Shown: positions 1 to 64,000 of the stretch, piece after piece
Layout of the letters: each line of letters begins with the position of its first letter
Numbering within the stretch: position 1 is the stretch's first letter
NCBI RefSeq assembly: GCF_006345805.1
Contig: NC_043004.1
Coordinates: 104,594,001-104,658,000, forward strand
Length of the DNA: 64,000 nucleotides
Origin: Octopus sinensis
Taxonomy: Eukaryota
Reading direction: 5' to 3'
Position numbers and translations under genes: made by a program
The notes under the pieces: generated by a model
Told to the model about the DNA's origin: nothing
Seen by the model: the letters and a program-made list of their open reading frames with translations, nothing else
Databases searched by the model: none

Positions 1-437
1 TGGTCCTAGCTCCTAGCAAACAGTTCCCCAGTTGGGACATTTTTCATATTTGATTTTTTATTGAATATAAATGATGATTTCTTCTCAGCTAGTGATTCAC
101 GAAGCTACTTTACATTCCATGTGGAAGGGCGGGCCGCCACAAACTCAGTGTCCACTTAAGTATACAAACACACATGCCATCACACACACACACACAGATA
201 CTAAACGCACGTATAAACGCATACTCATGCTTCCTGACATAGACAAGTCCACATCCTGAGACACACCTGCACATGCAAACACACACACATTCACTGAGAC
301 TGGTACTGACTCTGATAAGTACATACACACATGCATTCAAGCCCGTATATAAACACACACACACACATACAGAGTCACTCATACTGAAACACATAGGCGC
401 ACGCACACACACACACACTCACTCAGAAACCCTCACG

Positions 438-478
<41 letters not shown>

Positions 479-1080
479 ACTCAGTCACTTACAAACAAAT
501 AGACACACATATACAAAGACACGCAATCACTCACTCAGAAACAAACGAACACACACACACATACATACATACACACACACACATGCACGCACGCATACAC
601 ACACAGTCACTCAAAAACATGGATATACATACACACTCACAAAGACACGAACACAAAGGCACAATACAACTCCAAAACACACACCCACCCACCACCAACA
701 AAGAATATATAAAACAAAATATGATGACCTTAGCAGCTGGTCAATATGACACCGCTTCAACCCCCTTTAGCCTTAGAAACAATAAGGCTGAAATAGTAAC
801 AAATAAATAAACACTACATTAGAGTATTAAACATGAATACAAGTCAAAGTTTACAGGTTTTTTCTTCAAAACATTAGGCTGGTCAGCATGTGGTCAAGTT
901 AAATGGCTACGATTAATGGGGCAGCGGTATTAACCGGGATTAAATTTCAACGAAAAACAAAAGAGGAAATTCTTTAGTTTGTAGGGTTCAAAGACATTCG
1001 AAGCCAGGCGCAGGCAAAGCTCTGCTGTTAAGAAGATTATTTCGTCATTTTCTATATTGGCTTCGAGCCGACCAGCACAA

Positions 1081-1314
1081 GGCGGTGGTGAGCTGGCAGA
1101 AACGTTAGCACGCCGGGCGAAATGCGTAGCTGTATTTCGTCTGCCGTTACGTTCTGAGTTCAAATTCCGCCGAGGTCGACTTTGCCTTTCATCCTTTCGG
1201 GGTCGATAAATTAAGTACCAGTTACGCACTGGGGTCGATGTAATCGACTTAATCCGTTTGTCTGTCCTTGTTTGTCCCCTCTGTGTTTAGCCCCTTGTGG
1301 GTAGTAAAGAAATA
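1081..1314 (+). mobile_element. tRNA-derived SINE, family A (octopus OK-like; Meta/MESC-like core), near full length
   Basis: GGCGG..GAGCTGGCAGAA head, B-box GAGTTCAAATTCC, core CCTTTCATCCTTTCGGGGTCGATAAATTAAGTACCAG. Further copies at about 8676-8905(-), 12290-12600(-), 17335-17530(+), 24985-25120(-), 38943-39300(+), 46655-46847(-), 46876-47106(+), 56510-56690(-), 57325-57470(+). The family name is from memory. Confidence 0.85.
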
Positions 1315-1837
1315 AGTACTTTGTGAGTGGGGGTTGGGTTGACAAAAGCAAAGTGGAAATCTGCCAGGCTTTGTGGTTAAGAAGCTCGCTTTGCAACTAC
1401 AGGCTTTCGGTTTCGGTTCCACTGCACAGTACCTTGGGGAGGTGTCTGCTATAGGCCCAGACTAATCAATGCCTTATGAGTAAATTTGAAAAAAGGAAAT
1501 TGTAGGGAACCCGTCAAGTATCTTCTACTATAGCCTCAGACCGACCAAAGCCTTGTGAGGGGATTTAGTAAACGGAAACTGAAAGAAGCCTCTGTGAGTG
1601 TGTGTGTGTGCATATTTGTGTTTGTCCCTCCCCTTCACCGCTTGGCAACCAGTAACGTTGCCGTAACTTAGCGGTTTGGCAAAAGAGACCGATAGGACAA
1701 GTACTAAGCTTTAAAATAAGCCATGGGGTCGATTTGTTCGGCTAAAACCTACAAAACAGTGCTTCAGCATGGCCGCAGTGAAATGGCTGGAGCAAAAGAA
1801 AGAATATTATACATACATACATATATATTATATATGC

Positions 1838-1928
<91 letters not shown>

Positions 1929-2112
1929 TGTATGTATGCATATATTTTATTTATTACACTATTGTATGACTGAGCGCCTTCGCGTCGATTCGATTCGTTT
2001 CGTTTCGTTTCGTTTCGTTTCTTCTTCTTCTCTAAGCTGGTTTTTATATATAATTATGACGCGAAACTCCATAACTCCTTCTTCTCTCTTTCTTTCACCC
2101 TCTTTTGCTTCC

Positions 2113-2183
<71 letters not shown>

Positions 2184-2521
2184 TTCTCATCTCTCACAGC
2201 CGGGTCTACGAACTTTCTTTCGCAGGAAGGATTAGTTCGACGAGACGTGTTCTGTCCTCACCTTCGAAACACGCTGGAGTTGAACTAGGGACGGCTGATG
2301 AAGGGGATTTTTCCTTGTGTAGTTGTCTTGTACTCTGTTTTTTCGTTGTTAAAGGAATGGTCCGTTCCATGCTGTTTTTACGTTTTCGTTTCTCGTTAAG
2401 TTCTACGTCTATTTGTGGTGTCCTGTACACACGTATATATATTTATATATGCATGTATATATACATATAGATGTAGGTACGTACATATATGTTTGTATGT
2501 ATGCATATATTTTATTTATTA

Positions 2522-2574
<53 letters not shown>

Positions 2575-2949
2575 TATGTATGTATGTATATATTAGACCC
2601 CCTTCGGTCACGACACTGACAATGGGATTGCACCTAGAAAATTACCCTCCCAGGCACAAGTCCGAGCAAGGTTATGGAAGACCGGCAGTCGCCCATGCAT
2701 ACCGGCCTCCCTTCTCCACGCCCCCAGTGTTATCCAAGGGAAAGGCAAAGGGGCCGATACAGTCTGGCACCTGTGACGTCGCAACTCATTTCTACAGCTG
2801 AGTGAACTGGAGCAACGTGAAATAAAGTGTCTTGCTCAAGAACACAACACGCAGCCTGGTCCGGGATTCGAGCTTACAACCTCGCGATCGTAAGCTCGAC
2901 GCTCTAACCACTGAGCCATGCGCCTTCACACACACACATATATGTATGC

Positions 2950-3047
<98 letters not shown>

Positions 3048-3699
3048 ATGTATGTAAGTATAATATTCTTGACGGGCACACTTGATGGGCTACTTACATA
3101 GATATGTGTGGATGCGTGTGTGTGTGTGTGTATGTATATATATATGCGTATGTGTCTCTTTGTGTTTGTGCATGTCAACCCACTGCTTGACAACTGGTGT
3201 TGCTTTGTTTACGTCATAGTAACTAGCACTTTCAGCAAAAGACACCGTTAGAATAAGTACCAGACTTTTAAAAAAAAACATGCGCGCTAGGATCGATTGG
3301 TTTGGCTAAACCGTTGAAGGCCGTGCCCCAGCAAGGCCACAGTTCAATGACTGAAATAAACCCCCGACAGAGGTTTAAAGTTTGGTGATTTTTATCCAAT
3401 TAGAAAGAAGGATTTGGAAACAGGGATTTTGTGCGTGATGCCTGTCTATGACCACATTAGACAAAACATCACGACAACAGAAGTTTTAATAAGTTTCAAA
3501 GAATGAAGTCGTGTGAAATGTTGGAACAGGCAGTTAAACAATATACAAAGGAAAAACCCTCAATGAATTTGTTTTTGCGAAAAATTACAAAGACAAATAA
3601 CTGAATGTTGAATTTACAAACAAAAAGAACTCTAGCTTGCTTCATGTAAACAATACGTTTTTTGTAGCAAAAATTCAAAAAGCGAAAGTTTTAGATGCT

Positions 3700-4240
3700 C
3701 ATTAAAAGCTTGTCAAACAAATTATAGTTTTCGTATCTCCTGCGCCACATAAACTCGCAGAGATACGAACGGTGGGTTCCACAGCGTCGTTTATTTCTTC
3801 CTTTTACTCAGACCCATGCGCTTGCCACTTGTTACGTGTGGGTACCATCTTTCGAATTAATAAAATCAACAATGTAGTTCACTTTTATGTAGAATAGGCT
3901 CTCCACAAGTCACTGGAAATTGAGGTTTCTGGAAGAACCGACTGACGTATGCATTCCTCCAGTGTGTTGCGATTCCAACATGGCAGCGCATAAAGAAAAA
4001 CATGTTTGGTCTCGCGACATACTCCTTCAAAAACTCACTGCTCATGTAGCACCCTTCCTTGGTTGTGTTTACGTCTTGAGAAGACTGTTTCCGCCGTCTC
4101 AACAATCTTCCCAGGACCGCCACTCTGAACTGGGTTGTGGAGCAGGTCCTCTTCACATATTTCATGAACATAGCTGTCGTAATCAACGGCTGTGCAGTGG
4201 CCCATCCCCAGTTCTTCAACACAAAACCGGGCTGAAGTTA
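3700..4240 (-). mobile_element. Merlin (IS1595/ISXO2-like) DNA transposase remnant, pseudogenised
   Basis: Minus-strand translation: EELGMGHCTAVDYDSYVHEICEEDLLHNPVQSGGPGKIVETAETVFSRRKHNQGRVLHEQ*VFEGVCRETKHVFLYALPCWNRNTLEECIRQSVLPETSISSDLWRAY. Downstream, after stops and frame changes, come FINSKDGTHT and SYLCEFMWRRRY. These match Merlin motifs GGPGKIVEIDES, SDxWRAY, GxHTQ and YLxEFMWR. Confidence 0.85.
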
Positions 4241-4514
4241 GTCCTTTAACCCATAAATGAAGGAAAAGCAGTACAATCCTAAGAACAAACTGTACCTTGG
4301 GTTTGGGTTGTAACCATGGAAATCGGTACCAATGTCTGTGGCTTTCAATTGGCTAAAATTTTCAGGCTTTAAAAGCTATCAATTCATGGCAATTCATGGC
4401 ATTTTCATAATTAGCGTACAAATCAACATCAATACACCAAATTTGAAAACAACTGGAACAAAATTAGATGAATTGAAAATTGAGAGCGAAACAGAAAAGA
4501 TCCGAAGCTTTCGC

Positions 4515-4574
<60 letters not shown>

Positions 4575-5277
4575 GTGTGTGTGGTGTCTGTGTGTAGTGT
4601 GTGTGTGCACAGGCCACTTACAGGCCGAATTCTATCTAATATATATAAATTCACATGAAAAAAATATAATTTCATTTTAATACTATAAGTAATTGTTAAA
4701 GGAAATTACACAAGTAATATAAAGTCTTTTGTTAACTTACAATACATGACTTGTTTACAATAACACAAGTTATGTAATGGTACAAAATGTATGAGAAAAA
4801 CAAAAATCACGTTTTATTCAATAAAAATGATTTATTTGATGAAGCGTTTCAGTTGTGTGCTGTGCGTGTGTGTGTATGTGTTTGTGAGTGTGTGAATGTG
4901 TGTGCGCGTACGTGAGTGTGTGTGAGTGTGTGAGTGTGTGTGTGTGTATGTGTGCGTGCGTGTATGATTGTGAGTGTGTGTGAATGTGTGTGTGCGCGTG
5001 TGTGTGTATGCATGTGTGTGTATGTGTGCGTGTGTGTGAGTGTGTGTGTGCGTATGCATGCGCGTGTGAGTGAGTGTGTGTGCGAGTGCGTGTGTGTGCG
5101 CGTGTGCGTACGCGTGTGTTGTAACTTCTTTCTTTGTGATTTTTCTGCTTCTATTTCTTTTTTTCTATTAAAGGTCACGCTGCAGAGCGCGTGTCAGAGC
5201 TCATAAACCAAAACCAGAGAGGTTGTTGATGTTTAGTCCATGTTCAACCTTAATCGATAAGATCTATAAAGTTAAGA

Positions 5278-5699
5278 CAGTGCTGGACTGACCATTAAGC
5301 AAAACAAGCACGTGCTTAGAGCACCGAGGGAAGGGAGAGGGCACCACAGAAACTGTAAATGGTTTACGGTACAAAAGAAATCACTTTAAAATTACTAAAA
5401 TAATATTCAAATTGATTTATATGATCTGAAATAAAATTTCGAAGTGTTCATGGGTTCATGATGAGGATCTGATCAAAGACTTTGCAACTAAAAAAAAAAA
5501 AAAAGTAGGAGAAGTATAAATAAAGTGGGAGTATACAAAAACAAACATTATTTTCCATTTTACTATTAGTTTCGTTTCATTTTCAAATATAAATATTTAT
5601 TTTATGGTTTATTATTGTTCATATTTCGAATTACATGCATATGGGGACGCCAAAATCTTTTAAGTACCTAGGGCCTCTATGGGCCTTAATACGGCCCTG
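5278..5699. mobile_element. hAT-like MITE (422 bp)
   Basis: Imperfect TIRs CAGTGCTGGACTGA / (rc) CAGGGCCGTATTAA; 8-bp TSD AGTTAAGA / ATTTAAGA (7/8). Confidence 0.65.
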
Positions 5700-6089
5700 A
5701 TTTAAGAGCATTCAAGCCATGTCTAAGGACACTTAAGCCACCCTGTCCCTTTCAACCATACTCTTCCCCAGTGACGTAGCTAGAGTGTGGGCCGCGCTTC
5801 AGTTTGCCGCACTACCTCTTGCGCCCCAATCCAGAGCGTATACAAGCATATACAGCAGACCCTAAAGTGCCTCCCCGATAAATGCATCGCCCGGGTTGCA
5901 TTGCCCCGGTCGCCCTCGTGTAGCTTTGATCGGACTCTTCCCATCAACTATACTCCGAACTATATAATCCACGCGTCACAGCCACGAAATCACCTGCCGT
6001 AATAGAATGAGTTTTTGGAGGATTGCACGAAATATTTTTAGAGATAAATATCATTCTCTGCTGTTATGCATACTTAGAATTTTTTTTTT

Positions 6090-6352
6090 TATCTAGTTTC
6101 AGCTCACAAGCTGTGGTCATGCTGGGGCACCGCCATTTGGTGTTGCTACATGATTTTACTTAACGAATGCTTTTTAGCAATTGTCATTTGGTGCATGAGA
6201 GAGTTCGATGCAGCTGCCCTCATCTGCACCTCCTGCCGTGAAGTTGGTTCATCTGGGACACCTGACAAGAAGAGATCCAGTTTTATTTTAAAGACATCTG
6301 CATCCACCCCATGCAGGTCTCTTAGGTTCTTCGGGAGGATATTGAAGAGCAT
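6090..6352 (-). mobile_element. 3' end of a CR1/L2-group-like LINE (ORF2 C-terminus, 3'UTR and A-tail)
   Basis: ORF 6146-6352 LFNILPKNLRDLHGVDADVFKIKLDLFLSGVPDEP...RAAASNSL is a typical ORF2 C-terminus. It is followed by a short 3'UTR and a poly-A (T-run at ~6080-6090 on +). Confidence 0.75.
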
Positions 6353-6356
6353 ACAC

Positions 6357-6569
6357 TTTTACTCGTTTACTCTTTTACTTGTTTCAGTCATTTGACCGTG
6401 GCTATGCTGGAGCACCGCCTTTAGTCGGGCAAATCGACCCCCAGGACTTATTCTTTGTAAGCCTAGTACTTACTCTATCGGTCTTTTGCCAAACCGCTAA
6501 GTTACGGGGACGTAAACACAGCAGCATCGGTTGTCAAACGATGTTGGGGGAACAAACACAGACACATAA

Positions 6570-6605
<36 letters not shown>

Positions 6606-6606
6606 A

Positions 6607-6655
<49 letters not shown>

Positions 6656-6810
6656 CACACAAACATATATACGACGGGCTTCTTTCAGTTTCCTTCTACC
6701 AAATCCACTCACAAGGCTTTGGTCGGCCCAAGGTGCCACGCAGTGGGACTGAACCCAGAATCATGTGGTTGGTAAGCAAGCTACTTACCACACAGCCACT
6801 CCTACGCCTT
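6357..6810 (-). mobile_element. SINE family B (octopus OR-like) with internal (TA)n(TG)n tract
   Basis: Reverse complement of the full-length copy at 53978-54422; internal (CA)n/(TA)n at ~6555-6670. Confidence 0.8.
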
Positions 6811-7405
6811 TTATGTTATCTATATACCTTCTTTTTATGTTGATGTTTTTTTACTGTTATTGTTCGTGTGGTAAGAAGTTCATTTCTCAGTCACATGGTT
6901 TCAAGTTTAGTCACGTTGCGTCATACCTTGGGCAACTGTCATCTACCATAGTCCCGGGCCGACCAAAGCCTTCTCAATATATCTGTTTGATGGAAACTGA
7001 AAGAAGCCCATCGTACATGTATATATGTATATGTACTGGGGAGGACCCAAGGGGGTGACTGAGAGGCACGTGTCCCCTCAAGAAAAGAAGTGCGCCTTTC
7101 TAAATAATGTTATTAGTCCTTTTTTTCAGGAATTGTATTCCCTTCTGACCTTGTGCCCTTCCTTCGAAAATTTCTTGCGATCGCGCCTAATGTGCATGTC
7201 TGTGTCTCTTTGTGCCTGTATTTGCTGCCCCCACTACCGCTTGACAACCGGCGTTGGTGTGTTTATGTCCCTGTAACCTAACGGTTCAGTAAAAGAGACT
7301 GATAGAATACGAACCAGGCTGAACAAAAATAAGTACTCGGGTCGATTCATTCGACGATAAAATTCTTCAAGGCAGTGCCCCAGTATGAAACGAGTAAAAT
7401 ATATA

Positions 7406-7443
<38 letters not shown>

Positions 7444-8539
7444 TGTTATTGCATTTGAGTCTGTCCCCACCACCATTGCTTGACAACTGGTGCTGGTTTA
7501 TTTACGTCCCTATAAACTAGCGGTTCGGCAAAATACACGTGGCGTAATAAAAAAAAATTATAGTAATAAAAGAAAGAAAAAAGCACTAGCGACGATTTGT
7601 TTGACAAGGCGGTTCTCCAGCATGGCCGCAGTCCAATGAGTGAAACAAGCATAAGGTAACAAATAACAGATTGTAATTATTATAATTATTCAAATAACAG
7701 AATATACTTAAGCTAAAAATAAAGACGGTCAGAATTGACTGCTATTTCTAGCAGGTCAACAACCACGTAAAGAGCCTCTTTCATTGATCTGTGTGTTTCT
7801 TCTGACTGCTGTTGCAATTGATGGCGGCGGCGGCGTCGGTGTTTGTCTTTGTATCTAGTGAGGTGGATGATAGCAGTTCAAAGACTATGTACACAGTTAT
7901 ATAATTATGTATATAAGTACATCTTACTTGTGAGTTGATCTATTTAGAGATCTTAACACAACTGTTTCAGTTGTATTAAATTTGTCTTGGTGGAACGTGT
8001 TTGTGTGTGTCCGTCCACGTATGTATTAATCTACACACGCGTTACATCAGCATACGTGTTGGTACGTGTGCATTCTGTTATATTGCTTTGTCAAGAGATA
8101 CGACCACTGTTCCACGGTCCTTTTCAAGGCCTCTACGACTGGGGGTGAGGGTGGGTGGGAGGAAGGCATTCACAGACCGAAGACCCGACCCGAACGCAGA
8201 CAAAAGAGGGATTTCACTAAATGCACTCAAGGACCAGTTGGTGATGTTAAATAAGGTTGACCCTGATGTTGGCTGTGTGACCCCGATGTTGGTGTGTTTA
8301 CATCCTCTTAACCTAGCAGTTCGGCGGACCGATAGAATAAGTACCAAGTTTTTTAAAAAAAAGATTAATACGTAGGCGTAGGAGTGGCTGTGTGGTAAGT
8401 AGCTTGCTTACCAACCACATGGTTCCGGATTCTGTCCCACAACGTGGCACCTTGGACAAGTGTCTTCTACTATAGCCTCGGGCCGACCAAAGGCTTATGA
8501 GTGGATTTGGTAGACGGAAACTGAAAGAAGCCCGTCGTA

Positions 8540-8632
<93 letters not shown>

Positions 8633-9203
8633 TTGTGTGTCTGTGTTTGTCTCCCCAACATCGATTGACAACCTATTTCTTTATTACCCACAAGGGGCTA
8701 AACACAGAGGGGACAAACAAGGACAGACATAGGTATTAAGTCGATTACATCGACCCCAGTGCGTAACTGGTACTTATTTAATCGACCCCGAAGGGATGAA
8801 ATGCAAAGTCGACCTCGGCGGAATTTGAACTCAGAACGTAGCGGCAGACGAAATACCGTCCAACATTTCGCCCGGCGTGCAAACAGTTCTGCCAGCTCAC
8901 CGCCTTCGGTGAAATAGAGATTGCGTGGATCCAATGAATCAGTTTGCTGAAGGTTGCGTCTACCGCATACCAAACTCAGAGGGACTGAATCCAGAACCAT
9001 GTTGTTGGAAAGCAAGCTGGATCTTACCGCACTACTCCTGAACTGCACATAACGTAAACGTTAACGCTCGCATCAGTCAGGAATCGAACTTGGATCGACT
9101 GCTCGGAAGTCAAACTTGTAAAATACTTATACACACGCGCGCGCACGCTCACACCGACGCTATGTGCTGTTGCCTTTCGTGTGATTTTTCTTTTACGCAC
9201 ACT

Positions 9204-9283
<80 letters not shown>

Positions 9284-9913
9284 TGTTTGTGTGTGTGTGT
9301 TTGTGTTTGTGTGTGTGTGTGTTTGTGCGTGTGTGTGTGTGTGTGTACGTTTGTGTGTGTGTGTGTGTGTGTAAAGAAAAATAACCGACAGAGTGAACTT
9401 CGTTAAGCAGTGAAGCGTGACGTCCGTAAACAGCACAATTTTCCCCTTTTTTTTATGTTTGTTCTGCCTCGAGTAGATTTTGTTGTTGTTGTTAATGGAG
9501 AGAGGAACAAGTCTGGGCAAGTCGTGGTTGTTTGTCTTCCTCTGCTGCTGAAACGACGGACAATCACCGAACCTTTGACCCATCAATCAATACCGCTACG
9601 GACACCACGTGGCATCTCAAGATTCTTTGTGGTTGCCCGAGCAGCTGCTAGAAAAAACAGCCAAATCTCTCTCATATCACTGCTTATAATCTTTTATCCT
9701 TTCCTTGTTTCAGTCATTAGACAGCGGCCATGATGGGGCAACGCCTTGAAGAATTTTAGGCGAAAAGATCGACCCCAGTACTCATTTTTTTTAAAGCCTG
9801 GTACTCATTCCATCAGTCTCTTATGCCGAACCGCTAATGTATGGGGACATAAGCACACCAACAGCGGTTGTCAAGCAGTGTGTGGGGCAGAGACACAAAA
9901 ACACATACACACG

Positions 9914-9948
<35 letters not shown>

Positions 9949-10043
9949 AGAGAGGACGGGCTTCTTTTAGTTTCTGTCTGCCAAACCCACTCACAAAGCT
10001 TCGGTCGACCCTAGGCTATAGTAACGCTTAATCCAGGTGTCAG

Positions 10044-11225
10044 GTGCTTAATCTTGGTTTTCTTCATCGCACGAGGAGACTACTAAACTATTTATTGACT
10101 CCCTCCCCCACAATCGCGGTTCCTCCTTCATCCGTGTGGTGCTCCTTTGGAACCCCAATTACCGACCTAGCTTTCGACCCCATCTTTAGATCCAAAATGG
10201 CTAACCTCGAACAACTTTTTAAAAAACCTTGAAGTAATTGAGCCCCGCCAAGGTTTTTTATACTTAGGAATTACTTTTCAATTCCTAGACTGTCGTATTT
10301 TCCGAGAATTAGTCCCTCTTACAGATTATTGTCGTCCCTCCAATACTTTGACGACCTAATCTTCAGGAAACTCGAATGTAAAGCTCTTCCCAGACTGCTT
10401 TGCCAAAACGGTTTGGCGGTCTAGTTAAGCGCAAGTACTCGTCTATATCACTTTCTTGTTTTCTTTCCTCCATCTACGCTTGCTCCTTTTTGGTAGTCAA
10501 CATCCTCTCCTCTCCAACATGGACTGATTCCAACAGGGAGATGGATGAAGCTCTATCATAGTGGCGAGAGCTGGGTTTGTCAGTTCCGGTTACAGTGGAG
10601 GACAGACGGAAACAGAGAGTATGAAACAATCTGCGTTTAGATGCTACTTTCAACTCTGATCAATTTTCAAGGTGCCGCCTACTTTTTGCAAGTGCAAAAT
10701 TCTCGGGGACTGGATTAATGCCCTGCCTGTGGCCAACATTGGAGGTCTGCTCAGTCTAAATGAACTCCGCGTCTCCATAGCACTCAGAGAGGGGACTGAC
10801 GTCTGTAGGGGTCTGAGATACCACTGTGGTAAGCCCTCGACCCCACAGATCTTTACGGTCTGCCTTGCCGCCTAAGTGCCGATGGTTTCGCTCGTCACAC
10901 CGAGCTAAATCTAATCATTAAATGGGCCATGGTTCGGATTAATACCCCCTGGGTTCTGGAGCCGTCGAGGTTATTCAGAAGTGATGGAAAGAGACCACAT
11001 GGTCTCACCTTCTGTCCCTGTGTTAGAGGTAGGTGCCTCATTTGGGACACCACTGTCTGCAAATCCTTTGCTCCTTCCCACATCCTGGATGTTGCAGTTA
11101 ATGGGAGGATCACTGCTTCCGAAGCCGAAGAAAACGCTGAAGTACCGGGACCTGACAGCGAACTATCTCTTCCAAACGGTGGCGCTTAAGACGTTCAGAG
11201 GCATTAGTTCTTGTCAACGTCTGTG
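10044..11225 (+). mobile_element. CRE-clade (restriction-like endonuclease) non-LTR retrotransposon remnant
   Basis: Fragmented frames give LLNYLLTPSP, ALPKRFGGL, GDWINALPVANIGGLLSLNELRVSIALR, ARHTELNLIIKWA and EPSRLFRSDGKRPHGLTFCPCVRGRCLIWDTTV. These match the RT thumb, CCHC region and RLE (DGKRPDG...WDxT) of CRE elements. Confidence 0.8.
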
Positions 11226-11864
11226 ATGTCCAACACCATTACGGTGACGTCATCTCTAGCATACCCTGATGTCCGATACCATTACGGTCATCTCTAGCAT
11301 ACCCGCTTATAAATTGAAGTATTTGGCTCCAGATCACATGACACTATCCACTTTGGAATCGAAACTACGACCTCACGATCCTGAGTCCTGATCCCCTAAC
11401 CACTAGATCATGCGTCATTATTAGTCCGATATACACTGAAACATCGTTGCTTCCAGATCTGCTCTGCCAAGCCTAGCTATCAATAACAGTAACATATTGT
11501 TACCATCAATAACAGTTTCCCACAGTATCGCCGCTGCCGCTGCCGCTGCAAACAAATGAAGGAGCGAGTATGAGGTCGCCTGAAATAGTAGAAATAGTAG
11601 CTAAGCAAGCTCTCATAAAATCGCACCCTACCGTCAAACGATACGCGCAAAGAAAGGATTGCCAAGGTTGTACGTCTATGAATCATAGGTCTGTTTGAGG
11701 AGGGTTGGTTTACGGTTAAAGTAATAATAACAAGAGTAAACCCCGGGAAGAGGAAAAGTCAAATCAACTCCTGTGAAATTTGAGCTTCAGTTACAGAGTA
11801 ATCAAGCGAAATAACAATCTGACGTTGAACCGTTCATCGTTACCATTAGTTAGTAATTTGTGAA

Positions 11865-12188
11865 GGCGCGTGGCTCAGTGGTTAGGGGCATTCGGCTCAT
11901 GATCGTAAGGTCGTGAGTTCAATTCCCGGCGACGCGTTGTATCCTTGAGCAAGACACTTTATTTCACGTTGCTCCAGTCCACTCAGCTGGCAAAAATGAG
12001 TTGCACCTGTATTTCAAAGGGCCAGCCTTGTCACACACTGTGTCACGCTGAAACTCCCCGAGAACAACGTTAAGGGTATGCAGCATGTCTGTGGAGTACT
12101 CAGCCACTTACAGGTTAATTTTACGAGCAAGCTGTTCCGCTGTTCGGATCAACTGGGACCCTCGTTGTCGCAACCGACGGAGTGCTCC
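11865..12188 (+). mobile_element. tRNA-derived SINE, family C, full length
   Basis: A-box TGGCTCAGTGG (11871-11881), B-box GTTCAATTCC (11917-11926), then TCCTTGAGCAAGACACTT core. Related heads/bodies on - at ~2790-2927, 21195-21430 and 58210-58385. Confidence 0.8.
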
Positions 12189-12757
12189 TATTTAGTAATT
12201 TATCTTTGAACCACAGGGAGAGATATTAATGACAATAATAATCCTTTATACAATTGGCACAAAGCATGGGATTTGTAGGGAGAGGTAGAGTCGATGACAT
12301 TGACACCAGTACTTGACTGGTACTTAATTTATCGACCCCGAAAGGATGAAAAGCAAATTCAACCACAGCGAAATTTGAACTCAGAACATGAAGACGGACG
12401 AAATACCGCTAAGTATGTTGCCGCTAAGCCTTTCATCCGGCGCAGAAACGCCTTAATAATCCTTTCAACTCAAATGCTCAAGAGGTACTTATTTTATCCA
12501 TTCTGAAAAGATAAAAGGCAAGGGCGACCTCGGCGGAATTTGAACTCAGAACGGCAGTTCGTCCGACATGCTAACGATCCTGCTCGCTTGCCGCCTCGGC
12601 CGCTTTAACTAATCATGATAACAATAATAACTATGTTTACTGCTTATCAAGCGGGACGGACATGTCTGGACATGATCACTGCTATTTAAGTAAATGATCA
12701 ATCAACGGCGTTTAACTTTTGACCTCTCTGGCCACTAATTCAGCAGCTGCTGTTACC

Positions 12758-12803
12758 ATTGCAACCACCACCACCACCACCACCACCACTACTACTGCTG
12801 CTG

Positions 12804-12839
<36 letters not shown>

Positions 12840-12875
12840 TTACTACCACCAGCACCACCACCACAACCACCACCG

Positions 12876-12931
<56 letters not shown>

Positions 12932-12961
12932 ACTACTACTGCTGCTGCTACTACTGCTACA

Positions 12962-13041
<80 letters not shown>
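12758..13041. repeat. Compound trinucleotide microsatellite (CCA/CTA/CTG)n
   Basis: Directly visible; a similar (CTA/CCA)n tract lies at ~23875-24053. Confidence 0.95.
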
Positions 13042-13350
13042 GTTGTTTAGCTCCAAGTCAACACTTAATGGAGCAGACCTAATGATCATCGGCATTCCAG
13101 CAATGACCATCTCGCCATTTTTCTCCTATGTGCTAGACCACATTATCGAAAATGTGATTTGTATTTTTTTTTTTTAATGAAGAGGTCAGATGTCAGAGTA
13201 TCTATTTCTGGAAGTTCTTTCCTTGTTGACTTGACTCGATCACCAATGTCTATGTAGTGTGTATGTGTGCGTGATTGATATATTGGTTGACGCAAGACTA
13301 GCGTGTGTGTATGTATGTGTGTGTGCGCGCACGCGAGCGCTTTTGTGCGT

Positions 13351-13391
<41 letters not shown>

Positions 13392-14083
13392 TGCAAGTAT
13401 TATCTGTATATTCATACAATATAACTACCGTGGGAAAGCGACTTTCGAAATACCGGTCACGTGCGAGTCGGGATTTTTCTGAGATTTTTTTATTCCAGAA
13501 TTTTCCATCATTTTATAGTTATCTACATTTAAAAATCTTTGTGGGGTAAACTTCTAAATGGAAGGCAAATTTAATCCAGGTCTTTTAACCGCCTGCCATT
13601 CCACATCGTACCTTCGTATGAATCGGGATTCCTCTGGGGGTTCCCCCCATCCCGGAATTTTCCCTCTTTTTATAATTACCCACATTTTAAAATCTTTGGG
13701 GATGAACTTCTAAAAGAAGTTTAATCCATGTTTTTTTAACTGCCTGCCACCCCACCCCCCATTGTGCCTTCGGAACACCCTAATAAAATTATCGTTCTTT
13801 CTTTTTCGCTTCCTTATTTTTTATGTTGAAGCATTCAACAGCGGACTTTTTGAAAAGCCATCACACATAAATCAGAATTTCCCAGGGAAATTTTTCGGGA
13901 TTTTTCCGCGTTTTGTAGAAACCCACTATAATTTCCAAAAGTCTTACTCTTTTACTTGTTTCAGTCATTTGACTGTGGCCATGCTGGAGCACCGCCTTTA
14001 GTCGAGCAAATCGACACCAGGACTTATTCTTTGTAAGCCTAGTACTTATTCTATCGGTCTCATTTGCTGAACACAGACAGACA

Positions 14084-14143
<60 letters not shown>

Positions 14144-14144
<1 letters not shown>

Positions 14145-14655
14145 CTATATATATAAAACTGTAGTTGTGTGAGTGTCTGTCCCCTTCGATTTAGATTCCT
14201 AACTACTCCCACATTTTGCGGTGCAGTTTAACCAAATTCGGATATCTTATAGTCGTGATTCATATCGAGCCCGTCTGAGTATTAGCGCGCGTCTACGATG
14301 AGTCTACGATTTTAAAAATAATTTAACATAATTTTTATTCCATTTTAATGCATAATTTTTCGTGTGTCGATGGCGGCGGAGTTGGCGTCCATGGTCACAC
14401 CTGCCTTTGTTTGCTTCTCCCCCTTCTTCCCTCCCTCGTGAAGCTGTGGGGAAGGGAGTGTAAAGAAATCAACGTCGTAAAGCGTTGTCAACGTGACCAG
14501 CTTTCTTTTAGAACAACGACTTCATGGCTTGAAAACACCAAAACAGAAATGGCTAAGAAAGCCCGAATTGGCATCTATAAGGGAAGTAACTCTCTAAAAA
14601 TGCTTATATAGTTATTTCCCTTACAAACCCGAGCAACGCCGGGCGATACTGCTAG
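14144..14655 (+). mobile_element. Non-autonomous Helitron (512 bp) nested in the microsatellite of a family-B SINE
   Basis: 5' TC(TATATATATAAAA), 3' CTAG at 14652-14655, subterminal hairpin CCCGAGCAACGCCGGG (14628-14643), inserted between A and T. The SINE halves lie at ~13950-14075 and ~14690-14850. Confidence 0.8.
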
Positions 14656-14687
<32 letters not shown>

Positions 14688-15009
14688 TACGAAGGGCTTC
14701 TTTCAGTTTCCGTCTGCCAAATCCACTCACAAGGATTTGGTCGGCCCGAGGCTATAGTAGAAGACACTCGCCCAAGGTGCCACGCAGTGGGACTGAACCC
14801 GGAACCATGTGGTTGGTAAGCAAGCTACTTACCACACAGCCACTCCTACTCTTGTTCAACACTTCCACCTTATCGTACCTTCGAAACAGTAACCACCACT
14901 AACATTATTATCCGGGGTTGATAAGTACCAGTTGAGCACTGGGGTCGGCTAAAATCCCTCCCCATCAAATTTCTGGCCCTGTGCCTATAGTAGATATGAT
15001 GATGATTAC

Positions 15010-15775
15010 TAGGTGGAGCTCAGTTTGAATTTTCTTCGGGTTGAGTATTCCATTCCGCTCAAAGGGTCCATGAGTAAGGATTGTTTAAGGATGATGAACG
15101 AAACACCCATATTTCCAGAGGTGAATTATTCAAACTCCAAATAAGTCCTCTCAACACATGGCTACGGTGCTTCCCCACTACTCCTGCTCGTGATCAGAGA
15201 TGCACATACTGTAAACCGCTATGGGACATGCTCAGATGGCGAAGGTCAAGCACGTGACAAGCAAATCCTCGGTATTGAGCAGAGTATTTACTGTAGACCA
15301 ATTTTTTTTACACCAAAACAAAATATATTAACACTTCCACTCAGTTAAGATCAGAAGCCATGGGAGTCATTGCCTGGTACTGCATGAGGGCATTGTTTCT
15401 ATTATTAGATTTTACTTACCAGAGCTTTCAATCTTACTCGTTCTAGATAATTCTGTGAAGCAGAAGATTATAAGATTTGGTACTTATGCGTTAAGTTGCA
15501 TGGAAGATACTCAACACCCAAGCACCAATCTCAAAATCCTAGCTGTCCCCAATAGAACAATTTTGGGTGCATGCTCTGCTATCATGTCAATTCCAATTTC
15601 TCTGACATATTCCTCGAACTTGGTTGTTAGTGTCCCCAATGCCCCTACAACTGCTGAGATAAAAGCCACTCTATTTATCCCACGTTCTTGAAATTTTATC
15701 TTTTAGTAGTTTGTATTTTCCCACTTTTTCCAGCTCGTCTTCTAGTAGTTCGTATTTTCCAACCTTTTCTAGCTA
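15010..15775 (-). mobile_element. R4/Dong-clade LINE 3' fragment (RLE C-terminus and 3'UTR), family 1
   Basis: Minus translation ends HAPKIVLLGTARILRLVLG. The 3'UTR is homologous to 17732-18238, and the 5' junction abuts a (TTA/TTG)n tract. Confidence 0.75.
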
Positions 15776-15819
15776 TATTGTTATTGTTATTATTATTATT
15801 GTTGTTGTTGTTGTTGTTT

Positions 15820-17282
15820 ACTTTTAATCAGCATATTCAATGCAATCCCTTGCCGGGGCTCACCCAGCGCCCTAGGGCAAGTGAAGGTTAACAGATGTTG
15901 AAATATAGCTGAAAGCTTCGCGAGGGGAAGTGGCGAGGGCAATAGAGAAATATGTTCATGTAGTACAACACAAGTATTTAAATTGATAAGGTTTTTCTAA
16001 GGATGTGTCGGTACTTAGCACAATCTTTTGGATTTCCTTGGAACATGGTTCTCCTGGGATGTTGTCTTAATGTTTCTGACACCCTTTTTTTATAATTAGA
16101 GCACCTGCAATTACAGGAACAGTTTTTGCTTTAAGATTCCACATCTTTTGTATTTCAATTTCTAGGTCCTTATATTTATTAAGTTTGTCAAACTCCTTTG
16201 CAGGTATGATTTTATCAGTGGGAACACTTACATCTTTTAGTCTGCGAGTATTTTCTTCCTTGTCTTTAATAATTATGTCTGGTCAATAACTTGGATCGTT
16301 CTGTCAGTGTTGACTGGAAAATCCCAGAAGACTGATATTTTAACCTTCAATATCTGGCTCAGGATGACGTTCATACCAGTAAGCAAGGGTACCGATTTTT
16401 GTAGTATTTACACATTTTCCAATGTACACACTGTCCTACCCTATCGTGGCGATTTTTGCATTTGATTTGTGTCAGCACAGGACATTCGGAAACGATGTGG
16501 TCTATTGTTTCGTCGAATGTGCCATTTTGGAGAACGTTAGCCTGGTAATTTCTAATAAGCAAGCTTTGATCTAGCGCTGCTAGTATAAAGCCTTCAGTCT
16601 CTACTTTCAGTCCTTAACTTCTCAGCCACTGATGGGTTGTTCCTTGGTCAACATCAGCATTTTAGCTTCAGAGAATGTGTTGTCCATGCAGGGGCTTCTG
16701 GCTCCAAAGCTTCCTAGTTTGTTTCTGCCCGTTCTTTTACGAAGTCTGCTTGATTCGTTTTGGTTGCTTGGTATCAGTAGATTCAGTCTCGTCATCTAAT
16801 TCATAGTTGATGCCAAGTTACCTTTTGAACTTATAAGCTTCTTTCACAATAGGGTGTGGCTTTTTGCTGCTTTCATGCTCGCCCACAAGTCGCAGCATCT
16901 GGTCCTCTGTACTAGATAAGTACCTCTTTATTCCTTGCATCATTCTTCTTCCCCCACTGGTACAGATGGTCTATGTCTGCCTTAGGGTGGTGCATGTTCT
17001 TGGATGTCAATAAATTTCTTGTCTTCTTGTCCAGGCGTTGGAGTTCCGTAGGATGCCAGTTAATGATGTTAAAACTGTACTGGATTACTGTAAGTGTTCG
17101 GGTGTGAATGGTTTCGATGCGACTTTTCAAGTTGACTTCAGTCTTCAGTACAAGTCTTATTCTCCTACAGTAATCCATTCTTACTTTTTTCCTTCATAGT
17201 AGCATCTCCTTCGTTTATTCCAATGTATTTATAATTGTCTTGTGGGTCAAGTTCCTCGATGGTAATGTTGATATCTAATTCA
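15820..17282 (-). mobile_element. R4/Dong-clade LINE remnant (RT thumb, CCHC, RLE), family 2
   Basis: ORF 16912-17178 (YCRRIRLVLKTEVN...QRLDKKTRNLLTSKNMHHPKADIDHLY) and ORF 16371-16562 (ETIDHIVSECPVL...RHDRVGQCVHWKMCK). The 3' end runs into (CAA/TAA)n at ~15780-15820; the 5' end is interrupted by a SINE. Confidence 0.85.
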
Positions 17283-17672
17283 ATGGAAGCCGTGTCTGAG
17301 CTTGCCACTTACAAAAATTTCCTTAGCACACCTATCGAGGCCAGAATCGTTAGCATGCCGGGCAATATGCTTAGCGGTATTTTGCCCGTTGCTAAGTCCT
17401 GAGTTCAAATTCCACCGAGGTCGACTTTGCCTTTCATCTTGTTGGGGTCGATAAATTAAGTACCAGTGAAACACTGAGGTCGATCTAATCGACTAGTCTC
17501 CTCCCCCAAAATTTCAAGGCCTTGTGCCTTCAGTAGAAAGGATTATTGTTATTATTCCTCATGTTAAGTATCCCACATTTTGAAACACTGCATTTTTAAA
17601 GAGAAAAAAAATTCATACCCCATCCCCATTTCATAGAACTTTTCTCGATTAAAATGACTTTTTTCTTTTTTA

Positions 17673-17731
<59 letters not shown>

Positions 17732-18237
17732 GAGTAAGAGAGCGGTGTATGCCATCAAAGTGACACTGGGGTAAAATATACGAAGCCCAGTATACCCATC
17801 GTGACTACCCGTTTGTTAAAGGTACACTAGGCACATGCATCACAACCATAATTGCGCGACATGGTGATCTTATATCAAGATAAACAGCTCATGACCTTGC
17901 AGGTAGGGCCCAATTAGAATTTTCTTCTGGTCGAGTAACCCATCCCGTTCAAAAGGTCCCTGAATAAGGGTTGTTTAAGGATGTTGAACGAAACACCCAT
18001 GTTTCCAGAGGTGAATTATTCAAACCCCAAAGAATCCCTCTCAACACATGGCTATGATGCTCCCCCACTACTTCTGCTCGTGATCAGAGATGCACATATC
18101 GTCAGCCACTAAGGGACATGCTCTATTGGTTAAAGTCAAACAACTGACAAGCAAATCTGTGGTATTGAACAGAATATTTGCTATAACCCATGTTTTATAC
18201 CAAGACAAAACAATGTACATGATAACACTTCCAATCA

Positions 18238-18238
<1 letters not shown>
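17732..18238 (-). mobile_element. R4/Dong family 1 3'UTR copy flanked by (TTA)n on both sides
   Basis: Homologous to 15040-15345; (TTA)n at ~17680-17731 and ~18239-18270. Confidence 0.7.
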
Positions 18239-18270
<32 letters not shown>

Positions 18271-18458
18271 TGTCATTTTATAGCATTCCACATCCTGAAA
18301 TACTTCTGATAGAAATACCCCACCCCCGCCAAAATCCTAACAAAAAACCGAGAAATTCGGGAAGTTCGCGTAACTGACAAAACATAAAATACCAACCACT
18401 TGTGGTTTGCTCTTGTTTAAACTCATATTTGCTCTGATCGAGCAAGCAGGCCTACAAT

Positions 18459-18630
18459 CACAAGCGTAGCTAGAGTGTGTGTCGCCCGGGGCGGCCCTTC
18501 CATTCGCCGCCCTCGGACCCCACAAAAAACACATATTGCCTACAACAAACCCAAAAGTGCCGCCCCTTTAAAAGTGCTGCTCGGGGCGGACCGCCCCTAT
18601 CGTTCCATCCTCACCCCAGCTACGCTAGTG
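18459..18630. mobile_element. Short hAT-like MITE (172 bp)
   Basis: TIRs CACAAGCGTAGCTAG / (rc) CACTAGCGTAGCTGG (13/15); flanks CCTACAAT / CCCGCAAT (6/8 TSD). Confidence 0.6.
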
Positions 18631-20231
18631 CCCGCAATGATCAAAAGCATTCCAGGCGTGACCATCCCGTATTCCCCCACCTCACTCCAAGCACAATCTG
18701 TAAAGCTATATTAAATTACGCGATTTTATATTTCTAAAACTGTACGATATAATTTGAGAGCTATCTGGCTGCTATTTCTAGCAGATCGAGCTACCACGCA
18801 GATGCTACCAACGGTCGAAGCGTTCGGTGATATTCTCGATAATCGCTTCACAAACTACAAAGAAACGCATTAATGTTTGATTTCGTGGTAGTTCGATGTG
18901 TATGTGTGTGTGTGTGTATGCGTGTGTGTGTGAGTGTGTGCGTGCGTGTGTGTGTATGTGTGTGTGTGTGTGTGAGTGTGTGCGTGCGTTTGTGTGTATG
19001 TGTGTGTGTGTGTGTGTGTTTTCTTTTAGCTAAAACTAATTCTCAACCATTTTTTTACCGATCAAAGAGATTCCTGTTTTTCTCTACGGAATCCCCATAA
19101 GGCATTCGATGTTTTTTTTTTTAGATCCTATTGTATTTTACTCTTTTATTCTTTTACTTGTTTCTGACTGTGGCCATGCTGGAGCACTGTTTTTTTTAAT
19201 CAAAGAAATCAACCCTAGGACTAAAAAAATCCCGTCGCATATACAAGTGTATATATACACACATACATATATACATATATATATGAATGCGTGTGTGTGT
19301 GTTTGTGTGTCTGTGTTTGTCTCCACCCAACATCGCTTGCCAACCGATGCTGGTGTGTTTACGCTCCCGTTACTTAGCGGTTCGGCAAAAGAGGCCGATA
19401 GAATAAGTACTAAGCTTACAAAGAATAAGTCCTGGGATCGATTTGGTCGACTAAAGGCGGCTGCTCCAGCATGGCCGCAGTCAAATGACTGAAACAAGTG
19501 AAATAGTAAAAAAAAAGAGTATGTATGTATGTGCGCGTGTTTGTGCTTGTCCCTATCACCACTTGATAACAACTGTTGGTTTGTTTACGTCTCCATAACA
19601 TAGTTCAGCACAAGAGATCGATAGTATAACTATGTACTGGGGTCGATTTGTTCGATTAAGTCCTTCAAGGCAGTGCCCCAGCATGGCCGCAGTCCAATGA
19701 CTGAAGTAAAAGATAAAAGATGTGTGTGTATGTGTGTGTGTTTCTTTGTATGTTTATTTCGTTTCTTCTATATAACATGAATGCGGATGTGTTTGTATTT
19801 ATTTGATCGAATGCGTCTCAGTTCCTCTGTCTGCGTGTTGTGTCTGTGTGTTGTGTCTGTGTGTTCGTTCACCTTTCGTTCAACAACAACTGACTCAAGT
19901 GTCAAGTAACATGTTTATATATCCGTGTTGGTCGATTACTACTACTACAGCAATACGTGTGTGTGTTTTCTATTCCACCGGTCTCTCTCTCTCTCTCTGT
20001 TTCTTGTCTCAATCATTGGACTGTGACAACGCTGGGACACTGCCCTGAAGGCAAACAAATCGGTCATTGTACTTATTTCTTTAGTCTATCGGTCTCATCT
20101 TCTTTTATTCTTTATTTCAGTCATCTGACTGCGACCATGCTGGAGCACTGCCTTATCTGTACAGTTTTTTTTTTTACTCAAACATATGTGCACAGAATAT
20201 TTGTACTTTTACTAATGTGTGAGTGTGCGTA

Positions 20232-20283
<52 letters not shown>

Positions 20284-20482
20284 TACGCACACTCACACAC
20301 AATAGCTAAATTCTTTGGCTGCTATTTCTAAAAGTTCGGTGTGTGGTAAAGTAAATTTTTTTGCTGAACCCTAATTATATAAAGTAATGTTTTAAATATA
20401 CCGTAAATGGTCCTTTTACATACTGAACACTGCTTGTTAAAATTATTAATTACTAATTAATTAATTTTACCCTTATTATTAT

Positions 20483-20534
<52 letters not shown>

Positions 20535-23398
20535 TTATGTATTTATATATGTAAATGTATAGATGTGCGTATGCCCCAAATATATTTGAAATAACCTTGT
20601 ATATATATATTCATATATAGAGCAGTGTTGGTTTGTTTGTGTCCAATAACTTAGTGGGTTAGCTAAAGCCCCTCAGTATAAATTAAGTACCAGGAAGCAT
20701 TTGGATCGATTTGCACGACTAATCAGTGATTAATTTTCAACCGTTTTTTTTTTTTTCCTATGGACCCCTTTGATTCTCATTTTATCTACTGGGGCCTTCA
20801 TAGTCATTCGATGTTTAAATATTGTATTTTATAATTATATATTAAGAACTATACAACCCCCTCCCAGTTCTAATGTCCTATTTCTTGTAGAAGTATACAA
20901 CTTTATTGCACGTAAAGCTTTAACAAAATCCTGTATGTATCCCCAAGGGTTGTATGTACCCCGGTTGAGAATCATTAGACTAACCCTTTCAAGGCGGTAT
21001 CCCGGCATGACTTGTTGTGACCCCCTTCGGTCATGAAGGGCCATGGACTTGCACATAGAAAGTTACCCTCCCAGGCACAAGTCCTGGCAAGGTTGTTCAT
21101 GGAAGACCAGCAGTCGCCCATGCCTACCAGCCTCCCCTCTCCATGCCACCGATGTTATCCAAGGGAAAGGCAAAGGCCGATACAGCTTGGCACGTGTACC
21201 CTTAACGTAGTTCTCGGGGGGATTCAGCGTGACAAGGTTGGGCCTTTGAAATATACGTACAACAGAAACAGGAAGAAAGAGTGAGAGAAAGTTGTGGTGA
21301 AAGAGTACAGCAGGGTTCACCACCCTTGTGGAGCTTTTAGGTGTTTTCGCTCAATAAACACTCCCAATGCTCGGTCTGGGATTGGAAACCGCGATCCTAT
21401 GACCGCGTGTCCGCTGTCCTAGCCACTGGGCGTCCACTCTGGCATGACTACAGTCTAATGAATTAAACGAGTAAAAGACACACGTATGTATGTAATTCTT
21501 AAGTGTGTGTGTCTATGTGTTTCGTAAGCAAGCGTATTTCACTGAAGATACGAGCGTGTGTTTGCATGTATGTGTACGCCTTTGTGTTAATATGTATGCA
21601 TGCGTTGGACATATGTTAAAACATGTGTCCATGTAGGATTGTGTAAGCATGTACAAAGATTGTGTTTTATTGAGTAAGCTTGTTTTTTTTGTATCAGCAT
21701 GTGTGTGTGTGTGTGTGTGTATGAATGCCGCTTATTAAATATGTATATGAGCGTAAATTATTATTGATTGTTAATGAGTTTTCATTTTTCTCTCATTCAA
21801 AGAAAACTAGATTAATTGCCCAAACAAAAAGAAATATAACGCTAATAAACATAACTTAATGGTGTTATCGTCGTCGTTGCTGCGGTAAGTGGAGGTGGGT
21901 AGTGAAATGGTGGGGATAATACTAGCAGACCTGTGATCAAAGCCATTCCAACCGTGACCATACCAGCTTTCCCCTATGTGCAGAGGACTCTGGACCACGT
22001 TTTTCTTTTGTAAGTCGGTGGGAGTCCGATTTCAGTGAGACAGAGCAGCTGCTTTTAGCATGTTGGGCGAGCACACAGCAGCAGGGTTTGGAAACCTTTT
22101 TCTAAACCAGGGAAGCAATGCAAGCCCCTAAGAACCGAAAGCAAGGAGAGCATCGGGCCAGGGAAGCATTGCAAGCCCCTAAGAACCGGAAGCAAGGAGA
22201 GCATCGGCCCAGAGAAAATTAAAGATACTTAATTCTAAAAATTTATTGGTATGCAAATTTGTATTAAATTGTTATGGTATTTTAGAGACTTCATCGGCGG
22301 GGGTGGTGGTGTTCAAAGTTGAAATTGGGGGCTTCGTCGTAGCTTTCAGGTTATGCGCATTCTATGAAAAGATGCGAATTGTCGAGTTTACTTCTCTGAA
22401 GAAGTGAAGGTGAAGAGTGCTTTCTCCTCAACTTTCTAACTTCACCTCTCGACACGACACGTAACCAACAAACGGCCAAACTTCAATTCTTCATTTTACA
22501 CATTTTATTAACATTCCAAAGTTTGTTTTGATTGTCAATGAGGAAGTAAAAAGGAGAGAGAGAGAGAGAATGCAGAGGTAATAATGTTCTCATAGAACCT
22601 GGGTGTGATAGCGTTTGTCGTGTGTTGAGTGTCACGGTGAATGTGTGAGTGTATGTGTGGTATATGTGTATGAGGTGTCAAAGAGTATAGTATGCCTGAG
22701 AAATCATGTTTTTCAGAGAGATAGTGTGAATGCTTGAAGAGATCCTCTCTCTTTCTTTGTGAGTGGTGTGTGCGTGTGAGTGTGTGTGTGTGCGTGTGTG
22801 TATGTATGTATGTGTGTGTGTGTGTGCAAGGACATGACAGTTGTAATCAGCCATCTGTTGAGAGAACCTACAATACAATAAGTATAAACTAAGTAATACT
22901 AATATAACGAGAAGTGTTATGTACAGTGATTTCAAAGGAAGAGAAAAAGAGGGTGGAGATAAGCGGAGGAAACTCGATACATTCCTTTCTAAGGACATTA
23001 TCATATTAAGATCCGGAATCCAAGGAAGCAGGTTGCGGTTCTGTGTCGGCAAAATTTAATCCATAAAAACGTTTATAGATGGAAATAATTCGAATGAGTT
23101 GGTTTGCCGTGAGAAATAAAAAATCCAGCGTTCTATTTACATACATGCATACATGTGCGTGTGTGTGTGTGTGTGTATGTATGTATGTGTTTGTGTGTGT
23201 GTGAGTGCGCATGTATGTATATATATATATATATATAAATAAATAAATATTTATCTATATAAAAAACACACAAATTTCCACACAAGAACCCGGAGTTTCT
23301 ACCCTTGACAGGTCGCTTCAACCGTGTTTTCTGACGTGAATTTGCTACCCAGGTATCGGTTAAACGAACTTTCCATGCTAAGATAATTCATTCACCTA

Positions 23399-23448
<50 letters not shown>

Positions 23449-23660
23449 TTATTGACATAAAGCAATCGCTGACAAAGAGCTGCTGCAGCGAAACTGTGTC
23501 AGCGACCGGGCAGGCCACAGCCAGTGCAATAATTAAAATCTTGATACCCTTAAGAAATATATGAGAAATGAATTTAACTCTGTGTGTGCGTGTTCGCGTT
23601 TAAATGCCGGTTTAAAAGGTTTTCCAAATGTTTCAAATCAAATCACCCCTCTCTCTGTTT

Positions 23661-23767
<107 letters not shown>

Positions 23768-23925
23768 CATATATACTTATATAGCTATAGATACGTGTGT
23801 GTGTATGAAAAAGCACAACTGTCCGAAACGTATATTTCACGCGTTACAGTATCCCATCTAGCTGTATTATCATTATAACTACTACTACTACTACTACTAT
23901 TACTACTACTACTACCACCACTACT

Positions 23926-23958
<33 letters not shown>

Positions 23959-23978
23959 CACCACACCACCACCACCAC

Positions 23979-24053
<75 letters not shown>

Positions 24054-24342
24054 TCATAATTCATTTGCGAATTTGTATCCTCAGTGCCACAGATCGTGAT
24101 GCTATTAAGGTCATTAAACTCAGTGCATAAGCGTGTAAGGCTTGCAGATAGGTACCACATAAGATGTACCACATAAGATGTACACTTTACGTAAAGCATT
24201 GAAACTTGTTTTCTTATTCAGACAAGCGCAAGATCACAGATTGTTGTTGTTGTTGTTGTTGTTGTTGTTTGTGGTGGTGGTGGTATTGCTACTGCTACTG
24301 CTGCTGCTGTATAGCCCCAAGTTAGTTTTGACCCAAACAAAC

Positions 24343-24519
24343 CAGGAGCGGACCCAAAGTGTGTGTATGTATGGGGGGGAGAGCTGTGGGACACGTCCTT
24401 CCCTCAAGCAAAGAAGTGCACAGTTCTAAATAATATTATTACACCCCTTTCTCCTGAAATTGTATTCCCTTCTCACCTTGTGCCCTCTCTTCGAAAAATT
24501 CCTGGGACCCGACCTGTAT
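24343..24519. mobile_element. Short MITE-like repeat (second copy at ~7035-7190)
   Basis: Termini CAGGAGCGGACCC / GGGACCCGACCTG. The shared internal sequence CCCTCAAG..AAGAAGTGC..TTCTAAATAAT..TTGTATTCCCTTCT.ACCTTGTGCCCT is present in both copies. Confidence 0.55.
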
Positions 24520-26096
24520 TGCGTGCTCGGCAGGGAAGTCTTTGAGATTTGACTGCTATTTCCAGCAAGCGGGTGACCACATACAGGTTCTCCTGCTGGC
24601 TCTCAAGAGCAAATATTATTTCGCTCTTCTCTCTCTCTCGATTATGTAATTGTCTTCTTTAGTTCCGTGATGTACTTACACACACACACTTTACCCATAC
24701 AAGCATTTGATGTAGTCATATGCATGATCCTACACATACTCGTATATGTATACCCTCTTACTGGTATTTAGATGTGCATGCAAAAATATATACCTGTTTA
24801 AACACATACAGGTGTGTTGTACGTAGTTGTCCTCATGCAAACATCACAACAGACATAACCAGCGAAACGCTCATAGTATGTGTATATTATAAACACACAC
24901 GCACACACACATGCATACACATATACGCAGGTAGACACACACACACATTAATATACATACATATTAATAAGCATTATATATATATTTCTTTACTACCCAC
25001 AAGGGGATAAACACAGAGGGGACAAACAAGGACAGACAAACGGATTAAGTCGATTACATCGACCCAGTGCGTAACTGGTACTTAATTTATCGACTCCGAA
25101 AGGATGAAAGGCAAAGTCGAAGACTTAGTTACAACACATACATAGGATAATAGGTGCAGTAAATAAACATTGCACACACGCAAACGTGTCCGAACACAGT
25201 TCACACGAGTTTTTCTAATGTTATTTATACAAACGCAAAATAGCTTCGAAGAGGTTATGCAATAATACACACACACACATTTTATCATTGTTTACCTATG
25301 GATGTTTTTCAGTATCTGTATGCGGGAAAGACAGAGAAAGAGAATGTTTTTGAGAGATAGAGAGATAAAGAATGTGTGTGTGAGAGAGAAAGAGAGAGAG
25401 AGTGAAAGGGAGAAAGAGAGAGAGAGGGAGAGAGAGAGAGAGAGGGAGAGAGAGAGAGAGAAAGAGTAAAAGAGTCTGTGTGTGTGTGTGTGTTTTTTTT
25501 TTTGCGTGTGTGCAAACACGTGGATAGCTTGTTTGGTTTTACGGTATTTCCATAACTTTCAAGGAAAATTCTAATGTTTCGTAAAGTTTTTAAACTGAAA
25601 TCTCTTATGATATATCTGATAAACACTGTATTATGATTTTAGTGATTAGACTTTTTAATAATTGTTTAAAGTTTTTTTCCGTCGCACAATCCAAGTGTAC
25701 GTGTGTGTGTGTGTGTGTGACAGTGCATGTATAGGTATGTTTGCACATACGTATACGTGCACAAATATACGTGTAAATGTATGTGTAGTGTTTATATTTC
25801 TGCACACACGCACACAAACAAACGTGTGTGTGTATGTTCGTTTTAGTATAGAAATATCGGAGACAAGACCCTAAAATAAACGATTTGTGGAGTATTCAGC
25901 GTGCAATGCACACACGCACACACATACACATGCATACATTCGTACATACATACATACATAAACGATTTAGAGAATTAGGCGAGTGCTCTCTGCTAGTTTT
26001 TAAACAAAGGACAGGGGTTATTTGATGAATCAAAAGCAAAACAATATCACGTGAAGTGGGGAGCCAGTTTTGCAAACAAACATCATAAAACCAATA

Positions 26097-26565
26097 AATA
26101 TAGGTTAATATATAGTTTAACTCCTGGTCACAACCCCCCCCCCCCACTAGTTTAATTGGTGTAAAAGAAAAAATGTGCAGAGGACGAATATGAAAACAAA
26201 TATTTGCGCAAACGAATGCGGGTGAGGAGAGGGCTTTCGGAAAATTCCCAAGCTCCAATTTTTCCTTCATAACTTTCAGGAAAATGGATGTATATTAATG
26301 AAATTTTATGGAAATACCGCACCAATGGCATAGATTATGACTATAAAGAAATTTGCGGGGAAAATGTTTTCCGAAGGGATGGGGAGAGGATTTCGGAAAA
26401 TCGGACCTTGTGAACTTCCCGAAAGTCCTCTCCTCAAACCCCGTTCGCTAGTGCAATTTTTTGTTTTCATAGTCGTTCTCTACACATTTTTTTACATCTA
26501 TTAACTAGAGTGTTTTTTTGTGTTTTTTGGGTGACCGGGAGTTAAACTATATGTAACTTAAATAT
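26097..26565. repeat. Foldback element: ~155-bp inverted arms (26097-26252 / 26407-26565)
   Basis: ATAGTTTAACTCCTGGTCAC...GAGGAGAGGGCTTTCGGAAAATTCCCAAG matches the reverse complement of CTTGTGAACTTCCCGAAAGTCCTCTCCTC...GTGACCGGGAGTTAAACTAT. Confidence 0.8.
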
Positions 26566-27984
26566 GTGTGTAAAACAAACATAAAAAGGAAAAAAGGACT
26601 TGTGGTGCAGCGAGAAGTTGTGGGGCTGTTGTTTACATAAATATCACTAGCTTTATAAATTATAGTATATTGGCGGTATGTTCCTAGTGACCCAAGTTCA
26701 CAAATCTGGTTTCGATTCCCAGCTGCAGGCAGTTTTGTCTTAAGTCATGGGTACACAGGGCAAAGCAAATCTATGTGCACCGTAGTTGTGTTTATAGGGG
26801 TCTCATGACATTGGTTTGCGCAGGGGCCTATAGTACTGTAAAGGTGACCCTGGCTTCAGAGCCTCTGAAAATTCAGTCATCAGGGGCTACAGAATTCCCA
26901 TTAGAAATCCCCTTCCCTTTAATATAAAATGCTAGTCTTCAATACATACAAATAATTTCCGGGAAATCCCAGGAAATTCCTGTATTCGTTGTAACTTCTG
27001 CCGCATCCCTCTCGTAAGTCATGCCTAGTTGTAACCATTTCACTGCTACTGAGAATGGGGAAAGGATGAACACCACAACTGAACCCGATCCTTAAATACA
27101 AAGGCAAGAAATGTATGATGCCTTATGTCTGTCAGAAGAATCGAGAATCACAAAACTAGCCGTCTTGGCTGGTTGTTTAGATATGAAAAATAAAAAGCAG
27201 AATACAAGGAAATTAATGATGATCGGCAAAGAATTGTTAATAAAAGCAGTAATTCTTCTAAGAAAATTCTCAACCAAAACGAAAGAACCTCATCTCCTTA
27301 AGTATTTTACCAAGATTTTGGTTTAATAACTTGTTCAACGGAAGATTTGACAGCAATAGAGATAACAGGTTTAACCGTAATCGGCCGGTTTTTTCCTGAA
27401 CCGGACAGTTTCTGTTTGTCGTATGTAGAAGTGTGTGTGTGTGTGTAACATGCTAAGTGTGTTTTATGTAACATAACTTCAAGTTAACGATCTCATATAA
27501 GCAAACACGTGTGCGTGTGTGCACTTTAACAGTTTTATTGAACAATTCTACTAACGCACACACACGCACACTAATTGACATATACATCTGCACACACGCT
27601 CACTTAGTATCAGAAAGAAAAAGCGTATAATGAAAATATATTATCAATGTGGGTATTCATGAAAAGAAACGTTTGCAGACTTAGTAAATATTTCAATTCA
27701 GTTTATTTTAATTGAATGCAAATAAAGCAATAATTCGGGAAATATACAGAAAGCAAGATAATGTAGTTTAAAAAAAATTATATTCAGTTTCTGTGCATTG
27801 TACACAGTGTGTACAATGCACAGAAACCTTATACACACACACACTTAGAAATATTTCAAGGAAAAAAAACTTTCATTTCATTTATGCAACAATGTTTCAT
27901 AAAAACAAAGAAACAGCCAAGTCTATCCAACCCACGCTTGCGTGTGTCTAAGTGGGTAATGTTTCTGAGAGTCTATGTATTAAT

Positions 27985-28256
27985 GCGTGTGTGTGTGTGT
28001 GTGTGCGTTTATGTGTTTATGTGTTTGTGTATGAATTCATTGTGTTTAAATTTTGTGTATGTATATGCAAGTTGATGTGCTTACGTATATGTGAATTGCA
28101 CCAGTTGAATACATGTGTGTGCATGTTTACTTTAAAAAAAAATATGTGAATTTGCACGTATGTGTATATATACGTGGAAAACGACCGCGATTTCTAGAAC
28201 TACGTGTAATATACTTTTTTGTATATATAATGTTTATTAACAGCTGCGTGTGTGCA

Positions 28257-28287
<31 letters not shown>

Positions 28288-28545
28288 TTATGTGTTTATG
28301 TGTTTGTGTATGAATTCATTGTGTTTAAATTTTGTGTATGTATATGCAAGTTGATGTGCTTACGTATATGTGAATTGCACCAGTTGAATACATGTGTGTG
28401 CATGTTTACTTTAAAAAAAAATATGTGAATTTGCACGTATGTGTATATATACGTGGAAAACGACCGCGATTTCTAGAACTACGTGTAATATACTTTTTTG
28501 TATATATAATGTTTATTAACAGCTGCGTGTGTGCATGTGTGTGTG
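27985..28545 (+). repeat. Near-perfect 279-bp tandem duplication bounded by (TG)n tracts
   Basis: Identical ORF starts at 28113 and 28392 (offset 279); the sequences read identical apart from TG tract length. Confidence 0.9.
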
Positions 28546-28658
28546 CATGTGTGTGTGTGTGTGTGTGTGTGTGCGTGCGTCTTTTTTTATTTATTTATTT
28601 ATTTCGTATATTTTTTAACAGCTAATGTAATATGTATAACGCACTCGCTTGAAACGTG

Positions 28659-28770
28659 TGACGTATCACATTTATACACAGAAGCAGCAGGTGATAGCGT
28701 TAGCGAATTGACCAATCAGAAGCCAGCAAATCTCAACTGCTATATAAGCAGCCGCGCTATCCTTTCCATT
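28659..28770 (+). promoter_or_regulatory. GADD45 core promoter: CRE-like TGACGTAT (28659-28666), CCAAT box (28712-28716), TATA box TATATAAG (28741-28748), probable TSS ~28768
   Basis: Canonical motif order and spacing, ~170-190 bp upstream of the ATG; the TSS is inferred from TATA spacing. Confidence 0.7.
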
Positions 28771-28935
28771 GTCACATCTTTTCTCTCATTCAACGAGTCG
28801 CAAGCAATTTTCTTCTCTTACGACGAACTGAGCGCTTTGTTACAACCAACTTGGATATTTCCAATTAACCGAATCTTGATTTTTATCTTACGGACTTATA
28901 CATTACTTTGCAAACTGTCATTCTTAAATCACAAC

Positions 28936-28982
28936 ATGATTTTGCCTGAAGATTCTGAAAAACCCATGCAATCAAAAGAAAG
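28936..28982 (+). CDS. GADD45: GADD45 family protein, coding exon 1 (MILPEDSEKPMQSKE-R, phase 2)
   Basis: ATG in CAACATG context; donor AG|GTAATT; length and phase match exon 1 of vertebrate GADD45 genes. Confidence 0.8.
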
Positions 28983-30956
28983 GTAATTAATTGATCTATT
29001 TTTGTTTTTTTTTTACCCCCTCCGCTTTGTTTTTGTGAATATATTCTGCAGCGATTACCAAGGTTCCTTATAGGTACCTACATAGTATCCTGCGAGGATT
29101 AAATAGAATTTATGACATAATTTTTTATTATATATATAGTTTATATATACGCTGGTTGCTTCTGCGGTATTTATAAATAACATACATGTAACCGTATTTT
29201 GAATTCTTTGTGCACATTATATAATGTGTGTGTGCGCGCGGTGTGTAGATGCGAGTTTGCTCGAAACTTCTTTTCAAAAAATCTCGAGGTGTTCGTGGAG
29301 GTGTTTGTGAACTTTAAGATAAGGCCCTGCTGAGACAATGCCCTGATCTTCAGTGCGAGAGCGAACAATGCAACCAACGTCATTTTCAGAGTTTTCTCTT
29401 TGTTACGAGTTGAGGTCGTGTATAAACGTGTGTATGCTATATACATACATGAATGTATTATATGTAATTTAATTGCGATCTGGTTAAGGTGGAGGTGAGG
29501 TTCGTGCAGATATTTTGTTAGGGCCTGGATTTTGACCGGTCTTTGTCTAGAAAGGCGCTCTAGCATGGATGCAGACCAGTAATTGAAACACAAAAATTAA
29601 CAGAATAATTGCATCACTTTCTTTTCTTTCTTTCCATTTCCCCCATAATGTCCACGTGTATCCGTGAAATTCATCTTTTTTGACTCCACTTTGTTTTCTG
29701 TCAGACAACTTTTCGCTTTGTGTCTGTGTGTTCGTGCTCTGCTTTTCTTGCGTCATATGGCGCAATAGTCAGCCGAGATTTCGTTTATCTCTGTGTCCGG
29801 GACTCGCATACCTACGCGTGTGCCACGATGGACTATGTACTTACTAGACCTAACCAGTTTGAATAATAAGAATAAGGTGGGAGACGGGGTTCGAATATTA
29901 ATCTGATAGACGACGCAGTTGTATGTATTTGTTTAAATTGTTGAAATTAAATATTAGTTTTTAGTATAGTTTTGCACAAAATACTTTTAAACTGACGCAT
30001 TCGTTAATGTACTTTTGTCATTTAACTGTTAATGACAAAAGTACATACTAAGGAACTTGACTAATTAAAAGGTTTTTGTGTGTGCGCGTGCAAACATTTC
30101 ATATTTACAAAGATCGGGATATTGAGTTTTTCTTTTTTTTTAACGGGAAATCGTCGTCGAGTTTCAACGGTATTTCTTTATTAGGTGAAACGTGCGTGTG
30201 TGCTACATTTTTTTCTTTCTATCCAGTGAAAGTGCGTGTGTGCAACGGCTTTTTTTTCCTCCTTAAATTTTAATATGAATTTATTGTACAAAATTTGAAG
30301 TATACGAAAGTTTAGAACCGGAGGTGGCTGCATAAAGTTTAAAATTTTTGCAGCTGACTTCAACTCTGGCTTTTCGGTTGAATGGTGGGGAGGGGGTTTT
30401 CCTGGAAGTCTGGGGAAAATTCAAACATGTGACAGCAAGTTTTTATCTGTTGAGAACCGGGTCAGAGCTCATTATAGTGTAATCGTACATATTTTAGGTA
30501 TGGAACTTTAGTTTATAAAATATTTTAGAAATTGTTAACGGTTAAGAATAGTACTTTTTAAAATCAAATTACTTCTAGCGATAGTTTTTTTTCTTTTTTA
30601 CATAAAGGAACTGGAAGGATATCTAGCATTGGTTAAGAGGCTTAACTGTGCCTAATTATTAAATTTTCTCTTTGGGTAACTTGGTGTATGTCGATCATGA
30701 ACTGCCAATACTTTGATCTTGGTTGCATGGAATATTTACATTTTTATGCGTTGGTATAGCGTGGCTTATAACGTTAAAGTTCGTTAAATGTCACCAGATC
30801 TACGTGTATATAGAAACAGTTGTTCAAATCCCCATGCCCCTGGATCAGTCGAGATTTACTTTTTGCAGTTTTGTATTCCTGCCAACTTGGTTGTCATGTG
30901 TCTTACAGCTTTATTTTCAGTTACCTTGAAATGTGTTTTTTTTATTTCATTCGCAG

Positions 30957-31061
30957 GAACAACATGGATATCGGCCAAGCTTTGAGCGAGTTAATCCTTA
31001 AATCCAAGTCTGAGGGCAGACTGACCTGCGGTGTGGCGAGCTCCGTCAAATTACTGGAAAT
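30957..31061 (+). CDS. GADD45: GADD45 coding exon 2 (NNMDIGQALSELILKSKSEGRLTCGVASSVKLLE-M)
   Basis: Acceptor TTCGCAG|G, donor AT|GTAAGC; aligns by eye to MDKVGDALEEVLSKALSQRTITVGVYEAAKLLN of GADD45A. Confidence 0.9.
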
Positions 31062-31669
31062 GTAAGCTTTTTTTTCCCTCTTCACTTTTTTTCTATATTT
31101 AAATTTTAAAAATAAATATCAAGTCTTGGGACTTGTTTTTACTACGTGAAATGTAGAAATCCTTGCCAACAGCTATTTTTTTTATATCTATTAATGGTCT
31201 ATAAATAGCTAATACGGTGTCGACAGCTTTATTTAGCACCGGACGAAACAAGTTTTCTGGTTTGTTCTGGAATCTTGAGAGTAAATATTCTCGTGACACT
31301 TTTATTATTCTATAGCTAACAGACCTACCCTGAGAACTTTTGCACGTGTTTTTATTTATTTTTATTAATTACGGTGATCTAATCACGTGCACGGCCTATT
31401 TTTTTTCTTAATATTCATCCCACCCCCTCTTTTCGCAGTTTGTAAGTTTTACACCTGCGGCTCACGGAATTCTTTTGAATGGCACTCTAACGAAAAATTA
31501 CCATTACTTTTTTTTAGTAGTGCGGTTCGCTACTCGAAAGGGGCCACTCGTGTCTGTTTATTATTATTTTTTTTTAATGTTGGTAATAGATTGCGGTTGT
31601 AATTTTAAGAATTATATCTACTTTGAACATTTAGCAAAAATACTTATAATTTTTTAAAATTTTTTACAG

Positions 31670-31883
31670 GGGTCCAGATTTTGTTCTGCTTTGCATTCTG
31701 CCAGTAGACCGGAACCAGTCCGTTATGGTCAGCATTCAACAGACTTTAGTTGAAGCCTTTTGTCGTGATAACGACATTAATCTTGTAAAAGTTGACAGCA
31801 CTGACAAATTGTCAGCACTTGTCAGATACGAGGATCCAAATGACAACGAGGATTATCGGGATTACTGCTGTGTACTGGTCCAG
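31670..31883 (+). CDS. GADD45: GADD45 coding exon 3 (GPDFVLLCILP...SIQQTLVEAFCRDNDINLVKVDS...DYCCVLVQ)
   Basis: Acceptor TTTACAG|G, donor CAG|GTAAGA; carries the GADD45/L7Ae signatures TLIQAFCCENDINILRV and DLHCVLV. Confidence 0.95.
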
Positions 31884-32149
31884 GTAAGAATCCATTTTTT
31901 ATATATATATATTTTTAATTTGTCTTATCAGTAGCAGTAAATTTTAAAAAAATAGAATAAAATAAACTAAGCCATCCTTGTTTAAATATAGTCAACATCA
32001 TTGTTTTAAAGTTCCAATTTAATCCTTAATTATTAACTGGTATAAAATTCGGAAGGCATCTAATATTGCAGGGGGCTAAATTTTAAACTTTAGAAGTTAT
32101 TATTCTTCCATCTTTTCTTAAATACAATTTTGCCATTTTCTTATGACAG

Positions 32150-32269
32150 GCTCCAACCTCTTGTGCCGAAAAATGTGAATTCCGCAAGATGAACCAGTCA
32201 ATTGTTGATTACTATAACTCTGTATTTGTGGACTGGGAGTCCGAGCCTATTATTGAACTCCCTGGATGA
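32150..32269 (+). CDS. GADD45: GADD45 coding exon 4 (APTSCAEKCEFRKMNQSIVDYYNSVFVDWESEPIIELPG*)
   Basis: Acceptor ATGACAG|G, in frame (phase 0), ends P-x-I-x-L-P like GADD45 VPVINLPER; total CDS 486 nt = 161 aa plus stop. Confidence 0.9.
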   Translation, partial: APTSCAEKCEFRKMNQSIVDYYNSVFVDWESEPIIELPG

Positions 32270-32305
32270 TTCTTATAACCAATTTACTCCAAATCTATAT
32301 TGCCT

Positions 32306-32690
32306 GTAAGTATTTTTGAATTCTTTGAATTGAAAAAAAAATCATTCAGTTTGCTTGTTACTCTAGTATAATCGTGGTAAATTGATAATCATTCCTGTGT
32401 TGGACTTTCTTTATATTAACATAAGCATAGTTGCTTGCAGAATAATTTACTTTATTACTATAGAGAATTGGATTGAATGTATATAAAATATATTGTTTGA
32501 TTAACCTTTATATCGTAAGAATCTAGAAACTTCAAGGGGAATGGAATGATTCAAAATAGTCGAAACTATAAATAAATGTAATTATTGGGTTTAAAAAAAA
32601 TCTTCTGAATAGAATAAGTCAAAGGCTGTTTTTGTTTTGAATCTTGAATTTTTGGCTATATTGTAATATATTCCTTGTTTTCTTTTACAG
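32306..32690 (+). other. Probable 3'UTR intron of GADD45
   Basis: Consensus donor GTAAGT 36 nt after the stop; polypyrimidine acceptor TTCCTTGTTTTCTTTTACAG ending at 32690; AT-rich interior, less AT-rich downstream exon. Confidence 0.6.
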
Positions 32691-33213
32691 AAAATTGGCG
32701 TTCTCGCAAGAGCGCGCAGAACAGGTTCTTTCGGTCTCTTGGCTTGTTCTACTTTACTCTGGTAGACCAGTACTGGCTATTTGGCACAAAACCAGAAAAT
32801 ATAGCAAGAAAAAAGTGGGATCCCTACCACGACTCAGCTCTGCTCCAAAGCAAGTGACAATACCAGTGTCCCCTCTTCTGTTTATGCTGGGGACTGTAGT
32901 GGAAGACAAAACGGATACTTTTCTTCACTGGAAGAATACTGTTTGGCTCTAACCAGGAATAGACTGTACAATATTTTACTGCTATGGAACTACTCTGTGC
33001 CTTTTGAGTTTGGTATGATCCGTTCCTTTTTGGAGCATGTCCAAGATGAGCTTGGGAATAAATTTCTTACATTGAACTAAAGGATTGAAGATTCTCTCAC
33101 CATTTCTATAACTGACTCTATAGAACATTTGATTTCTATATCTCCTTTTAAAACAATGATATTTTGTATTCCTGTTTTTAACAAGTTTACACCAACTGGA
33201 GTATTTGGTTCTG

Positions 33214-33219
33214 AATAAA
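33214..33219 (+). terminator. Polyadenylation signal AATAAA for GADD45
   Basis: AATAAA followed by a T-rich downstream element at ~33235-33260. Confidence 0.55.
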
Positions 33220-34490
33220 CTTCTTGTTAAAATATTTTATCTTTTCCTTGTTTTAATTTGCTGAGTCAATATGTATTGATGTAACCCAATAGGTTTGAGA
33301 TTATGATGTACTGTTAACCAGATGGTCTAGAGGTCTGTGAAACCTTGTCTGTCTTAAATGCATAGTATTCTTGTATCTAACAACTGAGAAGTCTCGAGTT
33401 GTTTAGCTTACTAAAAAAATAGTGAAATGCCCCTTTATGCCTTTTCTACATTAAAGATAAATTGCATTATGAGTATATGAAAAGACTGGATAGTCACTAT
33501 TAGAATGTTCATAGGTTGCTCCAGTCAAGTAATGAACAAAATTAATATCCAAGTCATTAAAATAACATTTTGGTAAAGTATGTGAAAGTGCAGAGATATT
33601 TTCCCTTTATTTCCAAGTTTCAAGTCCCAAAGATTGGAATGCATCCTCAGGAAATGACTTTGTACAATAACTGGATTTTTTCAGTTTCACACACCAGATC
33701 TGATTCTTTGGAAAAATTTCTGGTTTCCTGCTAATTATGATGGGAGAAATTAAAATTATAGGAGGAAATTCTTTTGTATTTCAGTATAATGGAAATGGGG
33801 AGCTACCATAAATACTCATAACATATTGGTTTAAAATTTTAACACAAGGCTAGCAAGATTAGGGGGAGGGGGTAGGTAAGTCAATTACATTGACCCACCA
33901 TCAGTTCTCACAAAGTTGACCATGGCAGAATTTGAACTCAGAATATAAAGGACAATATTGCCCAGTGTGTCACCACACACCTCACCACCTTAAAATTTCT
34001 ATTACATATTGAACAGCAAGTATTGACATGAAACATTCAAACTAGTATAGAGAACCAAGACATAATGAGGACCAAGTGCTGTTTCCACAGATCACCATTA
34101 CCAAAGAATAGACTGAAAACAGGAAATGATTTCGATTATTGGAAGTGCCCAAGGGCATTGAAATTAAAAATAAACTTCTTTTTTTTTTTTAATCCCATCT
34201 TCAGTTAATGTTTTTTTTTGTTTTTGTTTTTTTTTTCTCCCCTTGCTTATATAGACTGGACAGCTTGATGAACTGGTAAGACCAGAAGCTGCACCAGGTT
34301 CCATAGTTTGTTCTGGCTTGGTTTCTGTGGATGGATGCCCTTTCTAATGCCAACCACTCTACTGGGTGCTTTTTAAGTGATACCTTAGTTTTTAGGATCT
34401 CAATTCTCCTGTAGTGGGTGGACCTTAAACTACAGCAATATGCCACATACCTCAGTCCTCCATCATCTTTGTGAGGTTCTTGTTCAATGG

Positions 34491-34528
<38 letters not shown>

Positions 34529-34699
34529 ATGCACACAATAGGGTGTGTTATAGTAAAAAATTGTCACCACTAGACAGGTTAGGAATTATGAAATAAGTCT
34601 TACTATTTGCTTTTGCATTACCTACTTTAAAAACAAATTCTTAAGTAAAACATGGCTTCCCAATCGTGTTTCCAGTTAGATTTGAAAGAAATGAAGCTA

Positions 34700-35245
34700 G
34701 CGTGCACTGCTGGATGAGTAATGACAATGTAAATGATTTAAGAGGGAAAACTGCAAAAGCAGCGTCAGATGTTGTGCAAGAGAGAAGACTACTGGTTTGG
34801 TCATGCAATGAGGACAGCTGCATATAGAAGTGCTGAGCTCAAATTGTGGAGGGTACCTGTCAAAGGGGTAGATCCAGGAAGACGTGGAACAAAGTGGTGA
34901 GAAAGGATCTTTTGATGCTGGGCCTCATGAAGGAAATGACAAGGGACTGGGAGATGTGGTGGTTTGCTGTACTTAAGACCTGTCAAGCTAAGTAAAATCG
35001 TTGTCTTCCACACATATTGGCTTGTCATTTCAGGTGCCACTGTTATATAAAAAGCATCCTTGCCAGTGCTGTGTTAATGCACAAATGCCATGTAAATGCA
35101 CTCGTGACTGATGCATAAAAAGTACTCAGCACATTCTGCAGTAGAAACCATTCCACAAGACAGTTGGACTCTGGTAGCCAGCTCCATGTCAAGCCATCCA
35201 ACCTATGCCATCATGAAGACCGGACGTTAACCGATGATGATGTGT
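34700..35245 (+). mobile_element. RTE-clade LINE 3' remnant
   Basis: Encodes VEGTCQRGRSRKTWNKVVRKDL; the 3'UTR ends in (GAT)n. Related pieces on - at ~34250-34480 and 38115-38345. Confidence 0.7.
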
Positions 35246-35581
35246 GACATCTTTAGACAAGTACTTTCTATCTTGGTCTCAAGTTGACAAAATCTTACGA
35301 ATGCAATTTGCTAAATGGTTACTGTTAGGTAGTACTTCAAATGTATTTGTATGTCTTTAGCAAATCACCTTTGCATTTTTGAACTAGTTCTTTTTTCTGA
35401 GTCTACACTGATGCTCTGCTAGCAACTGCTGTAACCTATCAATCATTTCTACGTTGATTACTGGGAGGAAGAAACCAACCTTCCAAGAATGGATGTCTTT
35501 GAGCCTATTAAAGACAGTGGGTGCTCCATCAGATCTCTGCTTTCTAATTTGTCTCTAGTTGATCTAATTAATCATGACTTT

Positions 35582-36337
35582 ATTACATAGAAAAATGTGA
35601 GCTAGAGAAATAATATTCTTAGGATTATAAACTTGGACAAGTTATTACATCAGGTAAAGTACAGAACAAGACAATTTTTATTTAAAGTATTGCAGCTAAG
35701 GATAAAATATTTAGATTTAGAAAATATTAGCTTTTATTAAAACTAAAAATTTTATTACAAGTTATTACATGTTACTTCTATTAAAAATTTAAAAAATAAT
35801 TCTATTAAAACATTTTTGCACTTCAAAAAATTCATTTTTAAAATTATTAATTGATAATTAGAAATTTGAAAAATAATAGAACATAATTAGATAAGTACAA
35901 TAAATAGAATAATACAAAAATTAGTTATATATTACAGTAAAATCTATAACAAATTCAGTTATTGCCTAAGTCATTGCCAAGTCTTCACATTTTTAGTCTT
36001 GACCCAATGCCTATTTTTTGACATAATGAATTTGCCTACCATATATACTGTTCAAATTTGCATAAAACTTTAGCTGTATTGGTACTTCTGGCTCTCATTT
36101 TTTAAGTATTCTTATGTGTCAATATTTTAACAATATGATGGTACCTATTTTTAATAATTTTAATTTGTAAATTAAAATCAAATAATTTTTGATATTCAAA
36201 TTTTATCTTTAGCCGCAATATTTTAAGTAAAAATTTTCTTGGTCTGCACTTTACCAGATGTAATAACTTGTCCTGTACTTTTCCATCTTTATAATCTTAA
36301 GAATGTTATTTCTCTTGCTCACATTTTTCCATGTAAT
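35582..36337. repeat. Foldback element: inverted arms ~35582-35710 / ~36200-36337
   Basis: AAAAATGTGAGCTAGAGAAATAATATTCTTAGGATTATAAA..GGACAAGTTATTACATCAGGTAAAGTACAGAAC matches the reverse complement of 36240-36328. Confidence 0.75.
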
Positions 36338-39300
36338 CCATGTTTTTTTCCGGGCTATGTTATTATGCTAATTAATAATGTGTCAATTAGTGGTGTCATT
36401 GATAATTTTTCCTGACCTCAATGATGTTGGTGACATATTAAGTCTCCAATATAACTATATCCATAAAAAAGTATAGAACTATATTATCACCCTCAAATTT
36501 GAGAAACAAATACTCATAACTTTTTTTAAAACTTCATTGCATGAGATTGATACCATGAAATTCCTCGAATTGAGCTCTGTCATTTAAGCTTAGTTAGAAT
36601 ATGGTTTGTTTTGAAAATAAAGAAGTTCATTATACTTAATTCCAATTTTTTTGCCTTACTTACACTGTTTTCATAATATTTTACCTCACAATTTTTTTTT
36701 ATACAGATTTTTGGTGCATGGAATCAAAACTATGAGGTTCTTCATGCTTCAATTGAAGCTAAGATAAATATATTTTGCTTTTAAATTAAAAAAGTTATTT
36801 AGATCTAAACTTGATTGGAGGTGTTACTTACTCTCCTATAATGTTGTTACAAATTCTGATGTAAACTTTTTTCTACTGAACCAAATCTCAATTTTTTAAT
36901 GCCAAAATGTAGCTAGGGACCAGTCCTCTTCAAAAATATTAATGGTGTTCCATTTGGTTAAGAACTGAATTAGCGACAAGCTCTGAAAGATGCTGCGTGT
37001 GAGTAAATTGCGGCCGTAAGAATATTATTCAACTACTACCATAGTTGAATAATTGATGTTATTCTTTAACACAAGATTTTCTGAATTTTACGTTTTGTTC
37101 ATTTTGTTAGCGGTAAAATCCAATAGATTAATTCAAATTCTAATTCCTAAATATTCCCATCAGTACTATAGCCACTGTCCACCAGCCGTGTTGCCAGATA
37201 TATACAACTTCTTGTTGCCAAAACGATATTCTGTAACTCAATGAACCAACTAAAGATCTGCGTAATCGCTCGACCTGCGAGGAACAAATGAATTTCTTTC
37301 AAAGCACATGATGGTCATAACTGGAACGCCTTTGACCATGGGTCTACTTTGAGTTAACCCGGGACGGGTCCCACCTGGGACATAGCAACGACAATCACAT
37401 CTCTACACACGGTGCTTATTTAAAAGTAGATACGTCAAGCCATTAATCTTTTAAAAAAAAGGACGTAATGTAATGTCACTGGCTTGGTATGTAAATTCAA
37501 TCGAAGAACAAGTAAGGTTATTAATTCTGCCAGGTTCATTGTCTTAATGTTATAACATTACTAGTGTTTATTTTATTGCTGGTAGATACAATAATAAAAA
37601 CAGTTACGTCAGCTTCCATTTCACTCTGTAAACGCGAGTAAACAACGAAATGTTATCTGTTACCAGCAAAACAAAGCCTGGTGTATGACAAATATTCTCG
37701 TTGCTTGTGGTTCACATACTTTACATATTTTCATTTATTTTATTTCATTTTCCAATATTCATTTACTGGACAGGTTGTCAGGCTAGGCGTAGGAAGGGGT
37801 GTTAGTGAGCTGGTGATCTTTAAATGACAGTGAAACCTGGAAAATGTGTGTCAAACGACATTGTTTCCATTTTTTCTTTATTGTGTTTTTTTTTGGTTTT
37901 TTTTTGCTGCAACCAAATAAAACAAACTCGGAACAAATGATTCTGTTAAAGCAGAATTGATATTGAAATACTTAATTCAAAACAGGCTAATTAAAATCTC
38001 TGCAAACCTGTTCAATAGTGCCTTTTTTTCTTTATTTCTTTTTCTTTTTTTGGGGGGGGGGGTCAATGACCACAGAGCTTGTCAGAGGAAATCTACCTAA
38101 ATGAATTCAAACTCACTGAACATCATCATCATCATCATCATTTAAGGTCCACTTTTCCATGCTTGCACGTGTCAGACGGAATTTCTTCAGGCAGATTATT
38201 TACGGCTGGATGGCCTTCCTATCACCAACTCTCACTCGTTTCCAAGCAAGGTAATATTTCCCCATAGCCAAACATGTTTTCGCAGAAGACTGGAAACAAA
38301 CAGCCCCGCTTGTATGACGATAATACTCATCTACAACCATCACGTATCGTCAAAGACTTCTTTCAGTTTCTGTCTACCAAACCTCACAAGACTAGGTAAT
38401 GTGTCGGCTATTGGCCTAAAAATCTTCCCACAAAGGGGACAATCTGGATAGCCTAATGGTCTTTCAAATGTGTTAAATAACCGCTTAACACCATAAAAAA
38501 AATAACTTCGACAATGCACCTCCACTGCACCAGATAATCGCGGTGGATCAGAGAAAAAACAATTATTTTTAAAATGTTAATAAAACTGCAAATTTCGATT
38601 GGGAAGACAAATTTGATAAGCTATATTTGATGATAAGAGTATGTGAAAGTTAAGCGGATCTTAGTCAGAGCAGAATAATGTGAAGCAGATAATAACACCA
38701 GATGTGCGATTATCGCCGTTCTCATGGTAAATGAACTTGGCATTTACCTAATGTTGGATACTTATCTTGTTATACAGTCCCACCGAAGACAAGAAACTAA
38801 CTCCACTCGTAGAGTTGAGTTACGTGTATAAAAGACTCTGGTTTGAAGTTTAATTCCACAGGAAGGCTCATAGGAAGACCCAGAGGAAGAATACGAATTA
38901 GTACTGCTAACTGAAGACACACTTATTAAGGGACATTAAAAGCGACGAGCCGGCAGGATCGTTAGCATGCCGGGCGAAATGCTTAGAGGTATTTCGCCTG
39001 CCGCTACGATCTGAGTTCAAATTCCGCCGAGGTTGACTTTGCCTTTCCATCTTTCGGGGTCGATTGAATAAGTACCAGTTACGCCCTGGGGTCGATATAA
39101 TTGACTTAATCCGTTTGTCTGTCCTTGTTTGTCCTCTCTGTGTTTAGCCCCTTGTGGGTAGTAAAGAAATAGGTATTTCGTCCGTCTTTACGTTCTGAGT
39201 TCAAATTCCGCTAAGGTCGACTTTGCCTTTCATCCTTTCGAGGTCGATAAATTAAGTACCAGTGAAACACTGGAGTCGATCTAATCGACTGCCCCCACCC

Positions 39301-41647
39301 CACACAATTTCAGGCCTTCTATATTTATTAAGGGACACTGCCGTCTTGTGGTCGGAGTGTAACCTTCTAGGTGCAATCCCATTGTCATTCATGACCGAAG
39401 GGGGTCATTACCCTTCTTTCAGCCCGGATAATATATCCCTCTAAAATCACATTAATAAATGTGTGAGCGCGTGTATGTATGTATGTATGTATGTATGTAT
39501 GTATGTATGTATGTATGTATGTATGTATGTATGTATGTATGTATTTATGTATGTATGTATGTATGTATGTATGTATGTATGCATGCATGCATGTATGTAT
39601 GCATGTATGTATGCATGTATGTATGCATGTATGTATGTGTATGTATGTATGTGCTTGTCTCCTATCTCTAGTGCTGGTTTGTTTAAGTCCCCGTAACTTA
39701 GTGATTCGGCAAAAGCGACTGATAAAATAAGTACCAGACTTAGATCTTGTTACATTTCTTCTAACCACTTGAAGTTTTAAAATTTTTTACAGCAAATTAT
39801 TTGCAAAAATTGTTATTCTGGGGTAGTTTTGGATGCCGATGACGAAAATCCAGTTCATTTTCCTTTTTCTTTTCTAGAAATTAATAATCAAGAAGTTACA
39901 AACATCTAAATTTCTACGATTTTAGCCAATCGTATTTCCAGATTATTCACATTTTGTCTGTGCAGACGAAACTTTTACGGAGATGGAAGGAATTTAACAA
40001 GATCCCCAAATTAAAAAAAAAAAAAGACAAAAGTACCAGGGTCGATTTGTTCCACTAAAAACCTCCAAGGCGTTGCTCCAACATGGTCGTAATCCAATGA
40101 CTAATAAATGCAAATATAACCAATAGAGCGGTACCTTCTGGTTATCTCACGCCCATTAAAAATTGCCATTAAAAAATTGGGTTATCTCTCCACTAAAAAG
40201 TTAAGTGTATATGGCGACAAGAGACTGAATTAAAAGGTTTAGATCCTTTTGATTTTTGGCCTCCTCAATAGGAATGGTATGATTTGTTATAAAAATGTTA
40301 TTAGATTCAATAAGATATTTAATTTTTTCAGTTTTCATGTTTATTGAAGATTGAAAAGTTTAGGAAAATAAAAATAAGTGGAAACTTTACCGGTGAGTGT
40401 GTTAAATTATAAGGCACAAAAAGAAAATGACTCTCCCCAGACACAACAGAATATGCTTCAAGACACGAACTCATATAAAGAATCTTGCAAACCAAATGCA
40501 AAAACGAAACATGTTTATCAAATTTTGTTATAAAAATACTTTCAGATTCCCTAAGATGTTTATTCATTTCACTTTTCAAGTTTATTAACTTTTTTATTTT
40601 TTTGTTGTTTTATTGAGGGTTAAACAATTTATTTTTCAGTTGGGGAAGATAACCCGCTTTTCTTAATGGGGGTGAGATAACCAAAAAGTACCGATAGAGC
40701 AACCACGTGGTGGTTCCTTCGTTCGCTCGACCTTGGGGTCTGGTAAAAAACAAAAATTTAACAGCTTCCTTTGTGTGGGAATTAGTAAATAACACGGAAA
40801 GACTGACTGATTGTGTTGCGGCTTTAGTTGATGCCTCTCAACCCTCCCGCTTATTCTGTTGGCTGTTGTTTTTGGTTGTTTGTCTGTCTGTCTTTTGATT
40901 CGTTTGTTTATTTTTTTGGTTGGCTGGTTGGTTGTTGCTTGGTTGGTTGGCTAGTTGGTTGGTTGGTGTTGGTAAAAATGATGATGACGATGGTGGCGAC
41001 GATTTCAAAATCGTTCTCGTCTTTGAATTCTTCACCTCCTCCCCCCATCCACCCTTCCTCCTCTTTTCCAGCTTCTTTGCTATTACTTCCCATACACAGA
41101 ATATACTTTATAAATTCTACTTCTTTTTTTTCTTCCTCTTACAACTTCCATTATTCATCATCTTCATCATCATCATCATCATCTCCTCCTCCTCCTCATC
41201 ATCATCATCATTGTCGCCGTCGTTGTCATTATGATTAATTATCATCATCGCTGTCATTATCGACCATCGTCACCATCATCACCTCCATCCTACTCCTCCT
41301 CCTCCTCCTCCTCCTCCTCATCATCATCATCATTTCTGCCTCCAGTACATCTCATAAGTGTGGTTTCATCTCGTTCGTCACCCCTCTTCCTACTATTATT
41401 ACAACCGTCACTATCGTCACCACCACCGCCACCACCACAAAACACTAAAGCACCACCCTGAAGAAGCTACCAAGTCTTCCACACACTTACCGCTTCCATT
41501 TCTTCACACCATCGCCCTCCGTAAACAGGCTCCATTCTGCTACTCTCTCACACTACACCTCCGACCCTCATAACCAGTGTATATTATAATCTCTGTATAT
41601 TATATAGCAGAGTACATTTGAAGCTTGTAATCTCCGCCCCAACCACG

Positions 41648-41725
<78 letters not shown>

Positions 41726-41810
41726 ACTCACTCTCTTTTTACTCTCATTTGTATAAACGGTGTCATAAAAGATGTATGAAATGGATATACATCTATTGTT
41801 AGAATAATAT

Positions 41811-42096
41811 CAGCGTTTCTTAAACTGTGGGTCGCGAAGCGAAAATTAAATTCAAACACTCGAATTTCAATGCAGTTGTTATTTCACAAACACACAAATC
41901 CGAAAACTACTTTTATTTTGACAAATAACGTAACTACATTTTTTTTTCATATGTGTATTGTTCAGCAAAAAAAAAAAAAAAAAAAAAGATTTATGTATTT
42001 ATTTGTATGTTTTATTTCATATTTGATATCTGGGGTCGCGAAAAAAGCTCGTGGTGAAAAATGGGGTAATGAATGGAAAAAGTTTCAGAAACGCTG
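41811..42096. mobile_element. hAT (Charlie-like) MITE
   Basis: TIRs CAGCGTTTCTTAAAC / GTTTCAGAAACGCTG; internal GGGTCGCGAA motifs; TSD not clean. Confidence 0.65.
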
Positions 42097-42611
42097 GAAT
42101 ACATGTACTATTGTGTGTGTGTGTTTCTTTTTGGAATTGTGGATCTCGAAGCACATAATGCTTATCATTAATAGCATGTTAATATTGGGCTGAAAAAGAC
42201 TTTTGGATGTCCCACGGCAGGCTTCGACTTTTCTACACACTATTACTTACAGCAATAAATGCTTCAAGATTCACTGTACCAAGAAAGGGGGGAAAAACAA
42301 AAAAGAATTATTCAATTATTTCACGTTCTCTCGAAAGTTTATAAATTTTTATGGCATCAGGCATGGCTGGGTGGTAAGAAGCTTGCTTCCCAACCACATG
42401 ATTCTGGGTTCAGTGCCACGGCGTGACACCTTGGGCAAGTATCTTCTACTATAGTCTCGGGCCAACCAAAGCCTTGTGAGTGGATTTGGTAGACGGAAAC
42501 TAAAAGTACCCTGTCGTATATATAAATATATGTGTGTGTTTGTCCCCCACTATTGTTTGACAACCAATGTTGGTTGTGTTTACGTCTCCGTAACTTAGAG
42601 GGGATAAGTCT

Positions 42612-42739
42612 AGGGGCCACTCTAGTGACGACTCCACTAGAGTGGACGCAAGCGCTAATATATGGTTTATAAAAACATGTGACATATTCGTAAATATATT
42701 TAAATATAAAACCATCCAGATTTCTGAGTACCTCATTTC

Positions 42740-42745
<6 letters not shown>
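42612..42745 (+). mobile_element. Penelope-like fragment with degenerate minimal hammerhead (42625-42657)
   Basis: GUGACGA-C-UCCAC(UAGA)GUGGA-C-GCAA-GCGC-UA; an inverted homologue lies at 53820-53960; abuts (TA)n. Confidence 0.5.
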
Positions 42746-42775
<30 letters not shown>

Positions 42776-42776
<1 letters not shown>

Positions 42777-42960
42777 CGGGAAGCTTTATGAAAATAGACA
42801 AAAGACGAAGGCAGGTGGAAAACAAACAAACAATTGTATTAGTATGGCGCTCAGGAAATATAAATAAAACAAGTCTTTAACGTTTCGAGCCTACGCTCTT
42901 CAACAGAAAGATACACAGAGAGAAAAAAAACACAGAAAGAAGGAGAGAAAAAAAATGCGT
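42776..42960 (-). mobile_element. Penelope-like terminal-repeat fragment with minimal type I hammerhead-like motif (42874-42911)
   Basis: Minus strand UCUUU-CUGUUGA-A-GAGC(GUAG)GCUC-GAAAC-GUU-AAAGA; a truncated homologue lies at ~55753-55863. Confidence 0.6.
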
Positions 42961-43742
42961 GCAGTAACTAACGAATCAACACGACGGGATCCTTTCACTT
43001 TTCTGTCTAAGAGATCCACTCACAAAGGCTTTGATCGACCCGAGGCCATCGTAGGAGACACTTGCCCAAGATGGCCACGCAGTGGGACTGAACCTGGAAC
43101 CAGACGTCTTACCACACATACATGTATATACACATACACACAAACACACAATACATTCACACACAAATGGATATTTAGTTGTCTAATTTGCTTTAGCTAC
43201 CACGGTCAAGGCCATGATGGAGCATCGACCCTAAAATCTATGTGAGAGCGTTCGTGTGTATAGCATCTTTCTTTGTTCCTCGATATCTATCAGCTTACAT
43301 CCGTATCTATGTACTCCCCCACTCATGTGCCACGCACAAACATAAAGCTCACAGAGTACTTGATAGCCCCTCAGTCACACAGATATGCAATTCTATGCAA
43401 TGTTTGTTTGTCCATTGGTACCTTCATATACTTAGATCGCGTGGGTTTTTTTTTTCTTGATTTTTGTTTTGGTGGAGGAAGAGATAGGAGTGTTTGGTGA
43501 TGGTAATAATTGACGGCGGTGGTTATGGTAGTTAGGGGGTCTAGGGGTTGCAGAGTTTATGTGGGGAGTGTCGGAAGACAGTTAAAGAAAACTCTCTTAC
43601 CAGTCAATGTGTTATAATCATTCACCGTTGTTGCTCAAGTGCAAAATGCTTCCTCGAACTGTGGGTGGTGTGATGGTGACCCGAATGGGAGTCTGTTTGC
43701 ATTTCAAAAGGATGGGCGTATGACGAAATATATTATGCATGA

Positions 43743-43782
<40 letters not shown>

Positions 43783-45159
43783 ATGTATTGTGTGTATGTG
43801 TGTGTGTGCGTGTGTTTATGTGCATGTGCATGTATATGTATATATGCATGTATGCAGGTATGTATGTATGTTTGTATATGTATATTAGTATGGCTGTGTG
43901 TGTGTGTCTGTGAATGCAAATTTATATGAGCATGTTTGTACGTATGAATACAAACATGTCTGTTCTTTGAGGTTTCTTTCCCAGAAGCAAGTCCCTATCA
44001 ATGGAACTTAGATAACAAGGTAGTTATGTATGTATGCACGCATGTATGCATGCATGCATGTATGTATGTGTGTATGTATGTAGTTACGTATGTATGAATG
44101 TATATATGTATGCATGTGTGTGTATATGTACGTATGTACGTACGTATGTATGTATGTTTGTATGTATGTTTGTATGTATGTATGTATGTGTGCATGTATG
44201 TATGTGTGTATGTATGTATGTATATACGTATGTATATATGTATGTGTGTGTGTATGTATATATGCATGTATGTATGTATGTATGTATGTATGTCTGTGTG
44301 TGTGTATGTATGCATGTATGTATGTATGTATGTGTGTATGTATGTATGTATGTATGTATGTATGCATGTATGTATGTATGTATGCATGTGTGTGTATGTA
44401 TGTATGCATGTATATGTGATTGTGTATGGTCTGACCGTCGGTGACTAAACCGGCAACCTTACAAAGCCTGCTCGGTGAGGAGGGTAGATTTCACTGGACA
44501 AAAGCAAAATCTTTCTACGGGTGGATGACCTCAGTAAAGTCATCGGGTATCCAACAGCTGGGAGTGAGAGAGTCCTATTCTTTGCTTAGACATCTCCCTA
44601 GCAGAAGGAAAACTCTGATGCAACATCTGCGATTTGGTTTGCATCAGCGATGTTGACTAATTTTTCTTTATGGGCAAATGCATACGTTGTTTAGAGAATG
44701 GGATCGGCCCTATGCAACGCCTTTATTCACATTAAAAAATGCTTAAGGAACAGGCATTGCCTGACTTTCAGCATCTCTATTATATGCTGCATATTATGGC
44801 TGTCCGTTGCTGAAGTAAGCAAAATACTCAATGAAATATTCCATGATGGAATGAAGGTATGTGTCTGCGTGGGTAGTAAGCTCTTTGAGCAGCTGCTGCA
44901 AAAAGCACTGCCACCATTTATGCAAATGAGGGTAGGTCACAAGCGGAACTGAAAAGCTACATCCATGATGCTTGTAACTATCATGTATGTATATGTGTAT
45001 GTGTGTGTGTGTGTGTGTGTGTGAGTGTAGCTGAAAGTATATCTACGGTACTCCTTAACAATGGTCCAAAGATGACCTTTTCCTCTTGTATTTTTCTAAC
45101 AACATTGGTGTCCAAAGAGCAGCTGATTTCCACAACAGAACATATCTCATCCTAGAAAG

Positions 45160-46120
45160 TGTGTATGTATGTATGTATGTATGTATGTTTGTATGTATGT
45201 ATGTATGTATGTATGTATGCATGCATGTATGTATGTATGTATGTATGTATGTATGTATGTATGTATGTATGTGTGTATGTATGTATGTATGTATGTATGT
45301 ATGTATGTATGTGTGTGATGTATGTATGTATGTATGTATGTATGTATGTATGTATGTATGTATGTGTGTATGTATGTATGTATGCATGCATGCATGTATG
45401 TATGTATGTATGTATGTATGTAGTATGCATGCATGATGTATGTATGTATGTATGTATGTATGTGGTGTATGTATGTATGTATGTATGTATGGATGTATGT
45501 ATGTATGTATATATGTATGCATGCATGTATGTATGTATGTATGTATGTATGTGATGTATGGTGTATGTATGTATATGTATGTATGGTATGTATGTGTGTA
45601 TGTATGTATGTATGTATGTATGTATGTATGTATGTATGTGTGTTGTATGTATGTATGTATGCATGCATGTATGTATGTATGTATGCATGCATGTATGTAT
45701 TATGTATGTATGTATGTATGTATGTATGTATGTATGTATGTGTGTGTGTATGTATGTATGTATGTATGTATGTATGTATGTATGTATGTATGTATGTATG
45801 TATGTGTGTATGTATGTATGCATGTATGTATGTATGTATGTATGTATGTATGTATGTATGTATGCATATGTGTGTGTGTATGTTTGTATGTGTGTGTGTA
45901 TGTTTCCATGTGTGTCTGTGTGTGTGTATATGTATGTATGTATATGTGTACGTGTGTTTACTTGTGTGTGTATGTATGTATATATGTATGCGTGTGTTTG
46001 TTTGTGTGTGTGTATGTATGTATGTGTGTGTGTGTGTTTGTATGTGTGTCTATGTCTGTGTGTGTATGTATGCATGCATATATGTGTCCATGTGTTTGTT
46101 TGTGTGTGTGTGTATGTATG
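45160..46120. repeat. Long degenerate (TGTA)n/(TG)n microsatellite
   Basis: Directly visible; similar tracts at ~39471-39650 and ~44025-44415. Confidence 0.95.
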
Positions 46121-46875
46121 CCGTCAAGATTGGATTTTTATGCTTTGATTTATGTACTTTTGCTTTATTTTCTAACTTAGAAACAATGCTTTTTCTATGA
46201 TATTTACACAATAGCAATAGGGTGCAGTTGTACGTGTATATTGTATGTATGTGTGTATGTATGTATGTACATATGTATGCATTATATATGTATGTATATG
46301 TATGCATGGATGTATGTATATGTATGCATGGAGGGAATCACACACACACACATATATATATACGTATGTATATACACATACATGATTCAGGCATAGATGT
46401 CATTGCATACGTGGATCTTAATATATGCTAAACTTCCTAAATGTTTTACATATTTTAACAGTGCCTTTGATAACTTGTAGCTGTAATCTATTGATTAGGC
46501 TTGTTCTTTCTGATTTTGGGAAATCCAATTTCTCAACATTAGTACAAGATTGGACATCGACTTCTCAAGGTTAGAACAATATCGGAACAAAGTACTCCAA
46601 TAACTATTGGTAGAAATCAAAAGTTTGATTGCAGTTCGATTCAAATTTTGGCATTAGGCAAGAAATTTCGGGAAGAGGCTAAATCGATTACTTCGACCCC
46701 AGTAATCAACAGGTATTTATTTCGTCGATACCGAAAGGATAAAAGACGAAGATGACTTCGACGGAATTTGAACGCAGACCGTAAAGACAGACATAACGTC
46801 GCTAAGTATTCTTCCTGGCGTGCTAACAATTCTGTCACCACGCCACCTTAATGCTTTCTTATATTAACATATTAA

Positions 46876-47106
46876 GGCGGCGAGCTGGCAGAAACGGTAG
46901 CACGCCGGGCGAAATGCGTAGCCGTATTTCGTCTGCCGTTACGTTCTGAGTTCAAATTCCGCCGAGGTCGACTTTACCTTTCATCCTTTCGGGGTCGATT
47001 AAATAAGTACCAGTTACGCACTGGGGTCGAAGTAATCGACTTAATCCGTTTGTCTGTCCTTGTTTGTCCCCTCTGTGTTTAGCCCCCTTGTGGGTAGTAA
47101 AGAAAT
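46876..47106 (+). mobile_element. Family A SINE, full length, head-to-head with an inverted copy (46655-46847)
   Basis: Near-identical to 1081-1314. Confidence 0.85.
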
Positions 47107-47270
47107 ATATATTAACATGTGCTGGGCAACTGGTTTCTACTACTGTGCATAGCTTCTTCTTTCTGTCCCTGATCATTATGTCTGGTCTGTTGTGCTTGTG
47201 TTTTATTGAAATCATGACTGGGACATTTCACCGATATTCTTTCATATTATGTGCATGTATGTATACATAA

Positions 47271-47468
47271 TAGGGGGTGCTGAAAAATTCCTGGTTTTGG
47301 GTAAAAGAAAATACATGAGGATCAGTTAATTATGTTTTCATTCAACAAATTCACCTCTCAGATTCTCAAATTCACGCACTTATTGCAGTGGTCCTTCAGT
47401 CTTTCTAAGCCCTGTAAAAGAACTTGGAAGGTTGGTCCTCCAATCAGGAACTTTTCAGCAATCCCTCG
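47271..47468. mobile_element. Mariner-type MITE
   Basis: TIRs GGGGGTGCTGAAAAATTCCTG / CAGGAACTTTTCAGCAATCCCTCG followed by TA. Confidence 0.7.
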
Positions 47469-47904
47469 TACATGCAGCTAGTTGCATGTATGTAGATAAG
47501 CTTTCGACTTGTTTGTTTATTTTTTTAATTTAGAATTAATTTTGACCGGCCACCACCTTTCTAGCAAGGTTGTGAAGGAAACCATTTTTTATCGTTAATC
47601 ATCCTATAAATCATAAGAAGGTCCAGAAGATTTTTATTTCCCCCAGATATCATTCGTAGCGTATAAATCATGGAGCTGATTTCTCACCCCCAGAACCGAA
47701 GTTTAATTATAGTTTTTGTTCCAGATGAGTTGCTATGTATCCTGATGATCCAATACTGTGTATGAAACTGCGTCTTGTGTATTGAATTTGAAAACTCCTT
47801 ATCAGCGGTCCTTATGTATGTATGTATGTATGTATGTATCTATGTATATGTATGTACGTATCTATCTATGTATATGTATGTATGTATGTATGCATGTATG
47901 TATG

Positions 47905-48312
47905 TATGGAGAACTTATGAATGGAAGGAGACTCCGGCAGAAACCAAGGCTGCGATTTAAGGACTGTGTTAAGTCCTCGTTACAGGCCTTTGATATGCAG
48001 GACACTGACTGGGAGAACAATGCCTGTCATCGCCACAGATGGAGGAAGCAGGTTAAGGAGGGGATCGACACTTTTGAGAGAGCACGTATCCAGCATGAAG
48101 AACTTAAGCGAGCTGCGCGAAAGCGCACGGCTCATATAGTGAATGGGGAAAGCTTGGTCTGCAATGTTTGCAGTCGTGTATGCTTGTCAAGAGCAGGGCT
48201 CATTAGCCACCAACGGAGCCGCAAATGCAAAATATAAGTTAGTCCTAGAGCGCACAATGTTCCTGAAGGTCGGCAATGGTCTTCCTCGGTCACGAGTGGA
48301 CGGCCATCATGT
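47905..48312 (+). mobile_element. 5'-truncated RTE-clade LINE 3' end with C-terminal C2H2-like finger, inside a (TGTA)n tract
   Basis: YGELMNGRRLRQKPRLRFKDCVKSSL...WENNACHRHRWRKQV...CNVCSRVCLSRAGLISHQRSRKC; TATG repeats on both sides. Confidence 0.8.
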
Positions 48313-49065
48313 ATGTATGTATGTGTGTGTGTGTAAGTCAGTGGATCAGCGGACTCGTCAGAGCATTTTTCCGGTTCGTTACGTTACAAGTTTGAATCTG
48401 TCGAGGTCTGCTTTACCTTTCCTTTTTCTGAGGTTGATAAAATACCAGTCAAGGACTGTTATCGTTGCCATCTATTTACCATCAGTGCCAGTATGCACTA
48501 CGCTAGTATGGCATAATAGTGTCAAAATTTGAAGATGTGAAAGACAAAGCAAAATGAGACTGAAATTTGTAGTAGTACTTAGATTTGCAGGCGTGTAAAA
48601 AGTTAATAAAAGAAAAGTGTTACTGTTTGGCGTCGATTCCAGGAGCCATGAGAGTATAAGGACTTATATCGTTAAAAGCGTAGGAGATAGTTTTCCTTCG
48701 CAAAAAGATTTGAATGATTTCCTATAAAATGAAATTTTAAGAAACGAGTGTTTTCTTAGAAATAGAAGTTATCAAGAAACGTAAGTATTTAATAGTAACA
48801 GTACAATTAATAATGGGCCAGAAAGTGTTGGTTAGAAACTAAAAAAGCTTCTAACGTAACGAAGTATGTTGAATCGGTGTGGTGTTCTGCAATAAATGAA
48901 TAAATGAGACATTGGCAAAGCATTCCAGAAGTGTCAAAAAATAACTTAACAAGTAAACTTAACAAGAACACTACTTTTGCTGTTTATCTGCTGCATAAAA
49001 AACGTAAGAGCGTTCTCCAAGAAAATGAAAGTGTTAAACAACGAAAGTATTCAATCGCATATATA

Positions 49066-50338
49066 CAGGATGTCCCAGAAAGAGAGTGACCCATGTTTAA
49101 TACTCTTTCTAAAGCCTATCAGTTCGGATAATATAATCTACATTTTACATAAAGATTTGCATGTGTCTTTTGTTCATGTGTCTATTGTTTCGTTCGTCTG
49201 TAACAGGTTTGTAAAAATACATGGTGTTGAAAGCAAAAAGGGACCAGATTGTCCCTTTAAAAACAGCTGGAGGGAACAACAGGGACATAACAAAACACTT
49301 GAACGGGTGCTGTAAAACAGTGTTCAATACCTGGAAACGATATATGGAGTCCGCTACTACCTCCAGCATGCCAATTCCTGGTAGGAAACGATCAATTCGT
49401 ACCAAACAAACTGTTGAAGTTGTGAAGAAGTGAATGAACCGAAATCCCCGTCGGAGTGCATGAAAAACTGCAATAGCTCTTGATGTTTCGCAATCGTCAA
49501 TGCACAGGATTTTTGAAGAGGATTTAAAGCTAACTGCATGCAAGAAACAAACCCGGCAGTTAATTTCAGCAGCTTCCAAAAAGAAACGGTTCGAGAGGGG
49601 AAAAACCATGTTAGCTGAGACGAAGCGTCCCACTAACAAAGTGTTGATCTGATCCGTCCGACGAGATCTTCACCGTGGAGATAGCTACCAACAGACAGAA
49701 TGACAGGCTTTATGCACGCAATGCAGGAGACTTGCCCGAAGGTAGCAGGCATCATTTACGCCGTCAAAAGCCAGCTTCACTCATGGTGTGGGCTGCAGTT
49801 GCATCTGATGGGTCCAAGTCTCACTTGATCTTCATCAATGTTGGTGTCAAGGTCAACAATGAAGTTCACGTGAAAATGTTGGATAAGAAAGTGTTACCTC
49901 GGGTCACAAAAACCTTTGGTGACCGTTACATATTCACTCAAGGCGGGGCTCTAGCCCACACATCCAATTTGACACTGAGTTGGTGCAAAGAGCATTTCAG
50001 CGGTTTTGGGGACAAGATGATATGGCCTCCCTCAATCTCATGAGCTTTGCCATCTGGCCCATCTTAGAGAGTAATGTTTCTGCTCGCTCCTATTCAAATG
50101 TGTCAGAATTGAAGAAAGCTCTTCTGTCTTTATGGGTCATGTTGGATGAAGAGGTGGTACGGCGCTCAAGCAACGCAGTGACACTCGCTTGCAGGCTATG
50201 ATCAAGGCTGAAGGTGATCGTTACTGCAATGGATTGACAATCTACATTAGAACATAAGTGCCAGATTTTCTTACCTCCCTTAAGTTTACTTTGAATAATT
50301 AAGAAATATCAATGAGTAATTCTTTCTGAGACACCCTG
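49066..50338 (+). mobile_element. Full-length degraded Tc1/mariner transposon, maT/DD37D-like (1273 bp)
   Basis: TA TSDs (49064-65, 50339-40); TIRs CAGGATGTCCCAGAAAGA / (rc) CAGGGTGTCTCAGAAAGA. The transposase starts at ATG 49221 and has SDE, MVWAAV, FTQGGALAH and WPPS motifs, with stops, frameshifts and a deletion in the SPDLNP box. Confidence 0.9.
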
Positions 50339-53300
50339 TATATATATATATATATATAATGTATATACATACTGAGCCCAAAAGTCTTGTACTTTCTACC
50401 CACTATGTTACTTAAGTTTTAGTGTACCCAGTCAGTCGGTGACCCCCTGACCCCTATAATTTGTAATTATCCCTGTAAGCACATCTGTAGTAATGCATAA
50501 ATGTTATCTTCGAACGTCGGGGTCAGAAACCAAGCACGCTTCTATTGCGTCACTCTGCGCAACGAAAGCTTAAGCAAATATACAAATGTATTATTTCTTT
50601 TATTGTCTAGTCTCAGTTACATTCTATTACATCATCCGTTATATGCTATTTACATATTTATATATTTATATGTATGTGTATATACGCTTGTGTGTCAATA
50701 TATGTTTGTGTTAGCGTATGTGTTAGGCTTAACGTAAAGCCCACAACTCGTTAAACTTCCATTGGTTTGCTACTGAATAATTATTTCTGTAAATGATACG
50801 CTTATGTTTTCATAATCCAATGTTTACAAATACGTATATTCGGTGAGATCTGCCTAGAGCCACAGTAAGTGAACTTTAGTACAATCGTCATATCGAGCTG
50901 CTGGAACGGAAGCCTTATAAATACCGACGTTTAATTCTGTATTGTATCGAAGTTGGACTTTGTTACTATGTCACTTGAGTATAATGAAGATGAACATAAT
51001 TTCAAATGTGTTTTGAATAGGCATCCTAATTTTGTTTCCCAAATCAGCTGAAGGTCTTTGAAGACTGGTGCTTAGCATCGGTTTCAGGTTTTAAACGACG
51101 AGAGATAAATCCCCTCATTGATATTATATAGGATAACTATTATTAATCATTTGCAACAAGTTATACAGGAAGGGAAATTTAACAGTGCGGCATATCTGAA
51201 ATGCGATAAGGCTGATTAAACTGTTCTACAGGCATTCGTCAGGAGCCTGCGACTTTCTTGGATGTGGGATTTATGTCAAACAGTTGTTGGCTTACAAACG
51301 ACAGATCACGTTAAGTACAGAAAAGTACGGTAGTCAAGACTGAAATATTTTTGTCCAGGTTATTTTATTTTCAATGAACCTTTCATTGTTTTCTTGAAAC
51401 ACTATTTGAAGAGAAGAGTGAGGATGCATAACGAAGATGAGTGAATAAAGGAAATGAAAAACATGATAAACGACTTGAGATGAAAATGAACTGGTAAGCG
51501 ACGATTTATTTTCCGTTGTAAAATACAATGATTGCCATACATGGAATAAAATAAAGTAACAGGTTACAACAAAGACTTGTGAGAGACTTCTTGGTTAGAC
51601 TGGACTGTTGATCTTGCAGACAAAGTTGACAAACTGTTTGGTGGTGTGTAGAGGCAGTCGTTGGTCTGTTGTGTGGTTTTCATACAGCAACGATGTAAGC
51701 AGGTGGAGGTGAAAGCAGAGACTGGCTGGTGTCAGATACATCGTTGTCAGAGCCGAGTTGTGTGTGGTCAGTGGCGTGTGCCAAAGACCGAGAGCAATCG
51801 AGAACCAGAAGGCTTCCTTGCTGGTGATTGATTTCCCGCGTAAGGAAAAACGAACTGTTGCGCCAACACGATTGGACGGCTGGAAACCGACCAATACAAA
51901 CAATAAGTTCGGCTAATCATGTGACCTGCTGGAACAAAATGGCCTGTGGAGCCGATATCCAGGTATTTAAGCCTAAATAACTCATAACGAAAACATCTCA
52001 CACATAATGACAGACGAAATGCTACAGACGAAAACAGAAGTCCTGATCTCCAATAAATTTCATGTCTGGGTATTGTTGTTGTTGTAGTTGTGGAGCTCTA
52101 AATTAGCTCTCATGAAGCACATCTATGATATGGAGAAGTGTTATTCCAGAAATACTATGGCTTTGCCAAGTTAAGCACCGTATTGCATAACTTACAATGC
52201 AGAAAGCTGACGGCCCAACTTATACGTTAACCCAGCGAACTTAGTGCAGAGACTGGTTCAATAATATATATTATCCTGAGACAAAGCTTGGGCTGTTCTC
52301 CTCCAGAGAAGGTTCCCGCTTGAAATGTCAGCCTGTGTTTCGTTCCATACGGCATCATCACACACAGCTTTTAGTTTTTAGTATTGAATGTTGAACTACT
52401 AAATACTATTTCTTAGTCAAACTCTACTAACTTCTGTATATGATTAATGGTAATAAAATGAAATGTCTTGGAGCGTCTTAAATTCCATCAAGATGTAAAC
52501 GTTTAGAAGTTATTTAAATTTCACGTGGATCAGCTTCAGGGTTAAGGAATAAATTACATTTGTTAGTTGATTAATTACATCAATGTGAGAATAATAGCCA
52601 CAGACCTATTGTTTTGTGCATCTTGCATATTAACAGATCAAGTGATCTCTATCCTTTCTTCAATAACCAACTGAAAGATCTTATGTTAGCATTGCAAACT
52701 AACGAAACATTTGTCATGGAGACGGACAACTAGAAGCAATGCATTGGAAGAAGCAGTACAGTGGACTAATTATCCTACTTTATACATTTAGTCTTCTATT
52801 ATAATTTCATTCATAAACCGAATGCTTAGTAGATTATTAAATCGATTTAGTACCTAAGTGGCACGTTATCTTATCAAAGGGCGAAAGACAAAGCTGGAAT
52901 TTGAATTCAGGATATAAAAAGTGATAGCTATATATCGCAAAGCAGTCTGTGCTACGCTCTAATGATTCTGACAGTCTTTCTGTATTTCTTACTGCGCCGT
53001 ACCCAGTTAAAATTCACCTCGGTTTGACATTGCATTTCGTTCCTTCAAGGTCGATAAAATAAGTCTCATTCATTCGACTTTGTGTATCTCTGGCAAAAAT
53101 TGTGCTTATAATTTATCAGGTGCATATTTACAACCCGTGTCCTGAAACATGAAAAGCAAGAATGACATTGCCAGGAACACAACTTCATGTTGATGACAAG
53201 ATATGAACTGATAATTCTTTGATCCAACAGAATAAGCTTAAACCTCCCGACTATGTGCTACTCTCTTGTTAAGTTCAATGCTTTATACATCATAAAAGTT

Positions 53301-53691
53301 TGCTTTCCAGCCACATAGATTCGGGTTCAGTTCCACTTCGTGGGCATCTTCGGCAAGTGTCTTCCACTATATCTTCGGGCCAATCAAAGCCTTGTGAGTG
53401 GCTTTAGTAGATGGAAACTAAAATAAGTCCATCATATATATGTGCACCCACATACATACATACATACATACATACATACATACATACATACATACATACA
53501 TACATACATACGTACATACATACATACATACATACATACGTACATACATACATACATACATATATATATATATATTATGTATATATATATAATATATATA
53601 TATAATAGGATACATATATAAACATATATATATATATACATATAATATAGATATATATTATATATGATATATATATATATATATATATAAA

Positions 53692-53736
<45 letters not shown>

Positions 53737-53977
53737 TATATATATTATAATATATATATATATTATATATATATATAGATATATATATATATATATTAGA
53801 AGGTTTGGAGATGATGCACAAGTATTTTATATTAGAAGAAATGAGGTACTCAGAAATTCGGATGGTTTTATATTTACAGATATTTATTAGTTGTTACATG
53901 TTTTTATACATCATATATCATATATATAGCGCTTTCGTCCATTCTAGTGGAGTCTTCAAATTGAACTATATATATGT

Positions 53978-54144
53978 AGAGTAGGAGTGGCTGTGTGTTG
54001 AGTAGCTTGCTTACCAACCATATGGTTCCGGGTTCAGCCCTACTACGTGGCACCTTGGGCAAGTGTCTTCTACTATAGCCTCGGGCCGACCAAATCCTTG
54101 TGAGTGGATTTGGTAGACGGAAACTGAAAGAAGCTCGTCGTATA

Positions 54145-54210
<66 letters not shown>

Positions 54211-54422
54211 CGTGTATATGTTTGTATGTCTGTGTTTGTCCCCCAACATCGCTTTACAACCGATGCTGGTGTGTTTACGTCCCCGTAACTTAGCAGTTCG
54301 GCAAAGAGACCGATAGAATAAGTACTAGGCTTACAAAGAATAAGTGCTGGGGTCGATTTGCTCGACTAAAGGCGGTGCTCCAGCATGGCCAAAGTCAAAT
54401 GACTGAAAGAAGTAAAAGAGTA
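53978..54422 (+). mobile_element. Family B SINE (OR-like), full-length reference copy with internal (TA)n(TG)n
   Basis: Head GGAGTGGCTGTGTG..GGTTCCGGGTTCAG, body CCTTGGGCAAGTGTCTTCTACTATAGCC, tail GGCGGTGCTCCAGCATGGCC..TGACTGAAA; more than 10 copies in the window. Confidence 0.85.
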
Positions 54423-55687
54423 TCATCGCGGCTAACGGTGGAGCCTCAAGCCCTCAACGCTTTTTGGGCTGGGACTGCCGCTCTACATGAACCATAAACA
54501 TCCATCTTCAGCTTTTGTAGAGTAAAGGGCCCCCACTGACAATTCTCTGATTGGACCCCGCGCTTCCTATCGTTGGCTCTGGCCACAATGCACTATAGCA
54601 GACATTCCTTAAAGTTCTTTGATTTGGGATTTCTGGTTTTATCTATATACAAAGTGTCTTTCGGGTAGTCGCCTTTCACTTTTCCCCATAAAACTGATTT
54701 TGCGAGATAAATCATACTCTCATAGAGTATCAATGACAGGTAATTTAATCTACATTTAATTCAATAATGTTGTTCTGTTGACGTCAATCAGACAAGGGCA
54801 GCCTTTCCCGAGAAGCGGGCCGCATGATATGTAATTCATAGTTAGGTGGGCCACACTACTAAAAATATTCAAGTAATTTTTTGTTTAGGTGTGCCATTCC
54901 TACAGGTCATAAATTGCCCGCGAATGACCTAACTGGGAAACTTCATAATTCTTGTTGTAAACTGACGGATATCTTGCGATTTTTCTTTTTTCCTTATCAA
55001 CGTATGTCGACACTTTTTCGCCGACAACCTAAATACAGTTGACACTTCTGGTGCAACACAAGATGTCTAATATGTCTACAGTTTTTCAGACCACGACATC
55101 ACGAAAATCCACTTGAGTTAGGAGATAATAACATAAGAAAGAGAAAACAAAAGATTGAAAGAAAATAAAATATTAGTCTTGATAAGTAGATTAAGAGTTA
55201 TTTTGTTAAGACCGTCGTGTGTATATGGGAGTGTTTGACTAAATACCCCGATGAAACAAAAAAAAAAAAAACACAGCAACAAAAAACACTCCACTATACT
55301 CAGACAGCAAGCATTTGTGTTGGAGACAGCTGCTTTGTTCTGGCACGTGCCAAATGGTTTCCTTTAACAGCAGTTGAGGGAAAAGGAGATCTGGATGTCG
55401 CCTACCCCCATCGCATGGAACATTGTTAATCACGTGAAAATATTTATGTTGGGCCCAGTTCTTCCTTGGAAATTATCAAAATAAAAATATAAGCCTAGTT
55501 TGGTTATAGTTGTCTTATGTATAGAAGTGCATGCATGTATGCATGTAGGTGTGTATGTATGCAAGTCAAGTGTGTACATAGGCATGTGTGTATACATATA
55601 ATATATATATATATATATATGTGTGTATGCATGTAAGTGTGCTTTAATGCATATGTGTACGTATGCAATGTATAAATACATGTATGC

Positions 55688-55756
<69 letters not shown>

Positions 55757-55926
55757 GGGAGTGTTCACGAAAAAAAAACAAAAGACGAAGACAGGTGGTA
55801 TACAAAACAAACAGATGTATTAGTATAACGCTCAGGAATTGAAAAAGTCTTTTTACGTTTCGATGTATATGTGTGTGTATGTGTTGTATGCATGCATGCA
55901 CTATATAGTATATGTATGTATGTAGG

Positions 55927-55966
<40 letters not shown>

Positions 55967-56359
55967 TATATATATAATATATATATATATATATGTATAT
56001 ATATGTGCATGTATGTATGTTGCATGCATGTGTGTATGCATGAAGTTTATGTTGAAAAAATCTAAACTTCTAGAACTATACGCTTATGCCTGGTGGATAA
56101 GGTTACGCACGCAAGCACCTCTGTGTGTGTATGGAGGGGGGGGGCGGTATATGTGTCCATGCTTTTTAACGTGACATTCTATTCAACGTTGCACATAAAT
56201 ATCTTATATATATATATACGTACACACATGTGTGTGAGTATGTGTATAGAATCACCTGCCAAGTTGTATGGAAAAGCTGTCAGTCTAGCATGGCTGTTCG
56301 TATATTGTCAGGTTGCAGTGTGATTTAACCTTCCTTAAATACCACAACACACAACACCC

Positions 56360-56459
56360 NNNNNNNNNNNNNNNNNNNNNNNNNNNNNNNNNNNNNNNNN
56401 NNNNNNNNNNNNNNNNNNNNNNNNNNNNNNNNNNNNNNNNNNNNNNNNNNNNNNNNNNN
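56360..56459. other. Assembly gap (100 N)
   Basis: Run of N. Confidence 1.
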
Positions 56460-57552
56460 TTTTTCTATTCTTTTATTTTTCTCTAAGCCTGGTACTTATA
56501 CTTATTTTTTCATTGCCCATAAGGGGGCTAAACACAGAGGGGACAAACAAGGGCAGAAAAAGAGATTAAGTCGATTACATCGACCCCAGTGCGTAATTGG
56601 TGCTTAATATATCGACCCCGAAAGGATGAAAAGCAAAGTCGACCTCGGCGGAATTTGAACTCAGTGCGTAACGGCAGACGAAATACCTGTTTCTTAGAGG
56701 GGGAGGGGGAATTTTCAGCACACCCTCGTATTATTTGAACTGGTGATGATAGAAACAACTTGTGTTTCACTGGTAAGTTGACGATTGCATTTTATTTTAT
56801 CAGTTTATTTATTTTTTGCAAAGTCATTTGGGAAAGCCTAGGTGAAGCAACGGGTGGAACGACCTTCTGCTTACATCACGAGTGTGACATTAAATTTGTG
56901 ACGCAATCAGCCGTGAATATTTGTTGTGTCAGTGTTCTGCCGAACAGAGAGGTGAAAGGACAAAAGAATTGCAGATAGAAAAAAGAATGAAGAAAAACAA
57001 GAAAAGACTTTAAAAAAAGCAGTTATGTATGGGTAGGTGTGGCTGTGTGGTAAGACGCTTGCTTTCAAATTACATGGGTCTGGGTTCAGTCTTACTGCGT
57101 GGCATCTTTGGCAAGTGTCTTCTACTATAGCCTCGGACAGACCAAAGCCTTGTGAGTGGATGTGGTAGACGGAAACTGAAAGAAGCCTGTCGTGTATATA
57201 TGTGTGTGTGCGTGTATGTGTGTGTGTGTGCGTGTATGTGTGTGTGCGTGCATATGTGTGCTTGTGTGCGTCCGCGTCCGCGTGTGTATGTGTGTGTGTG
57301 TTTGTCCTCCAATAGAATAACTAAGGCGGTGAGCTGGCAGAAACGTTAGCACGCCGGACGAAATGCTTAGCGGTATTTCGTCTGTCTTTATGTTCTGAGT
57401 TCAAATTCCGCCGAGCTCGACTTTGCCTATCGTACATTCGGGGTCGATAAATTAAGTATCAGTTACGCACTGGTACTTAATGATCACATTGTTAACAGAA
57501 ATTTTCTACGGTCTGAAAACCAGTTATTCATATTTGAATATTTGCATTGCGT

Positions 57553-57592
<40 letters not shown>

Positions 57593-58841
57593 CCCTCTTA
57601 TTCTCTCACTCGCCGTTGCACTTTTGTATATAACTATATTGTCGGTGTTATTATCAATATTGGTAATATTATTAATGTAATCTATTTTGTATCTTTCTCC
57701 ATATAAAAGTTACATGTCACCTACTTTCGTCAGGACAAGGAGATATGGTGGAAGTAGGAGTTTAGCAGACGACAGAGAATGAGTGACAGTAGAGAATTAA
57801 AATGGAAGTGAGTTAAAGGATGAGGTTTTTTTTTTATTATTAATTTGACCGGAGTAGAAAGCAACATATAGATTGATAATGAGAGAGGATTAAAATGAGA
57901 ATGTAAGAGGTTGTACGGACAGAATAAGAAACAAGAGTTGGAGGAACAAAGTGACAGTTTACAAGGAAACCCGATTTCCAAACAGGCAACTGGATGTAAA
58001 AAACGATTATGTCAATTGGATTCACGTACAACTCAGCTAATTAATCTATCTGTTATTTGCCGTTATATTAGGGATTTGAATATTATGATGGTCAAAGAAA
58101 GCTAACAGAATCAAGAGTCATCACTAAAGAAAAAGAAATGCTGTATTTAAGGAATATCATATTTTTTTTTTGTACTTGTTTCAGTCATTTGACTGCGGCC
58201 ATGCTGGAGCACCGCCTTTAGAGTGGTGAAAGAGTACAGCAGGGATCACCACCATCCCCTGCCGGAGCCTCGTGGAGCTTTTAGGGTTTCGCTCAAAAAC
58301 ACACACAACGCCCGGTCTGGGAATCGAAACCGCGATCCACCGACCGCAAGTCCGCTGCCCTAACCACTGGGCCATTGCGCCTCCACACGAAATTATTCTC
58401 AACTAAAATTTATGCTTGCACAGTTTGTTCCGTTCTTATTATAACCTAGGCTGGTTATGTCTGAAAAGTATTAAGAAATAAGCTATTGTAGTGTATTTAA
58501 CCGAGAAGTAATCACCTTTGAAATAGATTGACATAAAATTTACATACACAGGCGCAAGCGTGGCTGTGTGGGCTTCTTAACCACATGGTTCCGGGTTCAG
58601 TCACGTGCGTGGTAACTTGAGCAAGTGTCTTCTGCTATAGCTTCGGGCCGACCAAAGCCTTGTGAGTGGATTTGGTAGACAGAAACTGAAGGAGACTGTC
58701 GTATGTATATATATATATATATATATATATTAAATATAATATATATATGTGTGGGTGTGTGTGTGTGTGTGTATATATGTATGTATGTATGTATGTATTA
58801 TGTATGTATGTATGTATGTATGTATTGTATGTATCTATGTA

Positions 58842-58872
<31 letters not shown>

Positions 58873-59299
58873 CTTTGTGTATGTGTAAAAATTTTAAAGC
58901 CTAGTATTATTCTATTGCTCACTTTGCCGAACCGCTAATCCACAAGGACGTAAATACACCAACATCGGTTGTCAAGCAGTAATGGAGAACAAACACATAC
59001 ACAAAGACTTCAGGACTTTTTTTTAAGTTTAAAAAATACGTCCTGAAGTCGATTTGTTCGACTGAAACCCTTCAAGGCGGTGCCCCAGCATGGCCACAGT
59101 CAAATGCCTGAAACAAGTGAAAGAATAAAAGAGTAAAATAATACATACATACATACACACACATACATATATCGTAAGTAGTTGTTCAAGTATGTCATCG
59201 TATTATTATTGTGTTAACTTTCACCCCACAAAGTCCCTACCCTAAATATGTACAGTCCAAGCGCAGAAATATTTCTGGTTACTTCAATCAAACAAGACT

Positions 59300-59790
59300 A
59301 CAAGACCTGAAGATGTCCCTTCTATTACACTCGTTGTGCACTCGAACTTGCTCCTATACTCACCAAATCCTTTTGTTTTTTACTGTCTATGGGAACGTAC
59401 CCTGACATCTGGAATCACACTTTAGTGAGACAACCCATCTGACCCACTCCAACAATCGCCGTATTGATGCCACTCCAAGAAAATGAAGGCTTCCAATAAC
59501 AATGACGCTATCCAACAGCGTGAATCTCGCTCACTCGCTCTCCCCTCGCTCCCCCTCTTTCTCTCCCTCCCCGCCCCAATGACCACCAGCATGGCTCCCG
59601 CAGAGCCAGATCTACTGGAAACCTACACTCTTACGCTGCTCACAAGTAGGATCTTACTTTAGTGTTCCGTGAAAGCAAAACCTTCGACCATGCCTGGCAT
59701 GAAAATCTCCAATTAGAACTTTCCACCTACAAACTCTCCCTCATCTCTCATCTTTTGGATCAATAACTTCCTATCAAATCGTACTGCCAG
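59300..59790 (+). mobile_element. CR1/Jockey-like LINE reverse-transcriptase remnant
   Basis: Fragments CALELAPILTKS, DHQHGSRRARSTGNL and KTFDHAWHENL correspond to RT motifs QxGFR..RST and KAFDxVWH. Confidence 0.7.
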
Positions 59791-60763
59791 GTGCTACCAG
59801 ATCGTACTGACCGTTGACTGAGTTTTTCTTGCCCTCCATCTGTAAACTTTTGTATTCACTTGGTTCGGTTTTGTCCCACATTCTTCTATATTTGTTCTTG
59901 ATGGTTCTTATGATGTCGTTGACTCTCGTGTGCTGTCGAATCCAGGCGGTGGTTTTCTTGTAATCAGATTATCTGAGCGAATACTGGTGAAATATTCTTG
60001 TTATAAAATTCAGTAAGGTCTGAACATAGCAGACCAGATTTAATGCACATTACTTGAAATTAATTAACCGGCTCTTATTAATATAATGTTAAAGATTAGT
60101 GAAAAGGAAAGCGTCAATGAAGACCTGATGAAAAATCTACAGTTACTCTCATCTAGAATATAATTTTTGATTTCCACCTATAATTATTGGAACACTTAGA
60201 TATGTGATTATCTTAGTACGAAATCTTGAAGAGCTACGTTTCTCAAAACTATCAAAGGCGTTGTCGGAATGTGTAAAACCTTCGAGAAAATTTAATAAAA
60301 GCCATATACGCAAAGACATCCATGCCTGCAGACGCGTATGCATGCGCATTTATATGCGTATTCATACGTGCATATGCGTGTATAAGTATAAGAATTCCTG
60401 TGACGAACCAGGGTCCTGTCCAAGGATGAAAAGAAACGCCAGAGAAACCGGGAAAGCGAATATATATCCCATACGGAGTAAGAATGTGAACTAAACATAT
60501 GTATACATGTACACTTACATACAAGTACATACATACATAATACATACATAATTACTCTGTTGATATTGTTAAAATTCCAATGACAGCGCCTTGTTTCAAG
60601 GCTACAAACCGACTTTTTTTTTCCATTGACGAATGTTTTAAAAAAATAAACCAGGAAAACATACACACACTCACACACGAATTCATGCTAGCGCACGCAC
60701 ACGCACATACTCATACACACTCACTTACACACTCACTCACTCACTCACTCACTCACTCACACA

Positions 60764-60798
<35 letters not shown>

Positions 60799-61012
60799 TC
60801 ACACACACACACACACTCACTCACAACACACACACACACACACACACTCACTCACACACACACACACACACACACATTCACTCACACACACACACACTCA
60901 CTCACACACACACACACACACACACTCACACACACACACACACACACACTCACACACACACACACACACACACTCACTCACTCACTCACTCACTCACCAC
61001 CACACACACACA

Positions 61013-61050
<38 letters not shown>

Positions 61051-61302
61051 TCACTCACGCACACACACACGCGCCACCTAATAGTGATTGCTTCAGCTGC
61101 CTCAGCTAAAAAAAAACAAAAGCAATCGTGAATATACAATATACATATATATAAATAAATAAATATAAGAGAGTGGTCACTATATGGCTCACTCTAGCAC
61201 CAGTTAATCCAAAAGGTTTCAACCACAAAGGTACATGTTTCCCATGAAAGTCAGTACGATTGTTAGCTCACACGGACAGGGCAAATAAAAAATAACAAAA
61301 TA

Positions 61303-61398
61303 CAGATTATTTTGGGACAATTGTTTCGCTATTAATGAATTAAATGTAATATTACTTACAAAAAAATCCACTTGTAGCTCCTCAGCCAAAACTATCTG
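61303..61398 (-). ncRNA. Type I hammerhead ribozyme, copy 1 (predicted cleavage 3' of C at 61316)
   Basis: Minus strand CAGAUAG-UUUUGG-CUGAGGA-GCUA[long extension]UAGC-GAAA-CAAUUG-UC^CCAAAA-UAAUCUG. Confidence 0.85.
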
Positions 61399-61827
61399 GA
61401 CGAAATCCACTCAATCGCACGCCAGATTTTACCATAACGATAATACGCGTGTGGTTCAATTGATTACATCCGACGTTATAATTCAAATGCCCCAACTAAC
61501 AGCGCGCCAAATTTTCACGGAAAACAAATACAGCATTTAGAAATAAATGCAGCATAATTATAATTAATAATAAGGGTGAGAGAATTAGATACTAATTTAA
61601 TAGTATATCTATTCTACACCAAGGCCTAGTGCTCCGAGAAACTGGATTATTATAATATTTTATAATATATTTATAATTTTACAAAATAAATATAAGAGAG
61701 TGGTCACTATATGGCTCACTCTAGCACCAGTAATCCAAAAGGTTTCAACCAAAAGATACATGTTTCCCATGAAAGTCAGTACGATTGTTAGCTCACACGG
61801 ACAGGGCAAATAAAAAATAACAAAATA

Positions 61828-61921
61828 CAGATTATTTGGGACAATTGTTTCGCTATTAATGAATAAATGTAAATTACTTTACAAAAAAATCCACTTGTAG
61901 CTCCTCAGCCAAAACTATCTG
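61828..61921 (-). ncRNA. Type I hammerhead ribozyme, copy 2 (C17 at 61840)
   Basis: Core intact; 1-nt indels in stem I and in the stem II extension. Confidence 0.8.
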
Positions 61922-62354
61922 GATGAAATCCACTCAATCGCACGCCAGATTTTACCATAACGATAAATACGCGTGTGGTTCAATTGATTACATCCGACGT
62001 TATAATTCAAATGCCCCAACTAACAGCGCGCCAAATTTTCACGGAAAACAAATACGCATTTAGAAATAAATGCAGCATAATTATAATTAATAATAAGGGT
62101 GAGAGAATTAGATACTAATTTAATAGTATATCTATTCTACACCAAGTGGCCTAGTGCTCCGAGAACCTGGATATATTAATATTTTATAATATATTATAAT
62201 ATTTTTACAAAATAAATATAAGAGAGTGGTCACTATATGGCTCACTCTAGCACCAGTTAATCCAAAAGGTTTCAACCACAAAGGTACATGTTTCCATGAA
62301 AGTCAGTACGATTGTTAGCTCACACGGACAGGGCAAATAAAAAATAACAAAATA

Positions 62355-62448
62355 CAGATTATTTGGGACAATTGTTTCGCTATTAATGAATTAAATGTAA
62401 TATACTTACAAAAAAATCCACTTGTAGCTCCTCAGCCAAAACTATCTG
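62355..62448 (-). ncRNA. Type I hammerhead ribozyme, copy 3 (C17 at 62367)
   Basis: Core intact; one base missing in stem I and one in the stem II extension. Confidence 0.8.
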
Positions 62449-62883
62449 GATGAAATCCACTCAATCGCACGCCAGATTTTACCATAACGATAAATACGCG
62501 TGTGGTTCAATTGATTACATCCGACGTTATAATTCAAATGCCCCAACTAACAGCGCGCCAAATTTTCACGGAAAACAAATACAGCATTTAGAAATAAATG
62601 CAGCATAATTATAATTAATTAATAAGGGTGAGAGAATTAGATACTAATTAATAGTATATCTATTCTACACCAAGTGGCCTAGTGCTCCGAGAAACCTGGA
62701 TTATTATAATATTTTATAATATATATAATATTTTTACAAAATAAATATAAGAGAGTGGTCACTATATGGCTCACTCTAGCACCAGTTAATCCAAAAGGTT
62801 TCAACCACAAAGATACATGTTCCCATGAAAGTCAGTACGATTGTTAGCTCACACGGACAGGGCAAATAAAAAATAACAAAATA

Positions 62884-62979
62884 CAGATTATTTTGGGACA
62901 ATTGTTTCGCTATTAATGAATTAAATGTAATATTACTTACAAAAAAATCCACTTGTAGCTCCTCAGCCAAAACTATCTG
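62884..62979 (-). ncRNA. Type I hammerhead ribozyme, copy 4 (C17 at 62897)
   Basis: Identical to the copy 1 motif. Confidence 0.85.
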
Positions 62980-63416
62980 GATGAAATCCACTCAATCGCA
63001 CGCCAGATTTTACCATAACGATAAATACGCGTGTGGTTCAATTGATTACATCCGACGTTATAATTCAAATGCCCCAACTAACAGCGCGCCAAATTTTCAC
63101 GGAAAACAAATACAGCATTTAGAAATAAATGCAGCATAATTATAATTAATTAATAAGGGTGAGAGAATTAGATACTAATTTAATAGTATATCTATTCTAC
63201 ACCAAGTGGCCTAGTGCTCCGAGAAACCTGGATTATTATAATATTTTATAATATATTATAATATTTTTACAAAATAAATATAAGAGAGTGGTCACTATAT
63301 GGCTCACTCTAGCACCAGTTAATCCAAAAGGTTTCAACCACAAAGGTACATGTTTCCCATGAAGTCAGTACGACTGTTAGCTCACACGGACAGGGCAAAT
63401 AAAAAATAACAAAATA

Positions 63417-63512
63417 CAGATTATTTTGGGACAATTGTTTCGCTATTAATGAATTAAATGTAATATTACTTACAAAAAAATCCACTTGTAGCTCCTCAGC
63501 CAAAACTATCTG
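63417..63512 (-). ncRNA. Type I hammerhead ribozyme, copy 5 (C17 at 63430)
   Basis: Identical to the copy 1 motif. Confidence 0.85.
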
Positions 63513-63950
63513 GATGAAATCCACTCAATCGCACGCCAGATTTTACCATAACGATAAATACGCGTGTGGTTCAATTGATTACATCCGACGTTATAATTCA
63601 AATGCCCCAACTAACAGCGCGCCAAATTTTCACGGAAAACAAATACAGCATTTAGAAATAAATGCAGCATAATTATAATTAATTAATAAGGGTGAGAGAA
63701 TTAGATACTAATTTAATAGTATATCTATTCTACACCAAGTGGCCTAGTGCTCCGAGAAACCTGGATTATTATAATATTTTATAATATATTATAATATTTT
63801 TACAAAAAAAATATAAGAGAGTGGTCACTATATGGCTCACTCTAGCACCAGTTAATCCAAAAGGTTTCAACCACAAAGATACATGTTTCCCATGAAAGTC
63901 AGTACGATTGTTAGCTCACACGGACAGGGCAAATAAAAAATAACAAAATA

Positions 63951-64000
63951 CAGATTATTTAGGGACAATTGTTTCGCTATTAATGAATTAAATGTAATAT
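63951..64000 (-). ncRNA. Type I hammerhead ribozyme, copy 6, truncated by the window edge (C17 at 63964)
   Basis: GAAA-CAAUUG-UC half is present; one stem I substitution at 63961. Confidence 0.6.

What the first reader, a model, noticed from the sequence alone, without database searches (positions are those of the whole stretch)
61152..64000. Hammerhead-ribozyme tandem array: a ~530-nt retrozyme-like (self-cleaving, probably circular RNA) system in an octopus-like genome
Seen: each ~530-bp unit reads on the minus strand CAGAUAG-UUUUGG-CUGAGGA-GCUA...UAGC-GAAA-CAAUUG-UC^CCAAAA-UAAUCUG. It has all conserved core nucleotides (C3-A9, G12-A14, A15.1-U16.1) and a GUC cleavage triplet. Stem I is ~12 bp with one A-A mismatch. 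Stem II is 4 bp, extended by two further helices (AGUGGAUU/AAUUCAUU and UGUAA/UUACA). Stem III is only ~2 bp as a monomer but is an 8-nt palindrome (ACAAUUGU). Predicted cut sites are 61316, 61840, 62367, 62897, 63430 and 63964, giving monomers of 524-534 nt. There is no credible ORF. Established: tandem type I hammerheads with short palindromic stem III define animal non-LTR retrozymes (newt satellite 2, Schistosoma Sm-alpha, cricket pDo500, coral and mussel retrozymes). These cleave via dimeric folding and yield monomeric linear and circular RNAs. Inference: this is such an element. I do not know of a described cephalopod family of this size or with this long stem II.
Basis: partly seen in the sequence, partly recalled or inferred. 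Interest (0 to 1): 0.95.

Follow-up and report, generated by a model that had tools for sequence, protein, structure and literature searches.

The report
Hammerhead-ribozyme tandem repeat (retrozyme) in octopus-like DNA
The window ends in a head-to-tail array of ~530-bp non-coding repeats, each carrying a complete self-cleaving hammerhead ribozyme on the minus strand; it fits the animal "retrozyme" elements already known to make small circular RNAs, so it is real but a new example of a known kind.

Summary
Window ~61157-64000 (minus strand, running off the window end) holds five complete units of 534/533/530/527/524 nt plus two partial ones, 97.3-99.6% identical. Each has a type I hammerhead with the full catalytic core and a GUC cleavage site at exactly the predicted positions. 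A strict descriptor finds it only in the array and never in 300 simulated windows.

Rfam Hammerhead_1 matches end to end, but at 28.5 bits (cut-off 34) and only in a 121-nt slice. A 39-nt insertion in loop 2 hides it from normal annotation.

Helix III is unstable as a hairpin (+2.4 kcal/mol) but forms an 8-bp duplex between two copies (-6.4). The 533-nt minus-strand monomer is unusually self-paired (z = -8.2). GC is 33%, and there is no conserved ORF.

All sequence-level features of metazoan non-LTR retrozymes are met. Transcription, cleavage, circularisation and mobilisation by Penelope-like elements are inferred only, because no relatives could be retrieved from any accessible collection.

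The unit size is within the published range (51-972 bp). Type I hammerheads and Penelope elements are already reported in cephalopod genomes. Verdict: new member of a known kind, with an unusual extended helix II; moderate interest.

The parts
61157..64000 (-). Tandem array of the ~530-bp hammerhead-bearing unit. It holds 5 complete monomers, a 37-nt piece cut by the window end, and a 3'-terminal partial unit of ~159-180 nt. The 5' side continues beyond the window.
63430..63963 (-). Monomer 1 (534 nt, from the base after one GUC cut to the next C17). Its 5' stem I strand carries an A>U change (CCUAAAU).
62897..63429 (-). Monomer 2 (533 nt), the reference copy. Minus-strand RNA folds at -152.1 kcal/mol, z = -8.23.
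62367..62896 (-). Monomer 3 (530 nt)
61840..62366 (-). Monomer 4 (527 nt), the most divergent copy (about 97.3-97.7% identical to the others).
61316..61839 (-). Monomer 5 (524 nt)
63417..63512 (-). Hammerhead ribozyme copy, intact: stem I 5' strand 63512-63500, core + helix II + helix III 63499-63430, cut after C at 63430, stem I 3' strand 63429-63417. Rfam Hammerhead_1 scores 28.5 bits, E = 1.4e-5, model positions 1-45 of 45.
62884..62979 (-). Hammerhead ribozyme copy, intact; cut after 62897.
62355..62448 (-). Hammerhead copy with an intact core but a 1-nt deletion in the stem I 3' strand (CCAAAU); cut after 62367.
61828..61921 (-). Hammerhead copy with an intact core, a 1-nt deletion in the stem I 3' strand, and indels in distal helix II (UGUAAA/UUUACA); cut after 61840.
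61303..61398 (-). Hammerhead ribozyme copy, intact; cut after 61316.
63951..64000 (-). 3' part of a sixth hammerhead, cut off by the window end: distal helix II, GAAA, helix III, GUC at 63964, and a stem I 3' strand with an A>U change.
60694..61070 (.). (CA/TG)n-rich microsatellite ~85 bp beyond the array edge. This is context only. The junction itself lies in an AT-rich (AAAT)n-like stretch with microhomology to the unit.

Best explanation
This is a genomic array of a non-autonomous, non-coding retroelement of the animal 'non-LTR retrozyme' type.

Proposed mechanism:
1. The minus strand is transcribed as a multimer.
2. Each unit folds a type I hammerhead. Its own helix III (2 bp + AAUU) is too weak, so neighbouring copies pair their palindromic ACAAUUGU segments into a shared 8-bp helix III (a 'double hammerhead').
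3. [quoted passage not shown]
4. The released ~533-nt monomer collapses into a compact branched rod. The 12-pair stem I holds the two ends side by side.
5. A host RNA ligase (RtcB type) closes it into a circular RNA.
6. Reverse transcription of the circle, probably by a Penelope-like element enzyme, yields multimeric cDNA that integrates as a tandem array.

Shown here: the array, the complete ribozyme core and helices, the energetic preference for dimeric helix III, the strongly self-paired minus-strand monomer, the absence of coding capacity, and the low GC.

Inferred from the published family: transcription, cleavage, ligation, circularity and the mobilising enzyme.
For: - Complete core and cut sites in all five full copies.
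- End-to-end match to Rfam Hammerhead_1, E = 1.4e-5 in a 121-nt slice.
- 0 descriptor hits in 300 simulated windows against 3 strict hits in the array, and none elsewhere in the window or on the plus strand.
- The MFE fold recovers stems I and II unconstrained, z = -3.63.
- Helix III hairpin is +2.4 kcal/mol against -6.4 for the self-duplex. Cofolding two ribozyme domains forms the 8-bp intermolecular helix III and gains ~5.8 kcal/mol over two monomers.
- Helix I has 6 proximal bp and helix II has 4 bp, the canonical metazoan geometry (PMC4209133).
- The monomer RNA folds at -152.1 kcal/mol, z = -8.23, with stem I closing the molecule. The plus strand reaches only -118.5 (z = -4.65), and 18 of 177 pairs are G-U, so the structure is strand-specific.
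- GC is 33%.
- No ORF longer than 71 aa, and none conserved between units.
- Near-identical units fit a recent multimeric insertion.
- Family features and life cycle come from PMC7229834, PMC7761336 and 10.64898/2026.07.22.740005.
- Cephalopods carry Penelope elements and Rfam hammerhead hits (PMC8557442, PMC6962438).
Against: - No relative was found anywhere, so there is no covariation or conservation evidence and no copy-number estimate.
- No expression data are available.
- The Rfam score is below the gathering cut-off, and the hit vanishes in slices of 651 nt or more.
- The ~47-nt extension of helix II replaces the usual loop 2, so the standard loop 1-loop 2 tertiary contact cannot be assumed.
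- Position 7 is G, read from the core CUGAGGA. That G is uncommon at this position is from memory.
- Two of the five complete copies, plus the partial one, have a defect in stem I.
- No Penelope-like reverse transcriptase or GIY-YIG ORF was seen among the window's ORFs scanned.
- Only one array end is in the window, and it is not at the cleavage site. No target-site duplication can be assessed.
Confidence: 0.75

Rival explanations
1. Ordinary satellite DNA that carries a relic hammerhead. On this reading the array is maintained and homogenised by unequal crossing-over or gene conversion. It is not, or is no longer, processed into circular RNA or retrotransposed.
For: - Only one locus was seen, and there are no other copies in 61 kb of flank.
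- Three of the six stem I 3' strands carry a defect.
- No autonomous partner was found in the window.
- The array end is not at a ribozyme boundary.
- High unit identity is equally expected from satellite homogenisation.
Against: - The core is perfect in all five copies, and three copies are intact throughout.
- The whole 533-nt unit, not just the ribozyme, is far more structured than shuffles, and more so on the ribozyme strand. Neutral satellite DNA would not be expected to show this.
- The classic 'satellite' hammerheads (newt satellite 2) turned out to be expressed as circular RNAs (PMC7229834).
- The defects are 1-nt homopolymer deletions that may be assembly errors.
Confidence: 0.15
2. 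Tandemised terminal repeat (pLTR) fragment of a Penelope-like element. On this reading it is a piece of an autonomous element's non-coding end rather than an independent non-autonomous family.
For: - Penelope-like elements carry type I hammerheads in their pLTRs and form partial tandems (PMC4209133, PMC8557442).
- In Xenopus, retrozymes are sister to pLTRs (10.64898/2026.07.22.740005).
- Penelope-like elements (Naiad clade) show an insertion bias for microsatellites (PMC8557442), and a long (CA)n tract lies ~85 bp from the array edge.
Against: - There is no reverse transcriptase or GIY-YIG ORF in or next to the array or among the window ORFs scanned.
- PLE hammerheads are 'minimal' variants with helix I of 4-5 bp, helix II of 7-8 bp and little or no helix III (PMC4209133). 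This one has the canonical 6/4/2 geometry.
- The 530-bp period has one ribozyme per unit, unlike the ~3-kb spacing of PLE tandems.
- Microsatellites are everywhere in this window (109 TRF rows), so the adjacency is weak evidence.
Confidence: 0.07
3. Chance resemblance or assembly artefact. On this reading the motif is fortuitous in AT-rich repeat DNA, or the array is a mis-assembly.
For: - The Rfam score is below the gathering threshold.
- The deletion-biased differences between units and the monotonic fall in unit length (534 to 524) suggest long-read consensus errors.
- A 100-N scaffold gap lies 4.7 kb away.
Against: - 0 descriptor hits in 300 simulated windows.
- All 11 invariant core positions, three helices in the right order and a palindromic helix III occur together.
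- Assembly errors could alter copy number or homopolymers but cannot create the motif.
Confidence: 0.02

Closest known systems
Metazoan non-LTR retrozymes (Cervera & de la Pena 2020, PMC7229834): coral Acropora 220-240 bp, mussel Mytilus, axolotl Rtz_331/353
   Same: - One type I hammerhead per unit in head-to-tail tandem arrays.
- Low GC.
- No ORF, LTR, PBS or PPT.
- Weak helix III (2 bp + tetraloop, as in invertebrate and HHR_Amex2 motifs).
- Predicted highly self-paired monomer.
- Arrays of a few units (75% of families have at most 7 units, 10.64898/2026.07.22.740005).
   Different: - The unit of ~530 bp is larger than the 150-450 bp first described, though inside the 51-972 bp range of the 2026 preprint.
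- Loop 2 is replaced by a ~47-nt two-helix extension.
- The host is an octopod, for which I found no description.
- No expression or cleavage data exist here.
Newt satellite 2 / amphibian HHR_Amex1 hammerheads (active only as dimers; Forster 1988, cited in PMC4209133)
   Same: - Tandem genomic repeat.
- Type I topology.
- Helix III too weak as a monomer, with a palindromic loop that lets two copies build a shared helix III.
   Different: - The amphibian helix III is 1 bp + tetraloop; here it is 2 bp + AAUU, giving an 8-bp duplex.
- Amphibian units are 330-350 bp with the standard 6-nt loop 2.
Rfam RF00163 Hammerhead_1
   Same: Full-length alignment to model positions 1-45. All core positions match. 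The loop 2 flanks CA...AAUA align to the consensus loop CAAAUA.
   Different: The score of 28.5 bits is below the gathering score of 34 because of a 39-nt insertion in loop 2. The hit is not reported at default settings or in slices of 651 nt or more.
Minimal hammerheads of Penelope-like elements and Terminons (PMC4209133)
   Same: Type I hammerheads, thought to act as dimers and associated with retroelements. These are the likely mobilising partner family.
   Different: PLE motifs lack a real helix III, have a short helix I (4-5 bp) and a 7-8 bp helix II, and sit in the pLTRs of elements with a reverse transcriptase/GIY-YIG ORF. None of this applies here.
Schistosoma Sm-alpha and cave-cricket pDo500 hammerhead repeats
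   Same: Non-coding invertebrate repeats with canonical type I hammerheads (named from established knowledge, and in PMC7229834's introduction).
   Different: Not compared at sequence level here. The units are shorter and have a standard loop 2.

Membership tests
Hammerhead ribozyme, type I | Invariant core: C3 U4 G5 A6 N7 G8 A9, G12 A13 A14, A15.1-U16.1 pair, G10.1-C11.1 pair, H17 (not G) before the cut | tested here: met
   CUGAGGA / G-C closing helix II / GAAA ... U-C^ in all five complete copies; the Rfam alignment covers all core columns.
Hammerhead ribozyme, type I | Three helices in type I order, with helix I open and helices II and III closed | tested here: met
   Order: stem I 5' strand - core - helix II hairpin - GAAA - helix III hairpin - C17 - stem I 3' strand. 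The MFE fold recovers stems I and II; the Rfam structure line agrees.
Hammerhead ribozyme, type I | Score at or above the Rfam RF00163 gathering threshold (34 bits) | tested here: not met
   28.5 bits, E = 1.4e-5, only in a 121-nt slice. There was no hit at gathering on the window, nor in the 3-kb and 651-nt slices. The shortfall coincides with a 39-nt insertion in loop 2.
Hammerhead ribozyme, type I | Loop 1-loop 2 tertiary contact with 6-bp helix I and 4-bp helix II (canonical metazoan form, PMC4209133) | tested here: inconclusive
   The helix lengths fit: 6 Watson-Crick bp, then G-U/A-A in helix I, and a 4-bp helix II. However, loop 2 is a 2x2 internal loop (CA/AA) leading into a further ~43-nt hairpin, so the contacts cannot be read from sequence.
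Hammerhead ribozyme, type I | Mg2+-dependent self-cleavage after H17 | not testable with these tools
   Needs in vitro transcription of monomer and dimer constructs.
Metazoan non-LTR retrozyme | [quoted passage not shown] | tested here: met
   At least 5.4 units of 524-534 bp, with one ribozyme each. This is within 51-972 bp (10.64898/2026.07.22.740005) and above the 150-450 bp of PMC7229834.
Metazoan non-LTR retrozyme | Low GC (<45-50%) | tested here: met
   Unit 32.8%, array 32.7%, rest of the window 38.6%.
Metazoan non-LTR retrozyme | Non-coding and non-autonomous: no ORF and no LTRs | tested here: met
   The longest ORF is 71 aa (GTG start), with frames not preserved between units. ORF translations have no homologues. 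The unit is a simple direct repeat.
Metazoan non-LTR retrozyme | Weak helix III (1-2 bp) capped by a small palindromic loop, allowing dimeric activity | tested here: met
   A-U and C-G pairs + AAUU. The hairpin is +2.4 kcal/mol; the ACAAUUGU self-duplex is -6.4. The cofold of two domains forms it.
Metazoan non-LTR retrozyme | Monomer RNA predicted to be stable and highly self-paired | tested here: met
   -152.1 kcal/mol, z = -8.23, ~66-68% of bases paired, long-range helices of 9 and 13 bp, and stem I closing the molecule.
Metazoan non-LTR retrozyme | Expressed as monomeric linear and circular RNAs | not testable with these tools
   No transcriptome access. The protein-collection route to transcript contigs found nothing.
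Metazoan non-LTR retrozyme | Multiple dispersed genomic arrays, sometimes with target-site duplications | not testable with these tools
   There is one locus, and its 5' end lies outside the window. No other copy occurs in the window, and no eukaryotic genome collection was available.
Metazoan non-LTR retrozyme | Co-occurrence with Penelope-like elements in the same genome | not tested
   None was seen among the window ORFs scanned. The literature reports PLEs in cephalopods (PMC8557442, PMC6962438).
Autonomous Penelope-like element | ORF encoding a reverse transcriptase plus a GIY-YIG endonuclease between hammerhead-bearing pLTRs | tested here: not met
   No ORF longer than 71 aa in the unit. 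There were no RVT or GIY-YIG Pfam hits in 20 window ORFs.
Viroid-like / HDV-like replicating circular RNA | Ribozymes in both polarities (or a delta-antigen ORF) and no genomic DNA copy | tested here: not met
   It is present as a DNA tandem array. There is no ribozyme on the plus strand and no ORF.

The most novel reading that the evidence does not exclude
This may be the founding example of an octopod-specific retrozyme family whose hammerhead has swapped the usual loop 2 for a long two-helix arm. In that case the tertiary contact that activates the ribozyme would be made by an internal loop, or dispensed with. Such elements, and their ~530-nt circular RNAs, would also be systematically missed by Rfam-based annotation of cephalopod genomes.
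Probability: 0.35. Interest if true: 0.5.

Novelty: new member of a known kind. Interest (0 to 1): 0.35.

Why it matters
If confirmed, it extends genome-encoded ribozyme circular RNAs to cephalopods. It also gives a natural type I hammerhead with a large insertion in loop 2, a useful test of how much the loop-loop contact matters in vivo.

In practice, it shows that standard Rfam annotation can miss real hammerheads. The hit appears only in a 121-nt slice and falls below the cut-off, so retrozyme counts in molluscan genomes may be underestimates. It does not open a new class of biology.

Tried and rejected
- **Rfam at gathering on the whole window, and at E <= 10 on 3 kb and 651 nt:** no hammerhead hit. 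Only a 121-nt slice revealed it.
- **TRF:** misses the array because its longest period is 500.
- **Relatives by exact ORF look-up:** none in the 15-billion-protein collection.
- **Relatives by homology:** the 71-aa ORF spanning the ribozyme and a 1091-aa six-frame concatenate of the unit both found nothing.
- **Relatives by DNA pattern:** metagenome and viral contigs gave 0 hits for the full pattern. Shorter 18-19-mers gave 4 hits, all in GC-rich prokaryote-like sequence with no hammerhead context, so they are chance matches.
- **Literature string search** for the ribozyme's 13-mers: nothing relevant.
- **Other copies of the unit in the window:** none.
- **tRNA-like or other Rfam families in the unit:** none.
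- **The sigma-70 promoter scan** is irrelevant for a eukaryote.
- **The flank next to the array** is unique in the window, so no host element could be defined.
- **Microsatellite adjacency as evidence for PLE-type targeting:** considered and set aside as too weak, because microsatellites are ubiquitous here.
- **First folding script:** it timed out and was rerun without the shuffle.
Full report
**1. Observation**

Reading the minus strand of 60600-64000 shows a long repeat. The direct-repeat finder places it at a period of 523-534 bp from ~61143 to the window end. Tandem Repeats Finder does not list it because its longest period is 500.

A regular-expression scan for a hammerhead core with a closed helix II finds five hits in the whole 64-kb window. 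All are on the minus strand and in register with the repeat. Cutting after each GUC gives monomers of 534, 533, 530, 527 and 524 nt.

Units are 97.3-99.6% identical. Nearly all differences are single-base deletions in short homopolymers, and unit length falls monotonically toward the array edge. This looks more like long-read consensus error than biology.

The array ends (3' in RNA sense) about 159-180 nt into a unit, at 61134-61157, inside an AT-rich stretch. Its other end is beyond the window.

**2. The ribozyme**

Each complete copy reads CAGAUAGUUUUGG / CUGAGGA / GCUA-CA-[AGUGGAUU-UUUU-UGUAA-GUAAUA-UUACA-UUU-AAUUCAUU]-AA-UAGC / GAAA / CAAUUG / UC^ / CCAAAAUAAUCUG.

All invariant positions are present: C3-A9, G12-A14, A15.1-U16.1, G10.1-C11.1 and C17.

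- **Helix I:** six Watson-Crick pairs, then G-U, an A-A mismatch, and five more pairs.
- **Helix II:** four pairs, then a 2x2 internal loop and two further helices.
- **Helix III:** two pairs closing AAUU, inside the palindrome ACAAUUGU.

Rfam's Hammerhead_1 model aligns end to end (positions 1-45) at 28.5 bits, E = 1.4e-5. It places a 39-nt insertion in loop 2, between CA and AAUA. This hit appears only when a 121-nt slice is searched. It is below the gathering score of 34 and absent from the 64-kb, 3-kb and 651-nt scans.

An unconstrained MFE fold of 106 nt recovers stem I and all three helix II segments (-25.4 kcal/mol, z = -3.63).

A strict descriptor (core, 4-bp helix II, A15.1-U16.1 plus one more pair, H17, 6/6 helix I) hits three copies. 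It gave no hit in 300 Markov-1 simulated windows on either strand. The other two complete copies fail only because one A is missing from the CCAAAA strand of stem I.

**3. Dimer dependence**

The monomeric helix III hairpin is unfavourable (+2.4 kcal/mol). Two ACAAUUGU segments form an 8-bp duplex at -6.4 kcal/mol. Cofolding two 106-nt ribozyme domains yields exactly that intermolecular helix III, at -56.6 kcal/mol against 2 x -25.4.

This is the 'double hammerhead' logic of the newt and other metazoan type I motifs (PMC4209133). That it operates here is inferred, not shown.

**4. The whole unit**

The 533-nt minus-strand monomer folds at -152.1 kcal/mol. Shuffles average -112.6 +/- 4.8, giving z = -8.23. 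Long-range helices (13 bp, 9 bp and others) join nt ~20-93 to ~220-373, and stem I closes the molecule so that the 5' and 3' ends abut.

The plus strand reaches only -118.5 kcal/mol (z = -4.65). Eighteen of the 177 pairs are G-U, so the structure favours the ribozyme strand. As a circle the monomer folds at -146.8 kcal/mol, with 68% of bases paired.

GC is 33%, against 38.6% for the rest of the window. The longest ORF is 71 aa, has a GTG start, and is not conserved between units. No tRNA-like or other Rfam family is present in the unit. There is no ribozyme on the plus strand.

**5. Surroundings and source**

No other copy of the unit exists in the window. The flank next to the array is unique.

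A (CA)n-rich microsatellite lies ~85 bp away. Microsatellites are everywhere in this window (109 TRF rows), so I give this no weight.

Twenty non-repetitive ORFs gave no reverse transcriptase or GIY-YIG hit.

A Tc1/mariner-like remnant at 49648-50040 has its named (NCBI) homologues only in Octopus sinensis (69%) and O. bimaculoides (68%); the other three hits are unnamed ENA or Logan contigs. This supports an octopod-like source.

**6. Relatives**

None could be obtained.

- Exact and homology look-ups of the unit's ORFs found nothing. This includes a six-frame concatenate designed to catch any frame called on transcript or genome contigs.
- DNA patterns in metagenome and viral contigs gave either nothing or four chance matches without hammerhead context.

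Covariation, copy number and expression therefore remain untested.

The only internal hint is copy 61908-61840. There, paired indels turn the distal helix UGUAA/UUACA into UGUAAA/UUUACA, which preserves pairing.

**7. Comparison with what is known**

The defining sequence-level features of metazoan non-LTR retrozymes are all met:

- tandem repeats with one type I hammerhead each;
- low GC;
- no ORF, LTR, PBS or PPT;
- weak palindromic helix III;
- a highly self-paired RNA.

These features come from PMC7229834 and PMC7761336.

The unit is larger than the 150-450 bp first reported. It lies inside the 51-972 bp range of a 2026 survey, which also finds that most families have at most seven units per array and derive from Penelope-like element pLTRs (10.64898/2026.07.22.740005).

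Cephalopods are already known to carry Penelope-like elements (PMC8557442, PMC6962438). The giant squid has 235 Rfam 'hammerhead 1' hits (PMC6962438).

I found no paper describing retrozymes in cephalopods or this sequence. What looks unusual is the long helix II arm replacing loop 2.

**8. Verdict**

- **Best explanation (about 0.75):** a retrozyme-type element whose minus-strand multimeric transcript self-cleaves through paired hammerheads into ~533-nt monomers. These are then ligated into circles and copied back into DNA.
- **Main rival (about 0.15):** a satellite carrying a relic ribozyme.

It is a new member of a known kind, and interest is moderate (0.35).

Noticed in passing
window 49648-50040 (+): Tc1/mariner-like transposase remnant. 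Its named (NCBI) homologues are only in Octopus sinensis (69% identity) and O. bimaculoides (68%); the other hits are unnamed ENA/Logan contigs. This points to an octopod-like source genome.
   Followed up: partly
window 31650-31931 (+): Exon-like open frame with a weak Ribosomal_L7Ae/Gadd45-family hit (E = 0.002, below the Pfam cut-off); possibly a GADD45-like gene.
   Followed up: no
window 47758-48237 (+): ORF resembling the C-terminal tail of a LINE-type retrotransposon protein, with a weak C2H2 zinc-finger hit.
   Followed up: no
window 27987-28565: A separate 279-bp tandem duplication (2.1 copies, 99% identical) that begins in a (GT)n tract.
   Followed up: no
window 61316-63963 (-): Unit length falls monotonically toward the array edge (534, 533, 530, 527, 524 nt). 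The differences are almost all 1-nt deletions in short homopolymers, which suggests long-read assembly error rather than real divergence.
   Followed up: partly
window 61855-61880 (-), distal helix II of the copy cut at 61840: Paired indels convert UGUAA/UUACA (5 bp) into UGUAAA/UUUACA (6 bp). This is a structure-preserving change, and the only covariation-like event seen.
   Followed up: partly
window 56360-56459: A run of 100 N (scaffold gap) lies 4.7 kb from the array.
   Followed up: no
whole window; e.g. 45162-46085, 44025-44413, 12788-13041, 60694-61070: Microsatellite density is extremely high (109 TRF rows), including a ~920-bp (TGTA)n tract and long (ACT)n, (TG)n and (TATG)n tracts.
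   Followed up: no
window 63410-63530 versus larger slices: The Rfam hammerhead hit is reported only in a 121-nt slice and disappears at 651 nt, 3 kb and 64 kb. The speed filters, not just the score, hide this ribozyme.
   Followed up: yes
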